Source of the DNA: Harriotta raleighana
Taxonomy: Eukaryota
Assembly: GCA_050575255.1 (NCBI GenBank)
Contig: JBNZDD010013668.1
Location: forward strand, 2,822,847-2,886,846
Reading direction: 5' to 3'
DNA length: 64,000 nucleotides
Every line of letters begins with the position of its first letter. Within the stretch, counting starts at the first letter, position 1. Positions 1-64,000 of the stretch are shown here, piece after piece. The notes below the pieces were generated by a model that did not search any database, was not told the origin of the DNA, and saw only the letters and a program-made list of their open reading frames with translations. The position numbers and the translations under genes were made by a program.

Positions 1-437
1 TCCTCCCGTATCTGACCTACTGTTTAGTTTCCCACCCTCACCCCCCGGGATTAGTTTAAATCCCCCCCTACAAAATTGGACAACCTCCCTGCAAGGAGAT
101 TGGTTCCAGCCCTATTCAGGTGTAACCCATCCCTTTTATACAGGTTCCACTTGCCCCAGAATTGGTCCCAATGGTCTAGGAACCTGAAACCCTCCTTCCT
201 ACACCACTTCTCCAGCCATGCATTGATGTGCCTTATCCTAGCATTCTGGAACTGGCTTGCTCGAGGCACCGGAAGCAACCCAGAGATCACCACTCTTGAA
301 GTTCCATCTTTAAGTTTTTTCCCTAATCTCTGATACTCTCCCTGGAGCATCTCAGGCCTTTTCCTCCCGACTTCATGGGTCCCAACATGGACCACCACTT
401 GTGGGTTTTCCCCTTCCCCGAGCAGAATTTCTTGCAC
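1..437 (-). mobile_element. CR1-clade LINE, 5'-truncated, ORF1p esterase (SGNH) domain; continues off the left edge
   Basis: ORF 51..437 reads VVVHVGTHEV...SRVVISGLLPVPRA...INAWLEKWCRKEGFRFLDHW...LYKRDGLHLN, the typical CR1 ORF1 esterase C-terminus. Confidence 0.85.
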
Positions 438-689
438 ATTGGAGCGGTTCTCAAAACATCTACCTCAAAATGGTCAGCCTGGGGTTGGGCATTACATACA
501 GCTTCAATCTGTATTCTTTGAGTTGAAGAGTACAAATTACATTGAAATTGTTACTGCTCAGTACAGAACTTCAGGGTCTTCCAACCTTTGCAGTTCTCCA
601 TTTGGTCAGCTCAAGTTGCAAGGTCTTTTACTTGTTTCTTTATTTAGCATAAAAAAAATCAAAGTTAGGGATAAACTGGCTTTCCATTT

Positions 690-1016
690 ATAATAATAAT
701 AATAATAATCCTTGCATTTGATATAGCGCTTTTCACATCTTATCGACGTCCCAAAGCGCTTCACAGAATATACTGTAAAGTGAATTGACTGTATATTTCT
801 GGGCACAATGCGGCAGCCAATTGCGCACAGCAGCGTCCCACAAACAGTCATGGATTGAAATGACCAATTTTATTATTGTTGTATTTTTGGAGGGATTATT
901 ATTAGGCATGTGGAGTAAAGAAACTTGCCCAAGGTTTCGCCCTGATCTGCCGGGATTCGAACACAGGTCTCATGCTTATAAGACAAGTGCTCTAACCACC
1001 AAGCCACAGGAGCTCC
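690..1016 (-). mobile_element. Full-length tRNA-derived SINE, short/young subfamily
   Basis: On the minus strand: tRNA head with A box and B box (GTTCGAATCC), Deu-like 3' body, L2-type tail and (ATT)n end. Nearly identical to the copies at 19918 and 34777. Confidence 0.9.
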
Positions 1017-3167
1017 ATTTGTCAGCAACTTGACCCTCCCCTTTGCAATTCTATGAAGAATTTATAGTTCAGGAATGTATCAAATCTTCTTGTGTGTTTC
1101 CATTACAATGGGATCTACAGATATACATATCCACTTCAATGCGTGCCAGTCAACATGCAATGTACAGCTCCTGAGCCTCCAGGAAAGTACAAGTCGTGCA
1201 AATAGGATGCCAGGCAAAACAGAATGTGCGGAGCACAGATAGCTTGAGGTCGCTGTAACCTCCAATAAATCCTGTGCCTATTGTCAGAGGAGACATTTTC
1301 AGTCCTCAAAAAAGAAGAGTAAAATTGCGCAATCATCACAAATTTACTCTTCGGATAATGTGTCGTCTTTCATCGTAAGAATGGAAAACAGAGCCCAGAA
1401 GCAGTTAAACTGACCTACAAACTGAGAAAGCTACTTCTGCACCAAATAATTATTGTAACTCTATGAACTGTAGCTTTTACTGAATTCACTGAAAATTATG
1501 CTAAAATGTCATGATATAAATGAAGACATAATGTGACTTGAGGATTCACTGAAAAATACACCATTGAATCATGCAGCTGATTCTTCTGAGCGGCAAGAAG
1601 CACGAGAGCTTATTATAGGTTATCATTTATGTTAAGGTGACCGATGATAGCATAAAATACAGTCACCAGTTTGGAGTGCCAGTGCATTCATCATGAAAGA
1701 CTTTGAGCAATTTTGAGAGTGAACCTTATTAAAATTAGAAATATGAGGCAAATAAAATGTTGATTTAATCTCACTCAGTATGGGGTTTAAATATTCTGGA
1801 AATACTTAAAACATACCTCTTTTGTCATTTTTCCCCTCCCTACTTAACTTGGTTCCTGTCACCCAACTCAGATGCCAAGCCAGGCCTGTTGAGTATCTTG
1901 AGACATCTATACGATGTGAAAGATATTATATCAATGTAAATTTGTATTGTATTTCAATAAAGGGGTTGCCACATTTTTCACTGAGTACAAAAAAGCCGTT
2001 TTAAGAAATTCTTACACATTCCAAAAATGTTATGCAAAGATCATAAACAGAATGGTTTAGAACTGTTTATAGGTGAAATCTACCAACCATTAGATACATT
2101 TGTTGAACTGATTGTATATACAATATTAGATCACATTTCTTTGCATTTCCATTAATTTGAAGTTGCTGAATATTAAAGTTAAAGCAATTTGAACAGGCCT
2201 CCCGGGTCACAGGAAGATTGTTCTTGGTTTTGAAAAGCGGATGTTGACACACGATTCAAATTTACAGAAGATTGTTATCTCCACTCCACAACTTTGGAGA
2301 TTGTTGTAGAAGATTGGAAGAGACCAGATCGCAGACACAGTAAGATGTGAAACAATGGGGTAAAACCATGGACTTTCATTCAAATGCTTAGGTGACAGAT
2401 ATGGCCAATCTTATTTCGCAAATGGATGCCCATTTGAGGGAATTATTGAATGTTCACATAGCTATTTTGGAACATGTGAGTGGGTCTATTATAAGCTGGT
2501 TTTGACTCATGAGAAAATATCAAAATAAACTATTTCAAGCCATTTCAAAGAATGAACTCCCCTCAAACTAGTGACCGCATCTGGAGATAAGTCACCTTTC
2601 ATCATACATTCTGCAGTGTCACTAAAGTTTTCTTATCTGTCCATAGGAATGGCTTGTGCTGAATACCATTCTGCTGATGTACAATCAGGGCACGAACTGT
2701 GTGTTAAACTGTTACAACTTAATTCACATCAAACTGGAAAGAGTTGAATTAAAATCCTCTGCTCCTGAGGATCATTTTCATAGTTTAGAATAATTTTTTA
2801 GACTTAAAAAAAATGGAGCCAGGGTTCCTCCTCAGTGTATTTTTCTTATTTATTCTTATGCTTTCTACAAGTCTCTTGTGCCGTATGCTATCAAAACATA
2901 GAGGGCAGGCAAACTATCTGCTCTCAAGATCCTTGCAAATTACGATCTGTACTCCACTTATTGAGGCCCCCTCAAAAAACCAGGACTGATTGACTTGATT
3001 TTACTTTTTCCTCCTTTACCTGTGGTGACACAGCTGCCCTCCACTTGGCACTTCGCCACGATAGCACAGTTAGATCACTAAGCCTGCATGTAGGAAATCA
3101 TGAACGTAAATTCACAACACAACACCCTGCATGTGGCACAGCTGCACTTCGATGCACTACATCACTG

Positions 3168-3510
3168 GCGTCAGCCTGGCTCAGTTGGTAACCTTCGTGC
3201 CTCTGAGTCAGAAGGCTGTGGGTTCAGGCCCAACAACGGAGGTTTTTGAGCTCATTGTTTTGACTGATGCTTCATTGCAATGCTGGGGGAAGCACTGCAT
3301 TGTCAGAAGTGCCGAACGACAGATGAGATGTTAAACCAAGGTCCTTACTATCTGTTCAGGTAGATGTCAAAGATTGCCTGATACTAATTGAAAAGAGAAG
3401 GAAGTTTCTCCTGGTGTCCTGGCTAACAATCTCACAGATAAAATTGATGATTCACTTCATGACTGTTTGTGAGACACTGCTGTGAACCAGTTGGCTGCCT
3501 TATTTCAACA
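3168..3510 (+). mobile_element. Older Deu-domain SINE (SacSINE1/AmnSINE-like)
   Basis: Head GGCTCAGTTGGTA...CCTCTGAGTCAGAAGGCTGTGGGTTCA, then GATGAGATGTTAAACC...GTTCAGGTAGATGT...GTGTCCTGGC...GCTGTG...TTGGCTGCC. Confidence 0.7.
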
Positions 3511-4294
3511 ACTAATACAATCACGACATGTTAAGAGTAAATATACTTCTGTTTAGTTTTCTTGAACCTTTTGTATAGAACTGAAAGCAGATGGTGTGAT
3601 TGGAAAACTAGTTTGGAAGTGTTGAGGTGTTGTTTAGCTCATTGACATTTTAATGGTAGCATTGTTGCTTGCACGGTTTTATGAAAGTTTTCTTAATGTC
3701 TAAAAACAAAACACATTCAATTCAATCTTAATTTATTGTCAGATTATTGATGGGGCCCAACATCAAATGTTTTGTCATATGTGCTACGCTGTGATTCTTT
3801 AAGTAATTAAAAATATTGGGCTAAACAGAATATTTCACGCAAATAGATTCAGGCATATATTTCAATCATGAACTCTTATGGATTAAATGTTCATCATGTA
3901 GAAACACCCTAAAGCATTATGAAAGTAGGTGAGTTAAAACTGAAACACAATACAACAACAAATACAACAACAACAAAATTACACTTGTATAGCGCCTTTC
4001 ACGTCAGGAGGATGTCACAAGGCGCTTGTTAGGTTTCAAAGATTGCGTGAAAATAAAGTGAGCCAAATTGTTATGCAACAAAGTCAGACACAGAATAACT
4101 ATCAGAGAATACTCAGGAAATCAGTGAGGGCTTGATAAGATTTGAAATCTATTAACCAAGGCAAAATGCAAGAATTAATATTACAATATATTAATCAGAA
4201 TTAAATACTAGTATTTTCCCTGGAGAATTTTATTCCTGAATAAAAATGAAAGATTCAATCTGGAGCGGAATATATTCATTGCACAATGGTAACC

Positions 4295-4825
4295 ATGTAG
4301 TGGAGGGAGGAGGCAAGGTCGAGGGAGGGATAGAGGGCTGTAGGGAAGGAGGAAGTGAAATGGAGGGAGGAAGGAAGGGGATGTGGTGGCGGGAGGGAGG
4401 AGCAAGGTGGAGGGAGGGAGGGGGGTGAGGTGCAGGGAGGGAGGGGGACAGTGGGAGGGAGGGAGGGGAGAGAGGAGGTGAGGGGGAGGGAGGGAGGAAG
4501 GAAGGAAAGGAGGGAAGGGAACTGGTGGGTGAGGGGTAGGGACACCAAGATGGAGTTCCAGAGAGCAACACATATGGGCACAAAGGGCACCATTGCCCAA
4601 TATTCTTCATGCCACCAAATGTACTCACACACTCACCTATCGACTACATCTACCCATCTCATGCACACCCACTCATCACAAACACAACCACTCATCCACC
4701 ACCAACGCATCACCACACGCACCCATCACCCAGAACCCACACCCACCCATTACCCACACCCACACAGCACACACCCAGCACCCAAACCCACCCAGCAAGC
4801 ACCCAACTGCCCCCTACACCCACTG
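4295..4825. repeat. Purine-rich (GGAGG) tract from a decayed L2 3' region, followed by a CA-rich low-complexity tract
   Basis: Low-complexity composition; ATGGAGTTCCAGAG motif shared with the L2 copies. Confidence 0.6.
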
Positions 4826-4974
4826 AAAACAAAAGAAACCAAAAGATTTCAAGATGTAATTTGTAACCTCAGGTTCAGCTGAGCACTGTAACCACCACTA
4901 GACGTCACAATAAACCCCTCAATTAGATTAGTCACTTGTAATTACTCTTCAATATTACTCTAATATTGAATATT

Positions 4975-5420
4975 ACAACAACAACAACAACAAAATTACA
5001 CTTATAGAGCACGTTTCACGTCAGGAGGATGTCCCAAGGCGCTAGACAGATTGGTTCAGGACCCAAGCAAGGGAAAATGTTCAGGGCGAGGGGGGGGAAG
5101 GGTGGAAGCAAGGAGGGGGTAGAGACTCGAGAGGGGAGTTGAAGGCACGGTCAAACAGAAAGGTCTTGAGACCGGCCTTGAAAGAGGAAAGGGAGGAAGC
5201 GAGGCGAAGGCACAGGGGGATGGAGTTCCAGAGCCTGGGGGCTGAGCGGCTGAAAGCCCGGCTGCTGATGGTAGGACGGTTAGGGCAGGGGACGTGGAGC
5301 AGACCAGTGCCAGAGAACGGAGGGTACGGGCAGGTAGATAGGGGGATATTAGGTCGGAGAGGTAGGAGGGAGCAAGGCCGTGAATGGCCTTGTAGGTAAG
5401 GATGAGGATCTTGAATTCGA
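4975..5420 (-). mobile_element. L2-clade LINE 3' end with (TTG)n tail
   Basis: Nearly identical to 37475-37718. The minus strand encodes the L2 ORF2 C-terminus followed by the GTGAAA..GCTCTATAAGTGTAATTTTGTTG tail. Confidence 0.8.
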
Positions 5421-6249
5421 TTATTACTTCAATATTACTCTATATAAATAAGACTATCTGAGGTTATACTGTATTCAGCTTTTCTTTCATATTCTCAGAA
5501 TGGTTGTGGGTAATTTCATAAACTAATCCTTTATGGGTAGATGGCTTTTCATTTTGGTTTGCAGAGAACTTATATACATGGGGAGATGTTAGGATTGACA
5601 GTCAAGACTATAAACTGCAGGGCTTGTTCTCACGCATGCAGAAAGTAGGCTAAAGGACAACTGGTTATGTAAGGGGATTACAATAAAACCTCTACATCAC
5701 TGCGGACATTTAGGAATCAAATAATTCTGCCTGGAGACTCAGAATAAGTCCAGCATTGACGCTACATAAGCATGTAAGCTGTACAGCAACAAGGATCTAA
5801 AAATACTGATTATTTACATGTTGAAATAGATGCAGATCCATATACATGTAAAAATGTCCTTGCTTTATGACTATTGTACATCATAGTAGATATCTGTACT
5901 ATTTTATAAGAGGCATTGGTTTAATCAGAGATAGCAATATACAGTACTTCCTAAAACATCCCAAAACTCCCAAAATGTTTAGCTGAATTTGGACCAAAAC
6001 AAATAGAAGGCACTAAGTAAATGTGCACAGATCCACTTTAAAGATTTTGAGACAATCCAATGAAGCTAGAGTATTATTTAGTTAAATAATATGAATTGAA
6101 ACAAATACAGATGTAACTATGTCATTGTTCACACATCCCAATTGCATCTGCAATAAATGTTAAAGCATCAATTATTATTAGTTTCGCACAGATGGTAGAA
6201 CTCCTGCCTATGAAGGGTAGGGTTAGAAAGTTGCAGGATCCAGTGCTCT

Positions 6250-6574
6250 GTGGAATCCTGTGGCTCAGTGGTTAGAGCACTCGCCTTACAAGCGTGAGAC
6301 CTATGTTACGAATCCAGGCAGGTCAGGGCGAAATCTTGGGCAAGTTTCCTTATTCCACACACCTAATTTCAATTTCAATCCCTCCAAAAAAAACAATAAT
6401 AAAATTGGTCATTTCAATCCACGACTGTTTGTGAGACACTGCTGTGCGCAATAGAGTGCTGCGTTTCGCCCACAGATATACAGTCAATTTACTTTACAGT
6501 ATATTCTGTGAAGCGCCTTGAGACGTCTAGAAGATATGAAAAGCGCTATATCAAATGCAAGGATTATTATTATT
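6250..6574 (+). mobile_element. Full-length tRNA-derived SINE, short form
   Basis: TGGCTCAGTGGTTAGAGCACTCGCCTTACAAGCG head ... AAGCGCTATATCAAATGCAAGGATTATTATT tail. Confidence 0.9.
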
Positions 6575-6589
6575 TGTATTTATTAGAAG

Positions 6590-7450
6590 TGACATTTGAT
6601 GCTCATAAAGCATGCAGACATTGCTGTAAAGTGCTGGGGAGCACTGCATTTTTGGATGCGTCATCCTTCAAACGTGATGTTAAACTGAGGTTCCAGCTAT
6701 GTATCGCTTTGATGAACGTTAAAGAATCCATTACAATACAGGTATCCCCCAATTTATGATATCTCTATTTACATGAATTCGATTTAATGAACGTAATTTT
6801 TTAACACCTTTTTATCAATGTAATATTTTGTTTCGTTTAACAGAAACAAATTGTGCATTTTTTTGCGCATGCGCAGTATAAAGTGTATTTCCCAGTAAAT
6901 ATACAGTATGTTCACTGTATCCAAGCTGTTGAACTGGCCACTAGCATGTCGCTATGACCACGTCATTGTTTAAATGTTCTTTTGAAGCGAAACCACGCAT
7001 GTCGGTATTATTTCCAAAACTTCCCCAGCAATTTCGAGTGATTTCCAGCCTCTACCGCATTTCTATAATGTCAGAAAAGATTCCAGTAAGTGAAATGAGC
7101 AGCAATAATACTGCTAGTGGTAAGAGACCCTGCAAAGTCATCACTTTAGATACTAAATCTTGCTTATGTGTGTTATTTTGTGTGTTTTGTGTGTTGTTTT
7201 GTGTATTATTTTAGTGGATTTAAGGTCCAAAAATTTTGGATCTCGGGTTATATAATGTATGGGAAAACGCGTACCGATTTATAAACTTTAGATTTGCGTG
7301 ATGTTTTTCAGGATCGCAACCCTGTTGTAAATCGGGGGATACTTGTACTTGAAAATAAAGTAAAATTCTCTCAGTGTCCTGGCCAACAATCCACCACATG
7401 AATTGGTTACTCACCTCAAGGCTATTTGTGGAACCATATTGTGCCCACAG
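6590..7450 (+). mobile_element. Older Deu-SINE split by a MITE insertion at 6739-7345
   Basis: The Deu body runs to ...AAAGAATCCATTACAATA and resumes at CTTGAAAA...CTCTCAGTGTCCTGGCCAAC after the insert. Confidence 0.6.
6739..7345 (+). mobile_element. Tigger/pogo-type non-autonomous DNA transposon (607 bp)
   Basis: TA TSD (6737-38 / 7346-47). TIR CAGGTATCCCCCAATTTAT versus reverse complement CAAGTATCCCCCGATTTAC (16/19). Internal remnant MSEKIP...KRPCKVITLDTK resembles a pogo transposase N-terminus. Confidence 0.85.
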
Positions 7451-8675
7451 TAGTTATCTGACAGGTTTGAAATGTCTCTCTCCTTTATTCCTTTTTGGGG
7501 ATAGTTAATTTCCCCTGCTGTATCTCAATATGTTTCGGTCTGGAAACATTTTCTCTCAAAACCCAACTTTTAGAGACTGGTAAACTCTCTTATATCTTAT
7601 CTCTTATAGCACCTTTAAAACTGTACTTCCCGGAACAACATCAATAAAACTTGCTGGAAGCTGTTAGTCCCAAGAACATCTCCATAAAGCACGTAGTATC
7701 ATAATAAAATACATAGCAGGGCAGCAATTTAAATGACACAATTATACTCTAAGCAGACCATGTCCCAGTTCAATGAAAAAAGGGTTGCCTAATTAAAGTA
7801 AAAATAAGAATCAATGCATTTAATATCAACAACAAAATTACACATATATAGCGCCTTTCACATCAGGAGGACGTCCCATGCTCTGGGACACCTTGAGATA
7901 TAGTGCCTTATTACAAGATCAAGATATCTCAAAAGTGATTCACAAGATATACTGTAAAGTGGATTGACTGTGAATTTTGTGACCAAATTTAATTTTTGTT
8001 CATCTCAGGGTGTTGATCAAGATTGGCTCTGCTGCATTCTTCCTATTCAGATTTCATGCTCAACAATCAGGAATTTTCATTGGAAACGTCAGGTTGACTA
8101 TTATTCATGTTAATCTGAATTACAATGTGCTTTACAAGCAGGGCATTAAGAAAATTGTATACTTGTACACAATATCAAAAAGGTCAGCTTGTTTAGAAGT
8201 TGTTTGTTAGGATTATTATTATATCATTTCTGCTAGAATCACATCCTCGGGAAGATCATCTTTTAATCCCTCGACAATGATTCTTTCAAATGCTTTATGT
8301 CACAAATTTGGTATATTGCATTGCACTGCAAATAATTATGGAGATAATACAACACTGTGCACCATAGTATACATGTAAAGATTTGATCTGCCAATTGTCT
8401 TTTCTTTCTTTTATACCTTAGGAGCTTCTTGTGTTTATCAAGATAAGGTTTGTCAATCTTGGGAAATTAAATATTTATGCTCTTTTGAATGTCACTATCA
8501 TCTACCTGCTCCTCAAGGAATATAGCAACCACTGGAACTATCTCATAAAAACTATCCTGTTCCATAAGTAAGATTATGTAATTTAACACCTGAACAGAGT
8601 GTGAGTTTAGACTATGAATTGAAATCCTGAGGCCTGAAATTACCTCCTTGAAGGCAATTTTGTCTTAAAATTTAG

Positions 8676-8945
8676 GAACATAGAATCATACGTCACAAAA
8701 GGAGGCCAGTCGGCCCATCGAATCTCTGCTGGCTCTTTAAAAAGAGCAATTTAATACTATTGCCCAGCTCTCTCCCCACAACCTTGCAAACCTGTCCTCC
8801 TCAAATAAATGTCCATCTCTCTTTTAAAAGTTGTTATTGAGTCAGCCTCCACCACCTTTTCAGGCAATTCATTCCAGATTCAAACAATTCACTGAGTGAA
8901 AACATTTCTCCTCACCTCCCTTCTGTTTCTTTTTGAAACTATTTT
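8676..8945 (-). mobile_element. CR1 LINE 3' end fragment
   Basis: GAACATAGAATCATA...GGAGGCCA.TCGGCCCATCG 3' terminus and CACCACCTTTTCAGGCAATTCATTCCAG motif. Confidence 0.7.
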
Positions 8946-9619
8946 AAATATGTGAGATTTAATCTTAAATCTTTAGCTTTAAGACTAAATTTAAAAAGTG
9001 TATGGTCTGCAATCTATTGTCAGGCTCATGCTTCTCTCACATGCACTATCAATGACCAGATATTTGTGAAAAATTAAAGCAAGAATTTACCATTAATGGT
9101 GAAAATTAACAACAGGGGATTGACAACTATTTTCTGTTGGCAGTAAATCCATATTTTACTGCTCCCAGCAAATTCTAGTGCTTACGTCTCTACAGTATGA
9201 CACCCATTTGGTACTGAGAGATGGCAGGTTTTACCAATAGTCTGAATTATTCTGGGTCTTCACTGAGTGAGTTTCTGGTCCTTTACTTGGAACACTTAAA
9301 TTCAATGTCAATGAGAATCAGACAGTTAATGTCTAAAATCTGACCATAGTGTAATTCAAGAGAAGTACTGACCCTCTGACCAGATTACAGGAGTGCTAAA
9401 AGATGGTTTTAATTTGCCTTAACACTGTTGTGAAGCTGAAATGTGTGAAATGTAGCGTGGGAGTTGAATACTTCCGATGTATTCCTGATTGAAATAAAGT
9501 AGATTAATCCCAAGAGGCACTGAATGGGAAATGGCACATGAATCGTACCCACTGACACTTGCTGATAATTTTGGTAAAATCCCCATTACCCTAATATATT
9601 TCAGTACTTATACTGGAAC

Positions 9620-10210
9620 GAGTCGTTGCTCTCAGCATCGGTCCCATTCTCTCTCGCCATTCCCTCTTCGATACTCTATAATCTGTCTTCCGTGCTTCCC
9701 ATTGCACGGAGACAGCCCTGGTCAAAGTCTCTAATGACATTCTAAACATCTGTGATCAGGGCTCTCCCACATCCTCAACCGACTCCCCATCTTCCAGAGG
9801 ATTTAATTCAAAATCCTTGTCCTCACATTCAATGTCCTCACAATGAATTTACCCCACCATAATTCTGTGAGCTCCTAAACCCCTGCCTGCCCTCTCCGCT
9901 CAGCAGGCTCCAGCCTGCTCCATGTCCCCCGACCCATCCTCCCCACCATTGGTGGGTGAGCTTTCAGCCACTCTGCCCCCCATCTCTGGAACTCCATCCT
10001 GCAGTCTTTCCAGCTCACCACCTTCCCAGCCTCCTTNGGTGGGTGAGCTTTCAGCCACTCTTCCCCCCATCTCTGGAACTCCATCCTGCAGTCTTTCCAG
10101 CTCACCACCTTCCCAGCCTCCTTCAAATCCTGCCTCAAGATCCTCCTCTCAACGGTCCCATCGGTGACCCCAAATCCCTCCCTTTCCTTCCACCCTCCCC
10201 GTCCCCAGCT
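9620..10210 (+). mobile_element. L2 LINE fragment (RT and 3' portions)
   Basis: CACGGAGACAGCCCTGGTCAAAGTC (ETALVKV), ATTTAATTCAAAATCCTTGTCCTCAC and CTCTGGAACTCC motifs. Confidence 0.7.
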
Positions 10211-10265
10211 CACGTCTGAAACAATACTTTTCAAATTACTGCAGTTTTTACTTAAAATGTTGAAT

Positions 10266-10535
10266 GTGGAGTCCTGTAGCCCAGTGGTTCGAACAACTGC
10301 CTGGAAAACGAGAGTAGCAGGGTTAGATTCCTGGCTGGATGAAATGCTAGACAAGTTTCTTTACTCCACATGTCTCTGTTTGCCTAGTAGTAAGTAGTAT
10401 ACCAGTTGATAGTCGATTGCCAGATCGTTTTCCTGCGAGTAATAGTCCCTCCAAACATTTTGTAGAAAAATAATTAATTCGTGAATTCAAACCATGACAA
10501 TTTGGGGGACACTGCAGGGTGCAATTGACTGCCGC
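10266..10535 (+). mobile_element. tRNA-SINE, long (older) subfamily with extra central domain
   Basis: Head, then CTCCACATGTCTCTGTTTGCCTAGTAGTAAGTAGTATACCAGTTGATAGTCGATTG..., a segment absent from the short copies. Confidence 0.75.
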
Positions 10536-10754
10536 ATGAGGTGGAATTTGGGGCCCGAAGACAGTAGCGATCCTGGCTAAACCCACTCCCTCCCAACTCC
10601 CCTTCCCACCCTCCCCCCTCACACCCATCCCCATTAAATAGTCTACCAACCACTAGCTGTTCTAGGCAAACACACCACCTGAGGCATTCGGTAAGGTATC
10701 AGGTGAGTGTGGGGTCATGCGATGGGGGCTTATACTCTATGTTACATTGTACCT

Positions 10755-11170
10755 TGTGGAGTCCTGTAGTTCGGTGGTTAGTACACTCGCCTTACAAGTG
10801 TGAAACCTGTGTTCGAATCCAGGCAGGTCAGGGTGAAACCTTGGACAAATTTCCTTATTCCACACGCCTAATAATAATACCTCCAAAAAAACACACAATA
10901 ATAAAATTGGTCATTTCAATCTACGACTATTTGTGGGATTCTGCTGTGCGCAATTGACTGCCAGTTGTACAATTCACTTTACAGTATATTCTATGAAGCG
11001 CTTTGAGACATCTGAAAGACGTAAAAAGCGCTATATCAAATGCAAGGATTATTATTATTAAAATATATACAGTCAATTCACAGTTTATTTATTCTGTGAA
11101 ACGCTTTGAATCATCTCAAAGCCATGGTGAGGTGCTATATCAAATGCAAGGATTATTTATTATTTATTAC
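10755..11170 (+). mobile_element. tRNA-SINE (10755-11059) plus a tandem second tail fragment (11062-11170)
   Basis: Same head, body and tail as the other copies; the tail is repeated immediately downstream. Confidence 0.85.
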
Positions 11171-11549
11171 TATTTCTTAAAATTGAAAAATCATGAATAC
11201 ATTAAAAGGTAATCAAGAATAAGATACAAAAGGCATATTGTGTAGTGTTTTAATTCTGCATTGAAAATTGGCCAATTCTGTATAACCAGATGTTCAGCTT
11301 AATAGACAGTGGGTGTTTTAGAGAATATCTAAGATAATGATCTGCTCTCAAGCATTTACTCACCAATCGCTCTCTGAAATCAGCTTCAGTTGATCTCCAA
11401 GAGAAGCTTGGGTTTACTCTGAGTGCTCTGATCATATTGACATTTTCAGGATCCCAAATAATACAGATAATAAGTTATTCAATATAGCCAAGAGATCCAT
11501 TTTCAATGGGATGTGTTCTGACACACTTTGGTGGGAAGGATAAATAAAG

Positions 11550-12375
11550 AAACTTGCTTCCTTGACCCCATCTCCATCCCTCTACTTACCTCCCAGCTCC
11601 AGCTCCTTGTCCCACTACTCTACGACACCATCAATCTCTCTCTATCACCTGGCATGCTTCCCATCCCTCTCAAAACAGCCACAATCATCAGCATCCTCAA
11701 GAAACCCCTCCTGGACGCATCCCTAAGTTCCAGTTACCAACCCATCTCCAATCTCCCTTTTCTTTCCAAGGTCCTTGAAACAATTGTTGCTTCCTAGCTT
11801 CGCTCTTCCTCTCCTCCTACTACCTCCGTAAGCCCCTCCAATCGCATTTCTGTGCTCTGATCATCGTCACAAATAACATCTGTGACCAGGGATCCCTCTG
11901 CCTCTTTGTCTTCCTTGACCTTTCTGCTGCCTTTGACACCGTAGACCACTCAAGCCTCCTCCACCACCTTTCCTCTCACTTCAACCTTCAAGGTTTTGGC
12001 CTCCATGACCTTGCCCCTCCTACATTTCTGACCTACTGACCACCTACCAACCCGTCCGGTCCCTCCATTTAGCAGGCTCCGGCCTGTTGCATGTCTCCTG
12101 CCTGACCTGCCCTATCATCTGCGGCCTGGCTTTCAGCTTCGCTGCCCCCACGCTTTGCAACTCCATCCCACAACGCATTCGCCTTGCTGCCTCCCTTGCC
12201 TCCTTCAAGGCTGGTCTCAAGACATTTTTTTTTGCCTTCAGCCGCCCCCTACCTCTGCGCCCTCCCTCATTCCAACCCTGCCTCCTTCCCTTACTCAGGT
12301 CCTGATCCCTGATGATTCAGTGCCTTGGGACGTCCTTCTGACATGAAAGGCAAATGTAATTTTGCTGTTGTTATT
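11550..12375 (+). mobile_element. L2 LINE, internally deleted ORF2 plus 3' tail
   Basis: TCFLDPI...LKTATIISILKKPLLD...[15 protein letters not shown], then LDLSAAFDTVDH, AFSFAAPTL, and the tail. Confidence 0.85.
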
Positions 12376-12439
12376 GAGAGATGAGATAATTGAGAGGGAG
12401 TCTGTTGGAGGTGTTTACAATTATGGAAGAATTCATTAC

Positions 12440-12660
12440 CTCTTGATAGCCTACTTCGACTTGCTGATGAGTCCAAAATTAAAGGGCATAAATATGATCG
12501 CCAGTAGTAGGTCTAACAGGAAGTTTAGGAGGAACATTTTCATGCAAAGCGGGGTGAGAATGTGAAACTCACTGCCCAAAGTTATGGTTGAAGTAAATTG
12601 CATCAATATATTTAAGAGAAAGCTTGATACTTACATGTAATAGAAGGGAATACTGTAGAG
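12440..12660 (+). mobile_element. Decayed CR1 3' fragment
   Basis: AAAGGGCATAAATAT...TTTAGGAGGAACATTTTCATGCAAAG.GGGGTGAGAATGTGAAACTCACTGCC...TTTAAGAGAAAGCTTGAT. Confidence 0.6.
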
Positions 12661-13568
12661 GGAAATAGATAAGGCAATAGGAAGGGTGGAGACACTTGTG
12701 AAGCATAAATACTGTTGTTACAGATAACTTGGGTTACAAATACTGGGTCTTATTTCTATGCCTTTTGCTTTGTTACTGTGAGTACTTTAGGTACAAGATG
12801 CTACCCTGCATGAGGGGCACTGTATAAATATAATGTTGAGTACAATCAAATTTCAACTATTCAACAGTGAAGTTTCTCCACATGTTTATTGGCTTGAGAC
12901 AGAGACATTGCTCAACAACAGACTTTGTTTCTGTATACAACAATGGCAGAGTAGGAAACCATACTATTTCGGAAATATTTAGTGGCATACTATATGAATA
13001 TGTACTAGCAGTCCAATACTCAATTTAGCAAGCTGTTATTGAGAAGGAATCATTTTTTGCAAAATATGTGCTTTATGATCGGTCTCAGATTAAAATTTAG
13101 ATTTTATTACTTATGTCTATTGAAAACACAGTCACTAGCTTCAAATTGTAATCATTTTTATAAATAATGGAACAATTTTTAGGTGTAGTAAAGATCTTTA
13201 TTGCAATGCATTTCATTGTACACTGAAATTGAGAATCTGTATTGCATGCATAGTGCTCGATTATAGGTAAAAATGTAAAACGGATTTAACATAAAAAGAA
13301 AAGCAGTTAAGCTGGATACACTGCATAATGGTTATGAAAGAGGCCGGCATTGCATGCAATTTAAAAGCTTACCGGAGGATACAATTAGACAGTTAATTAT
13401 ACCTGGTATAAAATGAAATCTTTCTTATAATACAAAAGCAATAAAAACCCATGAACTTGTATTGTAGGCAGACTTCTGCACTTGAGAAGTCAATGCACAG
13501 TTGCTGGATCCATACTAGTCCTCTTTCTTGCACATTGAAGCAATAATTGCCACTAATTTCAAGGCTTC

Positions 13569-13680
13569 TAATAATAATAATAATTGCTTTTGATATGGTG
13601 CTTTTCATGTCTTCTAGACGTCTCAAAGCTCTTCACAGGATATACTGTAAAGTGAATAGACTGTATATTTGTGGGCAAAT
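13569..13680 (-). mobile_element. tRNA-SINE 3' tail fragment
   Basis: Reverse complement of the SINE tail. Confidence 0.8.
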
Positions 13681-14747
13681 TATAGCTTGCAATATTGATG
13701 AATCTTGCAGAAAGAAAGTAATCGGATTCAGAGACAAAAGTGCTACAACAGCACCCGGCTGACATATAATCCGCGTTAAATATCCATTGTTAGTTTTCCT
13801 TTGCTTTAATCACTGCTCCTTAATTTGATGGTTGCAGAGGTTCAGCTAACAACGTTTTGCAGGATTTTTAGTAATTCTAGCAAAGGCAGCATTGGCATCA
13901 TTAAAAGTTTTTATGAGGAAATATTATCAGTTTGCTTGTGAGGAAAATCTTTCTGTTTAAGTTCTGAAATTTGCAAGTATCTATAGTCCATAAATGGACA
14001 AATAAAGATAAAAAGCCCAATTGAAGTGACACTGAATATAATGCTGATGACTCATATATGTAGTTTATTTTGGGCTGGCGAGCATCTGGCCTTCTGTGAT
14101 TATTTGTTGCTATGGAAATCCCAGCCACAGTGTTCGATCAAACCACAAAGCATTCACTGAATCAGTGTTTTTCCCATATTATTTATACGGTAGTTAACAG
14201 GTAGTTGTTTGAAAATTACAAGTTGCTTTTGCTCAAGTGGCACATGATATCTTAAATGGGAATAACCCAGTAATGCCAAGTAACAATTAGACTATCTATA
14301 ATAATATCTGGACACACTTAGTTTATCACTATGGACAGAGTGATGGGTAAATGAAACAGTAAATCTATTTTAATCAGGTTACGCATAAGGCACCGTGTGA
14401 AGGGCGATATGTAAATTGTTGTCGTAGTTGTATTTTCAGAATAACGAGAGCAATCAGCATTTATAGTATTTAATTACTTTGATCGAAGAAATCACTTGGG
14501 ATAATTAAATGTTTGTTTGCTGAAGATAACATTTTAAATCAATAAGGTTTGAGAGAAACCTTACACTCTGAAATATTCAATAAACAAAAACAAATGGATG
14601 AAAGGATTCAGTCACTTTGGCGCAATTCAGTGATACTGGATTGTAGCCAACTTCATAAGAACTGTTTAGAACATTTCCAGCAGTCCTACTAAAATAATGC
14701 AACTTGAAAGGAATATTGAATAGAAAATACAGCTGCACTGCGAATCC

Positions 14748-15155
14748 ACAACAACAAAATTTCATTTATAGAATGCTTTTCACTTTGGGAGGATGTCCCA
14801 AGGTGCTGAACATTCAGGTCGAGACCCGAGCAAGGGGGAGAGACAGGGTTGGGGGAGGGGAGGGAGAGAGGTGGGAGGGCAGCAGAAGGCATGATCGAAG
14901 AGGAGGGTCTTGAGACTGGCCTTGAAGGAGACAAGGGAGGAAGCGAGGTGAAGGGACTGTGGGATGACGTTCCAGTGTGTGGGGGATGGGGAGCCAATGG
15001 AGCCGGGCGAGGATAGGAGTGATGGGGTCGCGGTGCTTGGTGTGGGAGAGGACACGAGCTGCAGGCTTCTGTACGATCTGCAACTTGTCAAAGGAAGGCC
15101 GATGAGGAAGGAATTTCCATAGATGAGCCTTGATGTGATGAATGATGTAGATCAA
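14748..15155 (-). mobile_element. L2 LINE 3' end
   Basis: LQIVQKPAARVLSHTKHRDPITPILARLHWLP (typical L2 ORF2 C-terminus) plus (TTG)n tail. Confidence 0.85.
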
Positions 15156-15432
15156 AATGTTGTTCTCCTTTAAAAGTGTTTTAATATGGATCTTTTCTTT
15201 AAAATTCTTATCTACACACCAGGGACAGTTCTTCTGACCATCAATGACTCATTAAATACAGTTATCAGACTTTTGGTGTATGATTGGAAGAGTAAAAATT
15301 ACGCAAAGCAATCAACTCCTGAAAGAGTGGCATAAAATAATAAGTAGTGGTTAAATCAATGAAGAAAGATCTATGGGTACACGATTAAAGATGAATTACT
15401 CACTCACCTTTCAACACGTCTGTTATATCATA

Positions 15433-15557
15433 TGCGTTTCGCCCACAAAATATATGCAGTCAATTCATTTTACTGGATATTCTGTGAAGCACTTTGAGAT
15501 GTCTAGATGATGTGAAAAGCGCTACATCAAATGCAAGGATTATTATCATTATTATTA
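15433..15557 (+). mobile_element. tRNA-SINE 3' tail fragment
   Basis: GCGTTTCGCCCACAAA...AAAAGCGCTACATCAAATGCAAGGATTATT. Confidence 0.8.
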
Positions 15558-17239
15558 TAAAGAAACAATATTCTTCAAGTCTCCCATTCGATAATAGCCC
15601 CTTACCATATTGAAATCGCTCAACACTTCCAAGAATCAATTGAATATACATCAGCAATGTGATCTGAGAAAAATATAAAATATAAATATAAACTGCTCCT
15701 TAGATATTCAGAACAAGTAACTTCCACAAGCAGCAACTGCACAATATTAATATAATAATATATGCATTTGATATATAATAAAACCTTGTTTATCCGGTAC
15801 CCAACCAAATGGCATACTCAACCAACTGGTATCTCCCAATACAATTCACAATTCCAGCAACTGGATCTCATACCGTAGTCATCCAGGACACTCTTGGTAT
15901 GCTCACTTTGGCAATGAGGGCGCACTTATTAAACTTACCGAACGCTGGAATGCTTTAAATTTTACCGATCATTTTACCAAGTGCTGGAATGCTTTATTGG
16001 TAAGTATCCAGGAACAGCACAAGGGTATTTGGTCCCCTAAGCGAGCCTTCATATGTGCACCCCCGAGTAACATTTGATAAGCTAATGTTCATACTTGACA
16101 TCACAACTGGTCTTTAATTCAGTTTATATACAATAAATAGCAGTTATTTGGATGTCAATGAAAAATATAGTTTAGCTCTGTCATACATCTAAGGAAACAC
16201 TCCTAAACATTCCTAAACACTTCTCTGATTAAATTGAAGATATCAGATTGATATATTATTTATAGAAATGGAATGAAGACTTAAGAATGCCCAAATTGTG
16301 TAGTTATATAACCTTCACCGGCAAAGTAATACTGTACAGGGTAACTACACACTCACATAGACAATAATCATGTATGTTCAGAAAAGTTTTGAAATTTAAA
16401 TAATTAGATGTAGGAAAGCCTGCAGTATTATTGGGATAGATCTGATTTGAGAATCTGATTGAGATCTGATTGAGAATCCCAGAGTGAATACTTGAAACAG
16501 TGAAACATTTTTACTATTCTTACTGTTCACAGTTTGTGAATCTCGGATGAATCTTGTAATCCAATATTCTTATCACAGAAACTGAAAATAATGAAATAGA
16601 TTGAGGCTGGAAATATTGAATATTGATTCAGATTCATTGAAAGGGACATCCGATTCCAAATGAAACATCTCTTGAAGTGATGGAACCACATTGGCTATAT
16701 TTTATAACAATATCTAATTGTAAATATTAATCTAATAATACATAATAATATAGATTGCATAATTTTTTCATCATCCTACTTAATTCAAATTAGAATCTCT
16801 GGTGAAGGACAAAAATTAAATTTTAAACATGAAAAGTCAATACGATTATGAAATAAGAGTATGTGATTAAATCAAATAAATTAGAACAAGTACAGTACCT
16901 GTTTAATTGTTGAACAAACATTAAAATGATCTTTATGTCATAAGGCAACGTACAAATGCAAATACAATGTTGGGGTGCATAAATAGTTTCATATAAAGAT
17001 CATTCTAATGAAAGGAAATGAGTACAGTATTAAATACTGTGTGTTGATGTGGTCACCATAGCTACACAAAAAAAATTTGAGACAGTAAAATAACTTCAGA
17101 GACAGGAAATAAAGATCGCAGCTTTTAGATAAACTATAAAGAGAATCTGAAGAAGTTAATTTATTCACATTGTAAAAGACAGAAACTAATCCCAAACTAA
17201 GGAAAAATATCCTTTCCATGTCCTCATTTTATTCCTTGG

Positions 17240-17365
17240 GGTGTGTGTGTGTATGATTGTGTGCTTTCATGTGTGCATGTGTGTATGCATGTGTGCGTGC
17301 ATGCGTGTGCATGTGTGGGCATGTGTGTATGAGATTGTGTGTGTGTGATTGTGAGTGTGTGTGTG
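17240..17365. repeat. Imperfect (TG)n microsatellite
   Basis: Direct inspection. Confidence 0.9.
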
Positions 17366-17797
17366 TCCTGTAATTCAGTGATTAGAGCACACATCTTACA
17401 ACCAAGTGACCTAGGATCAATTCCAGACATGGCGAAACCTTGGGAAAGTTTCCCCACTCCACACGCCTGATAATAATCCCTCAAAAAAAATGAAAAAAAC
17501 TTTAATAGTTGCATGTGCGTCAATTCACTTTACAGTATATTCTGTGAAGTGCTTTGAGATATCAATAAGATGCAAATAGTATTATATTAAGTGCAAGGAT
17601 TGTAATTATTATCCCTCCAAAAAAACCACAATAATAAAATTGATCATTTCAATCCACGACTGTTTGTGGGACACAACCTTGCACAATTGGCTTCTGCGTT
17701 TCGCCTACATATATACAGTTAACTCACTTTCCTATGAAGCACTTTGAGATGTCTAGAAGACGTGAAAAGCATTATACCAAATGCACGATTATTATTA
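17365..17797 (+). mobile_element. Two overlapping or tandem tRNA-SINE copies
   Basis: Head plus deleted body plus tail (to about 17610), followed by a second body plus tail. Confidence 0.8.
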
Positions 17798-18322
17798 ATA
17801 AGAACTGTTGATTTGTGGAACAAACTGCTACCTCGTGCTCTATTAATTAAAAGAACATAATGGGGAATTGAATCAACTTTAAATCAGTAGAGAATAAAGG
17901 GATATTGATTTTGGTTTGGAAAAAGATGTATAACGGTAAGAATGATAATTGAAACAAAAGCTGACTGATGAAAAGGATTGGCTGGGGCTAAAATCTTTTC
18001 CTGATTCAATCTTTCTGTCTACCACTGACTAAACATCCCTCAAATCGGGAGTACATCTGAAATTAGACAACTGTTTTATAAAACTGTATGTTTTTATTTT
18101 AACAATTTTTATGATCAGCCACATTTGTGTGAGGTAAGAACATAAAAAAGCATACAAATTTTCTAGGAGAAAAAAGGTCCATCTAGTTCACCATCCTGGC
18201 ATGAAATGTCATGTCCCAAATTATATATTGTATCCAAGATGTGTTAATAGCTACAAATACTATGCTTCTACACAAAACAGATTATTCCTCTAGAGAAAAA
18301 TGGGCTCTAGTGAAGCACATTA

Positions 18323-18748
18323 TTTCCTTACTCCACATGTGTGATAATAATCCCTAAAACCCCCCAATAATAAATTGGTCATTTTCAATCCATGACTGTT
18401 TGTGGGACACTGCTGTGTGCAAATGGCTGCCTCGTTTCACCCACAAATAAAACCAAGCCTTTTTCTTTTTAATATGTGTTGTGTTGTATTAGATGTCGTA
18501 AAATAAGACGGTTCTTTCAAAGCAAAGAAAGATTGGGAAGGTCATTGTCATTTTGAAGACAAAATAATATTAAATAGCTTTGTGGAAATATTGTGTTGCC
18601 TACAAAATGCAGACAATTTAAATTGTGTGAAAAGTGCATTGAAACAAATATACAATCAATTCATTTTACAGTATATTCTGTGTAGCGCTTTGAGACATCT
18701 AGAAGATGTGAAAAGTGCTATATCAAATGCAAGGATTATTATTATTAT
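18323..18748 (+). mobile_element. 5'-truncated tRNA-SINE interrupted by a 194-bp insert (18450-18643)
   Basis: The SINE sequence CCCACAAATA|TACAGTCAATTC is split, and ACAAATA is duplicated at 18443-49 and 18644-50. Confidence 0.8.
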
Positions 18749-19261
18749 GAATACCTATACATTCATATTGTCAGTGAATAAGTCTAGACATCAAGAAAAA
18801 TCAAGAATAAAGTCTAATAAGAATTTAGGTTCATGCTGTAGAATATAATTGACCTTGCTGTTCGCAACAATTGCTTTATAATCAGAACACCATTATTCCT
18901 CCAATGATCTTAAACAATAAGCTACCAAATTTCTGGAACATTGTTACAGGTAATATAGCTTTGACCATTAAAATGAAAAGCTACGCAGTTGAATGAGATT
19001 AATCTGAAGGAGCTGCAAGCAAAACAGCAAATGCATTTTTGGAGGCCCATATTGCTTTGTGGAAACATAACAGATATATATAAAATATAATTCTTAAAAG
19101 GATAAAGTCAGACATAGACTGCAAAGGGGAAGAGGGAAGGCAAATATGCTACTGAGATAATGAGGGGGAGGGAACCAATCTTATTGTCAATTGTGGTATA
19201 AATGATGGATAACATTTCTGAGGAATTAGTGATATACATGTACTGTATGTTGGTGGCACAT

Positions 19262-19602
19262 GCCAGCCTGGCTCAGTTGGTAGCACTCTCAGCCGCTGAG
19301 TCAAAAGGTAGTGGGTTCTCGTTCTGCATTGCCACTTATGCTCTAGGCTGACATTGCAATACCATGCTAGTCTTGTGGGCACCCATGACACTATTTGAAA
19401 GAGAAATGAATTTCTCCCAACATCCTGGCCAACAATGTCCCAGATAGAATTTGTCATCACTTCAAGGCTATTTGTCGGACTTTGCTGTGTGCAAATTGAT
19501 TACGGGTTTGCCTAAATGTGGCCAATATCTATTCTTTATAGTAAATCCCATGATGGGTTTTGGGATGTTTCAGCGGCGTAATAAATGCAGGGATTAGTAT
19601 TA
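19262..19602 (+). mobile_element. Older Deu-domain SINE
   Basis: GCCTGGCTCAGTTGGTAGCACTCTC...TGAGTCAAAAGG...TAGGCTGACA...TCCTGGCCAAC...GCTGTGTGCAAATTG. Confidence 0.7.
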
Positions 19603-19917
19603 TTAAAAATGGGTGTTCCACTACTGTATCCCAAAATGATTTATGAGGGTCCCCCTAGTGGCTCAATTTGAAAGTCATTGTCTGGAGTGAGCGTCATACA
19701 CACCTGGAGGGAAATTTACCACTGAATTTGTGCATCTAACTGATCTCAGCACAAAGACTTCTACATCTTTTCTTGTTGCACTGTTTGACCCACAAAATAC
19801 AAAGTCAATCCACTTGACAGTATATTCCTGTGAAAAGCTTTGACATTTCTCAACGTGACTATTTTTATGATTTATTTTCTGTCCCCACCACCCTGCAAAG
19901 TGGAGGTTAGCTGTTTT

Positions 19918-20254
19918 AATAATAATAATAATAATCTTTGCATTTGATATAGCGCTTTTCACATCTTATCAACATCCCAAAGCGCTTCACAGAATATACT
20001 GCAAAGTGAATTGACTTTATATTTGTGGGCGGAATGCGGCAGCCAATTGCGCACAGCAGTGTCCCACAAACAGTCGTGGATTGAAATGACCAATTTTATT
20101 ATTGTGGTTTTTTTGGAGGGATTATTATTAGGCATGTGGAGTAAGGAAACTTGCCCAAGGTTTCGCCCTGATCTGCCTGGATTACGAACACAGGTCTCAT
20201 GCTTGAAAGGCATGTAAGGCGAGTGCTCTAACCACTGAGCCACAGGAGCTCCAC
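19918..20254 (-). mobile_element. Full-length tRNA-SINE, short/young subfamily
   Basis: Near-identical to 690-1016; the two copies give the same spurious ORF translation. Confidence 0.92.
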
Positions 20255-21992
20255 AGAGCTCCATAGAGAAGGAAGGAAAACCTGATATTTTTATTCCTGT
20301 GATTCTCCAAACCGTTGTTTTCAGAGAGCACGATGAGCAAGTTGCTCACTTTCTTGCTTAGCTAAGTTGTTCCAAATAAAAGAATTGGTAAGAAAATAAC
20401 TTAAAAAGAATCTTTGAAAAGTCAGTCCAATCTATTTCACAAAGCACTGACATTTTCCTGACAGTTTATTTTCTTCACCAAAATAATCATTCATAATTGT
20501 TTTCACTTATTTCTGCAAAGTCTAATTCATTTGAGTTCCTTTTTCATATTCTACAGCACTCTGTCACACAGGTGTGACATTTACCAATTTTCAAGAGGAA
20601 GAAAAATGCCCTTTTTAGTTGGAAGTTATTAGCAAGAGAACATGAATTGTATCAGAAGTGGCTAAAGGGAACAATATACTGTAGCACACTTTTGCCAGAA
20701 GCTAAACTTAGTGCTCTGGAAGAGAGACTATGGAAGTTATTTCTTCTGAGTTGAAGGATATTGTCTATGAAGGTTCCTCTAAATTTCAAGTCCTGTACCA
20801 GAATGTGTTATATCTAATGAAATGCCAATCCAACTTACCTTTAGTGATGGGCTCTGTGTACAGAGTCAAAGAGCCGCACTAACGACACATAAAATCTGAT
20901 TAAGTAGTACATTGCCACTAAAATCCTTTGATGACCTGTCTGCTATTTCTGTTTCTAAACCATTTGTAAATTGCATTGAATCGCCAATGCATGTGTTGTC
21001 TTAGCTGACGCACAAATTGTAAGTCACAGGCAGTGTAATGCATTCCTTTTGAAAAGTGGAGGAGTTAATTATGAATTAGTAATTGCTGTTTATTAAAATG
21101 ATTATTTTCTAAGCTAAATTTATTAGAACAACATATTGACGTCAGGCTACGTTTGTTGTCCCGACGCTCTCTCCTGCTTTTAATTTGACACAAGAACCAA
21201 CATTCCCTACATACAATATTATAGAGACCAAAACCATCTCTATTTCAAATTAAATTTTATATAACAATAAAATTGTAACAATCTTCTGGAAATACATTGG
21301 TTGCTTTAGTGCAATACTGTAGAATGGAATGTTTTGATACAGTGTCTAGGTTTTGTTCCAACCAAAACCAAATAAGCCCATTCATATAAACATTGCCTAC
21401 TCATCAGTTGAAAAATAGGAATGTTGACTCTTAAAATATATTTTAGATCTGACCTCTGTTGCATAGCCTCCAGAAAAGTTTGAAATCAGCAAAGACAATA
21501 AAATCCATAGCACATCAGAAATGACTGGTTTAAAAACAAACATCCTACTTTTACTTGAAAGTGAACCCTTGCAACTATTTAAATACCTGTGTCACATTTT
21601 GTTGTTATATGTAATTTGTATGAAAACATGCTTGTGTGTGACATACAAATGAGGAAAAAAAGACATGGCATTTCTGAATTTATTTTCACATTTTTTTAAA
21701 CAAATACCTTTTCACTCTAGACAAAATTACTTTTTAAATGGCTCACATTTAGGGAAATAATTTAAAATTTATAGTACGTTATCTTCTTTCACTCCAAATT
21801 CAATGATCTGCTTGAACCAGAAATAGGAATGTGTTCCACTGAAATTAAGAATCAAACCAGTTATTTGCATATTCCAGTAGATTCCATACCAAACAAAACC
21901 GGGGGAGAACAATTAAGGTAGATTATTCGCAAACTGGCGAATCAGAAAGTTGAACTGCTATGGCATTGGCTAGAATCTTACAGAAATTGATG

Positions 21993-22357
21993 TAATAATA
22001 ATCCTTGCATTTGATACAGCGCGTTTCATGTCTTCTAGGCGTCCCAAAGTGATTCACAGAATATATTGTAAAGTAAATTTATTGTATATTTTGGGGCAAA
22101 GTGTGGCAACCAATTGCGCACAGCAGTGTCCCACAAACAGTCGTGAATTAAGTGACCAAATTATTTTGGATTTGTTTGAGGAATTATTGTCCTTGGAAAA
22201 GCGTTCTGCCAATCGTCTAACAATTGGGTTTTCTACTTACTGATAGGTACACAGAAGCATGTGGAGTGAGGAAACTTGCTCAATATTTCCCTGTGCCGGG
22301 AATCGAACCCAGGTCTCTTGTTTGTAAGGCGAATGCTCTAACTACTGAGCTATAGGA
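21993..22357 (-). mobile_element. tRNA-SINE, long subfamily
   Basis: The reverse complement contains CCACATGCTTCTGTGTACCTATCAGTAAGTAGAAAACCCAATTGTTAGACGATTGGCAG. Confidence 0.8.
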
Positions 22358-23299
22358 ATTGAATCCTCCAATGCAACTGATTGTTCACTTCATGTCTGCC
22401 TGTGTACAAATTAGCTGTCACAAATAAATACACAGCCACCACACTTCACAGTACTTAGCTGCGATGCTCTGTGAGACATTTACAATACAATATAAATTTA
22501 CATTTATACAGCACCTTTCATGTATCTTAATAACAACAAGTGGCATTTATATAGCACCTTTCATTTCGGGAGGATGTCAAACATTAATAATATCTCTCAT
22601 TTTAGAAATTATAAATTGGCAGATAATCTGGGGGTAGGGGCTTGAGGTGGGGAAGAGGGGAAAGATAAGTAAAAAGAGATAGGTCAAAGAAAGGGCTTGA
22701 GAGGGACCATGAAAAGAGGTGAGGGATATTTGACATTGGATATGGACCCTTTAATGTCCACATATTATAATGTTTAGATATTATAGAGTTCATATAAATT
22801 GCATTATTTTAATTATTATATTCTCTCTCAAAACGTCCTCTTCCTATATGCTATCACAATCTGAAAAAGCTGCCAAGGACAGATATTAAATTGAAGAATT
22901 CAAGGTGAAATATCTACTTAAGTTATTAACTTGGCCCTCGAGATTATTATCAGTTCCTCTTTCATGCTGTCTGATACTTTTGTTGCTCAGAAACTCCACT
23001 TTGTTTTGCAATACATCCCACATAATGAATAATGCTATTCATTTGTTACCTATTTTTTAATTTATATACAGTATATGCCACAACACCAAAGCACATGAGA
23101 ATCTGATTTGTATACCTTTTATTGCTGCACCTTCTTCAGGTAAATTTTTCAAGCTTCCAACAGAAAAGCAGAATGTGGAGAGGGAATTCGGTTCATGGAG
23201 CCTGTTTCCACCAATTTATTAGAACCTAGTAAATCTTTTAAGGCCAATGCCTTGCACTTTGTTTCACATGCTTTACAACTTCTATTACCTAGGTATCTG

Positions 23300-23925
23300 T
23301 CTATTCACTTTTAAGCATTCCTATTGATTTTAGGACAGAGCATACCACATCATCACATATCTCTGTGTGAAGGGAATGCTGCCTGAACTCATTTCTAACT
23401 ATCTGTAACAAAACTTTAGAATGTGTACGCGGAACAAAGATCGCCTCAATATACAGAGTATATTTAGAAAAACTGTTAGTAGTATGCAAATGGTCTGCCT
23501 TTCATGATGTTAATAATCCGAACATCTGATAAAGTGCCTTTTATTTTGGGAGTACATTTCAATACGCAATTTACTGAAAAGCTGTATTGTCTGTGTTCTG
23601 TAGGCAACACAATATTTCCACAAAGCTTTTGGAAGATCCCAGAGTTGTGTACTTTCATATGAGCTCTAGCTCTGTACATGGCAAATATATGATGTCGTAA
23701 TAATCTTCCAATACTCCCTCTTCCCACTCACGCATCACATTGCAATAACTATTTACTATTATTTTGTCCTCAAAATGACAATGACCTTCCCAACCCCTTT
23801 TCAGTTTGTCTTTTTAATTTTGCAATAATGTCAAAGAATATATACTTTCTTCTCTTTGAAAGAACCTTCTTATTTCACGACACCCAACATAAAACATTGA
23901 AATTAAAAAGGCTTGGTTTATTTTT
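23300..23925 (-). repeat. Unclassified repeat, longer homolog of the 18450-18643 insert
   Basis: 29-nt exact inverted match (23599-23627 vs 18576-18604), 24-nt match (23770-23793), and colinear further blocks to 23920. The left boundary is uncertain. Confidence 0.55.
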
Positions 23926-25973
23926 ATTTTTACAATAAATGGATAATAAATTAAGTTTGCTTATCTTTGCAATATCATGCGGTATCCTTTAGGCTACATA
24001 ATGGAAACAGGTCCTGAAATAGATTACTAAATTCACTCCAGATTAAGGATAGCAAAGCTTTATGTTCCATGACCATGAGAATATTCGTATTACTGAACCT
24101 AATGCTTCTTAACAGTGATGTCTTGTGAGGTTAATTTTACTCTGTTAATACCGGATGTTAAGTGTAAGGGAATTGATGGCTTTTCTTCAGAAGGAGGTTA
24201 TCTTGTCCCAGCTGAACTGAAAGTACTAAATTTAAAGCAATGTATTATGTTTGGTAAAATGTAGCCAGTCATCCAGACACTGTCATTACATTGCAGCCTT
24301 TAATCAATACTTCCTCTGTCTACTCCACTACTCTTTTCACCAATGGTAACCTTCTGTGTTTACGAGCTTTGGGTCTTCATCTTGGTTTCTCATGAGAAAA
24401 AGATGAGGAATTAGGAATAACAGCAGCTGTACAGTAATTGACACATTGTACTTGAAATTGGCAAAGTATATGAATGGCATATTTGGCAGCATGATTCATG
24501 TACGTCTCAGTTTACAATTGCCCATATAAACTGGGCATGCTGTACAGAATGCTTTCTCAAAGCAGCCTATATACTGTATATTACACAGTACAACATTTAC
24601 TGTAGATAGTTCTGATGGTTTCAAAAGTCAGTTTTCCTGAAGAGAAAGCTAACACTTATGTTCCTTTCTTGTCAACTTTTAAGGGAAATATTTGCAATTT
24701 TCCTTTCTATTTTCCTACAATGGAGTTGGATACGCAGTTCAATAGGAAAACCACAATAAAATACATTAGCTGTCTCAATTGGAAGCATTCTGATCCGTAA
24801 GAGGACTCATGGCAAGTCTTTGAACATTGGAATGATAAAGAACCATGCAGGGTTCTGCTATGACAACTCATTCAACAAGATGTTTAGATAATGTTTGGTG
24901 TAGGGTTTAAACACTACTCCTAAACTCATTATTTCCCCAGCTGCTACTTTGGAAACAGACTTCAAATGCGTTCAACAGCTACAATCTGCTTGACTTTGCT
25001 TAGGACAACAGGTGATTCTAATATTTACAAATATAATGCAGTCAAAGGATAAACAGCATAGAATAGAGGTTGAGCCTTTCTAAGCGATATTCTAAAATGA
25101 GAAATACTGCCAAATGTACAACTCCAAAAGAATGATTATTTAAATTCTTAGAGAACTAGGTGGACGAAGGAAAGAAATGTGTTCTTGAGCTACAAATACA
25201 TTTTGAAATCCCTAGTACCTGTACAATAGAATATATAGGACAAGTTCTGCAAGAAACAGCTACCTTGAATTAATCAGGTACTCCTGACCTTCTAACATGA
25301 TAACAACAACAACAACTTGAATTTATATAGCTCCCTCCATACTATACCCCACGTAACAATTACAATGCAAAATTATATTTGTTTAGCGCCTTTCACGTCG
25401 GGAGGACTGTAACGGTAACAATAAATGAAGCAACCTCAAGGCAATGGAAAAAAGTTACTTACATAATTCATCAGGTGATTGGTTTCAGTTAATGGAAATT
25501 TGTTTCACAAGTTGTATGAAAATATCAAAGAGAATTACCACAAGAGAAGCAGACTAATTAGAAAAGTTGTATTTGCCAACAATTAAATTGAAGTTCACAT
25601 TTTTACCATATTTCTCTTCACTGCGACTCTCAAGTACAATTTCTGGACTTATTGACATGTACAAAGATACCTTGCACACCCAAACTTTGAAAATGAGTAC
25701 AGTATATGCAAGTACACCGTTGCGTAACAAAGTTACTCTTGATGTTGCAATATTATTTACTAAAATTATTTTATTTCAGAATATAATTTCATGCACTTCA
25801 ATATCATCAATTTGCATATAACTTTCATATAAAATAACATGAGATAGAGACATTGATGGGAGCCAAGGAAAATGCCTTTCATCTTATCCAAATCACATGT
25901 AGAAAAAAATAGTTCATCCAGATCTTGATTTCTGATGGGAAAGTGGACAGAACATCCTAGGACCTCAAACCAC

Positions 25974-26325
25974 GAGTCCTGTAGCTCAGGGGTTAGAATA
26001 CTCAACTCGTAAGCGAGAGACTGTGTTCAATTCTCTGGAGGGTAAAACATTGGGCAAATTTACTTACTCCACATGCCTCTGTATCCTAGCAGTAAGTAAG
26101 AACCCGGTTGTTAGTTGATCAGTGGATCACTTTACCAGGGGTAATAATTCTTTCAAAAAAAGTGACACTCAATCCACGACTGTTTGTGGGACACTATTGT
26201 GTGCAATTGGCTGCAGCGTCTCGTCCACAAATTATAGTCAATTTACTTTACAGTATATTCTGTGAAGCTCTTTGAGATGTCTCGAAGACGTAATAAGGTA
26301 CTCTACCAAATGCAAGGATTATTAT
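25974..26325 (+). mobile_element. tRNA-SINE, long subfamily
   Basis: Head, then CTCCACATGCCTCTGTATCCTAGCAGTAAGTAAGAACCCGGTTGTTAGTTGATC, then body and tail. Confidence 0.8.
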
Positions 26326-26340
26326 AAGGATTACTATTAT

Positions 26341-27012
26341 ATAATAATGCTTGCATTTGATATAGTGCTTTTCACATCTTATCGACGACACAAAGCAGTA
26401 TATTTCACAGAATATACTGTGAAGTGAATTGACTATATTTGTGAGCGAAAAGCGGCAGCCAATTGCGCACAACAGCGTCCCACAAACAGTCATGGATTGA
26501 AATGACCAATTTTATTATTGTGGTTTCTTGGAGGGATTATTTACAGTAAAAGTCCTTTAATCCAGCACTTGATAATCCGGAAAGCCTTATAGTCTGGCAT
26601 CTGCAAAGGTCCGTTTTTTTTGCAATCTGCACATCTCTATGCGCATCTCTTCCCAGAGATCCTTCACACTACCCGGTGCATTTTCCTCAGAAGCCCATCA
26701 CTGACGTCACGTTTAATAAGTGCGCATGCGCGCTTTAATTTTTTTGAAATTAACTTTCGGCAGGTGCGACCGCTGGGGTCGCTATGCAGGTATGTAACAT
26801 AGATAAGAGCACAGCACACTCAAATCCTCCCATCCCTAAGAGTAATGTCCAATAATACAACATATCCGCTAATCCCGACCGTGCCGGATTATCTGATTTT
26901 TACTGTATTTGACATGTGGAGTAAGGAAACTTGCCCAAGGTTTCTCCCTGATCTACCTGGATTCGAACACAGGTCTCACGCTTGTAAGGCGAGTGCTTTA
27001 ACCACTGAGCTC
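26341..27012 (-). mobile_element. tRNA-SINE (short form) interrupted by a MITE at 26544-26905
   Basis: GGAGGGATTATT|...|TTTGACATGTGGAGTAAGG is continuous with the consensus once the insert is removed. Confidence 0.85.
26544..26905. mobile_element. Tigger/pogo-type MITE (362 bp)
   Basis: TA TSD (26542-43 / 26906-07). TIR CAGTAAAAGTCCTTTAATCCAGCAC versus reverse complement CAGTAAAAATCAGATAATCCGGCAC (20/25). Confidence 0.85.
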
Positions 27013-29099
27013 CATACATGTGGAAGTTAATCCTTTGTCTGTGGATGATACCACGAGGGAATATTTAGAATGAGAAAGAGGAGGATCCCAACAATAGAGT
27101 CTCAAGGTTTTCCCCAGGTGAACAAAAGGGGGCGAAATTTAGGCGTGATCGAAAGCACAGTTGAAGATTTTAGGAAATTGACTCAGGACACCTTTAATCC
27201 TGTGGGAGGACAATTTTTTTTTAACTTGAGCAAGCGTATATAGTGGTTGACTTTAAGAATGAAAAATACCTACATTTGTTACAGCTCCTTGGACGTCAGG
27301 AGGATATCGCAAAGCACTTCATTTTTTTTACTGCAATTGAATTTGAGTACAAACTCAGCAGCCAGTTTACACAAGGCAATATCCAATAAGCAGCCATGAT
27401 GCGAAGGACAATTTTGTTGATTATTGGCCAGGTACAAGAGGAGAGACACAAGACTGCTAAGCACTGTTGGCAACGGAACAACAAAACATATTACATGTCA
27501 GGCTAGCTCGTTGGTAGGATTTGGAGGAAAAGGTGGGAGAGAGTGCATACTCCATTACAGACAAAATGTTCATGCATTGGAAGCATGTATATATGAGCAG
27601 TATCTATGTGGTTTGGATATTCCTAGGCATGATGATGGGCTTATGTGCAGATCAAACACTTGATGAACCCATCCCACTACCCCCCCACTCCCCTATTGCG
27701 GATATGGGAGAAAACCTTTTGTTTCTCCATTTCTCACAAATCCATTAATAAAGCAGAATTTTCCACTGTTCAGTACAATTATCATGGCATCACATCATCC
27801 TATACACGGTGCTTTGGGCACAGGAAGAGAATAACATATGGTTAACATCTAAAATTCAAAATCATTGCAGCTGCTCAACTGCACGTTCCTGTAGCTCTTC
27901 GGAGAAAAAAATATGAATGGAGCAGTTTTTTATATAAGAAATTTTAGCTGATCAGAATGGTTTAAATGAAAGGCATATGTATACAAATGTACAGTGAACT
28001 CCTGACAATAAGACTCTGTCTTATATCATCATGTTATCAATATTCTGGCTATTTCCTCTGCAAAATGAGAATAACAGACCCTATCTCTTTATTTAATTAC
28101 ACTGCTTATAATGCAAAGTTACATTCTGTGCAACCCAGTGAGTAATATCGGATATATCATCAGAACAAACTTGATCGTCTCTAAACCAGGCCCATGCTGG
28201 GACTGTTCAGCACTCACCAAACTCGTGGGATAAAACTATCCTTAGTCAGACATGTGCTCAGCTATTTTAACTGTTTTGGCAAGATCTTTGAGTAGAAATT
28301 TTAGACCTTGCCTTCTGTGAGGTTATGCCTGATTGTTAAAGTCTCAGTGATTCAGGTTGCTAAAATGAGCAAAATGAACAAAAGCATTTGTAGGACAGAT
28401 GAGTGATTTCTGATTGCTATCTTTTGGCATGTTGAAAATGCCTACAGGGATTTTGTTGATTACAAATTGTTTATTACATAAAGATGTTTGATGTTCACAG
28501 ATAAACTAGTGGTACTATTCTTTGTTCTTTAATACACATCTCCTGAGAAATACACGGTTTCCAATACAGTAACAGGGATAAGTAATAGGAATCAGATAAT
28601 AAGCTAATTTATGTACACTCATTGCTATACATAAGCTTACACTCTACTTAAATGAGTTTCAACAAAGAAACTGACTGTTCTAGAGCAGGGGCTACTCTGT
28701 CATGCTGACCTTTCATGCAAAATTATACAGTATTTGTATAGCTCCTTTCCTGTCGGGAGGCCATGCCAAGGCAGGTTTCTTTTTGAAAATATATATTTAT
28801 TTATAATTAAATTTGGTATAAGAGCAATCCCAAACAAACTAAACTATCATCATTTCCATTTTTCTGATACAAAATCCATTCAGTTGTTTATGGTAAGTTT
28901 CCTCTCCGTACACAGGTTGTGCACACATATATTCAGGGCCGCTTCTTTTAAAACAAACAGGAGTCGCCCCTGTGTGCACCACATCCGTGTGAGCGCCCAC
29001 GCACACCCTGATAAACTCACTTGCTGCTTTCAGAAGGCGTCCTGATGTGCACCTTACACGCTCAAGTTTACTGTACATACATTTTCAGGACGCTCTTTG

Positions 29100-30150
29100 G
29101 TTACATGTCGATTGTCCTTCTACACTATAATGTTTATTTCAGTCCATTTTGGGTGCGTTTGTGGGCTACCTGAGCGGTTTGCGTAGGAGCATCTCAGTAC
29201 ATAGTCCCTAACCCCAGTGTGCAAGGGCCTGAGACAAGTTCTCACCGTCCCCTTGTTCTGCCAGAATAACACCTGGTTTTAGGAATACCAAAGGGCCTCT
29301 TTTACTGAGTTTATGATCCTCCAGGCAAACTCGATTTGGATTTCTCTGTGAGCGCCCAGGAAGAAGCAGTACAGCACTGAGTGCCATGACTGGCCCAGAC
29401 TACCCTTTTGCATGATAACCCACAATAATAAAATTGGTCATTTCAATCCACGACTGTGTGTGGGACACGGCTGTGCACAATTGACTGCCACGTTTCACCC
29501 ACAAATAAATGGTCAATTCACTTTACAGTATATTCTGTGAAGCACTTTGAGATGTTTAGAAGACCAAATTCAAGGATGATTATTATTATTATAAAGCCCT
29601 GAGGGGGAGGGCCCCTTTAATCGCCAGCCAGGCCATGTCCTGATGGTTGTTGGTCAGGACTGGTGTTGGGGTGTTGCTGGCTGTCGCCACAGGATACCTC
29701 CCAATCGGGTCTACCCTCACCCTCTTTCAAACCGTTTTGACTCCCTGTCGCGTGGATCACTTGGTGAGTGCGTGGGGGTCTGGAATAATGTTCTTCAGGA
29801 ATCTCTCTATACAGGACATGCTCCAACTGTGTGGAACATTTCGAGGCAGCATGTAGTGGCATTTGTTGCTGTGTAGTGGGGCTCCAGCCACAAGGCAGCC
29901 ACACACATAGGGGGCCATGAAGTTCAGGACTAGGTTGAGGACTCCTTTCCCCCTGTTTTCCAATGCATCGTATCCGTGTGGACACAATCCATATTGGTCC
30001 CCAGATCAGTTGGAAAACCTCTCTGGTAACTCCAGTGGCATTGTTCTTGGTCAAAGGCCAGACCTGGGCCACGTACAGTAACACTGAAAGGACCAGGTTT
30101 TTTCCAGTGATGGCTAATAATCATCTCTCTTTCCTTTTCTAGATTCACCC
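29100..30150 (-). mobile_element. Tx1/L1-clade LINE, decayed ORF2 3' region, split by a SINE fragment at 29415-29592
   Basis: LLYVAQVWP...VTREVFQLIWG..MDCVHTDTM...GG.GVLNLVLNFMA and WRIINSVKEALW, which are Tx1-type post-RT motifs. Confidence 0.75.
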
Positions 30151-33100
30151 TGACCTCTGCTTTCTCATACATTCATTAATTGAACATTCCATTCCATTTA
30201 AGCCTAATAAGTAGATTGAGTTTGGATTAAGAAAGGCTTAATAACGAAGAACTGTCTTGATTATGGATAATTTAACCCATGGCTTTTCATTTGGAAGCCC
30301 ACAAATCTTCAGCACATTTTAAAATTGCAACATGGACTTTCCTTATTTCTAATTCAAATTTACCAAAGGTCTTAAAAGCTGGAATGCTAACTTACTTTTT
30401 AACACAACATTAGGCAATTCATGATCAATTAATTTTAACTGCAAATAGAAATAAAGTCTGAAGGTACATTTAAAAATAATAAGAACCTTTCCAACCTACA
30501 GTCTTGTTACTCTAATGAAATGTGTGTGGCAAGGTTTAAATGTAGGTTTAAATGCTACATAATAGGGGCAAATGAAATAGTTAGCCTATCCAGCACAGGG
30601 CAGATATTGCTCAGTGCATCCTGTTTCTCCAATCATCTGTTTCTGGAATATTTTATGAAAGTCAATTTTTGTTTACATTAATTATATTTCCTTTGTTGTC
30701 TTTATATCGTTATACTGTAAATCTATATTGTCAACCACAAACTTCCTTCTTTGGGTTTAGCACTCTGTGCTAACAAAGCTCTTTTCATACCCTATAAACT
30801 CAATTTTTATGATAAATATACATGCATTCATCTTGTGCTCCATGGTTATGAATTCATACTCTGATTCATTTTTGTAACATTGCACAATTTATCCTATTGA
30901 TACCTAAATACAGCACACTAAATACAACACTGTTTTAGTTCAATAAACCCACAAAATATTCTGAAGTTTAAATTCATCATAATTTAAGTTAGATTGTAAT
31001 TAAATGTGACTTTGCATTTTATTTGTAGGTGTGCAATGCACAAAAATGATATAGAGGCAGAGGATGCTGTGGCAGTGTGCTGAATCCTAGGATGTAACTT
31101 CATGTCCCACAGGACAAGCTCTCAATCTGTCATGTCATTACAGGAAGATGTTGAGTGGATAACAAATATTTGCGCACAAATAGGAAACAAGGGATAATTC
31201 AAGGCTGAGTTAATCCAGGCTTCTCTTACATGAACATGTTAAGAGCATTATTAGCAGAAGTCTAGAAACAGACTGTCCACTTGTGGGTCAGAGATAATAC
31301 ACAAGTTAGGAAGACATCTGGAGGCAACGGAAAATTTATAACCAAGAGCAATTCATGGAAGGAAACAAAGATACTGTACCCATTAAATAATTCGTATATA
31401 AGAACATCATCCTTGGAAAACATACACATATATTTTGGAAACTATCTTTACAAGAAGATTTGACTCTGCAGAACAAGATTAAGTTGTCATACCAATTACC
31501 ATACCCCAAGGTATTGAATATATTTAAGAAAATTAGCCCAAGCTAATTACTGTATTAAACACGGCTACTTTTTGAGTTGCTGAGTTACACCATTTACAAC
31601 TGAAATCTCATAGGCATTAGGCAGATCTACCAATGGAGAGCCTCACCAGATGTACTGTAATTAGATTGCTTGTTGACAAGTGTTACAATCTGCATTTTAA
31701 GACATCTGTATTATTTGTAACTGAAACCAAACCTAATTTGTTCAACATGATAAAAAGGATCAGTCATCCTACCATAGATGACACTTGGTCAACAGTGTAA
31801 AATTGTTATTTTCAAGGCTGCTACTTTCAAATGTAAACTTTTCTGTAATTTCTAAAATCTGATGTTTGTCATAGTTCACTATCATTGTATGTATTTTTTT
31901 CCTTAGACATCAATAACCCAAAGTCAACTATTGATATAAATTGTTTTTGAAATACTGCAGTAGTTTATTCTAATTTCCTGCGCTCTCCCCATATCCCTTA
32001 ATACCCTGACCTACCAAAAATCTACCTATCTCATTCTTAAAGGTGTGGTTGGATCCAAACAACTTGAATAAACACATATGATAAAATTGGTAATTAGAAG
32101 CCCTCTGATTCATCCAGTTTCTTTTGCCATCATTGCAAATGAAACATGAAGAGTTCCTTCCAGTTGAGCCATGTAGATGTCTCACCCATCCCTTCACAGT
32201 GCATTAGAAGATTATGTAAAATGATAGAAGAGATTACCCTGAATCTCATGGCATGGTTACGTCATAGATTTCTTTGTCTTCATCTTCCCAAGATCACCCG
32301 TTTTTAAAGTAAATTTATGCTTTTTTTTAGCAACTATTATTTGTTACATTATGCCTCATTGTATTAAAATAAAGTAGGCATTAGCAGATTTTAATCTATC
32401 ACGCTAACGTGACAGTATTAATGCAAATACACTCCAAACTATACACAAAGAGAGTCTTCTCAGTATTAAAAGCACCGTTCCATCCCAGTTTCTCTTCTTT
32501 CCCTTCTCATCAAAGGACCAGAGGTAATTGTGGTGCAGTCAGATATTTTTCTGGAATTTACATGAGTTCAACAAAACTTTTTAAGACCATTTAATGCTAT
32601 AAATGAATAAATCAGTATGTTCAGTTCAAAGTCCCCTCCAATTAAATGCCCCGGTACATCCTCCTGACGAGAAAGTCGCTATACAAATGCAATTTTGTTG
32701 TTGTTGTAAGTACAGTTGTTAACCAGACATTTGTCTCACACAAAATCAATGACACGTTTTACAGATCTAATTCTATAATTCTATGATTCTATGATCTCAT
32801 ACTTAACAGTTACAGAAGCAATTTCTGTATAAAAGTAAAGTTGACGTCACATTCTTACCAAACAATCTCTATACTTCTATCAACAAAACTTGAAACGAGA
32901 GGTACTGTATAGTGATTCTGGATATTTTCCTGTCCTGTGAAACGAAAACTCAATTGTAAATTTTCAGCAGAATCCAGTAATCTATTGACTTGAGATTCCA
33001 ATAATTTCACTGCCCTCCTTTTTCATGTACTTTAAACAATTTTGTTTCCAGAAATTTGCAACTGGTCATCTTCAACTTTATTAAATCCATATTTTTTATA

Positions 33101-33184
33101 ATGTAGTGTACATACAAATTCAAATCAAACAGACTACTTCAACATCAGTTTAATCACACATGAAAACAAGAACCCTGCTCTACT

Positions 33185-33325
33185 TTTTGAGTTCTGACGA
33201 AGGGTTGTGGACCCGAAACGTTACTTTTACTTTCTCCATAGATGCTGCCTGACCTGCTGAGTGTTCCAAGTGTTTTCTATTTTTGTTTCAGATTTTCAGC
33301 ATCTCCAGTATTTTGTATTTTTTGT
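33185..33325 (+). mobile_element. Penelope-like element terminal-repeat remnant with hammerhead ribozyme core
   Basis: GAGTT-CTGACGA-A-GGGT TGTGG ACCC-GAAAC-GTTA, followed by GATGCTGCCTGACCTGCTGAGT...TTTTTGTTTCAGATTTTCAGCATCT, a motif typical of chondrichthyan Penelope-like repeats. Confidence 0.7.
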
Positions 33326-34302
33326 TCTACTTTTTCCTATTTGTATTGTAATGAAATGCAGAATTAAAGAATGTAAAATGAGGACTAACTGTACAAAAAT
33401 ACTAGAAATTCAATGTGTTCAGTGAAGAACCACTGAAACATATTCCCGAAGAAATCCTTGAATATAAAGCAGAATAAAGCAGATTTACAATGCAACATTT
33501 TTTAATCTAGATGAATAAAAATCTTGACTGTAAAAAATTTCAAGATTAAACATTGTTTGATTTTCTCCTTCTGAACCTCTCTAAGATCAACTGCATGTTA
33601 ACTGCAGAGACCGATTACATCAGCACAGACCAAAATCTATGCATCGAATATACCAGTGCTTCACAAGGCAATATATTTACCCATTTGTTCATTTAAAAAG
33701 CTTAAAGCTCCATTTTCAAAGGCAATTTATCATTTCCTTTTCAGCAATCATCAACTGAATCTAAAAACATTGAATCACAAAATACATGTAGGAATCTATA
33801 AGGTTCAATCTGTGAAAACAAATATTTGCCTCATGATCCATGATATTTGGAGCAATAAGTATTTGCTGGTTTCTCTAAAAATATATTTTTATACTGTACT
33901 TTTCCCTTTTAAGGAAATTCCTGTGCATTTTTTGATATTTCATTAAAGTTGATTCTGTAAGTCATTATTTTAAGAAGTTATTCAATTCTTAAGAAGGCTT
34001 TTACATTTTTATTCTTTTTTATTGCTATTTTGTGATCATCATTAGATGTACAGGAGCACTGAATCGAATTCCCTATGGATACCCACAATGAATTAATGTT
34101 CTTATTGTCACGAATAAGAAAGAATAGCCATCGGCACAAATAAAACATTATTAAAGAGTCAACATTGCGTCCCTTACTTAGAAAAATAGAAAACGTAATA
34201 GAATTTGGTGAAATAAATAAGATGTATTTTGTCTCATCAACGCCATCCTCATCACCCCCTTAGGCTTTGGGGAGAAGCTACTGGAGGCTATCAGATAGTT
34301 AT

Positions 34303-34460
34303 TATAATAATAGTAATCCTTGCATTTGATATAGTGCTTTTCACGTCTTCACAGATTATACTGTGAAGTGAACTGACTATATTTTGTGGGCGAACTGCGG
34401 CAGTTTATGGAACACAGCAGTGTTCCATAAACAGTCGTACATTTAAATGATCAATTTTTG
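34303..34460 (-). mobile_element. tRNA-SINE 3' half
   Basis: Reverse complement of the SINE body and tail. Confidence 0.75.
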
Positions 34461-34712
34461 TTTAGAGCCTATTATGAATAGTATTTATATACATAAATAT
34501 TATTATAAATAATACATACAAGTATATCAATTAAAGAGTAAATAGAATTATATTCAGTGTGCTATGTCATGCGGTTCTCCTCAGAGAATCAAGCACAAAC
34601 CCCGTGTTCTCACTTTCAAAGCCCTCCATGGTCTTGCTCACCCCAACACTCCAACCTCCCAACCCCATATCAACCTATCCACTCCCTCTGCTCAGCGGGC
34701 ACCGGCTTCATG

Positions 34713-35485
34713 GTAACATAGGAATAGGAGTAGGCCATTCAGCCCTTCAAGCCTATTCTGCCATTTAATTGTGGCTTGTGGAGCTCCTGTGGCTTAGTGG
34801 TTAGAGCACTCGCCTTACAAGCATGAGACCTGTGTTCGAATCCAGGCAGATCAGGGCGAAACCTTGGGCAAGTTTCCTTACTCCACATGCCTAATAATAA
34901 TAGCTCCAAAAAAACCACAATAATAAAAAAATTGGTCATTTCAATCTATGACTATTTGTGGGACACTGCTGTGTGCAATTGGCTGCCGCATTCCGCCCAC
35001 AAATATACAGTCAATTCACTTTACAGTATATTCTGTGAAGCGCTTTGGGACGTCGATAAGATGTGAAAAGCGCTATATCAAATGCAAGGATTATTATTAT
35101 TATTAATTAGATCATGACTAATCTGTATCTCTACTAATCCTTTCAATTAAAATTCCTCACTTTCTCCCCGTATCCCTTAATACCTGACCTGCCAAAAATT
35201 TATCAACCTGGCTCTTGAAAATCCAGAATGCATGACCTTTTTGGGGGAGAGAATTACAGATTTCTACTACCCTTTGAGTGAAAGAATGCTTCCTGATTTC
35301 ACTCTTAAACAGTCTGGTTCTAATTTTAAGACTATGTCCCTTTGTTTTGGATTCCCACCAGAGGAAATAGTTTCTCTCTATCTACCCTATCAAATCTCTT
35401 TATCATCCTAAAAAACCTCTATCAAATCACCCTTCAATCTTCTAAATTCAATGGAATACAATCCAAGTTTACGCAGTCTTTCCTT
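34713..35485 (-). mobile_element. CR1 LINE 3' end interrupted by a young SINE
   Basis: AACATAGGAATAGGAGTAGGCCATTCAGCCC terminus, resuming at TTAGATCATGACTAATCTG after the SINE. Reverse-complement homologous to 39860-40272. Confidence 0.85.
34777..35104 (+). mobile_element. Full-length tRNA-SINE, short/young subfamily
   Basis: Complete head, body and tail; diagnostic GGGACGTCGATAAGATGTG. Confidence 0.92.
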
Positions 35486-35504
35486 GTTACTTTTGTGACT
35501 CCTT

Positions 35505-35770
35505 CAGGTACCTGCTCTTCCCATTCCACCACTGGTGATCGGGCATTCAGCATTTATATCCCCACACTCTGGAACTCTATCCCGCAATCCCTCCGCTTCA
35601 CCCGCTCTCTTGCTTCCTTTAAGCCCCATCTAAAAACCTTCCTCTTTAACCATGCCTCCATCCCTCATGATCCCACTCCCAGCTCAGGTCCAAAAACTCC
35701 TGACTGTCAAGCATCCTGGTATGTCTTTCCGATGTGAAGGGCGCTATACAAGTGTAATTTGTTGTTGTTT
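35505..35770 (+). mobile_element. L2 LINE 3' end
   Basis: GDRAFSIYIPTLWNSIPQSLR...FKPHLKTFLF followed by the tail. Confidence 0.8.
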
Positions 35771-35799
35771 TGCTTTCTCTTCCTGTATCCCAATGGTGT

Positions 35800-37100
35800 G
35801 CTTCATAGTGTACATTCCAACTGCCAACACGAGTCTTGTTTTGGGGGGTGCAGCAGATTACTCTACAATACCTACTTGTGCAAGAGGGATGGTAAGTAGT
35901 GTGCGTTGTGTGGACCGTGCAAGAGGACTGACAGAGAGGAGTCTGACCTTCCATGTTGTCACATGGCCCCATGCATCCATGGCTTCCTCAGTGGATTGAC
36001 ATGTCGTCTGTGGTTGAATTGATTTCATTCTGGCAACATTAGGCAGATCTTGGCAGCTTTTCTGGCACTATCCTGATGCAGCTGCTCGGAAAGTACCTCA
36101 AATACTTCTAGCAGCTGCTTGGTTGTATCTTTTCTCACCTCCAATCTTTGGGCAGTGGAACTGGAATTATACTCAGCTGATCAGCAGGAGTAAGAGGGTT
36201 TCATACACTGAAGAGAAAACTGACTGCCTTTGGTTGCTTAAATCATTCTGCTGCTCCACTAGTCGAGTTGCCAGCTGCTCCACTGAATAGATTGCTAGTG
36301 CCATCTGTACATTTCTCAGCAACATCTGGACTGTGAGACTGGTAGGCAGTCAGCCCTTACCTTGGTGTGCAACATACAAGCTCTGCGAACCAGTGCTAAT
36401 GACTTTGCCAGGAGTCTTCATAGGCTGTTTGGTGGCGGAATAGTTTTCAATTACATTGGTTCACTGAAATGTTTTTACTTCTGATGGCTTAAAGTTTGTT
36501 GTAAATTTCTATTAGTGTCATAAGTGCAAGGTCACCTCTAAGGAACATATGTTTCAGACATTGGTCAATTGTGCCTCACATGCTTTTTATGGAAGACTGT
36601 TGATGATGCACTTCAATTTCCAATTGAATGTTGAACTCCTTCAATACAATTAGATGCTATGTGCTATGGATGTTATTATTTTGTCAACTTATGCACCTAC
36701 GCATGGAAATTTCACTGAGTCTAGAATGGAATGTACACTCTCTGCCCAGAAGAATGAATCTGCTTATCTCATTCCGGAAAGTATGAGGTGCAGATCAGCA
36801 AGAACCTTGAGAACCTCAGGGTGTGCATTCGGCTACTGCGAAAAAAAATATTGTACTTGCTACAGTGAACACTGTCTGGCAAGTTCTTCACTGCTTGCCT
36901 AGCTAAGACCACCCAACCAGTTAGTCCTTTGGCTTGCAAGGTTAACAGGAGCTGAGTGGGAAGAATGTTTATTCACTGAAATCAGCATTAATATACCCCT
37001 GTCACGTTCCTGAGGCTAAAAATCAGTTTATTGTGGTTGCTGATGGCCACATCATGGGCAGTTCTGGAACTTCTGATTAGCTGTTCTTTAGCAGCTCAAT
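35800..37100 (-). mobile_element. Highly decayed element, possibly the 5' part of an I/Nimb-type LINE (structured UTR + gag-like remnant)
   Basis: 36693-36990 is homologous to 44836-45140. Cys/His-spaced remnants on the minus strand at 35960-36130 are weak, by-eye evidence only. Confidence 0.35.
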
Positions 37101-37474
37101 TTTTGCCCTTTCAGTGACTATTATTTCACTCTTTTAACTTAAAAATCCTGTAACTCTATCGGTGTAAATCCATCAGAGTTTTGGACCCAATTTCCCTCAG
37201 CATTTGGTTTTGCAAAGCAGCTTAACAGTAAACCTGAGCTAGCCGGCAAATGTTTATCAAAGTTTAATACAAACATAAAGTTATAACTGATCTTAATACT
37301 ACAGGCAACATGCCCATCATCTAGTTTTAAACACAAAATCATTATGCTGCCATTTGGAAGATAGTTTAAAGGATATATGATAAGAAAAATTACATAGAAA
37401 TACATTAGTGGAAACAATGTGAATGACTACAACAATCCATAAGACTATACATCTAAATTTGCAGGTTTGTAATA

Positions 37475-38510
37475 CAACAACAACAACAACAACAACAAAA
37501 TTACATTTATAGAGCGCGTTTCACGTCAGGAGGACGTCCCAAGGCGCTGGACAGATGATTTAAGACCCGAGCAGGGGGAAATGTTCAGGGCGAGGGGGGA
37601 GGGGGAGGGTGGGAGCAAGGAGGAGGTAGAGAGTCGAGAGGGGAGCTGAAGGCACGGTTGAAGAGAAAGGTCTTGAGACCGGCCTTGAAAGAGGAAAGGG
37701 AGGGAGCGAGGCGAAGGCNNNNNNNNNNNNNNNNNNNNNNNNNNNNNNNNNNNNNNNNNNNNNNNNNNNNNNNNNNNNNNNNNNNNNNNNNNNNNNNNNN
37801 NNNNNNNNNNNNNNNNNNNNNNNNNNNNNNNNNNNNNNNNNNNNNNNNNNNNNNNNNNNNNNNNNNNNNNNNNNNNNNNNNNNNNNNNNNNNNNNNNNNN
37901 NNNNNNNNNNNNNNNNNNNNNNNNNNNNNNNNNNNNNNNNNNNNNNNNNNNNNNNNNNNNNNNNNNNNNNNNNNNNNNNNNNNNNNNNNNNNNNNNNNNN
38001 NNNNNNNNNNNNNNNNNNNNNNNNNNNNNNNNNNNNNNNNNNNNNNNNNNNNNNNNNNNNNNNNNNNNNNNNNNNNNNNNNNNNNNNNNNNNNNNNNNNN
38101 NNNNNNNNNNNNNNNNNNNNNNNNNNNNNNNNNNNNNNNNNNNNNNNNNNNNNNNNNNNNNNNNNNNNNNNNNNNNNNNNNNNNNNNNNNNNNNNNNNNN
38201 NNNNNNNNNNNNNNNNNNNNNNNNNNNNNNNNNNNNNNNNNNNNNNNNNNNNNNNNNNNNNNNNNNNNNNNNNNNNNNNNNNNNNNNNNNNNNNNNNNNN
38301 NNNNNGGCCGAAAGGTCGAGGAGGACGAGGAGGCAGAGGGAGCCCTGGTCACAGATGGTCAGGATGTCATTGGTGACCTTGACCAGGGCAGTTTCCGTGC
38401 TATGGGCAGCACGGAAACCCGACTGGAGGGGTTCGAGGAGTGAGTGGGTGGAGAGGAAAGAGCGCAGCTGGGAGGCGACAACTCTTTCCAGAACCTTGGA
38501 CAGGAAGGGG
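37475..38510 (-). mobile_element. Young L2 LINE 3' part spanning the assembly gap 37719-38305
   Basis: (TTG)n tail and 3' region nearly identical to 4975-5200. After the gap come RT-upstream motifs (CAGCACGGAAACTGCCCTGGTCAAGGTCACCAATGAC on the minus strand). Confidence 0.85.
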
Positions 38511-38754
38511 AGTACTGTACGTTAAAGATTTCTACCTTCACCAATCGAATACTGCCATAAAAGGTAAATTGTATTTATTTCAGGTTTAACCATTTATTTG
38601 TATCCACTCATGCATTAAATTATCTTTTCAATATACACACAGGGCTTTTCTCACCATCCCACAAACAGCCATGAAGTGAATGACCAATCTCATCAGCAGG
38701 ATTCTTGTCCAGGACACTGGGAGAAACATCTTTTCTTTTTCAATGGTGCCATTT

Positions 38755-40327
38755 GTAGTCCTGTAGCTCAGTGGTGAGAGCTCTCGCCATGTACAACAAT
38801 AACAACAACAACAAAATTATATTTATAGAGCGCCTTTCATGTCGGGAGGACGTCCCAAGCTGCTGGACGAGTGAGACCTGGGTTCGATTCCTAGCAGGGC
38901 GCAACCTTGGGAAAGTTTCCTTGCTCCATACAGCTGATAATAATCCCTCAAAAAAAATTGGTCACCTCAATCCAAAACTGTTTCTGGGACACTACTGAGC
39001 ACAATTGGCTGCAGCGTTTTGTCCACAATTATACAGTCAATTTACTTTATTGTATATTCTGTGAAGCGTTTTGAGATGTCTCAAGAATATGAACGAAAAT
39101 AGAAGTGCACGGAATCAGAGGTAACAATAACAATAAAATTACATTTATAGAGCGCCTTTCACGCTTGTAATGTGGCTTGGCAATTGGTTGGGAGGCAGGA
39201 AACAGAATAGGGATAAAGGGAACATTCTCTGATTGGGAGACATGACATGTGGTGTCCCCCAGGGGTCTGTATTAGGACCTCAGCTATTTGCCATATATAT
39301 AAATGACTTGGATGAAGGAAAATAAAGTTTTATATCCAAGTTTGCAAATTACACTAAGATAGGAGGCTCAGTAAGTAGTGTAGATGGGAGAAGGAAGTTA
39401 CACGAGGTCTTAGACAGATTAAGTGAGTGGGCAAAGCTGTGGCAGATGGAATTCAATGTTGGGAAGTACGAGGTCATCCACTATGGAACGAAAAAAGATA
39501 GGGCAGACTATTTTCTTAATGCAGAGTAATTAAGAACTGTGGAGGAGCGAAAAGATTTGGGTGTCCTTATTCACAAATCACGAAAAACTAGTTCCCAGGT
39601 ACAAAATATAATCAAAAAGGCAAATGGAATACATGTATTGGCTTTTATCTTAAGAAGCCTGGAATTCAAAAGGGGAAGAAATGATGCTTCAGCTGTACAG
39701 AGTGTTACCCACCTGGAGTACTGTGTTCAGTTATGGGCACCACACCTCAGGAAAGATATATTTGCCCTGGAGGGGGTGCAGCAAAGGTTCACCAGAATGT
39801 TACCAGGACTAAAAGGGTTAAGTTATGAGGAAAGGCTGCGTAAACTTAGATTTTATTCCCTTGAATTTAGAAGATTGAGGGGTGATTTGATAAAGGTTTT
39901 TAGGATGATAAAGGGATTTGATAGGGTAGATACAGAGAATCTATTTCCTCTGGTGGGAATTCAAAACAAGGGTACGTAGTCTTAAAATGAGAACCAGGCC
40001 ATTTAAGAGTGAAATTAAGAAGCATTTTTTCACTCAAAGATTGGCAGAAATCTGGAATTCTCTACCTCAAAAGGTCATGGATGCTGGATCCATCCACACT
40101 TTCAAAAGTGAGCTTGATAAATTTTGGGTAGGTCGGGATATTAAGGGATATGGGGAGAAAGTGGGAAATTGCAATTAAAAGTATTAGCAGAGATATAGGT
40201 TAGTCATGATCTAATTAAATGGTGGAACAGGCTCGACGGGCTGAATGGCCTACTCCTATTCGTATGTTCCTATGTCTCGAAGACATGAAAAGCACTATAT
40301 GAAGTGCAAGGATTATTATTATTATTA
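38755..40327 (+). mobile_element. tRNA-SINE split by a short L2 tail (about 38792-38866) and by a CR1 (39094-40272)
   Basis: SINE head at 38755-38790, resuming at about 38867; the tail resumes at about 40272. Confidence 0.75.
39094..40272 (+). mobile_element. CR1 LINE, 5'-truncated (RT C-terminal part + 3'UTR)
   Basis: GVPQGSVLGPQLF..YINDLDEG, KFA..TKIGG, WQMEFNVGK, EERKDLGVLIH, HLEYCVQLWAPHLRKDI.ALEGVQQRFTR, YSLEFRRLRGDLI, HFFTQRL..IWNSLP; ends TATGTTCCTATGT. Confidence 0.92.
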
Positions 40328-40359
40328 TGTGATCTTTAACATCCACTTTAACAGGCAGA

Positions 40360-40485
40360 CAGGACCCTCCCCACCCCACTGGATCCCAACCCCTAGCTCA
40401 GGTCCGAATTCTTGACTATCCAACACCTTGAGATGTTTGCTCAATGTGAAAGACGCTATACAAATGTAACTGATTGTTACTGTTA
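40360..40485 (+). mobile_element. L2 3' tail fragment
   Basis: CTCAGGTCC...GTGAAAGACGCTATACAAATGTAA. Confidence 0.6.
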
Positions 40486-41278
40486 TTGCCTCTTGTATGC
40501 TCTTCTGACCCACTTCTCTTCTGTTCCATCATGTGAAGCACTTTTAGATGTGTCAATAGCATGTAAATCAACACTATCGCTCAGCAACTGACTACAGCAA
40601 TTCATTTTTGATGCATTACCACAGGTGCATTTTGCTGAATAATGTTGATTTTATTCTTTCATGTTTGAAAGAATTACAGAAAAGTATTAGCAAAGGGAGT
40701 TGTTACTGATATTGTGGGTTGAATCCTAAATATGTTACTACAGTCCAAGTGGGAGTATTGGAAGCCTGTGATAAAGGAGTTGTGAAAATAGCTTCTCCAT
40801 AGTTATATTTCTCAATTAAAGAACCTATAGACAGGCAGAAGTACTGTATTGTGTTAGCTAAAGGTTACTCATGTTTTCTGCAAAGATATATAGTAAAATA
40901 TTGTACAGTATATAGGAAACATATTAGACAGTAAAAGTTAAAATAAAAAAAACTTAGTATTTGCTGTTTGATTCTGCAGAGAAGACAAAACTCCAATGTT
41001 CATTGAATATGATTATATTCACATTTCTGATTAGAACAAAAAAATCTATTTCTGTAAATTAGGGATTTCTCTTTTAGTCTAGGGATTTCATTTTAATCAC
41101 AATGTTTACACAAAACAGGAAAGTATGCATAACCTGAAATATGTAGGTTTAAAACAAAAAACACACTATAGTTATTGCGCTAATGACACAACATGTCACA
41201 ATACAGGCAGAGAAGTTGCGTGTTGAATGATGGTGGCAATCAATAAATAATAATTCATATTAATCACAAATTGATGTA

Positions 41279-41890
41279 AAGGGAAGCCCTCGCTTAACGT
41301 TCTTTGGTCAACGTTGTTTCACTATTACGTTGCTGATGCATAGGGAACATATATCCATTTAATGTTGCGACATTCGCTATTACGTCGTTCACCAATGGAT
41401 GGAAACAAAATACTGTACTTTGGGTAGCGGAGGGTACCAACCGGTATTCTGACACAGCATCCATCCTCAGTCTTAATGTCGCCATTTTAAGTTTGTGCTC
41501 AGTGTGAGATCAGTAATATTTTTTATCGGGATTTATTTGTGAAATCCTCTATAAACATGAGTGAAAAATGTCCAGGAAGTGACAGTTATGAGTCTGATAG
41601 TAAAAAAAAAACCCAGGAAAACTATTACCCCAAAATGAATTTAAATGTTTTAACCCATTTTGATGCTGTGTGTTATGTTATTTAAATTTCTATATTTTTA
41701 TATTTTACATTTATGAATGTACATATATTTAAAAAAAAATTGTTAGAAAATTTTGATGAAAAATGTCCAAAAGATACTAACTCCAGTTTATACATTAATT
41801 CTTATGGGGAAAATATGTACGCTTAACATTGTTTCTCTTAAAGTTGCACTTTTCAAGAACAGACTACGACGTTAAGTGAGGATAAGATTA
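41279..41890 (+). mobile_element. Tigger/pogo-type non-autonomous DNA transposon (about 610 bp)
   Basis: TIR cores CCCTCGCTTAACGT (41287-41300) and ACGTTAAGTGAGGA (41869-41882). Internal ATGAGTGAAAAATGTCCA...AAACCCAGGAAAACTATTACC (MSEKCP...KPRKTIT). The outer ends are eroded. Confidence 0.7.
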
Positions 41891-42134
41891 CAAACAGGTC
41901 TATATTGCTATATTGTAGATTTCTAAAAATCTGTACATTTGATTGTACTTTCACCAGTACCAATCAATTTTATGAAATCAGAGAGTATTTCATCAATAAA
42001 ACTTCAGGTTCATTTCTTAATAAGTATTCCTGAATTTACTAACCTTGCCAATAAAATTTCCTACCAAATAGCAAAGGTCTACATTGGGAACTGCCTCACA
42101 TACATAAATATGCAATTAAAATACATAGGGATAA

Positions 42135-42410
42135 TTTATTTAATAATCCTTGCATTTGTTATAGTGCCTTATCACGCTGTCAAGACATTTCAAAGTGCTT
42201 CACAAGATGTACTGTAAAGTGGTTTTGGCTGTGGATATTATAAGCGAAACACAGCAACAACAATGACGCACTAATAACTATGAAGTGTGCAATTGATTCT
42301 ATCTGGGGGCTTTTTGTCCAGAACATTGGGTGAATCTGTCCTCTCTTTTCGAATAGGGCCAAGGGATCTTTAATGTCCACCTGAACTGACAGGTGGGACT
42401 TCAGTTTAAT
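42135..42410 (-). mobile_element. Older Deu-SINE 3' part
   Basis: GGGATCTTTAATGTCCACCTGAAC...TCAGTTTAAT plus SINE tail on the minus strand. Confidence 0.65.
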
Positions 42411-43888
42411 ATCTGTAGGATGTTAATCTTCTGAGACATACTTTAATGGTGAGTTGGAGTTTCCTATGGTAAGTACTACACAGCATATATATGTTTTTCA
42501 CCAAGCAATAAATATAACTTTATCATCCATCAGACCCCTTTCAACATGGAGTATAATATAGATAACTTTAACACAGACCTACTTTCATTTATTCCACTTG
42601 GAAAATAAAGTGCTTGTCATTAATTTAAATAATTATTGTGTTGTACAATTTGTTCCAGAAACTAGTAATGTACAAATTAGCTCAAATTGTGATTAAAACT
42701 TAATGTTTCTAACATAATTGGTAAAACAGTGGAATTATTTTAAATATCATTCTGTTTCAAGTAAACTCTTTCCCCACTTATCACAGACTAAAAGCAATTT
42801 GGTTTTGATAGAAAATCTATGGAAATATCAAATAGGAGTGATTGCTTAAATTAAATAAATGTAAATCAAGCAATAACTGAAGTGCCTGCTTTTATTAGTA
42901 TTTATTGTGTTGATTCAATGAAAGTACTATTAACGTGATACCAATAAGGTAATTAACTCCATGATGCAATTCAATCCTACAGTTTTCTGGTCCAAAAGTT
43001 CAACAAAATTAATGGACTAAAAGAATTGGCTCAATAAAAGAATGAACAGTAGAATAATATGAGGGGAAAAAAGTATGTTAATCAATGATCTTTGCCACTA
43101 ATATAACGATAATAATCCCTATATATGGTATAATGCCTTTCACAGGATCCCAAGACGCTTCCCAGGATATATTATAAAGTATAGTGACTATATTTTCTGG
43201 AAAAACATTTAACAATCGATGCCAATTTTAGTTCTAATTGCTGTAAAATGTAAATAGTATTTCTTCGCAACACAATTGGAAATAATTCCAATGCACTTAT
43301 TACTAATAAATAAATATATAAATCATAATTTATGAATACCTTTTATGTCTTTTTGCGCTATCATTTGTAAGTTTTGGCAAAATGTTTTGTAACAACAGAT
43401 GCTGTGAAATAGGATGACCAATTGACAGTTCATGTTCACATTTTCTACATAACTTTCCAAACGATGGAAGCAAATATCAAGAGAGCTATCAGATTCACAA
43501 TGATAGACTAAAAGGCATTAAGTGGAGGTCCACTGTGTATTATTTTTGAGAGGAAGAGGTTCACAGTTGATGGGGAAATGGTGATTGAAAGGGGAGAAAT
43601 GACGTAAATTTAAAATATAAAACAATAAGAAATAACGTTTGAAAACTTGGAATTAGACATAGACCATTTTAGTGATTACTGAGTCCACGTCAGTGGTTCA
43701 CAGATAAATTAGATCACTGTCTTCAGTCCACTCAAATACAATGAAACAAGTTCATGTTGTTTCCAAAATAACATTCCTATTTTCTCTGAGAAAAAGTGAT
43801 GAACATCAGAAATTATCCTATGTTTAGTAGACTACTAGTCAGTTATACAAAATCTGAGGCCTTATGTTAAAGCACAAAATTGGTACAG

Positions 43889-44208
43889 TAATAATAATCC
43901 TTGAATTTGATATGGCACTTTTCATATCTTCTAGATGTCTCAAAATACTTCACAGAATATACTGTAAAGTGAATTGACTGTATATTTGTGGGTGAAACAC
44001 GGCAGCCAATTACGCACAGCAATGTCCCACAAACAGTCGTGGATTGAAATGACCAATTTAATTATTGTGTTTTTTTTGAACAGATTATTATTAGGCATGT
44101 GGAGTAAGGAATATGTGCCCAAGGTTTCGCCCTGACCTGGCTGGATTCGAACAAAGGTCTCACGCTTGTAAGGCGAGTGCTCTAACCACTGAACTACAGG
44201 ACTCCACA
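43889..44208 (-). mobile_element. Full-length tRNA-SINE, short form
   Basis: Complete reverse complement of the consensus. Confidence 0.9.
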
Positions 44209-44329
44209 GTACAGTACAGGTACATTGTTTTACATAAATTTTCTTGATTTAAAAATCTTGTGGATAATTCAAACAACCAAACCTGTGGGTTATTACTTTA
44301 ATTACATGTAACATTCTGATAACTTGTGA

Positions 44330-45320
44330 TGAAGTTCCAATCTGCTTGGATCTCAAATATTGTAGTATCTCAGCATAATGGATCTACATTTGTAACTGGC
44401 TGCAATATAGTCATTGCTCCTCTGCACTTCTGTTTATTTTTGTTTCCATTTGTGGGATGCAACTTGAATCAGGCTGGCAAGCTACGCGAGGAATGGCTGA
44501 AGTTAAATTGTTCTGTATTCCATTGATGAATGTGTTTGTTTCAAACTGAGGCACTGTAATCATTCATAGTCTGGTCAACTGTTCCACTCTTGAGACGAAT
44601 GTGGACAGAAAATGGACACACACACAAAATAACAAGTTTAAGATATTGCACTAATGGGCATCCATGATGTAATGAGTGAAGTGTTATTATTATCACCTCT
44701 ACCTCGGCACTTGTTCAGTCTCCTGTTTGTCGGCATGATACTGTATAATTTTTGGTGAGCCAGGTGCTGACACGAGAGGAATCTCATCAACATATTTAAG
44801 AGTATCCAAACCAAGCTGAGATTTCCACACATCTCGCCTACACATGGAAATCCCAGAGATAAATTGTTGGAATGGAATGCACACTCTCTCCCTGAAGGAA
44901 GGGATCCTGCTTACCTAATTCCAGAAAGCATTAGGTGCAGTAGGAGCCAAGGCTTGGGGACCCCAGAGTGTGCTTTGGAATACTTTTGGGAGTCTAACCA
45001 GCTAAAGCAATATAGTTTGCCATGAATAACACTGCCTGGCAAGCTTTTCCGCTTCCCAGCTAGGGCTACCTTCCTCATTAGTTCCTTGGTTTGCAAAGTT
45101 AACAGGAGTTGAGTGGGAGGATTCCCTGCCCTCAGTGAATGGTCTGCACTTCCAGGTCCTGATGATAATCCAGGGTGGCTGTGCTGTCATTAGCAGTGTC
45201 CTAGAATACTGCAGACCCACCTGGCTCAGGAACCGACCAAGACCACCACAGAGGCTGGCTCGGTTCTGATATTCTGTTGCCATATTCTGGAGCTACTTAT
45301 TGAGCATGTTGCTGCCTTTA
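44330..45320 (-). mobile_element. Second copy of the decayed element homologous to 36.7-37.1 kb (possible LINE 5'UTR + endonuclease remnant)
   Basis: Colinear homology to 36693-36990. Minus-strand ...SLITSW and ..QE weakly resemble an APE N-terminus. Confidence 0.4.
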
Positions 45321-47618
45321 AGCTAAATGCCAAGTAATTTCATCCAACCACATCATGCTCAACTGTTGTGATCCCTTTTATTGTCATACCATAGTTGGTT
45401 CGGTGAGTTCTCCAGCACTCCTGGGGCAAGATTAATGAGGTTTTAATACAATAGTTTAAAGTGTAGTGGAAATTGGTGTCTGGGACATCAATTAAAGTTT
45501 GACCCACTGCTCTCAAAACCACCTCTGGAAGCTGGTTTTCTCCGCAATTCCATTTCAGATTTATATTGTGATCCAATGCCATTGGGTGCAGCATAAAAGT
45601 AGTTTGGGGCAGTGCAGCAAAATTGAATTGATGTCTCTCTTATACAGTATTGCAACTATTTCTAATAAACCTTGAAAGTTCAAGGAAAATGAAGTTTGAA
45701 GTTCTTAGGCAATCTGTTCACAGAACTCGTTAATCAAATTGGAAATTAATAAGTGTTTGACACTGGTTTGCAGAATTCTGCTGATTTTCTTACTTGTGTA
45801 TACACGGAAAGTAATTTAGAGTGGACAAGTCTCAATTAGGTTTTTTGCTCCAAATGTCTTCACTACAAGAAGCATTGTTGTTCACTGGCTGCAGCACCAC
45901 ATAATAAGATTTACTGATTTAATTCCCAAACCACCTACAGAACATAGTTTTAGAGTGAGGTTAAAAATCATATTGATGTCCCATAAACTGGAATAATATT
46001 GTGCTTAGAGTACGAATTTGACACAAAATTTGCTTTGAATCAGTGCTAGAGGTTCAATAGAAATGAAGCTTAATCGCATTTTCTGTAGGACATGGATATA
46101 TACTGTCATTGTCAGTCTGATTTTGATTCTTCTTCTGTTTTCCAACAACAACAAGCACTTATATAGCGCCCTTCATACCGGGTACTGTCTCAGAGCACAA
46201 ACAGTTTTGTTATTGTTCAGCATGATAAATAGAACTTCACTCAACCCAATGGAGAAGGCTGATGAAGGTGCCAATTTTCTAGATTTGAAATGAACATAGA
46301 TTAATGAGGCAAATCTACAGATTTGGAATCAACTCATTTTATTCAGCAATTTAGCTATTTGAAATGCAGAAATGCTATTACTTTGACAGCTGACAGATGT
46401 TTTAAATGAAATTATTTTCTCTATGTCCTGTCAACATGTAAATTCAATTTGAAAGCACAACTGCATAAGGATAACATGTAATCAAATTGTATGCCACATA
46501 AGATTTTTAACAAGATTTCTGTAGTAGAAATAGATGACTATGCAAAAAAAGACTACTGAGGTCATATAATGCTTGAAAGAAGCCCCATAGCACATCAAAA
46601 TGCTAAGTGCATTTGTCACTTTCTCCTTTATGACTGACAAGGAGCTGTACAGAAACAGCAAAAGCAAGCCTGAAATTATCAGGATCAGAATCTAAAACAG
46701 AATTTCGAATTGGTTTCCAAATTATTTTATCTGTGATCGTAACACCAACATTCAAGACAAAGTAATTAAAAAGTACTGTGAAGCCGTAAAGGATATTCCA
46801 ATATTAAATATCTTAAGAGCTGTTCTTGAATATTATGTCATTTTCCTGATTTGGCCATTTGACTATAGAGAATTTAACTGACAGAAATTCAAAAATTAAT
46901 CTGTAATTCTAATCTCAAAAGCAGTAGTTTAAGAATTTCATTATAAATGTACAAAGTGTACATTTATTCTGTATGAAAAAAAATTATTCAATGAAATGAA
47001 AGCTCTTTTTCCTATACAGTATTTGTAAAAAAAAACATTTCTTATCTGTCCTTATTGGACAATGAAAAAGTCGTTCTTGAATGTCCAATAGCAAACTCTA
47101 ATTTATATATTTTCTCCAGTTCTTGTACAGATTATGAACTGATCCATTTACAGACAGTCATTTGTTTTGAAGGACCTACTTGTCCTTAGTTATATCATCA
47201 AATGCAATAAACCTCACTTCACAAACGTATTCAGAGCTTCATAATATCAATAATATCAGGGCACCTCCCCTTCCCCACTTGCTTGAGTCCAACTTTCCAC
47301 AGTGAACGCTCCAAAATGTTATTCCCCGAATGTATCTCTTGGCTTAAATTGTGTTTGGCTCAGCAATCTGTAATAAAACTTTAAATTTCCATTTGCTTGC
47401 TCATGAGAACAAAACCTCAAATCTTAAAATACCATCTTTGTTACACCACTAGTAGCAGGTTAGTGAGATTCTGTGTGGAAAAAGTGGGAGAAACATTACA
47501 CTATAATGAAATTTTATTGAATAGTGATTCAACATCAATCACAACAAACCTACTGAACTACTTAATATAGAATATAGTAAGAGAAAATGCAAAGTGTATG
47601 TTATTATACAGTGTGTAA

Positions 47619-47755
47619 TACTGCTGTGTGCGATTGGCTGCTGCGTATCACCCACAAATATAGAGTGAATTCACTTTACGCAGTATATTCTATGAAGCGC
47701 TTTGAGACATCTGGAAGACGTGAAAGGCGCTATATCAAACTGCAAGGATTATTTT
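47619..47755 (+). mobile_element. tRNA-SINE 3' tail fragment
   Basis: CTGCTGTGTGCGATTGGCTGC...GTGAAAGGCGCTATATCAAA. Confidence 0.8.
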
Positions 47756-49640
47756 ATTTTTTCTCCATCATTTAGAATTAGAACTAGTGGCTAGTTAAAT
47801 TTTTTTAATGAAATTTTATTTTTTCTTGAGACAAAACAACTAGAAATGTTTTAAATATTAAAAAGTTAACTTTTGCGTGACCTGCTGGAAATTTTCAAGC
47901 TTGTGAAAGGGAAGAGGAAAGGTTGATCGAAATAAATGATTCAGTAAAGTTTTGAACACAAGTTACAAAGTAGGAGTAAGAAGGTAAATAATTTTCAACA
48001 TGTTCTACCAGAAAAGGCTTTTGAATCAGACAGTGGACTTAAAGTGCAGTATTTACAATAGAATCGAAAAATATTGAATATCAATGGTAGTTGGATAGGT
48101 GTCAACCCTAAATCCAGGAATTTGGCTTTAAATATCACAGCTAAGAGCTGATGAATGAATTATTAAAATCATTTTCTAAGAAATATTCTGTTTGAATCAA
48201 TATAGTGATTGAGAGGAGGATTTTGAATGGATGTATTTGAATCAGCAGTGCATGGATTGAACAGAACTGAATACAGACTTGCATTCAGGCATGTTTCCGA
48301 TCTGAAAAGTATTTAAACAATTAAAACATTAAAACTGTTTCAAAACACTATACACTTGTTTAGTTTACTTGCTGTTATATTAACAAATACATTTCAAGTA
48401 CACAAATAAGGCATTGATAAACTATGAAAAGTGAAACTGCGTGGAAAGATACTTGAAAAGAAAACCACAGCTTTGTGCTCTGATTAAAAACATGTGTTCT
48501 GCAGTCAGATAAACATTCAAAGTTTCCATTCTCCCTTTTTTATTCAGGACTGGAGTTGAACTGTGTAGTTTCTTATCTAGAATAATTGGAAGTGTGTCTT
48601 CAGAGGAGGAATTTAGTTATCCAATAATAATCAAAATAATAATAATCAAAATAATAATCCTTGCATTTGGCATAAGCATAAGCCATCTCAAAGCAATTTA
48701 CAGGATTTACCCTTAAGTGAAAAGACTGTTTGTAGGCAAATGTGGCTGCTCAACTGTGCACAGCAATGTCCCACAAACAGCCATGAAATTAAGACAAAGG
48801 CTCTGAGATGCTACCCGACATGAAGTGCTCTATATAAGCACAAGTTGTTATTAATGTTGAAACAAATTTTATCAGAACCCTTGTCCAATCAATCAAAATC
48901 AATTTCCATCAATCTTCACTTCAAATCTGACCCAAAGTTTCTATATTTTCCAATGCATCAAGCCTGTCTCAGTTCTGTACCAATTACTGTAAAACAAACT
49001 CTTAGTTCTAGCAATTGCAAATATTGTAGTATTCCCAAAAGTACAAAATTGTCAAATTTTGCTGTTGAAGAAAATTTGAAGTAACAATTTTAAATTGAAT
49101 GATAAATTTAAACTTAAATCTATACATTATTGTTTTGACCTGAGAAGCAAGGATAGTGAAGCTGATGTTATTTACTTAAATTTTCAGAGAGTAAGCACAT
49201 CATGGTCAAATTTAAGAAATCACAAACTGATGGTAAAATTTGGTCTGGATAGAAAACTATCTTACAAAAAGAAAACAGTCATCATAAATGATCAGTGTAT
49301 CTTAGAATCATATTGGATCCTTGTATTTTTAATACATAAAATACAACCATTAGATGCAAATGTTCTAACAAAAATCTTCACCTTTGGGAACAGGACCATA
49401 ACAACAACAACAAAATTACATTTACAGAGTGCCTTTCATGTCAGGAGGTCGTCCCAAGGTGCTAAAAAGCACAATAGGATGCAGTGGAAATAATTTGTGA
49501 AAATCCAAGAAGTTTTGAATTTTTTAGTTAGTTTATCTTATAGTTGGCACAACTAATTCAATATACTGTACAATAAGTGCAAAATATATAGGGTAGGCGC
49601 AAGCAACCAAAATAGGGAATACATGTTAAATGTCCACTAT

Positions 49641-49890
49641 AGTCCTGTAGCTCAGTAGTTAGAGCGTTACAAGCGAGATCTGGGTTTGATTCCTGGCAGG
49701 ACAAACCTTTGGGCAAGTTTCCTTACTGCACATGCCTGATAATAATCACTAAAGAAAGGCAAAACAATAATTTGGTGACTCAATCCACGAATGTTTGTGA
49801 CACACTGCTGTGCGCAACTGGCTGCTGCATTTCACCCAGAAGTATACTTTATCTTTGTCTAGAAGATGTGAAATGTGCTACATCAAATGA
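49641..49890 (+). mobile_element. tRNA-SINE, diverged copy
   Basis: AGTCCTGTAGCTCAGTAGTTAGAGC...GGGCAAGTTTCCTTAC... Confidence 0.8.
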
Positions 49891-50189
49891 TATAGTGATA
49901 TAGAGCTTTTCACATCTTATTATTGTTACAGTGTGTGGATCGGAAACATGTTCCTGGTGTTAATGGAGATAAATTGATAAAACTGTCAACCCAGTACTTT
50001 ACACTTGATTGGGGATTAACTGTGGGATTAAGAACAAATTAAAAGGTTACATTGTTATTGGATAAGATATTGGTCAGACACCATCTGGAATACTATACTA
50101 TATATTGTTTTGGACAACCCTCTAGTAACTTTGCTTCAATGTGACCAGAGTTTATATTGGAAGTGAGTTTGAACAGGCCAACATGAGAG

Positions 50190-50540
50190 ATCATTTCACA
50201 ATACCTCCAGACCTCTCAATCCTGCTCACACCCCACTCCTCTACCTTCCCACTTCGCTCAGCAGGCTCGGGCCATTCACATATCCCCCACAATCTGCTCC
50301 AAAATTAACAGCCATGCTTTCAGTCACCTTGCCCTGATGCACCATGCCAACCCCTTTTCACAATTTCTCTGCCTTTCTCCCACTTTGCCTGTCTACAGAT
50401 GACACCTGATCACTTTTGTCTTCAAACATGCCTGGGGTTACCTCTTCATCCTCCCCTGGCTGGGCATCAAACTGTACCATTGCTAAGCGCTCTAAGATGC
50501 TTCGTCATGTGAAGATTGCTATATAAATGTAAGTTGTTAT
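50190..50540 (+). mobile_element. Decayed L2 3' end
   Basis: CTTCGCTCAGCAGGCTC...GCTTTCAG...GTGAAGATTGCTATATAAATGTAAGTTGTT. Confidence 0.6.
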
Positions 50541-51964
50541 ATAAAAAAAATTTTACCTCTCCAATTTTACCCCAGCTAATTCCACTTCATGATCAAATGA
50601 CAAAGAATTAACCAAAATGCATCATAATAACAAATCGGATTTTATATAGGACTTTTCACATTGGAGACCCAACTCAGACCGATCTGATAGAAAATTGAAA
50701 AGTTCATAATCATGTTGTATTTATAATTACATTATACAAATGTAATTTTTATGTTGCAAAGGGTACTGTTCTAAATTCAGGATGAAACCACAAATGGGGG
50801 GAAATTCTATTGATTGTTAAGTTACCAAGTTTGCCAAATTTACACTTGCAATGAGAGCAATCCTATTGTGAGTGCATCCCACCAAAGTCATTATCTTTAC
50901 TGACCACTGGAAATTTATATCAATAGTCTGAGTCATGTGAACCCATCCTAATGCTACACAAAGTTACAAACAGTAAATAGCAATATGCTCAGTATACAAT
51001 TTATAAAATACAAATAAAATTTAAAGGCTCAGTGTTTTCTTTATCAAAGAGAAGGTAAGAGAAAGGGGAATATTTTCAATTAAGGTACTNGCTCAGTGTT
51101 TTTTTTATCAAAGAGAAGGTAAGAGAAAGGGGAATATTTTCAATTAAGGTACTCTCCAAAATAAGTAAAACCAAGTAAGACTATTCCTTGTTAGGAGATA
51201 TTTAAATGCATTTTCCTTTCTTCTGTGGGCATCTGCTAATTTGAGATTGTAGGCGCCAGGAAGTTACTCAGCTTCTGAGCGAGTTGCAGCAATTCCATAG
51301 GATTTAACACAGGATTTTTTTTCCTCTCCAGGCCTCGGTACTGATCAAGAAGCACCAAAGCCAAGAACCTTTAGCACCAGATGAGTACATGAGAAAATGC
51401 TGTGATACCATCTGTTGGTGACATCACCAAATGTAGACGTGTGCGAGACAAGGAAAACAAATCTCTATTTACAGCCCACACTTGATTAGATATTATCTAA
51501 TAGCCTGCACATGAAAGAGCTCACAGCGCTATACAAAAATAACTGTTTGTTTCCGATGAAAGGACATACGCAAAATACTACAACTATACAATGCAATTTA
51601 CACTTACATGACACTTTTCACATCAAATGATATTCTTCCAAAGCTTTCCAAATAGTTATTTCATACTCCATTACAATTGATGTTTGTTGCTGAATTGTTT
51701 ATGTCGTATATTCTGCAAAGTAAGTTATTGTACACACTGATAATGGCAACATAAAAATAACCTCAGTGGAATACGTACTGAGAGTCAATGCATAATCCAG
51801 AACTTTTGAATATAAAGTGATAATAACAATAATAATATTCCTTGCAAGTGCCCTATCATGGCATTGAGCNTTTTTGAATATAAAGTGATAATAACAATAA
51901 TAATAACAATAATAATATTCCTTGCAAGTGCCCTATCATGGCATTGAGCTCAATCGCATGTTCA

Positions 51965-52815
51965 TTCAAAAGTGTTNAGAGTACAAGAGTTGGGAAGTCT
52001 TGCTGCAATTTATAGGGCTTTGGTGAGACTGCACCTAGAATCTTGTGTGCAGTTTTGGTCTCTTTATTTGAAGAAAAGATATACTCGCCTTAGAGGGGCT
52101 GCAATGTAGATTCAGTAGGTTTTCCTGGGATAAGGGGGTTGACCAATAATAATAATCCTTGCATTTGATATAGTGCTTTTCACATCTTCTAGACGTCTCA
52201 AAGCGTATCACAGAATATACTGTGACATGAATTGACTGCATATTTGTGGGCGAAATGCGGCAGCTAATTGTGCACAGCATTCCCACAAACAGTCATGGAT
52301 TGAAATGACCAATTTAGTATAGGTTTTTTTTGGAGGGATAGATTGAGTAAACTGGGCCTATATTCTCTAGAACGTAAAAGAATTAAGAGGTGATTTTATA
52401 GAAACTTATAAGATTCTTAAGGGGATTGACAGAGTAGTCAGTGTAAGACTGTTTCCCCTGGTTAGAGAATCTAAAACTAGGGGTCATATGTTCAAGGATT
52501 GAGCATCCACAGTCTTCTGGGGTAGAGAATTCCTTAAAGATTAAGGGTCAGCCTTTTCGAACAGAGTTGAGGAAACATTTCTTAACTCAGAGGGTAATGA
52601 AGTTAAGGAATTCTCTACCCCAGAAGACTGTGGATGCTCAATCCTTGAACATATTCAAGACTGAGAATGATATATTTCCAATGGATAGANGAATTAAAGG
52701 ATATGGGGATAGTAGGGGGTAAATGGAATTAGGTTAGAAGATCATCCATGATCCTATCACATGGTGGGGCAGGCCTGATGGGCCAAATGGCCTACTCCTG
52801 CTCCTATTTCTTATG
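51965..52815 (+). mobile_element. CR1 LINE 3' part, containing a SINE fragment (52145-52339, minus) and a 52-bp inverted duplication
   Basis: ALVRLHLESCVQFWS...LYSLERKR.RGDFIETYKILKGIDRV motifs; GGCCTACTCCTGCTCCTATTTCTTATG terminus. Confidence 0.85.
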
Positions 52816-53507
52816 GTCAATGAGCTTCACAGGTAATATTATAAAATAGATTGATTGTGTATTTTGTGGGCAAAACAAAATATATTTATTTTTAAAATTA
52901 AGTATGTTTTCAATGGAAAATTCAGTGTTGTGTTTAGGCTTTGTGTTAATTGCTTTAGAATGTCCATGATATAGATTTATTCAGAGACAATTTACCTACT
53001 CAACCTCACAACTATAATGAGAATGACAGGAATCCTCTCCGGTCATTTAACTACTGTCTTGTTCACCCATTTAAACAAGAGAAATGAGAAAAAAATGGAT
53101 TTAATACATAATCTGCCAACTCTAACTTTTAATACTACTGAAGCATTTGGGAAATGTTACGTTACCAATTAACCTAACTGAAAATCAAACAATTTAGTGC
53201 AATAAATATAAAATTTGAGAAGAGACAAAACACTGAACTATGATTCAGTACCAGAACCTAATGGCATTCCATTTATCTGTTATATTTGCATTCAAATTTG
53301 ATATTTATATCTGTTTCAACATTTTAATATATATTTTAAAAATCTCAGTTTAATTCTGTAATCTGTACCGTAATTTAGGTGCAATATTTATGGAAATTGG
53401 TAGAAAAATAATCCCTACTTTTATTTCCAGAAACTAATACTGTACGTATGTGTCAAACAAATGTAGCAGTTGTGGGCAGGAAGCAATTTCGAGACAAATT
53501 ATGTGTT

Positions 53508-53935
53508 AGGCTGGCTCAGTTGGTAGCATTCTCACAGGTTATGGGTTCCAGATCTACATTGGGACTTGGAAACACATAGTCTAAGACGACATTTCAATAT
53601 GGTACTGGGGGGTGCGCTACATTGTTGAAGGTGCCATTTTTTGGATGAGAAATTAAACCAATGTCCCTATCTGCTTGTTCAGGTGGACTTTAAATATCCT
53701 GTGGCCCCATTCAAAACAAGAAGGGTGTTTCTCACAGTGTCCTGGTCAGCAATCTCCCAAATAAAATTGGTCATTCACTTCATGGGTGTTCGTGGAATGT
53801 TGCTGTGTTCAAATTAGCTGCTATGTTCGCATACAATATACACAGTACCACAATAGTTCTCAGGAAATTCTCGAAAGTGATTTGAAACATCCTCTAAATG
53901 TGAAGAATGCTATATCAAATTCAAGGATTATATTA
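53508..53935 (+). mobile_element. Full-length older Deu-domain SINE
   Basis: GGCTCAGTTGGTAGCA head; GGTGCCATTTTTTGGATGAGA..TTAAACC..GTTCAGGTGGA Deu core; the same tail as the young SINE. Confidence 0.75.
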
Positions 53936-54617
53936 TTATCTAACTGTGAATAACCTAAGATCATATTGCTGTGGGCATTGATACTGATAATATAAATGCT
54001 GTTCAACCTACCAAGGCTTTCATTCTTGCAGCAGAAATCTGGATACTGCTGGATATCCTGGAAGAATGAGTGTATTTTATTGAAATGACTGATTGCTGGA
54101 ACTGCATTTTGCTAAATTGGTTAAGAGTGTGGCCCTGCATGATGTGAAAGGAGCTCTATAAATGTAATTTTGTTGTTGTGTGGGTTAAAAAGAGCACCAC
54201 TTCAGGACAGGAAGAAAAGGGGAAGTAAGTGAACATTATAAGATAGTATTGTATTGTGCAAGAAAATATTGGGAGAGGAATGGGAGACAATTAGGAAAAA
54301 GAAAATGAGGACCATAAGCGAGCTCAAATGGGAGATTAGGGACGAGGGTACATTTCAGAGATCATGTTGCAGAGGAATGAATAAGGAAGTGAAACAGATA
54401 AAAGGTCATTCAAGACAATCCCATTATAATGCAATCATCCGGGTAAAATACATCAGAGGCCAGGTTAAATGGGATGTGAAAAACTGATTGCTGCTGCCTT
54501 CATTTTCTGTATATTGTGTGCATGGTATTATAGTTGGCACTGCCTTCAAGTAGTGTTGCTAGTGGTACTAGCTACACATACCCCGGAGGTGAGGCATAGG
54601 CAGTGACATAGTTGGGT

Positions 54618-54805
54618 AACAACAACAAATTACAATTGTATAGCACCTTTCAGGTCGAGAGGATGTCCCAAGGGGCTGGACAGTCCAGGGATTTGGACTC
54701 GATCAGGAGGTTGGGTTCAGGAGGAGTGGAAAGCAGAGAGGGTGGGGGTATTAAGGGTGACTGAAGGCATGATTGAAGAGGAGGGTCTTGAGACATGACT
54801 TGAAA
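54618..54805 (-). mobile_element. L2 3' end
   Basis: (TTG)n tail plus FKSCLKTLLFNHAF. Confidence 0.75.
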
Positions 54806-55444
54806 CAATCCAACGACCGAGAAAATGGCAATATTTGAGCACAGGTAGCTAACCACACTTTCACCTGAAAAAGCACCATATTTCCAATACTCAATGCTCT
54901 TGCACAGGACACCCACTTTAAAAGAGGGCCCATTCTCTGACAAAGCCATTAATATCCATTCTCAGCTACCAAACAAGAATACTTTACTATGATGCAAATC
55001 ATCAGCATACAAGCAGTAAAACAAAGTTACATTTGCTGGCAAATCCATGAATGACATTTGAAACCTGCTGACTTCAATATATGAATAGCAAGTAAAAAAG
55101 TAAAATAATAAATGGTTGCAGGGTTCCTAGGATTCAGCTCTATAGACAAATGCAGTTTCATCCACTGAAGAAAATACTGTACGTTTATTTACTAGCCGTC
55201 AAAATAGCCATTTCTATATCAATTTAATACCGTCGAGCTTATTTCTGTGGGGGGTTTTCTCCATCAGTATCTACACTCATGATAATTGAGCAAATCCTGT
55301 TGCAGTTATTATGGAGCAGTGATGTTGGAATGGAGGAAGGCGAGAGAGAGGAAGAGCTTTACACAGAAGGAAGAGAGACACTGGGAGTGAGAGAGTGTGT
55401 TGTGAGAGTGTTAAACATAGCACTTTCTTGCCCCCACCCCCACA

Positions 55445-55475
<31 letters not shown>

Positions 55476-55663
55476 ATGTGTATTCTGTTGCATTTGTGTT
55501 AACCGAAATACAAATCACGCCAAACAAGAAGAGCAATTAATTGACACTTCGCATGTATTAAGTATAATCTTTTACCAAGACGTTCAGAGACTATGTGTCT
55601 AGTATTTTATACAATTTGGTGGTGGGAGTGGGGGGGGGGGGGGGGGGGGNGGGGGGGGGGGGG
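55445..55663. repeat. (CT)n microsatellite (55445-55475) and poly-G run (55630-55663)
   Basis: Direct inspection. Confidence 0.85.
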
Positions 55664-56704
55664 GAAGCAGACAGTTCAAGTCACACTTTAGAGGGCACTT
55701 AATAATCGCAATTATAAACTGTTTGTTTTTAAATGACTCTTTATGTAGAGGAGGCATCTTGGGATAATCTCACGTGTAAACTAATTTGTTGTAATAATCC
55801 AGATTTACGTTGTTAACACTGGGAAGATTGGAATATCAAGTCTCTCCAAAGAATCAGACACAACCTAAAAAAAAACACCCCAAAGCCTATAATATGATGG
55901 AACTTGTGCTACTTCGAGTGACATGTGCACAGCTGTGTTTTGTGGTTAGGGCAAGGAGTTAGGGGGGCAATGCAGTATTTTCAACCTCCCAGTTTACAAG
56001 TGTCATCATTCATGTCAGTGAGCAAGGCAGTGCAGACGAAAGCGTGCAGACAGGATGAGAAAGAAGGTGGATTGAATGGACAAGGAGGTGACAAAACTTC
56101 TTGGAGCAAATTCTACAAGGTCCAAGACTCACTCTCACACCAGCCACTGACTGCACTGTCTGAAACAAGTGAAGTTTCTCCGGGAAGTCGGCAGCAGAAA
56201 GTTTGGAAGATTAGTCTGGTATTTCTACAAGATTGTAGATTACTAACACGGAAATTCCCCACTAAATTGTTTGGTTCCAGTGATTAACCAAAGTTTTACT
56301 GGAGTGATATTTTTTCTTTAAACCCCCCCCACCCCATCCCTCCCCACCCAGACACACAAATGTATCCTCATGCCCAATGGTCTTTTTTGTTGTTGTATTT
56401 TACTAAAATAATTCAGTAAAGATTTGTGTGGGTTGCAAATGCAATCCATTAATAAACTTCATGGTCTCACAGGGAATTCAAAACACTTTTGTTCAACAAA
56501 AACACGCAGCAACCATCTCTCTGCGTTCAGCAACTTAACATTAGGTCTCAGAGGGCTATCTGCCGACATCTTTGCGTTTGATAACAAAATATATGAAATA
56601 CCAGAATAGCACAATGTAACACACACAGCATTTACAAGCTGACAAATCCCCATGACAACGGTTTCGAGGCTGTCCTGACGCTGTGTTGTTCGTTTCCATA
56701 GAGC

Positions 56705-57220
56705 CTATATGTGTGTGTGTGTCTATATGTCTGCCTGTATNCTGACTGCTCTGTGTATGTCTGCCTGTATGTGTGTGTGTGTCTATATGTCTGCCTGNNN
56801 NNNNNNNNNNNNNNNNNNNNNNNNNNNNNNNNNNNNNNNNNNNNNNNNNNNNNNNNNNNNNNNNNNNNNNNNNNNNNNNNNNNNNNNNNNNNNNNNNNNN
56901 NNNNNNNNNNNNNNNNNNNNNNNNNNNNNNNNNNNNNNNNNTGTGTGTCTATATGTCTGCCTGTGTGTGTGTGTGTGTCTATATGTCTGCCTGTATGTGG
57001 GTGTGTGTGTCTATATGTCTGCCTGTATGTGTGTGTGTGTGTCTATATGTCTGCCTGTATGTGTCTATATGTATGTGTCTGTGTCTTTATGTCTGTCTGT
57101 GTGATTGTGAGTATGGCTGTCGGTATCTGTGTGTGTGTCTGTCTGTGTGTGTGTAAATGTCAGTCTGTGTGTGTGTGTGTGTGTGTATGTCAGCCTGTGT
57201 GTGTGTATGTGTGTGTGTTA
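56705..57220. repeat. TG-rich minisatellite (unit ~GTCTATATGTCTGCCTGTATGTGTGTGT) spanning a gap
   Basis: The unit is repeated on both sides of the gap at 56798-56941. Confidence 0.9.
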
Positions 57221-57423
57221 GTGCAAACACACTATTGGGGATTGTTTTGGGTTCGAAAACATGTTTTTTTTTGTTTCACATTTAAAACCAACCCACACTT
57301 GTTGTATCTGGAGCACAAAAAGGGGAGGGGAGGGGACAAGATATATTTTTAAATGAATTAGCTGAAGAGGGAAGGAGCTAAAGTCTAGGTTTGTCAGTCA
57401 AGAGATAATACATATACTTATGC

Positions 57424-57496
57424 TATATATATATAGAGATATTTATCTATATAATATAGATATATATATATCTATATATATAGATAGATATATATA
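57424..57496. repeat. (TA)n/(TAGA) low-complexity tract at the 5' end of the intron
   Basis: Direct inspection. Confidence 0.85.
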
Positions 57497-57567
57497 ACTA
57501 ATAATTCTCTCCTGACTATAAATCCTCGCTGGTGAGAGGATTAATATGAATCCCATCAGCATCTTAC

Positions 57568-58146
57568 CTTTGCAGCCACCGAAGAGCCTGGTTTCTCCAG
57601 CAAATCCCACAACTTCTGCCTCTTCTCTGGGCAGCAAGAGCTGTCAAACTCCTCTCCCTCCCTCTCCTTCATGGTCTCGGCTTCCCGCCTCAGCTCCTCG
57701 TTCATCTGCTCTTTTTTCTGATGGTACCTGGCTTGGCAGCAAGACTCCAAGTAAATCTCATCCACCCCCCAGTAGTCGAGCTCCTGGCCGAACGACAGAG
57801 CGCACATCTCCTCCATCATGTGCAGTTTCCCAGTGCGGTAGAAATTCAAGATCGACGTGAAAGCCCCCGGGTGTCGATCAAAAAAGTACTCGTTCTCGGG
57901 CAGGTCGTAGTCATCGCAGACTTCCATCAGGGATTCGTCGGTGTTGCAATCCCTGAGCTTTCCCAGGCGTGTCCTGGGGAGCCTGTCCAGCGTTCTCCAC
58001 AGCACTTCGTGGTTGAGTCCCCCCACGTTGATCTTCACCCTCCGGGAGCAAGCCTTGCTCCTGGTGTTCTCGATGGGCTCCGGCGGGAGGGAGGCTGTGG
58101 ATCCGGAGGCTTTCTTGGCCATGACTGTTGGGATCTTCTCAGCCAT
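57568..58146 (-). CDS. KCNB2: First coding exon of voltage-gated potassium channel Kv2.2 (N-terminus + T1 tetramerisation domain, 193 aa)
   Basis: Translation [24 protein letters not shown]...[33 protein letters not shown]...[42 protein letters not shown]...[16 protein letters not shown]. The MAEK start, [11 protein letters not shown] and SFGQELDY are Kv2.2-type rather than Kv2.1. ATG at 58146 in context TCCATGG. The exon ends AAG|GTAAGAT at 57568/57567 (phase 0, 579 nt). Confidence 0.96.
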
Positions 58147-58264
58147 GGACGGACTTGGGGACTGGGACTGGGGGGAGTCTGTGTGACTGACTGCAGCAAC
58201 AGCAGCAACCAGCCAGCAACAGCAGCAGCAATAGATGCTGGGGAGAGAGGGGGGGGGGGGGGGG
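58147..58264 (-). other. Candidate 5'UTR part of the exon with splice acceptor (polypyrimidine tract + CAG|C, exon start 58237)
   Basis: Minus strand reads ccccccccccccccctctctccccAG|CATCTATTG, 91 nt upstream of the ATG. A short (CTG/TTG)n tract lies in the UTR. Confidence 0.5.
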
Positions 58265-58861
58265 TGTATGTGTGTGTATGAGTGTGTGTGGACACACACC
58301 CGCTGCAGTAGTTGGAGCCGGAGCGAGAGCCTGGGAGACGCGAGAGAGAGAGAGAGAAAGAGACAGACAGACAAGAGAGAGAGNCGCACGAAAAAAAAAC
58401 CCAAAACCAAAATCAAACGAATCACAGAACAACAGCGGGAATATAAATATAAATCAAACGATTCATAAATTATCCAGGAAGAATATCAAGCAAATCATAA
58501 CAACACAATTAACAGATTAAATAAATAGCAAGAATCGATGTCAGTAAAAAAAAANNNNNNNNNNNNNNNNNNNNNNNNNNNNNNNNNNNNNNNNNNNNNN
58601 NNNNNNNNNNNNNNNNNNNNNNNNNNNNNNNNNNNNNNNNNNNNNNNNNNNNNNNNNNNNNNNNNNNNNNNNNNNNNNNNNNNNNNNNNNNNNNNNNNNN
58701 NCAGGTTAGATTATTCCTGGTCACAGGAGCTCTTTCTCCATTGTCGAAGCCAAAGAGGAAAACAATATGCCAGTCGTCGGGAGTGAGTGTATGAAATCTC
58801 CGCTGGCTTAAAATCAGTTTCATTCAACGTTATCGTCTCTCCCTCTCAGGCAAGTGAGAGC

Positions 58862-58958
58862 CGGAGCTGGAGCTGGAGCAGGAGCTGGAGCAAGGGATGG
58901 AGCTGGAGCAGGGGATGGAACAGGAGCAGAAACTGGAACAGGAGCAGGAACAGGAGCA
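58862..58958. repeat. Hexamer tandem repeat (GGAGCW/GGAACA)n
   Basis: About 16 degenerate units. Confidence 0.85.
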
Positions 58959-59039
58959 GATGCTGTGGGTGAACATCAGGGCGAACACCCACCCCCTGAG
59001 TGACCAGACAGGGAGAGCTGCTCTGTCTCTCTCTCTCTC

Positions 59040-59160
59040 TCTCAGAGGAGGGGAGACAGAGAGGGGAGGCGTCGCCTCGCGTGTAACCCCCCCCCCCCCT
59101 CCCCCTCCCCCCCCCAAGATCCCAGATTGGGCTGATTCACGCCCAATTGGGCGTGTTTTG
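59040..59160 (-). promoter_or_regulatory. Putative proximal promoter: two CCAAT boxes, 18-bp palindrome, GC/GA boxes, CpG-rich
   Basis: ATTGG at 59126-59130 and 59146-59150; palindrome CACGCCCAATTGGGCGTG at 59138-59155; C-rich Sp-like tract at 59087-59115; several CpGs in an otherwise CpG-poor window. Confidence 0.45.
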
Positions 59161-59419
59161 TTCTCTGTTGTACTGGTTCAGTACTGCACGCTTGTCTTGT
59201 GTTTCTCTTCCATACATATGTATATTTGGGGGGGGGCGGCCACCTAATTTTTATCCATGCGATGACTTTGAAGGATGCGAGGTTTCCATACCCCACACGC
59301 CTCGGTTTAGTTAGCAGTAAGTAGGGACCAGGTTGTTAGTCGATTGGCGGGTTGCTTTACGGGCAGGGTGTGAGGTGGGGGTGCTGGTGGGGGGGGGGGG
59401 GAAGTCTCCTTGTTTATCG

Positions 59420-60820
59420 TCCCAAGCTGCTACATAACTCCTTCTCTGCCATTCTCGAAACCCTTGCCCCCCTCACCTCCCGAACCATTTCNCACCCTTC
59501 TGGCCTCCTTGTGCCTCTGCTTCCCTTACTCCTTCTCTGCTGCCCTGGAGTCATGAACTCCTCCCCCGCTGGGCTTTCACCCGCGATGACCTATCTTCCA
59601 CGGCCACTCTTCAACAACAACAAAATAATGACATTTGTACAACGCCTTTCACATCGGAAGGATGTCCCAAGCTGCTACATAACTCCTTCTCTGCCATTCT
59701 CGAAACCCTTGCCCCCCTCACCTCCCGAACCATTTCCTATTCATACAAGTCACCCTGGTACTTCAGTCACCTCTGCTTCCTCAAGGCTCAAATTTAATTT
59801 AACTGTCCACTGGCAGATCTGACTGGACCACATCAGAATATATTGCTCCGCCCTCACCTCCGCTAAATCATTCTTCCACTCCAGGATAATCTTGGGAGTC
59901 CAAGGACAATGCAAGGCCTCTCTTCTGCATCACCAACCAGCTTCTCTGCCCACCATCTCATGCCTCATCCATCCCCTTCTCCATCTCTGACAGTGAGGAG
60001 ATGCTGGTTTTCCTTGAGACCCAAATCGAGGGGATCAGTTCAACCACCTCTGCCCTTCCAACTGCTACCCCCCCCCCCCCCCCCAACTCCCCCTCACATT
60101 CCAGCCCCTACCCCTGCCTCCCTCATCACCTTCCGACCTGTCTTCCCCTCTGTCACTATTATAATCAACATGAAACCAACTACCTGCTGCTTCGACCCCG
60201 TCACTACCGGTCTCCTTACTTCCCAGCTCCATCTCCTGGCCCCTCCATTCGCAGATATCATCAACCTCTCCCTGTCCACTGACATGATCCCGCCATCATC
60301 ACCCCATCCTCAAAATCCTTCCCTGGACCCATCCCTGCTCTCAAATTACTGCCTCCATCTCCAACCTCTCTTTCCAAGGCCCTTGATCGAATCGTTGCTT
60401 CCCAGGTTTGCTCCTTCCTCTCCCACAAACCCCTCTAGTCAGGATTCTGTGACTTACCTCAAACACCATCTCCATTTTGTCTCCACAGACAGCTTCTACT
60501 TTAGCCCCCACATGTGTGGTGTTCCTCCAGGATCTGTCCTTGGTCCCCTCCTCTTCAACTTGTAGATGCTCCCTTTTGGTGACATCATCCACAGACATGG
60601 GGGTCACCTTCCACATGTATGCAGATGACTCCCAAATCTATTTCTCTGCCCCAACCCAAGTCCACTGCTGCCTGACAGAATGTCTGTCAGACGTCAACTC
60701 CTGGATGAGAGCTAACTTTCTACAGCTGAACGACAACAAGACCGAGGCCCCCCTGATTGGCTCCTGCCAGCGCCGCCAACCCTCAGGCATTGATAGCATT
60801 TCACGTGAGCTCTGGTTGTA
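59420..60820 (+). mobile_element. Decayed L2 LINE ORF2 (with an inserted short L2 tail at about 59612-59670)
   Basis: MKPTTCCFDP, CGVPPGSVLGPLLF, FHMYADDSQIY, CLSDVNSWMRANFLQLNDNKTE. Confidence 0.88.
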
Positions 60821-61769
60821 GAGGCAGTTTAGTGCATGCTGCCCACCACCATACAAACCACCTCCCACCACATTTTTAAAATTAATTTAAATTGTGCAAT
60901 CCACTTAAACTGGACACGCAAGAGCAGCCATTTTTGATTGGCTGTAGCGGCTTCCACCTATATTTGTTAGTGTAAAAATATATTTACACTGTACTTCCCT
61001 CATTAAAACCATACTCCTAGCAGAAAAAGGAAAAACCCAACACTTTTAAACCTGTTATAAACCGCAACAGAACTGTCCCCTTGTGAGGGGCGTATCTTCT
61101 CACACTCCGGGTCCACTCAAGTGGAGGGACCAAGGCTTCCTCACTTCAGGGTTCTGCTGCCTTTTATCTACAGGGAGCAGCTACACTTTTGGAGGCTAGT
61201 CCCAACTCTGCCAAACTTCACCCACTGCCCCCGATGACATGTCAAACGTCACGCTGTCCTCTCCTGTCACCAATGCCGGCAGATTGGGGTGTTGTTTTAA
61301 TTGTTACTCGTGTGTGAAAAAACTTATTTGGGAGGGTGCCTGATTTTTCAAATAATTTAAAAAATTTAAATCTTCAATAATGATACTTGTCTGCAAGGCT
61401 GTGGACTTGTTTGGATTTAACAATCAGGACTTGCTGATGATTGCAAGACAAAAGTAAATGTGGAATCAACCTCAAGATCATCAAGCTCTCATTCTTGGCA
61501 GGGATCCAAGAGGGAATATGATGACCATCTGAGCGAGAAGCTTTAGGCTTATACTCTCAATTCAAAACAGATGGATTCTTTGAGCAACAAAACTAGAATT
61601 GGTGTTTATTTCCTTGGCCCTTATGATCGTAGAAAATGTTACTAACTCAGGCATGATTTTCTAGGGGAAGCACTGAGTTAAGCATTAATCTAGGTGCTGG
61701 CATTTGGTGACATGATTAACTTGTATGATCTAAGATGACTCTCTGATATTGTGTCAGGGAGGTTGGGGA

Positions 61770-62100
61770 GGGCCTCATTGTTGGAGGTGCCATCCCACAG
61801 ATGAGGCATTAAACCGATCTGCCTGTGCAAACTGATGTTAAAGATCCAGAAGCACTATCCAAAAAGAGACGGGAGAATGTTCCTATATCCAAGCAAAAAT
61901 TTGTCTTCCTTCGTGGCATTTACTTCCATCATCCATTAAATTCTTCATTTACTATGTGGATATTTGAGGAACATTACGTGTGTACAAATTGGCTGTTATG
62001 TTTGCCCACAAAACACACAGAACTGTACAGAATATTGCATGAAGATATTTGGGGCATCCTCCTGACATGAAAGACACTATGCCAAATGTAAGGATTATCA
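61770..62100 (+). mobile_element. Older Deu-SINE 3' part
   Basis: CATTGTTGGAGGTGCC...GATGAG...TTAAACCGA...GATGTTAAAGATCC plus tail. Confidence 0.65.
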
Positions 62101-62344
62101 TTTTTCCACACTGCTAAGGTTAGTCATTTTGTAGAGTAGAATTGCATCCTATTAGTGTTGCATATATTGTTTGTTATATTTTTGTACAGCACCATCGTGT
62201 GGCTGGAATAGAACAGTTCAACAACATGTTGTTCAAGAGAGATGCTCAAGAAATCTATTTTCTATGAAACAGTGGTCAACTATTTTTAATAGAGTTTTTT
62301 TTCGGAGATGATCAAAAACCATAGTAGAAAATCTGTTCTGGAAG

Positions 62345-63272
62345 GTGAACGTCGGGGATGGGGAGAGTGGAGGGTAAGGGGGGGATTTGGGATGACTGAC
62401 AGGATCATCGAAGAGGAAGGTCTTGAGGCAGGACTTGAAGAGGCTAGGGAGAGAGCGAGGTGGCATTCCAGAGGTTAGGGGCTGAGTGGCTGAAGGCTCA
62501 CTCGCCAATGGTGGGGCGGGTGGGTCGGTGGATATGGAACAGGCTGAAACCTGCTGAGCAGAAGGGGAGGGCAGGTTGGTATGGGATTAGGAGGTTTCAG
62601 AGGTAGGGTGGGGTGAGGCCATGAAGGGCTTTCAATGTAAGGACTAAGATCTTGAATTGAATCCTCTAAGTGATGGGGAGACAATAGAGTCAGGTGAGGA
62701 TGTGGGAGATGGGGTCAAGAAGCTTGGAGCGATAGAGGACATGGGCCGCAAAATTCAGGATTATCTGCAGCCTGTGGAGGGCAGAATTGAGAAGGCTGAC
62801 AAGCAAGGCATTGGTGTATACAAGCCTGGATGGGATGAAGACATGAATGAGGGTTTCAGCGGCCTGAGGGGTGAGGTAGTGGCGGAGATGAGGAAAGGCA
62901 GAGCAGGTCATGGCTTGGACACGGCGGGGAAAGACAGTTGAGGATCAAACAGACACCTAGGTTCCTGACTGGCTTGGTGAGGTTGAGTGTGCAACCACAG
63001 AGGTTGATGCTGCCAGTGCCTGATGTGTGAAGATGCTGGCGCAAACCAATCAGGAGGGCCTCGGTCTTTTTGATGTTCAACTGTAGAAAGTTAACTCTTA
63101 TCCAGGATTTGATGTTTGACAGGCAGTCAGTCAGGACAGCAATAGTCCTGGAGTTGAAGTGTAGAGGCAAGAGAGATAGAGTTGGATGTCATCCGCATAT
63201 CCACATACATATGGAAGTTGACCCTATGTTTGCGGATGATGTCTCCAAGGGGGATCATGTAGATATTAAAAG
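62345..63272 (-). mobile_element. L2 LINE RT C-terminal part and 3' region
   Basis: [83 protein letters not shown]. Confidence 0.9.
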
Positions 63273-64000
63273 GTAGGCGGCCAAGGCAAGAACATGGGTT
63301 CTTAACAAGAACATGGGTACTTAACAAGAACATGGGTTGTATGGTAAATACATTGAAATTGGTGGATGCCAGCCAGAAAGTAATGTAGTTTCATATCGAG
63401 GAGGCATTATTAATNACTTAACAAGAACATGGGTTGTATGGTAAATACATTGAAATTGGTAGATGCCAGCCAGAAAGTAATGTAGTTTCATATCGAGGAG
63501 GCATTATTAATCCCTGTAATTCTATCAGAAATTTGCCATTTCTGGCATTTGAGTCAAGTCGGGAATGATAACCCACAAAAGTGGCAGCAGGACTATCCAG
63601 TTTGTAGATAAAGATAAACAGATAAAAGGACAGGTGCAATACTGACAATATTAATTCAGAAAACTATGTTCTGAAAATCTGTAATAGTTTACTTAATGGT
63701 TGGTAATCCTGGGCACAAAAGATAGTTAAGATATTGCCTCTAGGTATTTAGGTTTTTGGATTGGTATTTGGTAGATGAATGATAGTGCCTTTCATATTTG
63801 GAGCTAAACTAAAAAAAGTTAATATTTTCAAGTTCTGTTTAGTTTGTTTTCCTTGGTTCTATTTATGACACATTTGTTTACTGTCCCTTCTGATATTGAT
63901 CCAGTTTTGAAACTTGGAATAGTATAATTGTTAACACTGACTATAGTTTATCAGTGTTGTCATCAACAGCCCAAATTGCTTTCCTTTTATAGCTTGGCAA

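Follow-up and report, generated by a model that had tools for sequence, protein, structure and literature searches.

The 3' untranslated regions (UTRs) of several non-LTR retrotransposons are reported to be structured. The R2 protein of Bombyx mori is described as binding a structured 3' UTR (PMC11194090), and stem-loops with compensatory changes are said to be common at the 3' ends of stringent LINEs and SINEs (PMC3747384). In a 64,000-nt stretch of the Harriotta raleighana genome (contig JBNZDD010013668.1, positions 2,822,847 to 2,886,846; hereafter the window), two diverged sequences were noticed that form the same stems in spite of letter differences, some of them paired. Very probably, both derive from the central part of the ~590-nt 3' UTR of an old and abundant LINE and persist as decaying genomic copies. 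The RNA of the source elements is likely to have folded, while the paired changes likely arose by chance in one copy after it had inserted. The feature is real but ordinary: a set of decayed LINE 3' UTR copies.

The first sequence, copy A (36694-36966, minus strand, delimited by an nhmmer match), is an internal fragment of the UTR spanning UTR positions ~211-507. The second, copy B (44746-45282, minus strand), is nearly the whole UTR (positions ~46-594) with a short A-rich tail at its end, and belongs to the main subfamily. The two are colinear diverged homologs, as the sequence-only reading had held, with 69.5% identity over 256 columns (E 8e-23). That reading had also counted only two copies, a view that does not survive the third fragment within the window, copy C (27535-27671, plus strand; nhmmer E 1.9e-13), or the 5221 first-look candidates returned by a genome search with copy B as the query. 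The 40 candidates that were scored share 75-81% identity with the query, self match aside. Copy C, more decayed than the other two, is a piece of the 3' end of this UTR and scores with the older subfamily; used as a DNA query, it returned mostly an unrelated neighbouring repeat. A crude extrapolation from three fragments per 64 kb in the window gives ~50,000 fragments, and a second rough one, from 61 incidental matches in 574 kb of flanks, gives ~117,000.

Divergence from the family consensus is 23.9% for copy A, 14.0% for copy B and 32.6% for copy C, with a mean of 16.8% across 198 copies. Copy A is 20% diverged from the consensus of an older subfamily, in which it is classed; this subfamily differs from the main one by a shorter linker and at other sites. 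When the copies are aligned, a unit of ~590 nt emerges whose sense strand is the minus strand of the window and which has a sharp 3' end followed by an A-rich tail among the 62 3' ends listed. The supposed ~300-nt element is therefore a portion of a larger unit, itself the tail of a longer LINE. The 3' end is fixed, the tail is A-rich, and 5' truncation is variable, which is the pattern of a LINE. No convincing target-site duplication was seen in 18 near-full UTR copies, which are ~15% diverged and gave 4-7 nt matches at chance level only.

Other repeats are interspersed with these copies in the window. A tRNA-headed SINE of ~330 nt is present in many copies, as judged from Rfam tRNA matches and self-BLAST (e.g., 688-1017, 6245-6580, 19914-20259, 34777-35111, and 43889-44209), and at 59867-60820 and 37480-38500 lie the decayed, RT-like remains of a different sort of LINE, which look L2/CR1-like by eye. 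Near-identical short duplications beside single N positions (9943-10123, 51027-51153, 59419-59736, and 63319-63511) are likely assembly joins.

Some copies of the family run past the ~590-nt unit on the 5' side. Walking upstream from these leads to an open frame with reverse transcriptase (RT), thumb and C-terminal CCHC motifs, and with its stop codon at the start of the UTR. The RT and the UTR are colinear on one strand at single loci (L152, L162 and L157 among others). Since a reverse-transcriptase ORF lies directly upstream on the same strand and its stop codon falls at the start of the unit, the sequences under study come from the middle of a LINE 3' UTR. The upstream walk ends at the start of the RT region and did not recover an endonuclease domain; the closest proteins to the family RT carry PF03372. 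A derivation from a tRNA-, 5S- or 7SL-type SINE was also considered and rejected, as Rfam finds no small-RNA head in nine loci and the 5' side is ORF2. Copies pile up at a G-rich run near the stop codon (e.g., L033, L044, L046, and L047), and in L057 and L043 the upstream ORF2 is apparently joined straight to the junction point, which suggests internal deletions.

The protein is a distant one. Pfam RVT_1 matches one fragment weakly (E 2.5e-4, below the curated cut-off), single-fragment protein searches gave either no match or one short relative (P0001), an Atlas search returned only matches under 0.9, and a PDB search found only distant R2 and L1 proteins. A profile built from five RT fragments, on the other hand, finds 65 RT proteins, and the family consensus protein aligns with an endonuclease-RT protein at 31% identity over 490 columns (E 2e-72 in a set of 66 proteins). 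In a tree of 47 rows, which sets the family among database matches that cover the RT region and contains no labelled RTE or RTEX reference, the family falls in a group of 24 rows with chytrid, Amphiamblys, Puccinia and unnamed proteins, with a support of 88/93 that is below the strong-support mark of the tool. The Xenopus, turtle and ant rows fall apart from this group. LINE proteins from chytrids, Amphiamblys, Puccinia and environmental sources (P0002, P0020, P0009, P0015, and P0029) align with the family across the RT, the thumb and the C-terminal CCHC motif at 28-34% identity. They are nevertheless distant and carry an endonuclease, whereas the family protein is known here from the RT region onward.

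In PMC9926174, chytrid families carry the labels LINE and LINE/RTE-X, and traces of RTEX in vertebrates are reported in PMC5753468 and PMC9004415. These labels and traces make the RTE-X clade a lead for the family, not a result. Nothing here shows horizontal transfer; identity to the nearest proteins is 31%, and few animal transposon proteins were returned. A literature search found no description of the family, for which a Repbase or Dfam entry may already exist.

The stems on which the sequence-only reading was built are present in the sequence with the letter differences it described. Their positions are given here for copy A, without strand. Stem (a) has its arms at 36729-41 and 36818-30 (36729-36830 overall), and its pairs are doubly changed no more often than expected across the family. 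Stem (b) occupies 36766-36789, with a swapped pair at 36770/36785; this swap is found in one of 125 copies, namely copy A, where 0.4 are expected. The swapped pair of stem (c) (36809-36817) is 36810/36816, which is doubly changed in three of 122 copies (2.1 expected), and that of stem (d) (36855-36884) is 36855/36884, doubly changed in five of 119 (2.7 expected). At all three pairs copy B has the consensus state and copy A the changed one.

Whether three such swaps exceed chance depends on the pairs that are counted. When only the four chosen stems are counted, with their 28 Watson-Crick pairs, simulation gives a probability of 0.035, uncorrected for the way in which the stems were picked; it rises to 0.30 when each of the 63 predicted pairs in the span of copy A is included. 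Three swaps in those 28 pairs occur in two of 77 copies, copy A included. The wider family gives the same picture. Over the confidently predicted pairs, 402 double Watson-Crick swaps are seen in 327 copies against 397.4 expected, and 208 in 199 copies against 217.5 expected, with no excess in either set. RNAalifold returned no consensus pair from 51 copies drawn from ~145 covering the region. An unbiased co-segregation scan yielded 198 column pairs, 23 of them of the Watson-Crick swap type, and none of the 23 coincides with a predicted pair. Paired and unpaired columns decay at about equal rates. No significant covariation is therefore seen across many copies, the very outcome that the sequence-only reading had named as its refutation. 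Its argument from G-U wobbles, which were taken to favour the plus strand, fares no better: G-U and A-C states are about equally common over all copies (1286 vs 1263), as neutral transitions would give, so the wobbles of a single copy say nothing on strand, and the sense strand is in fact minus.

Copy A is found at the orthologous position in at least two other organisms. Among the sequencing runs that hold the sequence, no RNA run was listed. Swaps (c) and (d) are readable in these orthologs, while (b) is masked by paralog depth. Both orthologs have G at 36810 and thus only half of swap (c). Swap (d) is common to the orthologs that cover it, with no difference listed, and so predates the split from the two relatives. 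Given that (d) is in the orthologs and (b) is unreadable there, both could stem from an unsampled source element. The orthologs hold 92-96 extra letters at the 3' side of copy A (window 36674-36698), and these match the 3' hairpin of the older subfamily. Copy A differs from the two orthologs by 5.3% and 5.1%, and the flanks by 6.9% and 6.4%; the difference is not significant in either case (P 0.21 and 0.27).

The fold itself is better examined in the source element than in its remains. The family consensus folds with a z score of -4.9 in sense and -3.4 in antisense. Windows at z of -2 or below make up 7 of 12 in sense, none of 12 in antisense and 1 of 14 in ORF2, where windows centre on zero. 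The long form of copy B still folds at z -2.67, while the ~300-nt pieces of the sequence-only reading are no more stable than shuffled sequences, whichever strand is folded (z -0.78, -0.51, -0.98, and -0.21). The nested 3' domain is the same in all subfamily consensuses.

A comparison of the older and main subfamilies gives 27 diagnostic substitutions, of which 11 are unpaired, 7 are one-sided and keep the pair, 4 lie in two compensated pairs, and 5 break a pair. Pair-breaking substitutions are fewer than expected in the sense fold (5 vs 9.8, P 0.012), and the two compensated pairs formed by four of the substitutions, 475/528 and 128/184, compare with 0.42 expected (P 0.014), each pair being one event. 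Neither effect appears when the same substitutions are placed on the antisense fold (P 0.21 and no compensated pair). These values are to be read with the caveat that the subfamilies were defined iteratively from the same data, and partly from copies picked for their likeness to copy A. At pair 475/528, A-U is found in 124 of 135 main copies, while the older copies have G-C in 14 (the largest class), A-C in 8, G-U in 7 and A-U in 4. The counts depend on the aligner: an HMM alignment of the older group gives A-C 13 and G-C 4, an anchor-based count gives three G-C among 94 (P 0.008), and a motif-based count missed most older copies and is uninformative. Pair 128/184 is mixed in the older group (T-A 9, C-A 8, and C-G 7). 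A substitution at 428 (G>A), enriched in the older group (17/50 vs 12/159), breaks a pair of stem (b) on the sense strand, and an arm-swap energy test between subfamily consensuses did not favour the native pairings in general. Support for a fold at the source level is thus modest and varies with the choice of grouping and alignment. A selected fold in the source element nonetheless seems fairly probable. Of the proposal of a structured retroelement RNA, then, the retroelement and the likely folding of its source stand (consensus z score and subfamily comparison), whereas the swap evidence and the particular candidates put forward do not.

It is tempting to read the swaps of copy A as inherited from a rare source subfamily that was selected on exactly these stems, which was the original argument. 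Copy A does belong to an older subfamily, its three swaps come without a single transversion mismatch in the 28 chosen pairs, and swap (d) is older than the split from two relatives. One half of swap (c), 380 C>T, is moreover enriched in the older group (13/47 vs 12/161), which leaves the direction of that change uncertain. However, swap (b) is absent from all 30 loci fetched as the best matches of copy A, swaps (c) and (d) recur in separate copies and not together, and copies of the older group retain the consensus state at each of the three pairs. Only half of (c) is present in the orthologs. In addition, A-C mismatches are seen on the transcribed strand at four other pairs within these stems. 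Inheritance from such a subfamily is therefore improbable; the swaps are differences of copy A from the family consensus that its subfamily does not share, and they are within what chance gives over the predicted pairs. Exaptation of copy A in the host as a structured RNA or regulatory element of an intron would fit its orthologous presence and its slightly smaller number of differences relative to the flanks, but that difference is not significant, the window copy lacks the 92-96 letters of its relatives, and it folds no better than shuffles. This makes exaptation very improbable. No more credit is due to the candidates named at the outset, a retroelement 5' UTR, an IRES or a self-cleaving ribozyme. 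The consensus is structured, as these would require, but the region comes after the stop codon of the ORF, and the A-tail follows it at a distance of ~80-380 nt. As part of a 3' UTR on the minus strand it is excluded by position from being a 5' UTR or IRES. Rfam, at gathering and E-value thresholds, gave no credible match within the element, ribozyme families included, in the window or in the nine loci searched for it, which agrees with the earlier impression that it is not a known ncRNA.

A different question is whether many copies derive from a non-autonomous derivative that consists of the UTR only, a SINE-like LINE tail in which the fold might also include, at the boundary marked by the stop codon, a promoter or a site of processing. 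The ORF/UTR junction is reached by 39 copies selected on their middle or tail. Of these, 24 have their start between -40 and +15 of it and no ORF2 upstream, 11 continue past it, and in 4 ORF2 lies upstream as a separate piece. Against this, the G-rich run sits at the junction and ORF2-selected matches often break there too, which more simply fits a stall of reverse transcription or a deletion hot spot. The starts also scatter across ~50 nt, most copies (90 of 129) begin within the UTR itself, and no small-RNA head is detected by Rfam. Such a derivative is unlikely, if conceivable, and is compatible with the explanation preferred for copies A and B. Equally speculative is a wider scenario, in which a vertebrate LINE with fungal, microsporidian-like and environmental nearest relatives has a 3' UTR whose multi-domain fold is selected and unusually large, and this UTR was mobilised independently as a headless non-autonomous element to become one of the commonest old chimaera repeats.

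Under the preferred explanation, that of decayed LINE 3' UTR copies, the ORF2 protein would recognise its template by binding the folded 3' UTR, by analogy with R2 and L2-type tails. Insertion would follow established LINE biology, with target-primed reverse transcription that starts from the A-tail where the target is nicked and often stops before the RNA is fully copied. Selection would act on the fold in source elements only. Both copies lie downstream of, and on the same strand as, the first coding exon of a Kv2-type (KCNB1-like) voltage-gated potassium channel gene (57571-58146, minus strand; BTB_2 E 8e-32, PDB KCNB1 E 4e-109), and are presumably intronic in it. Once inserted, they would have decayed neutrally in this intron.

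The main value of these results is annotation, as they assign a parent LINE and a strand to a very common repeat. They also illustrate how two dead copies mislead when compensatory changes are scored between them; subfamily consensuses are the proper level for such a test. Confirmation of the 590-nt fold would add a large template-recognition structure of a LINE from a little-studied lineage.

Among described elements of cartilaginous fish, the chimaera SINEs CmiSINE and SacSINE1-CM (PMC5499810) are likewise high-copy, retroposed and of similar divergence. As described there, they have tRNA heads, CORE or Deu domains, and L2 tails, and this anatomy sets them apart from the present family, in which Rfam detects no tRNA and the 5' side leads into an ORF2 of its own. 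A likeness is also seen to the 3' UTRs of stringent-type non-LTR elements, as reported for R2 (PMC11194090) and for the stem-loops of LINEs and SINEs (PMC3747384). In both cases the 3' end is non-coding and folded, in the present family probably so, and such compensation as is indicated lies between source lineages and not among dead copies. No sequence homology to those tails is claimed; unlike them, the 3' UTR described here is ~590 nt long, ends in an A-rich tail and is predicted to contain many hairpins.
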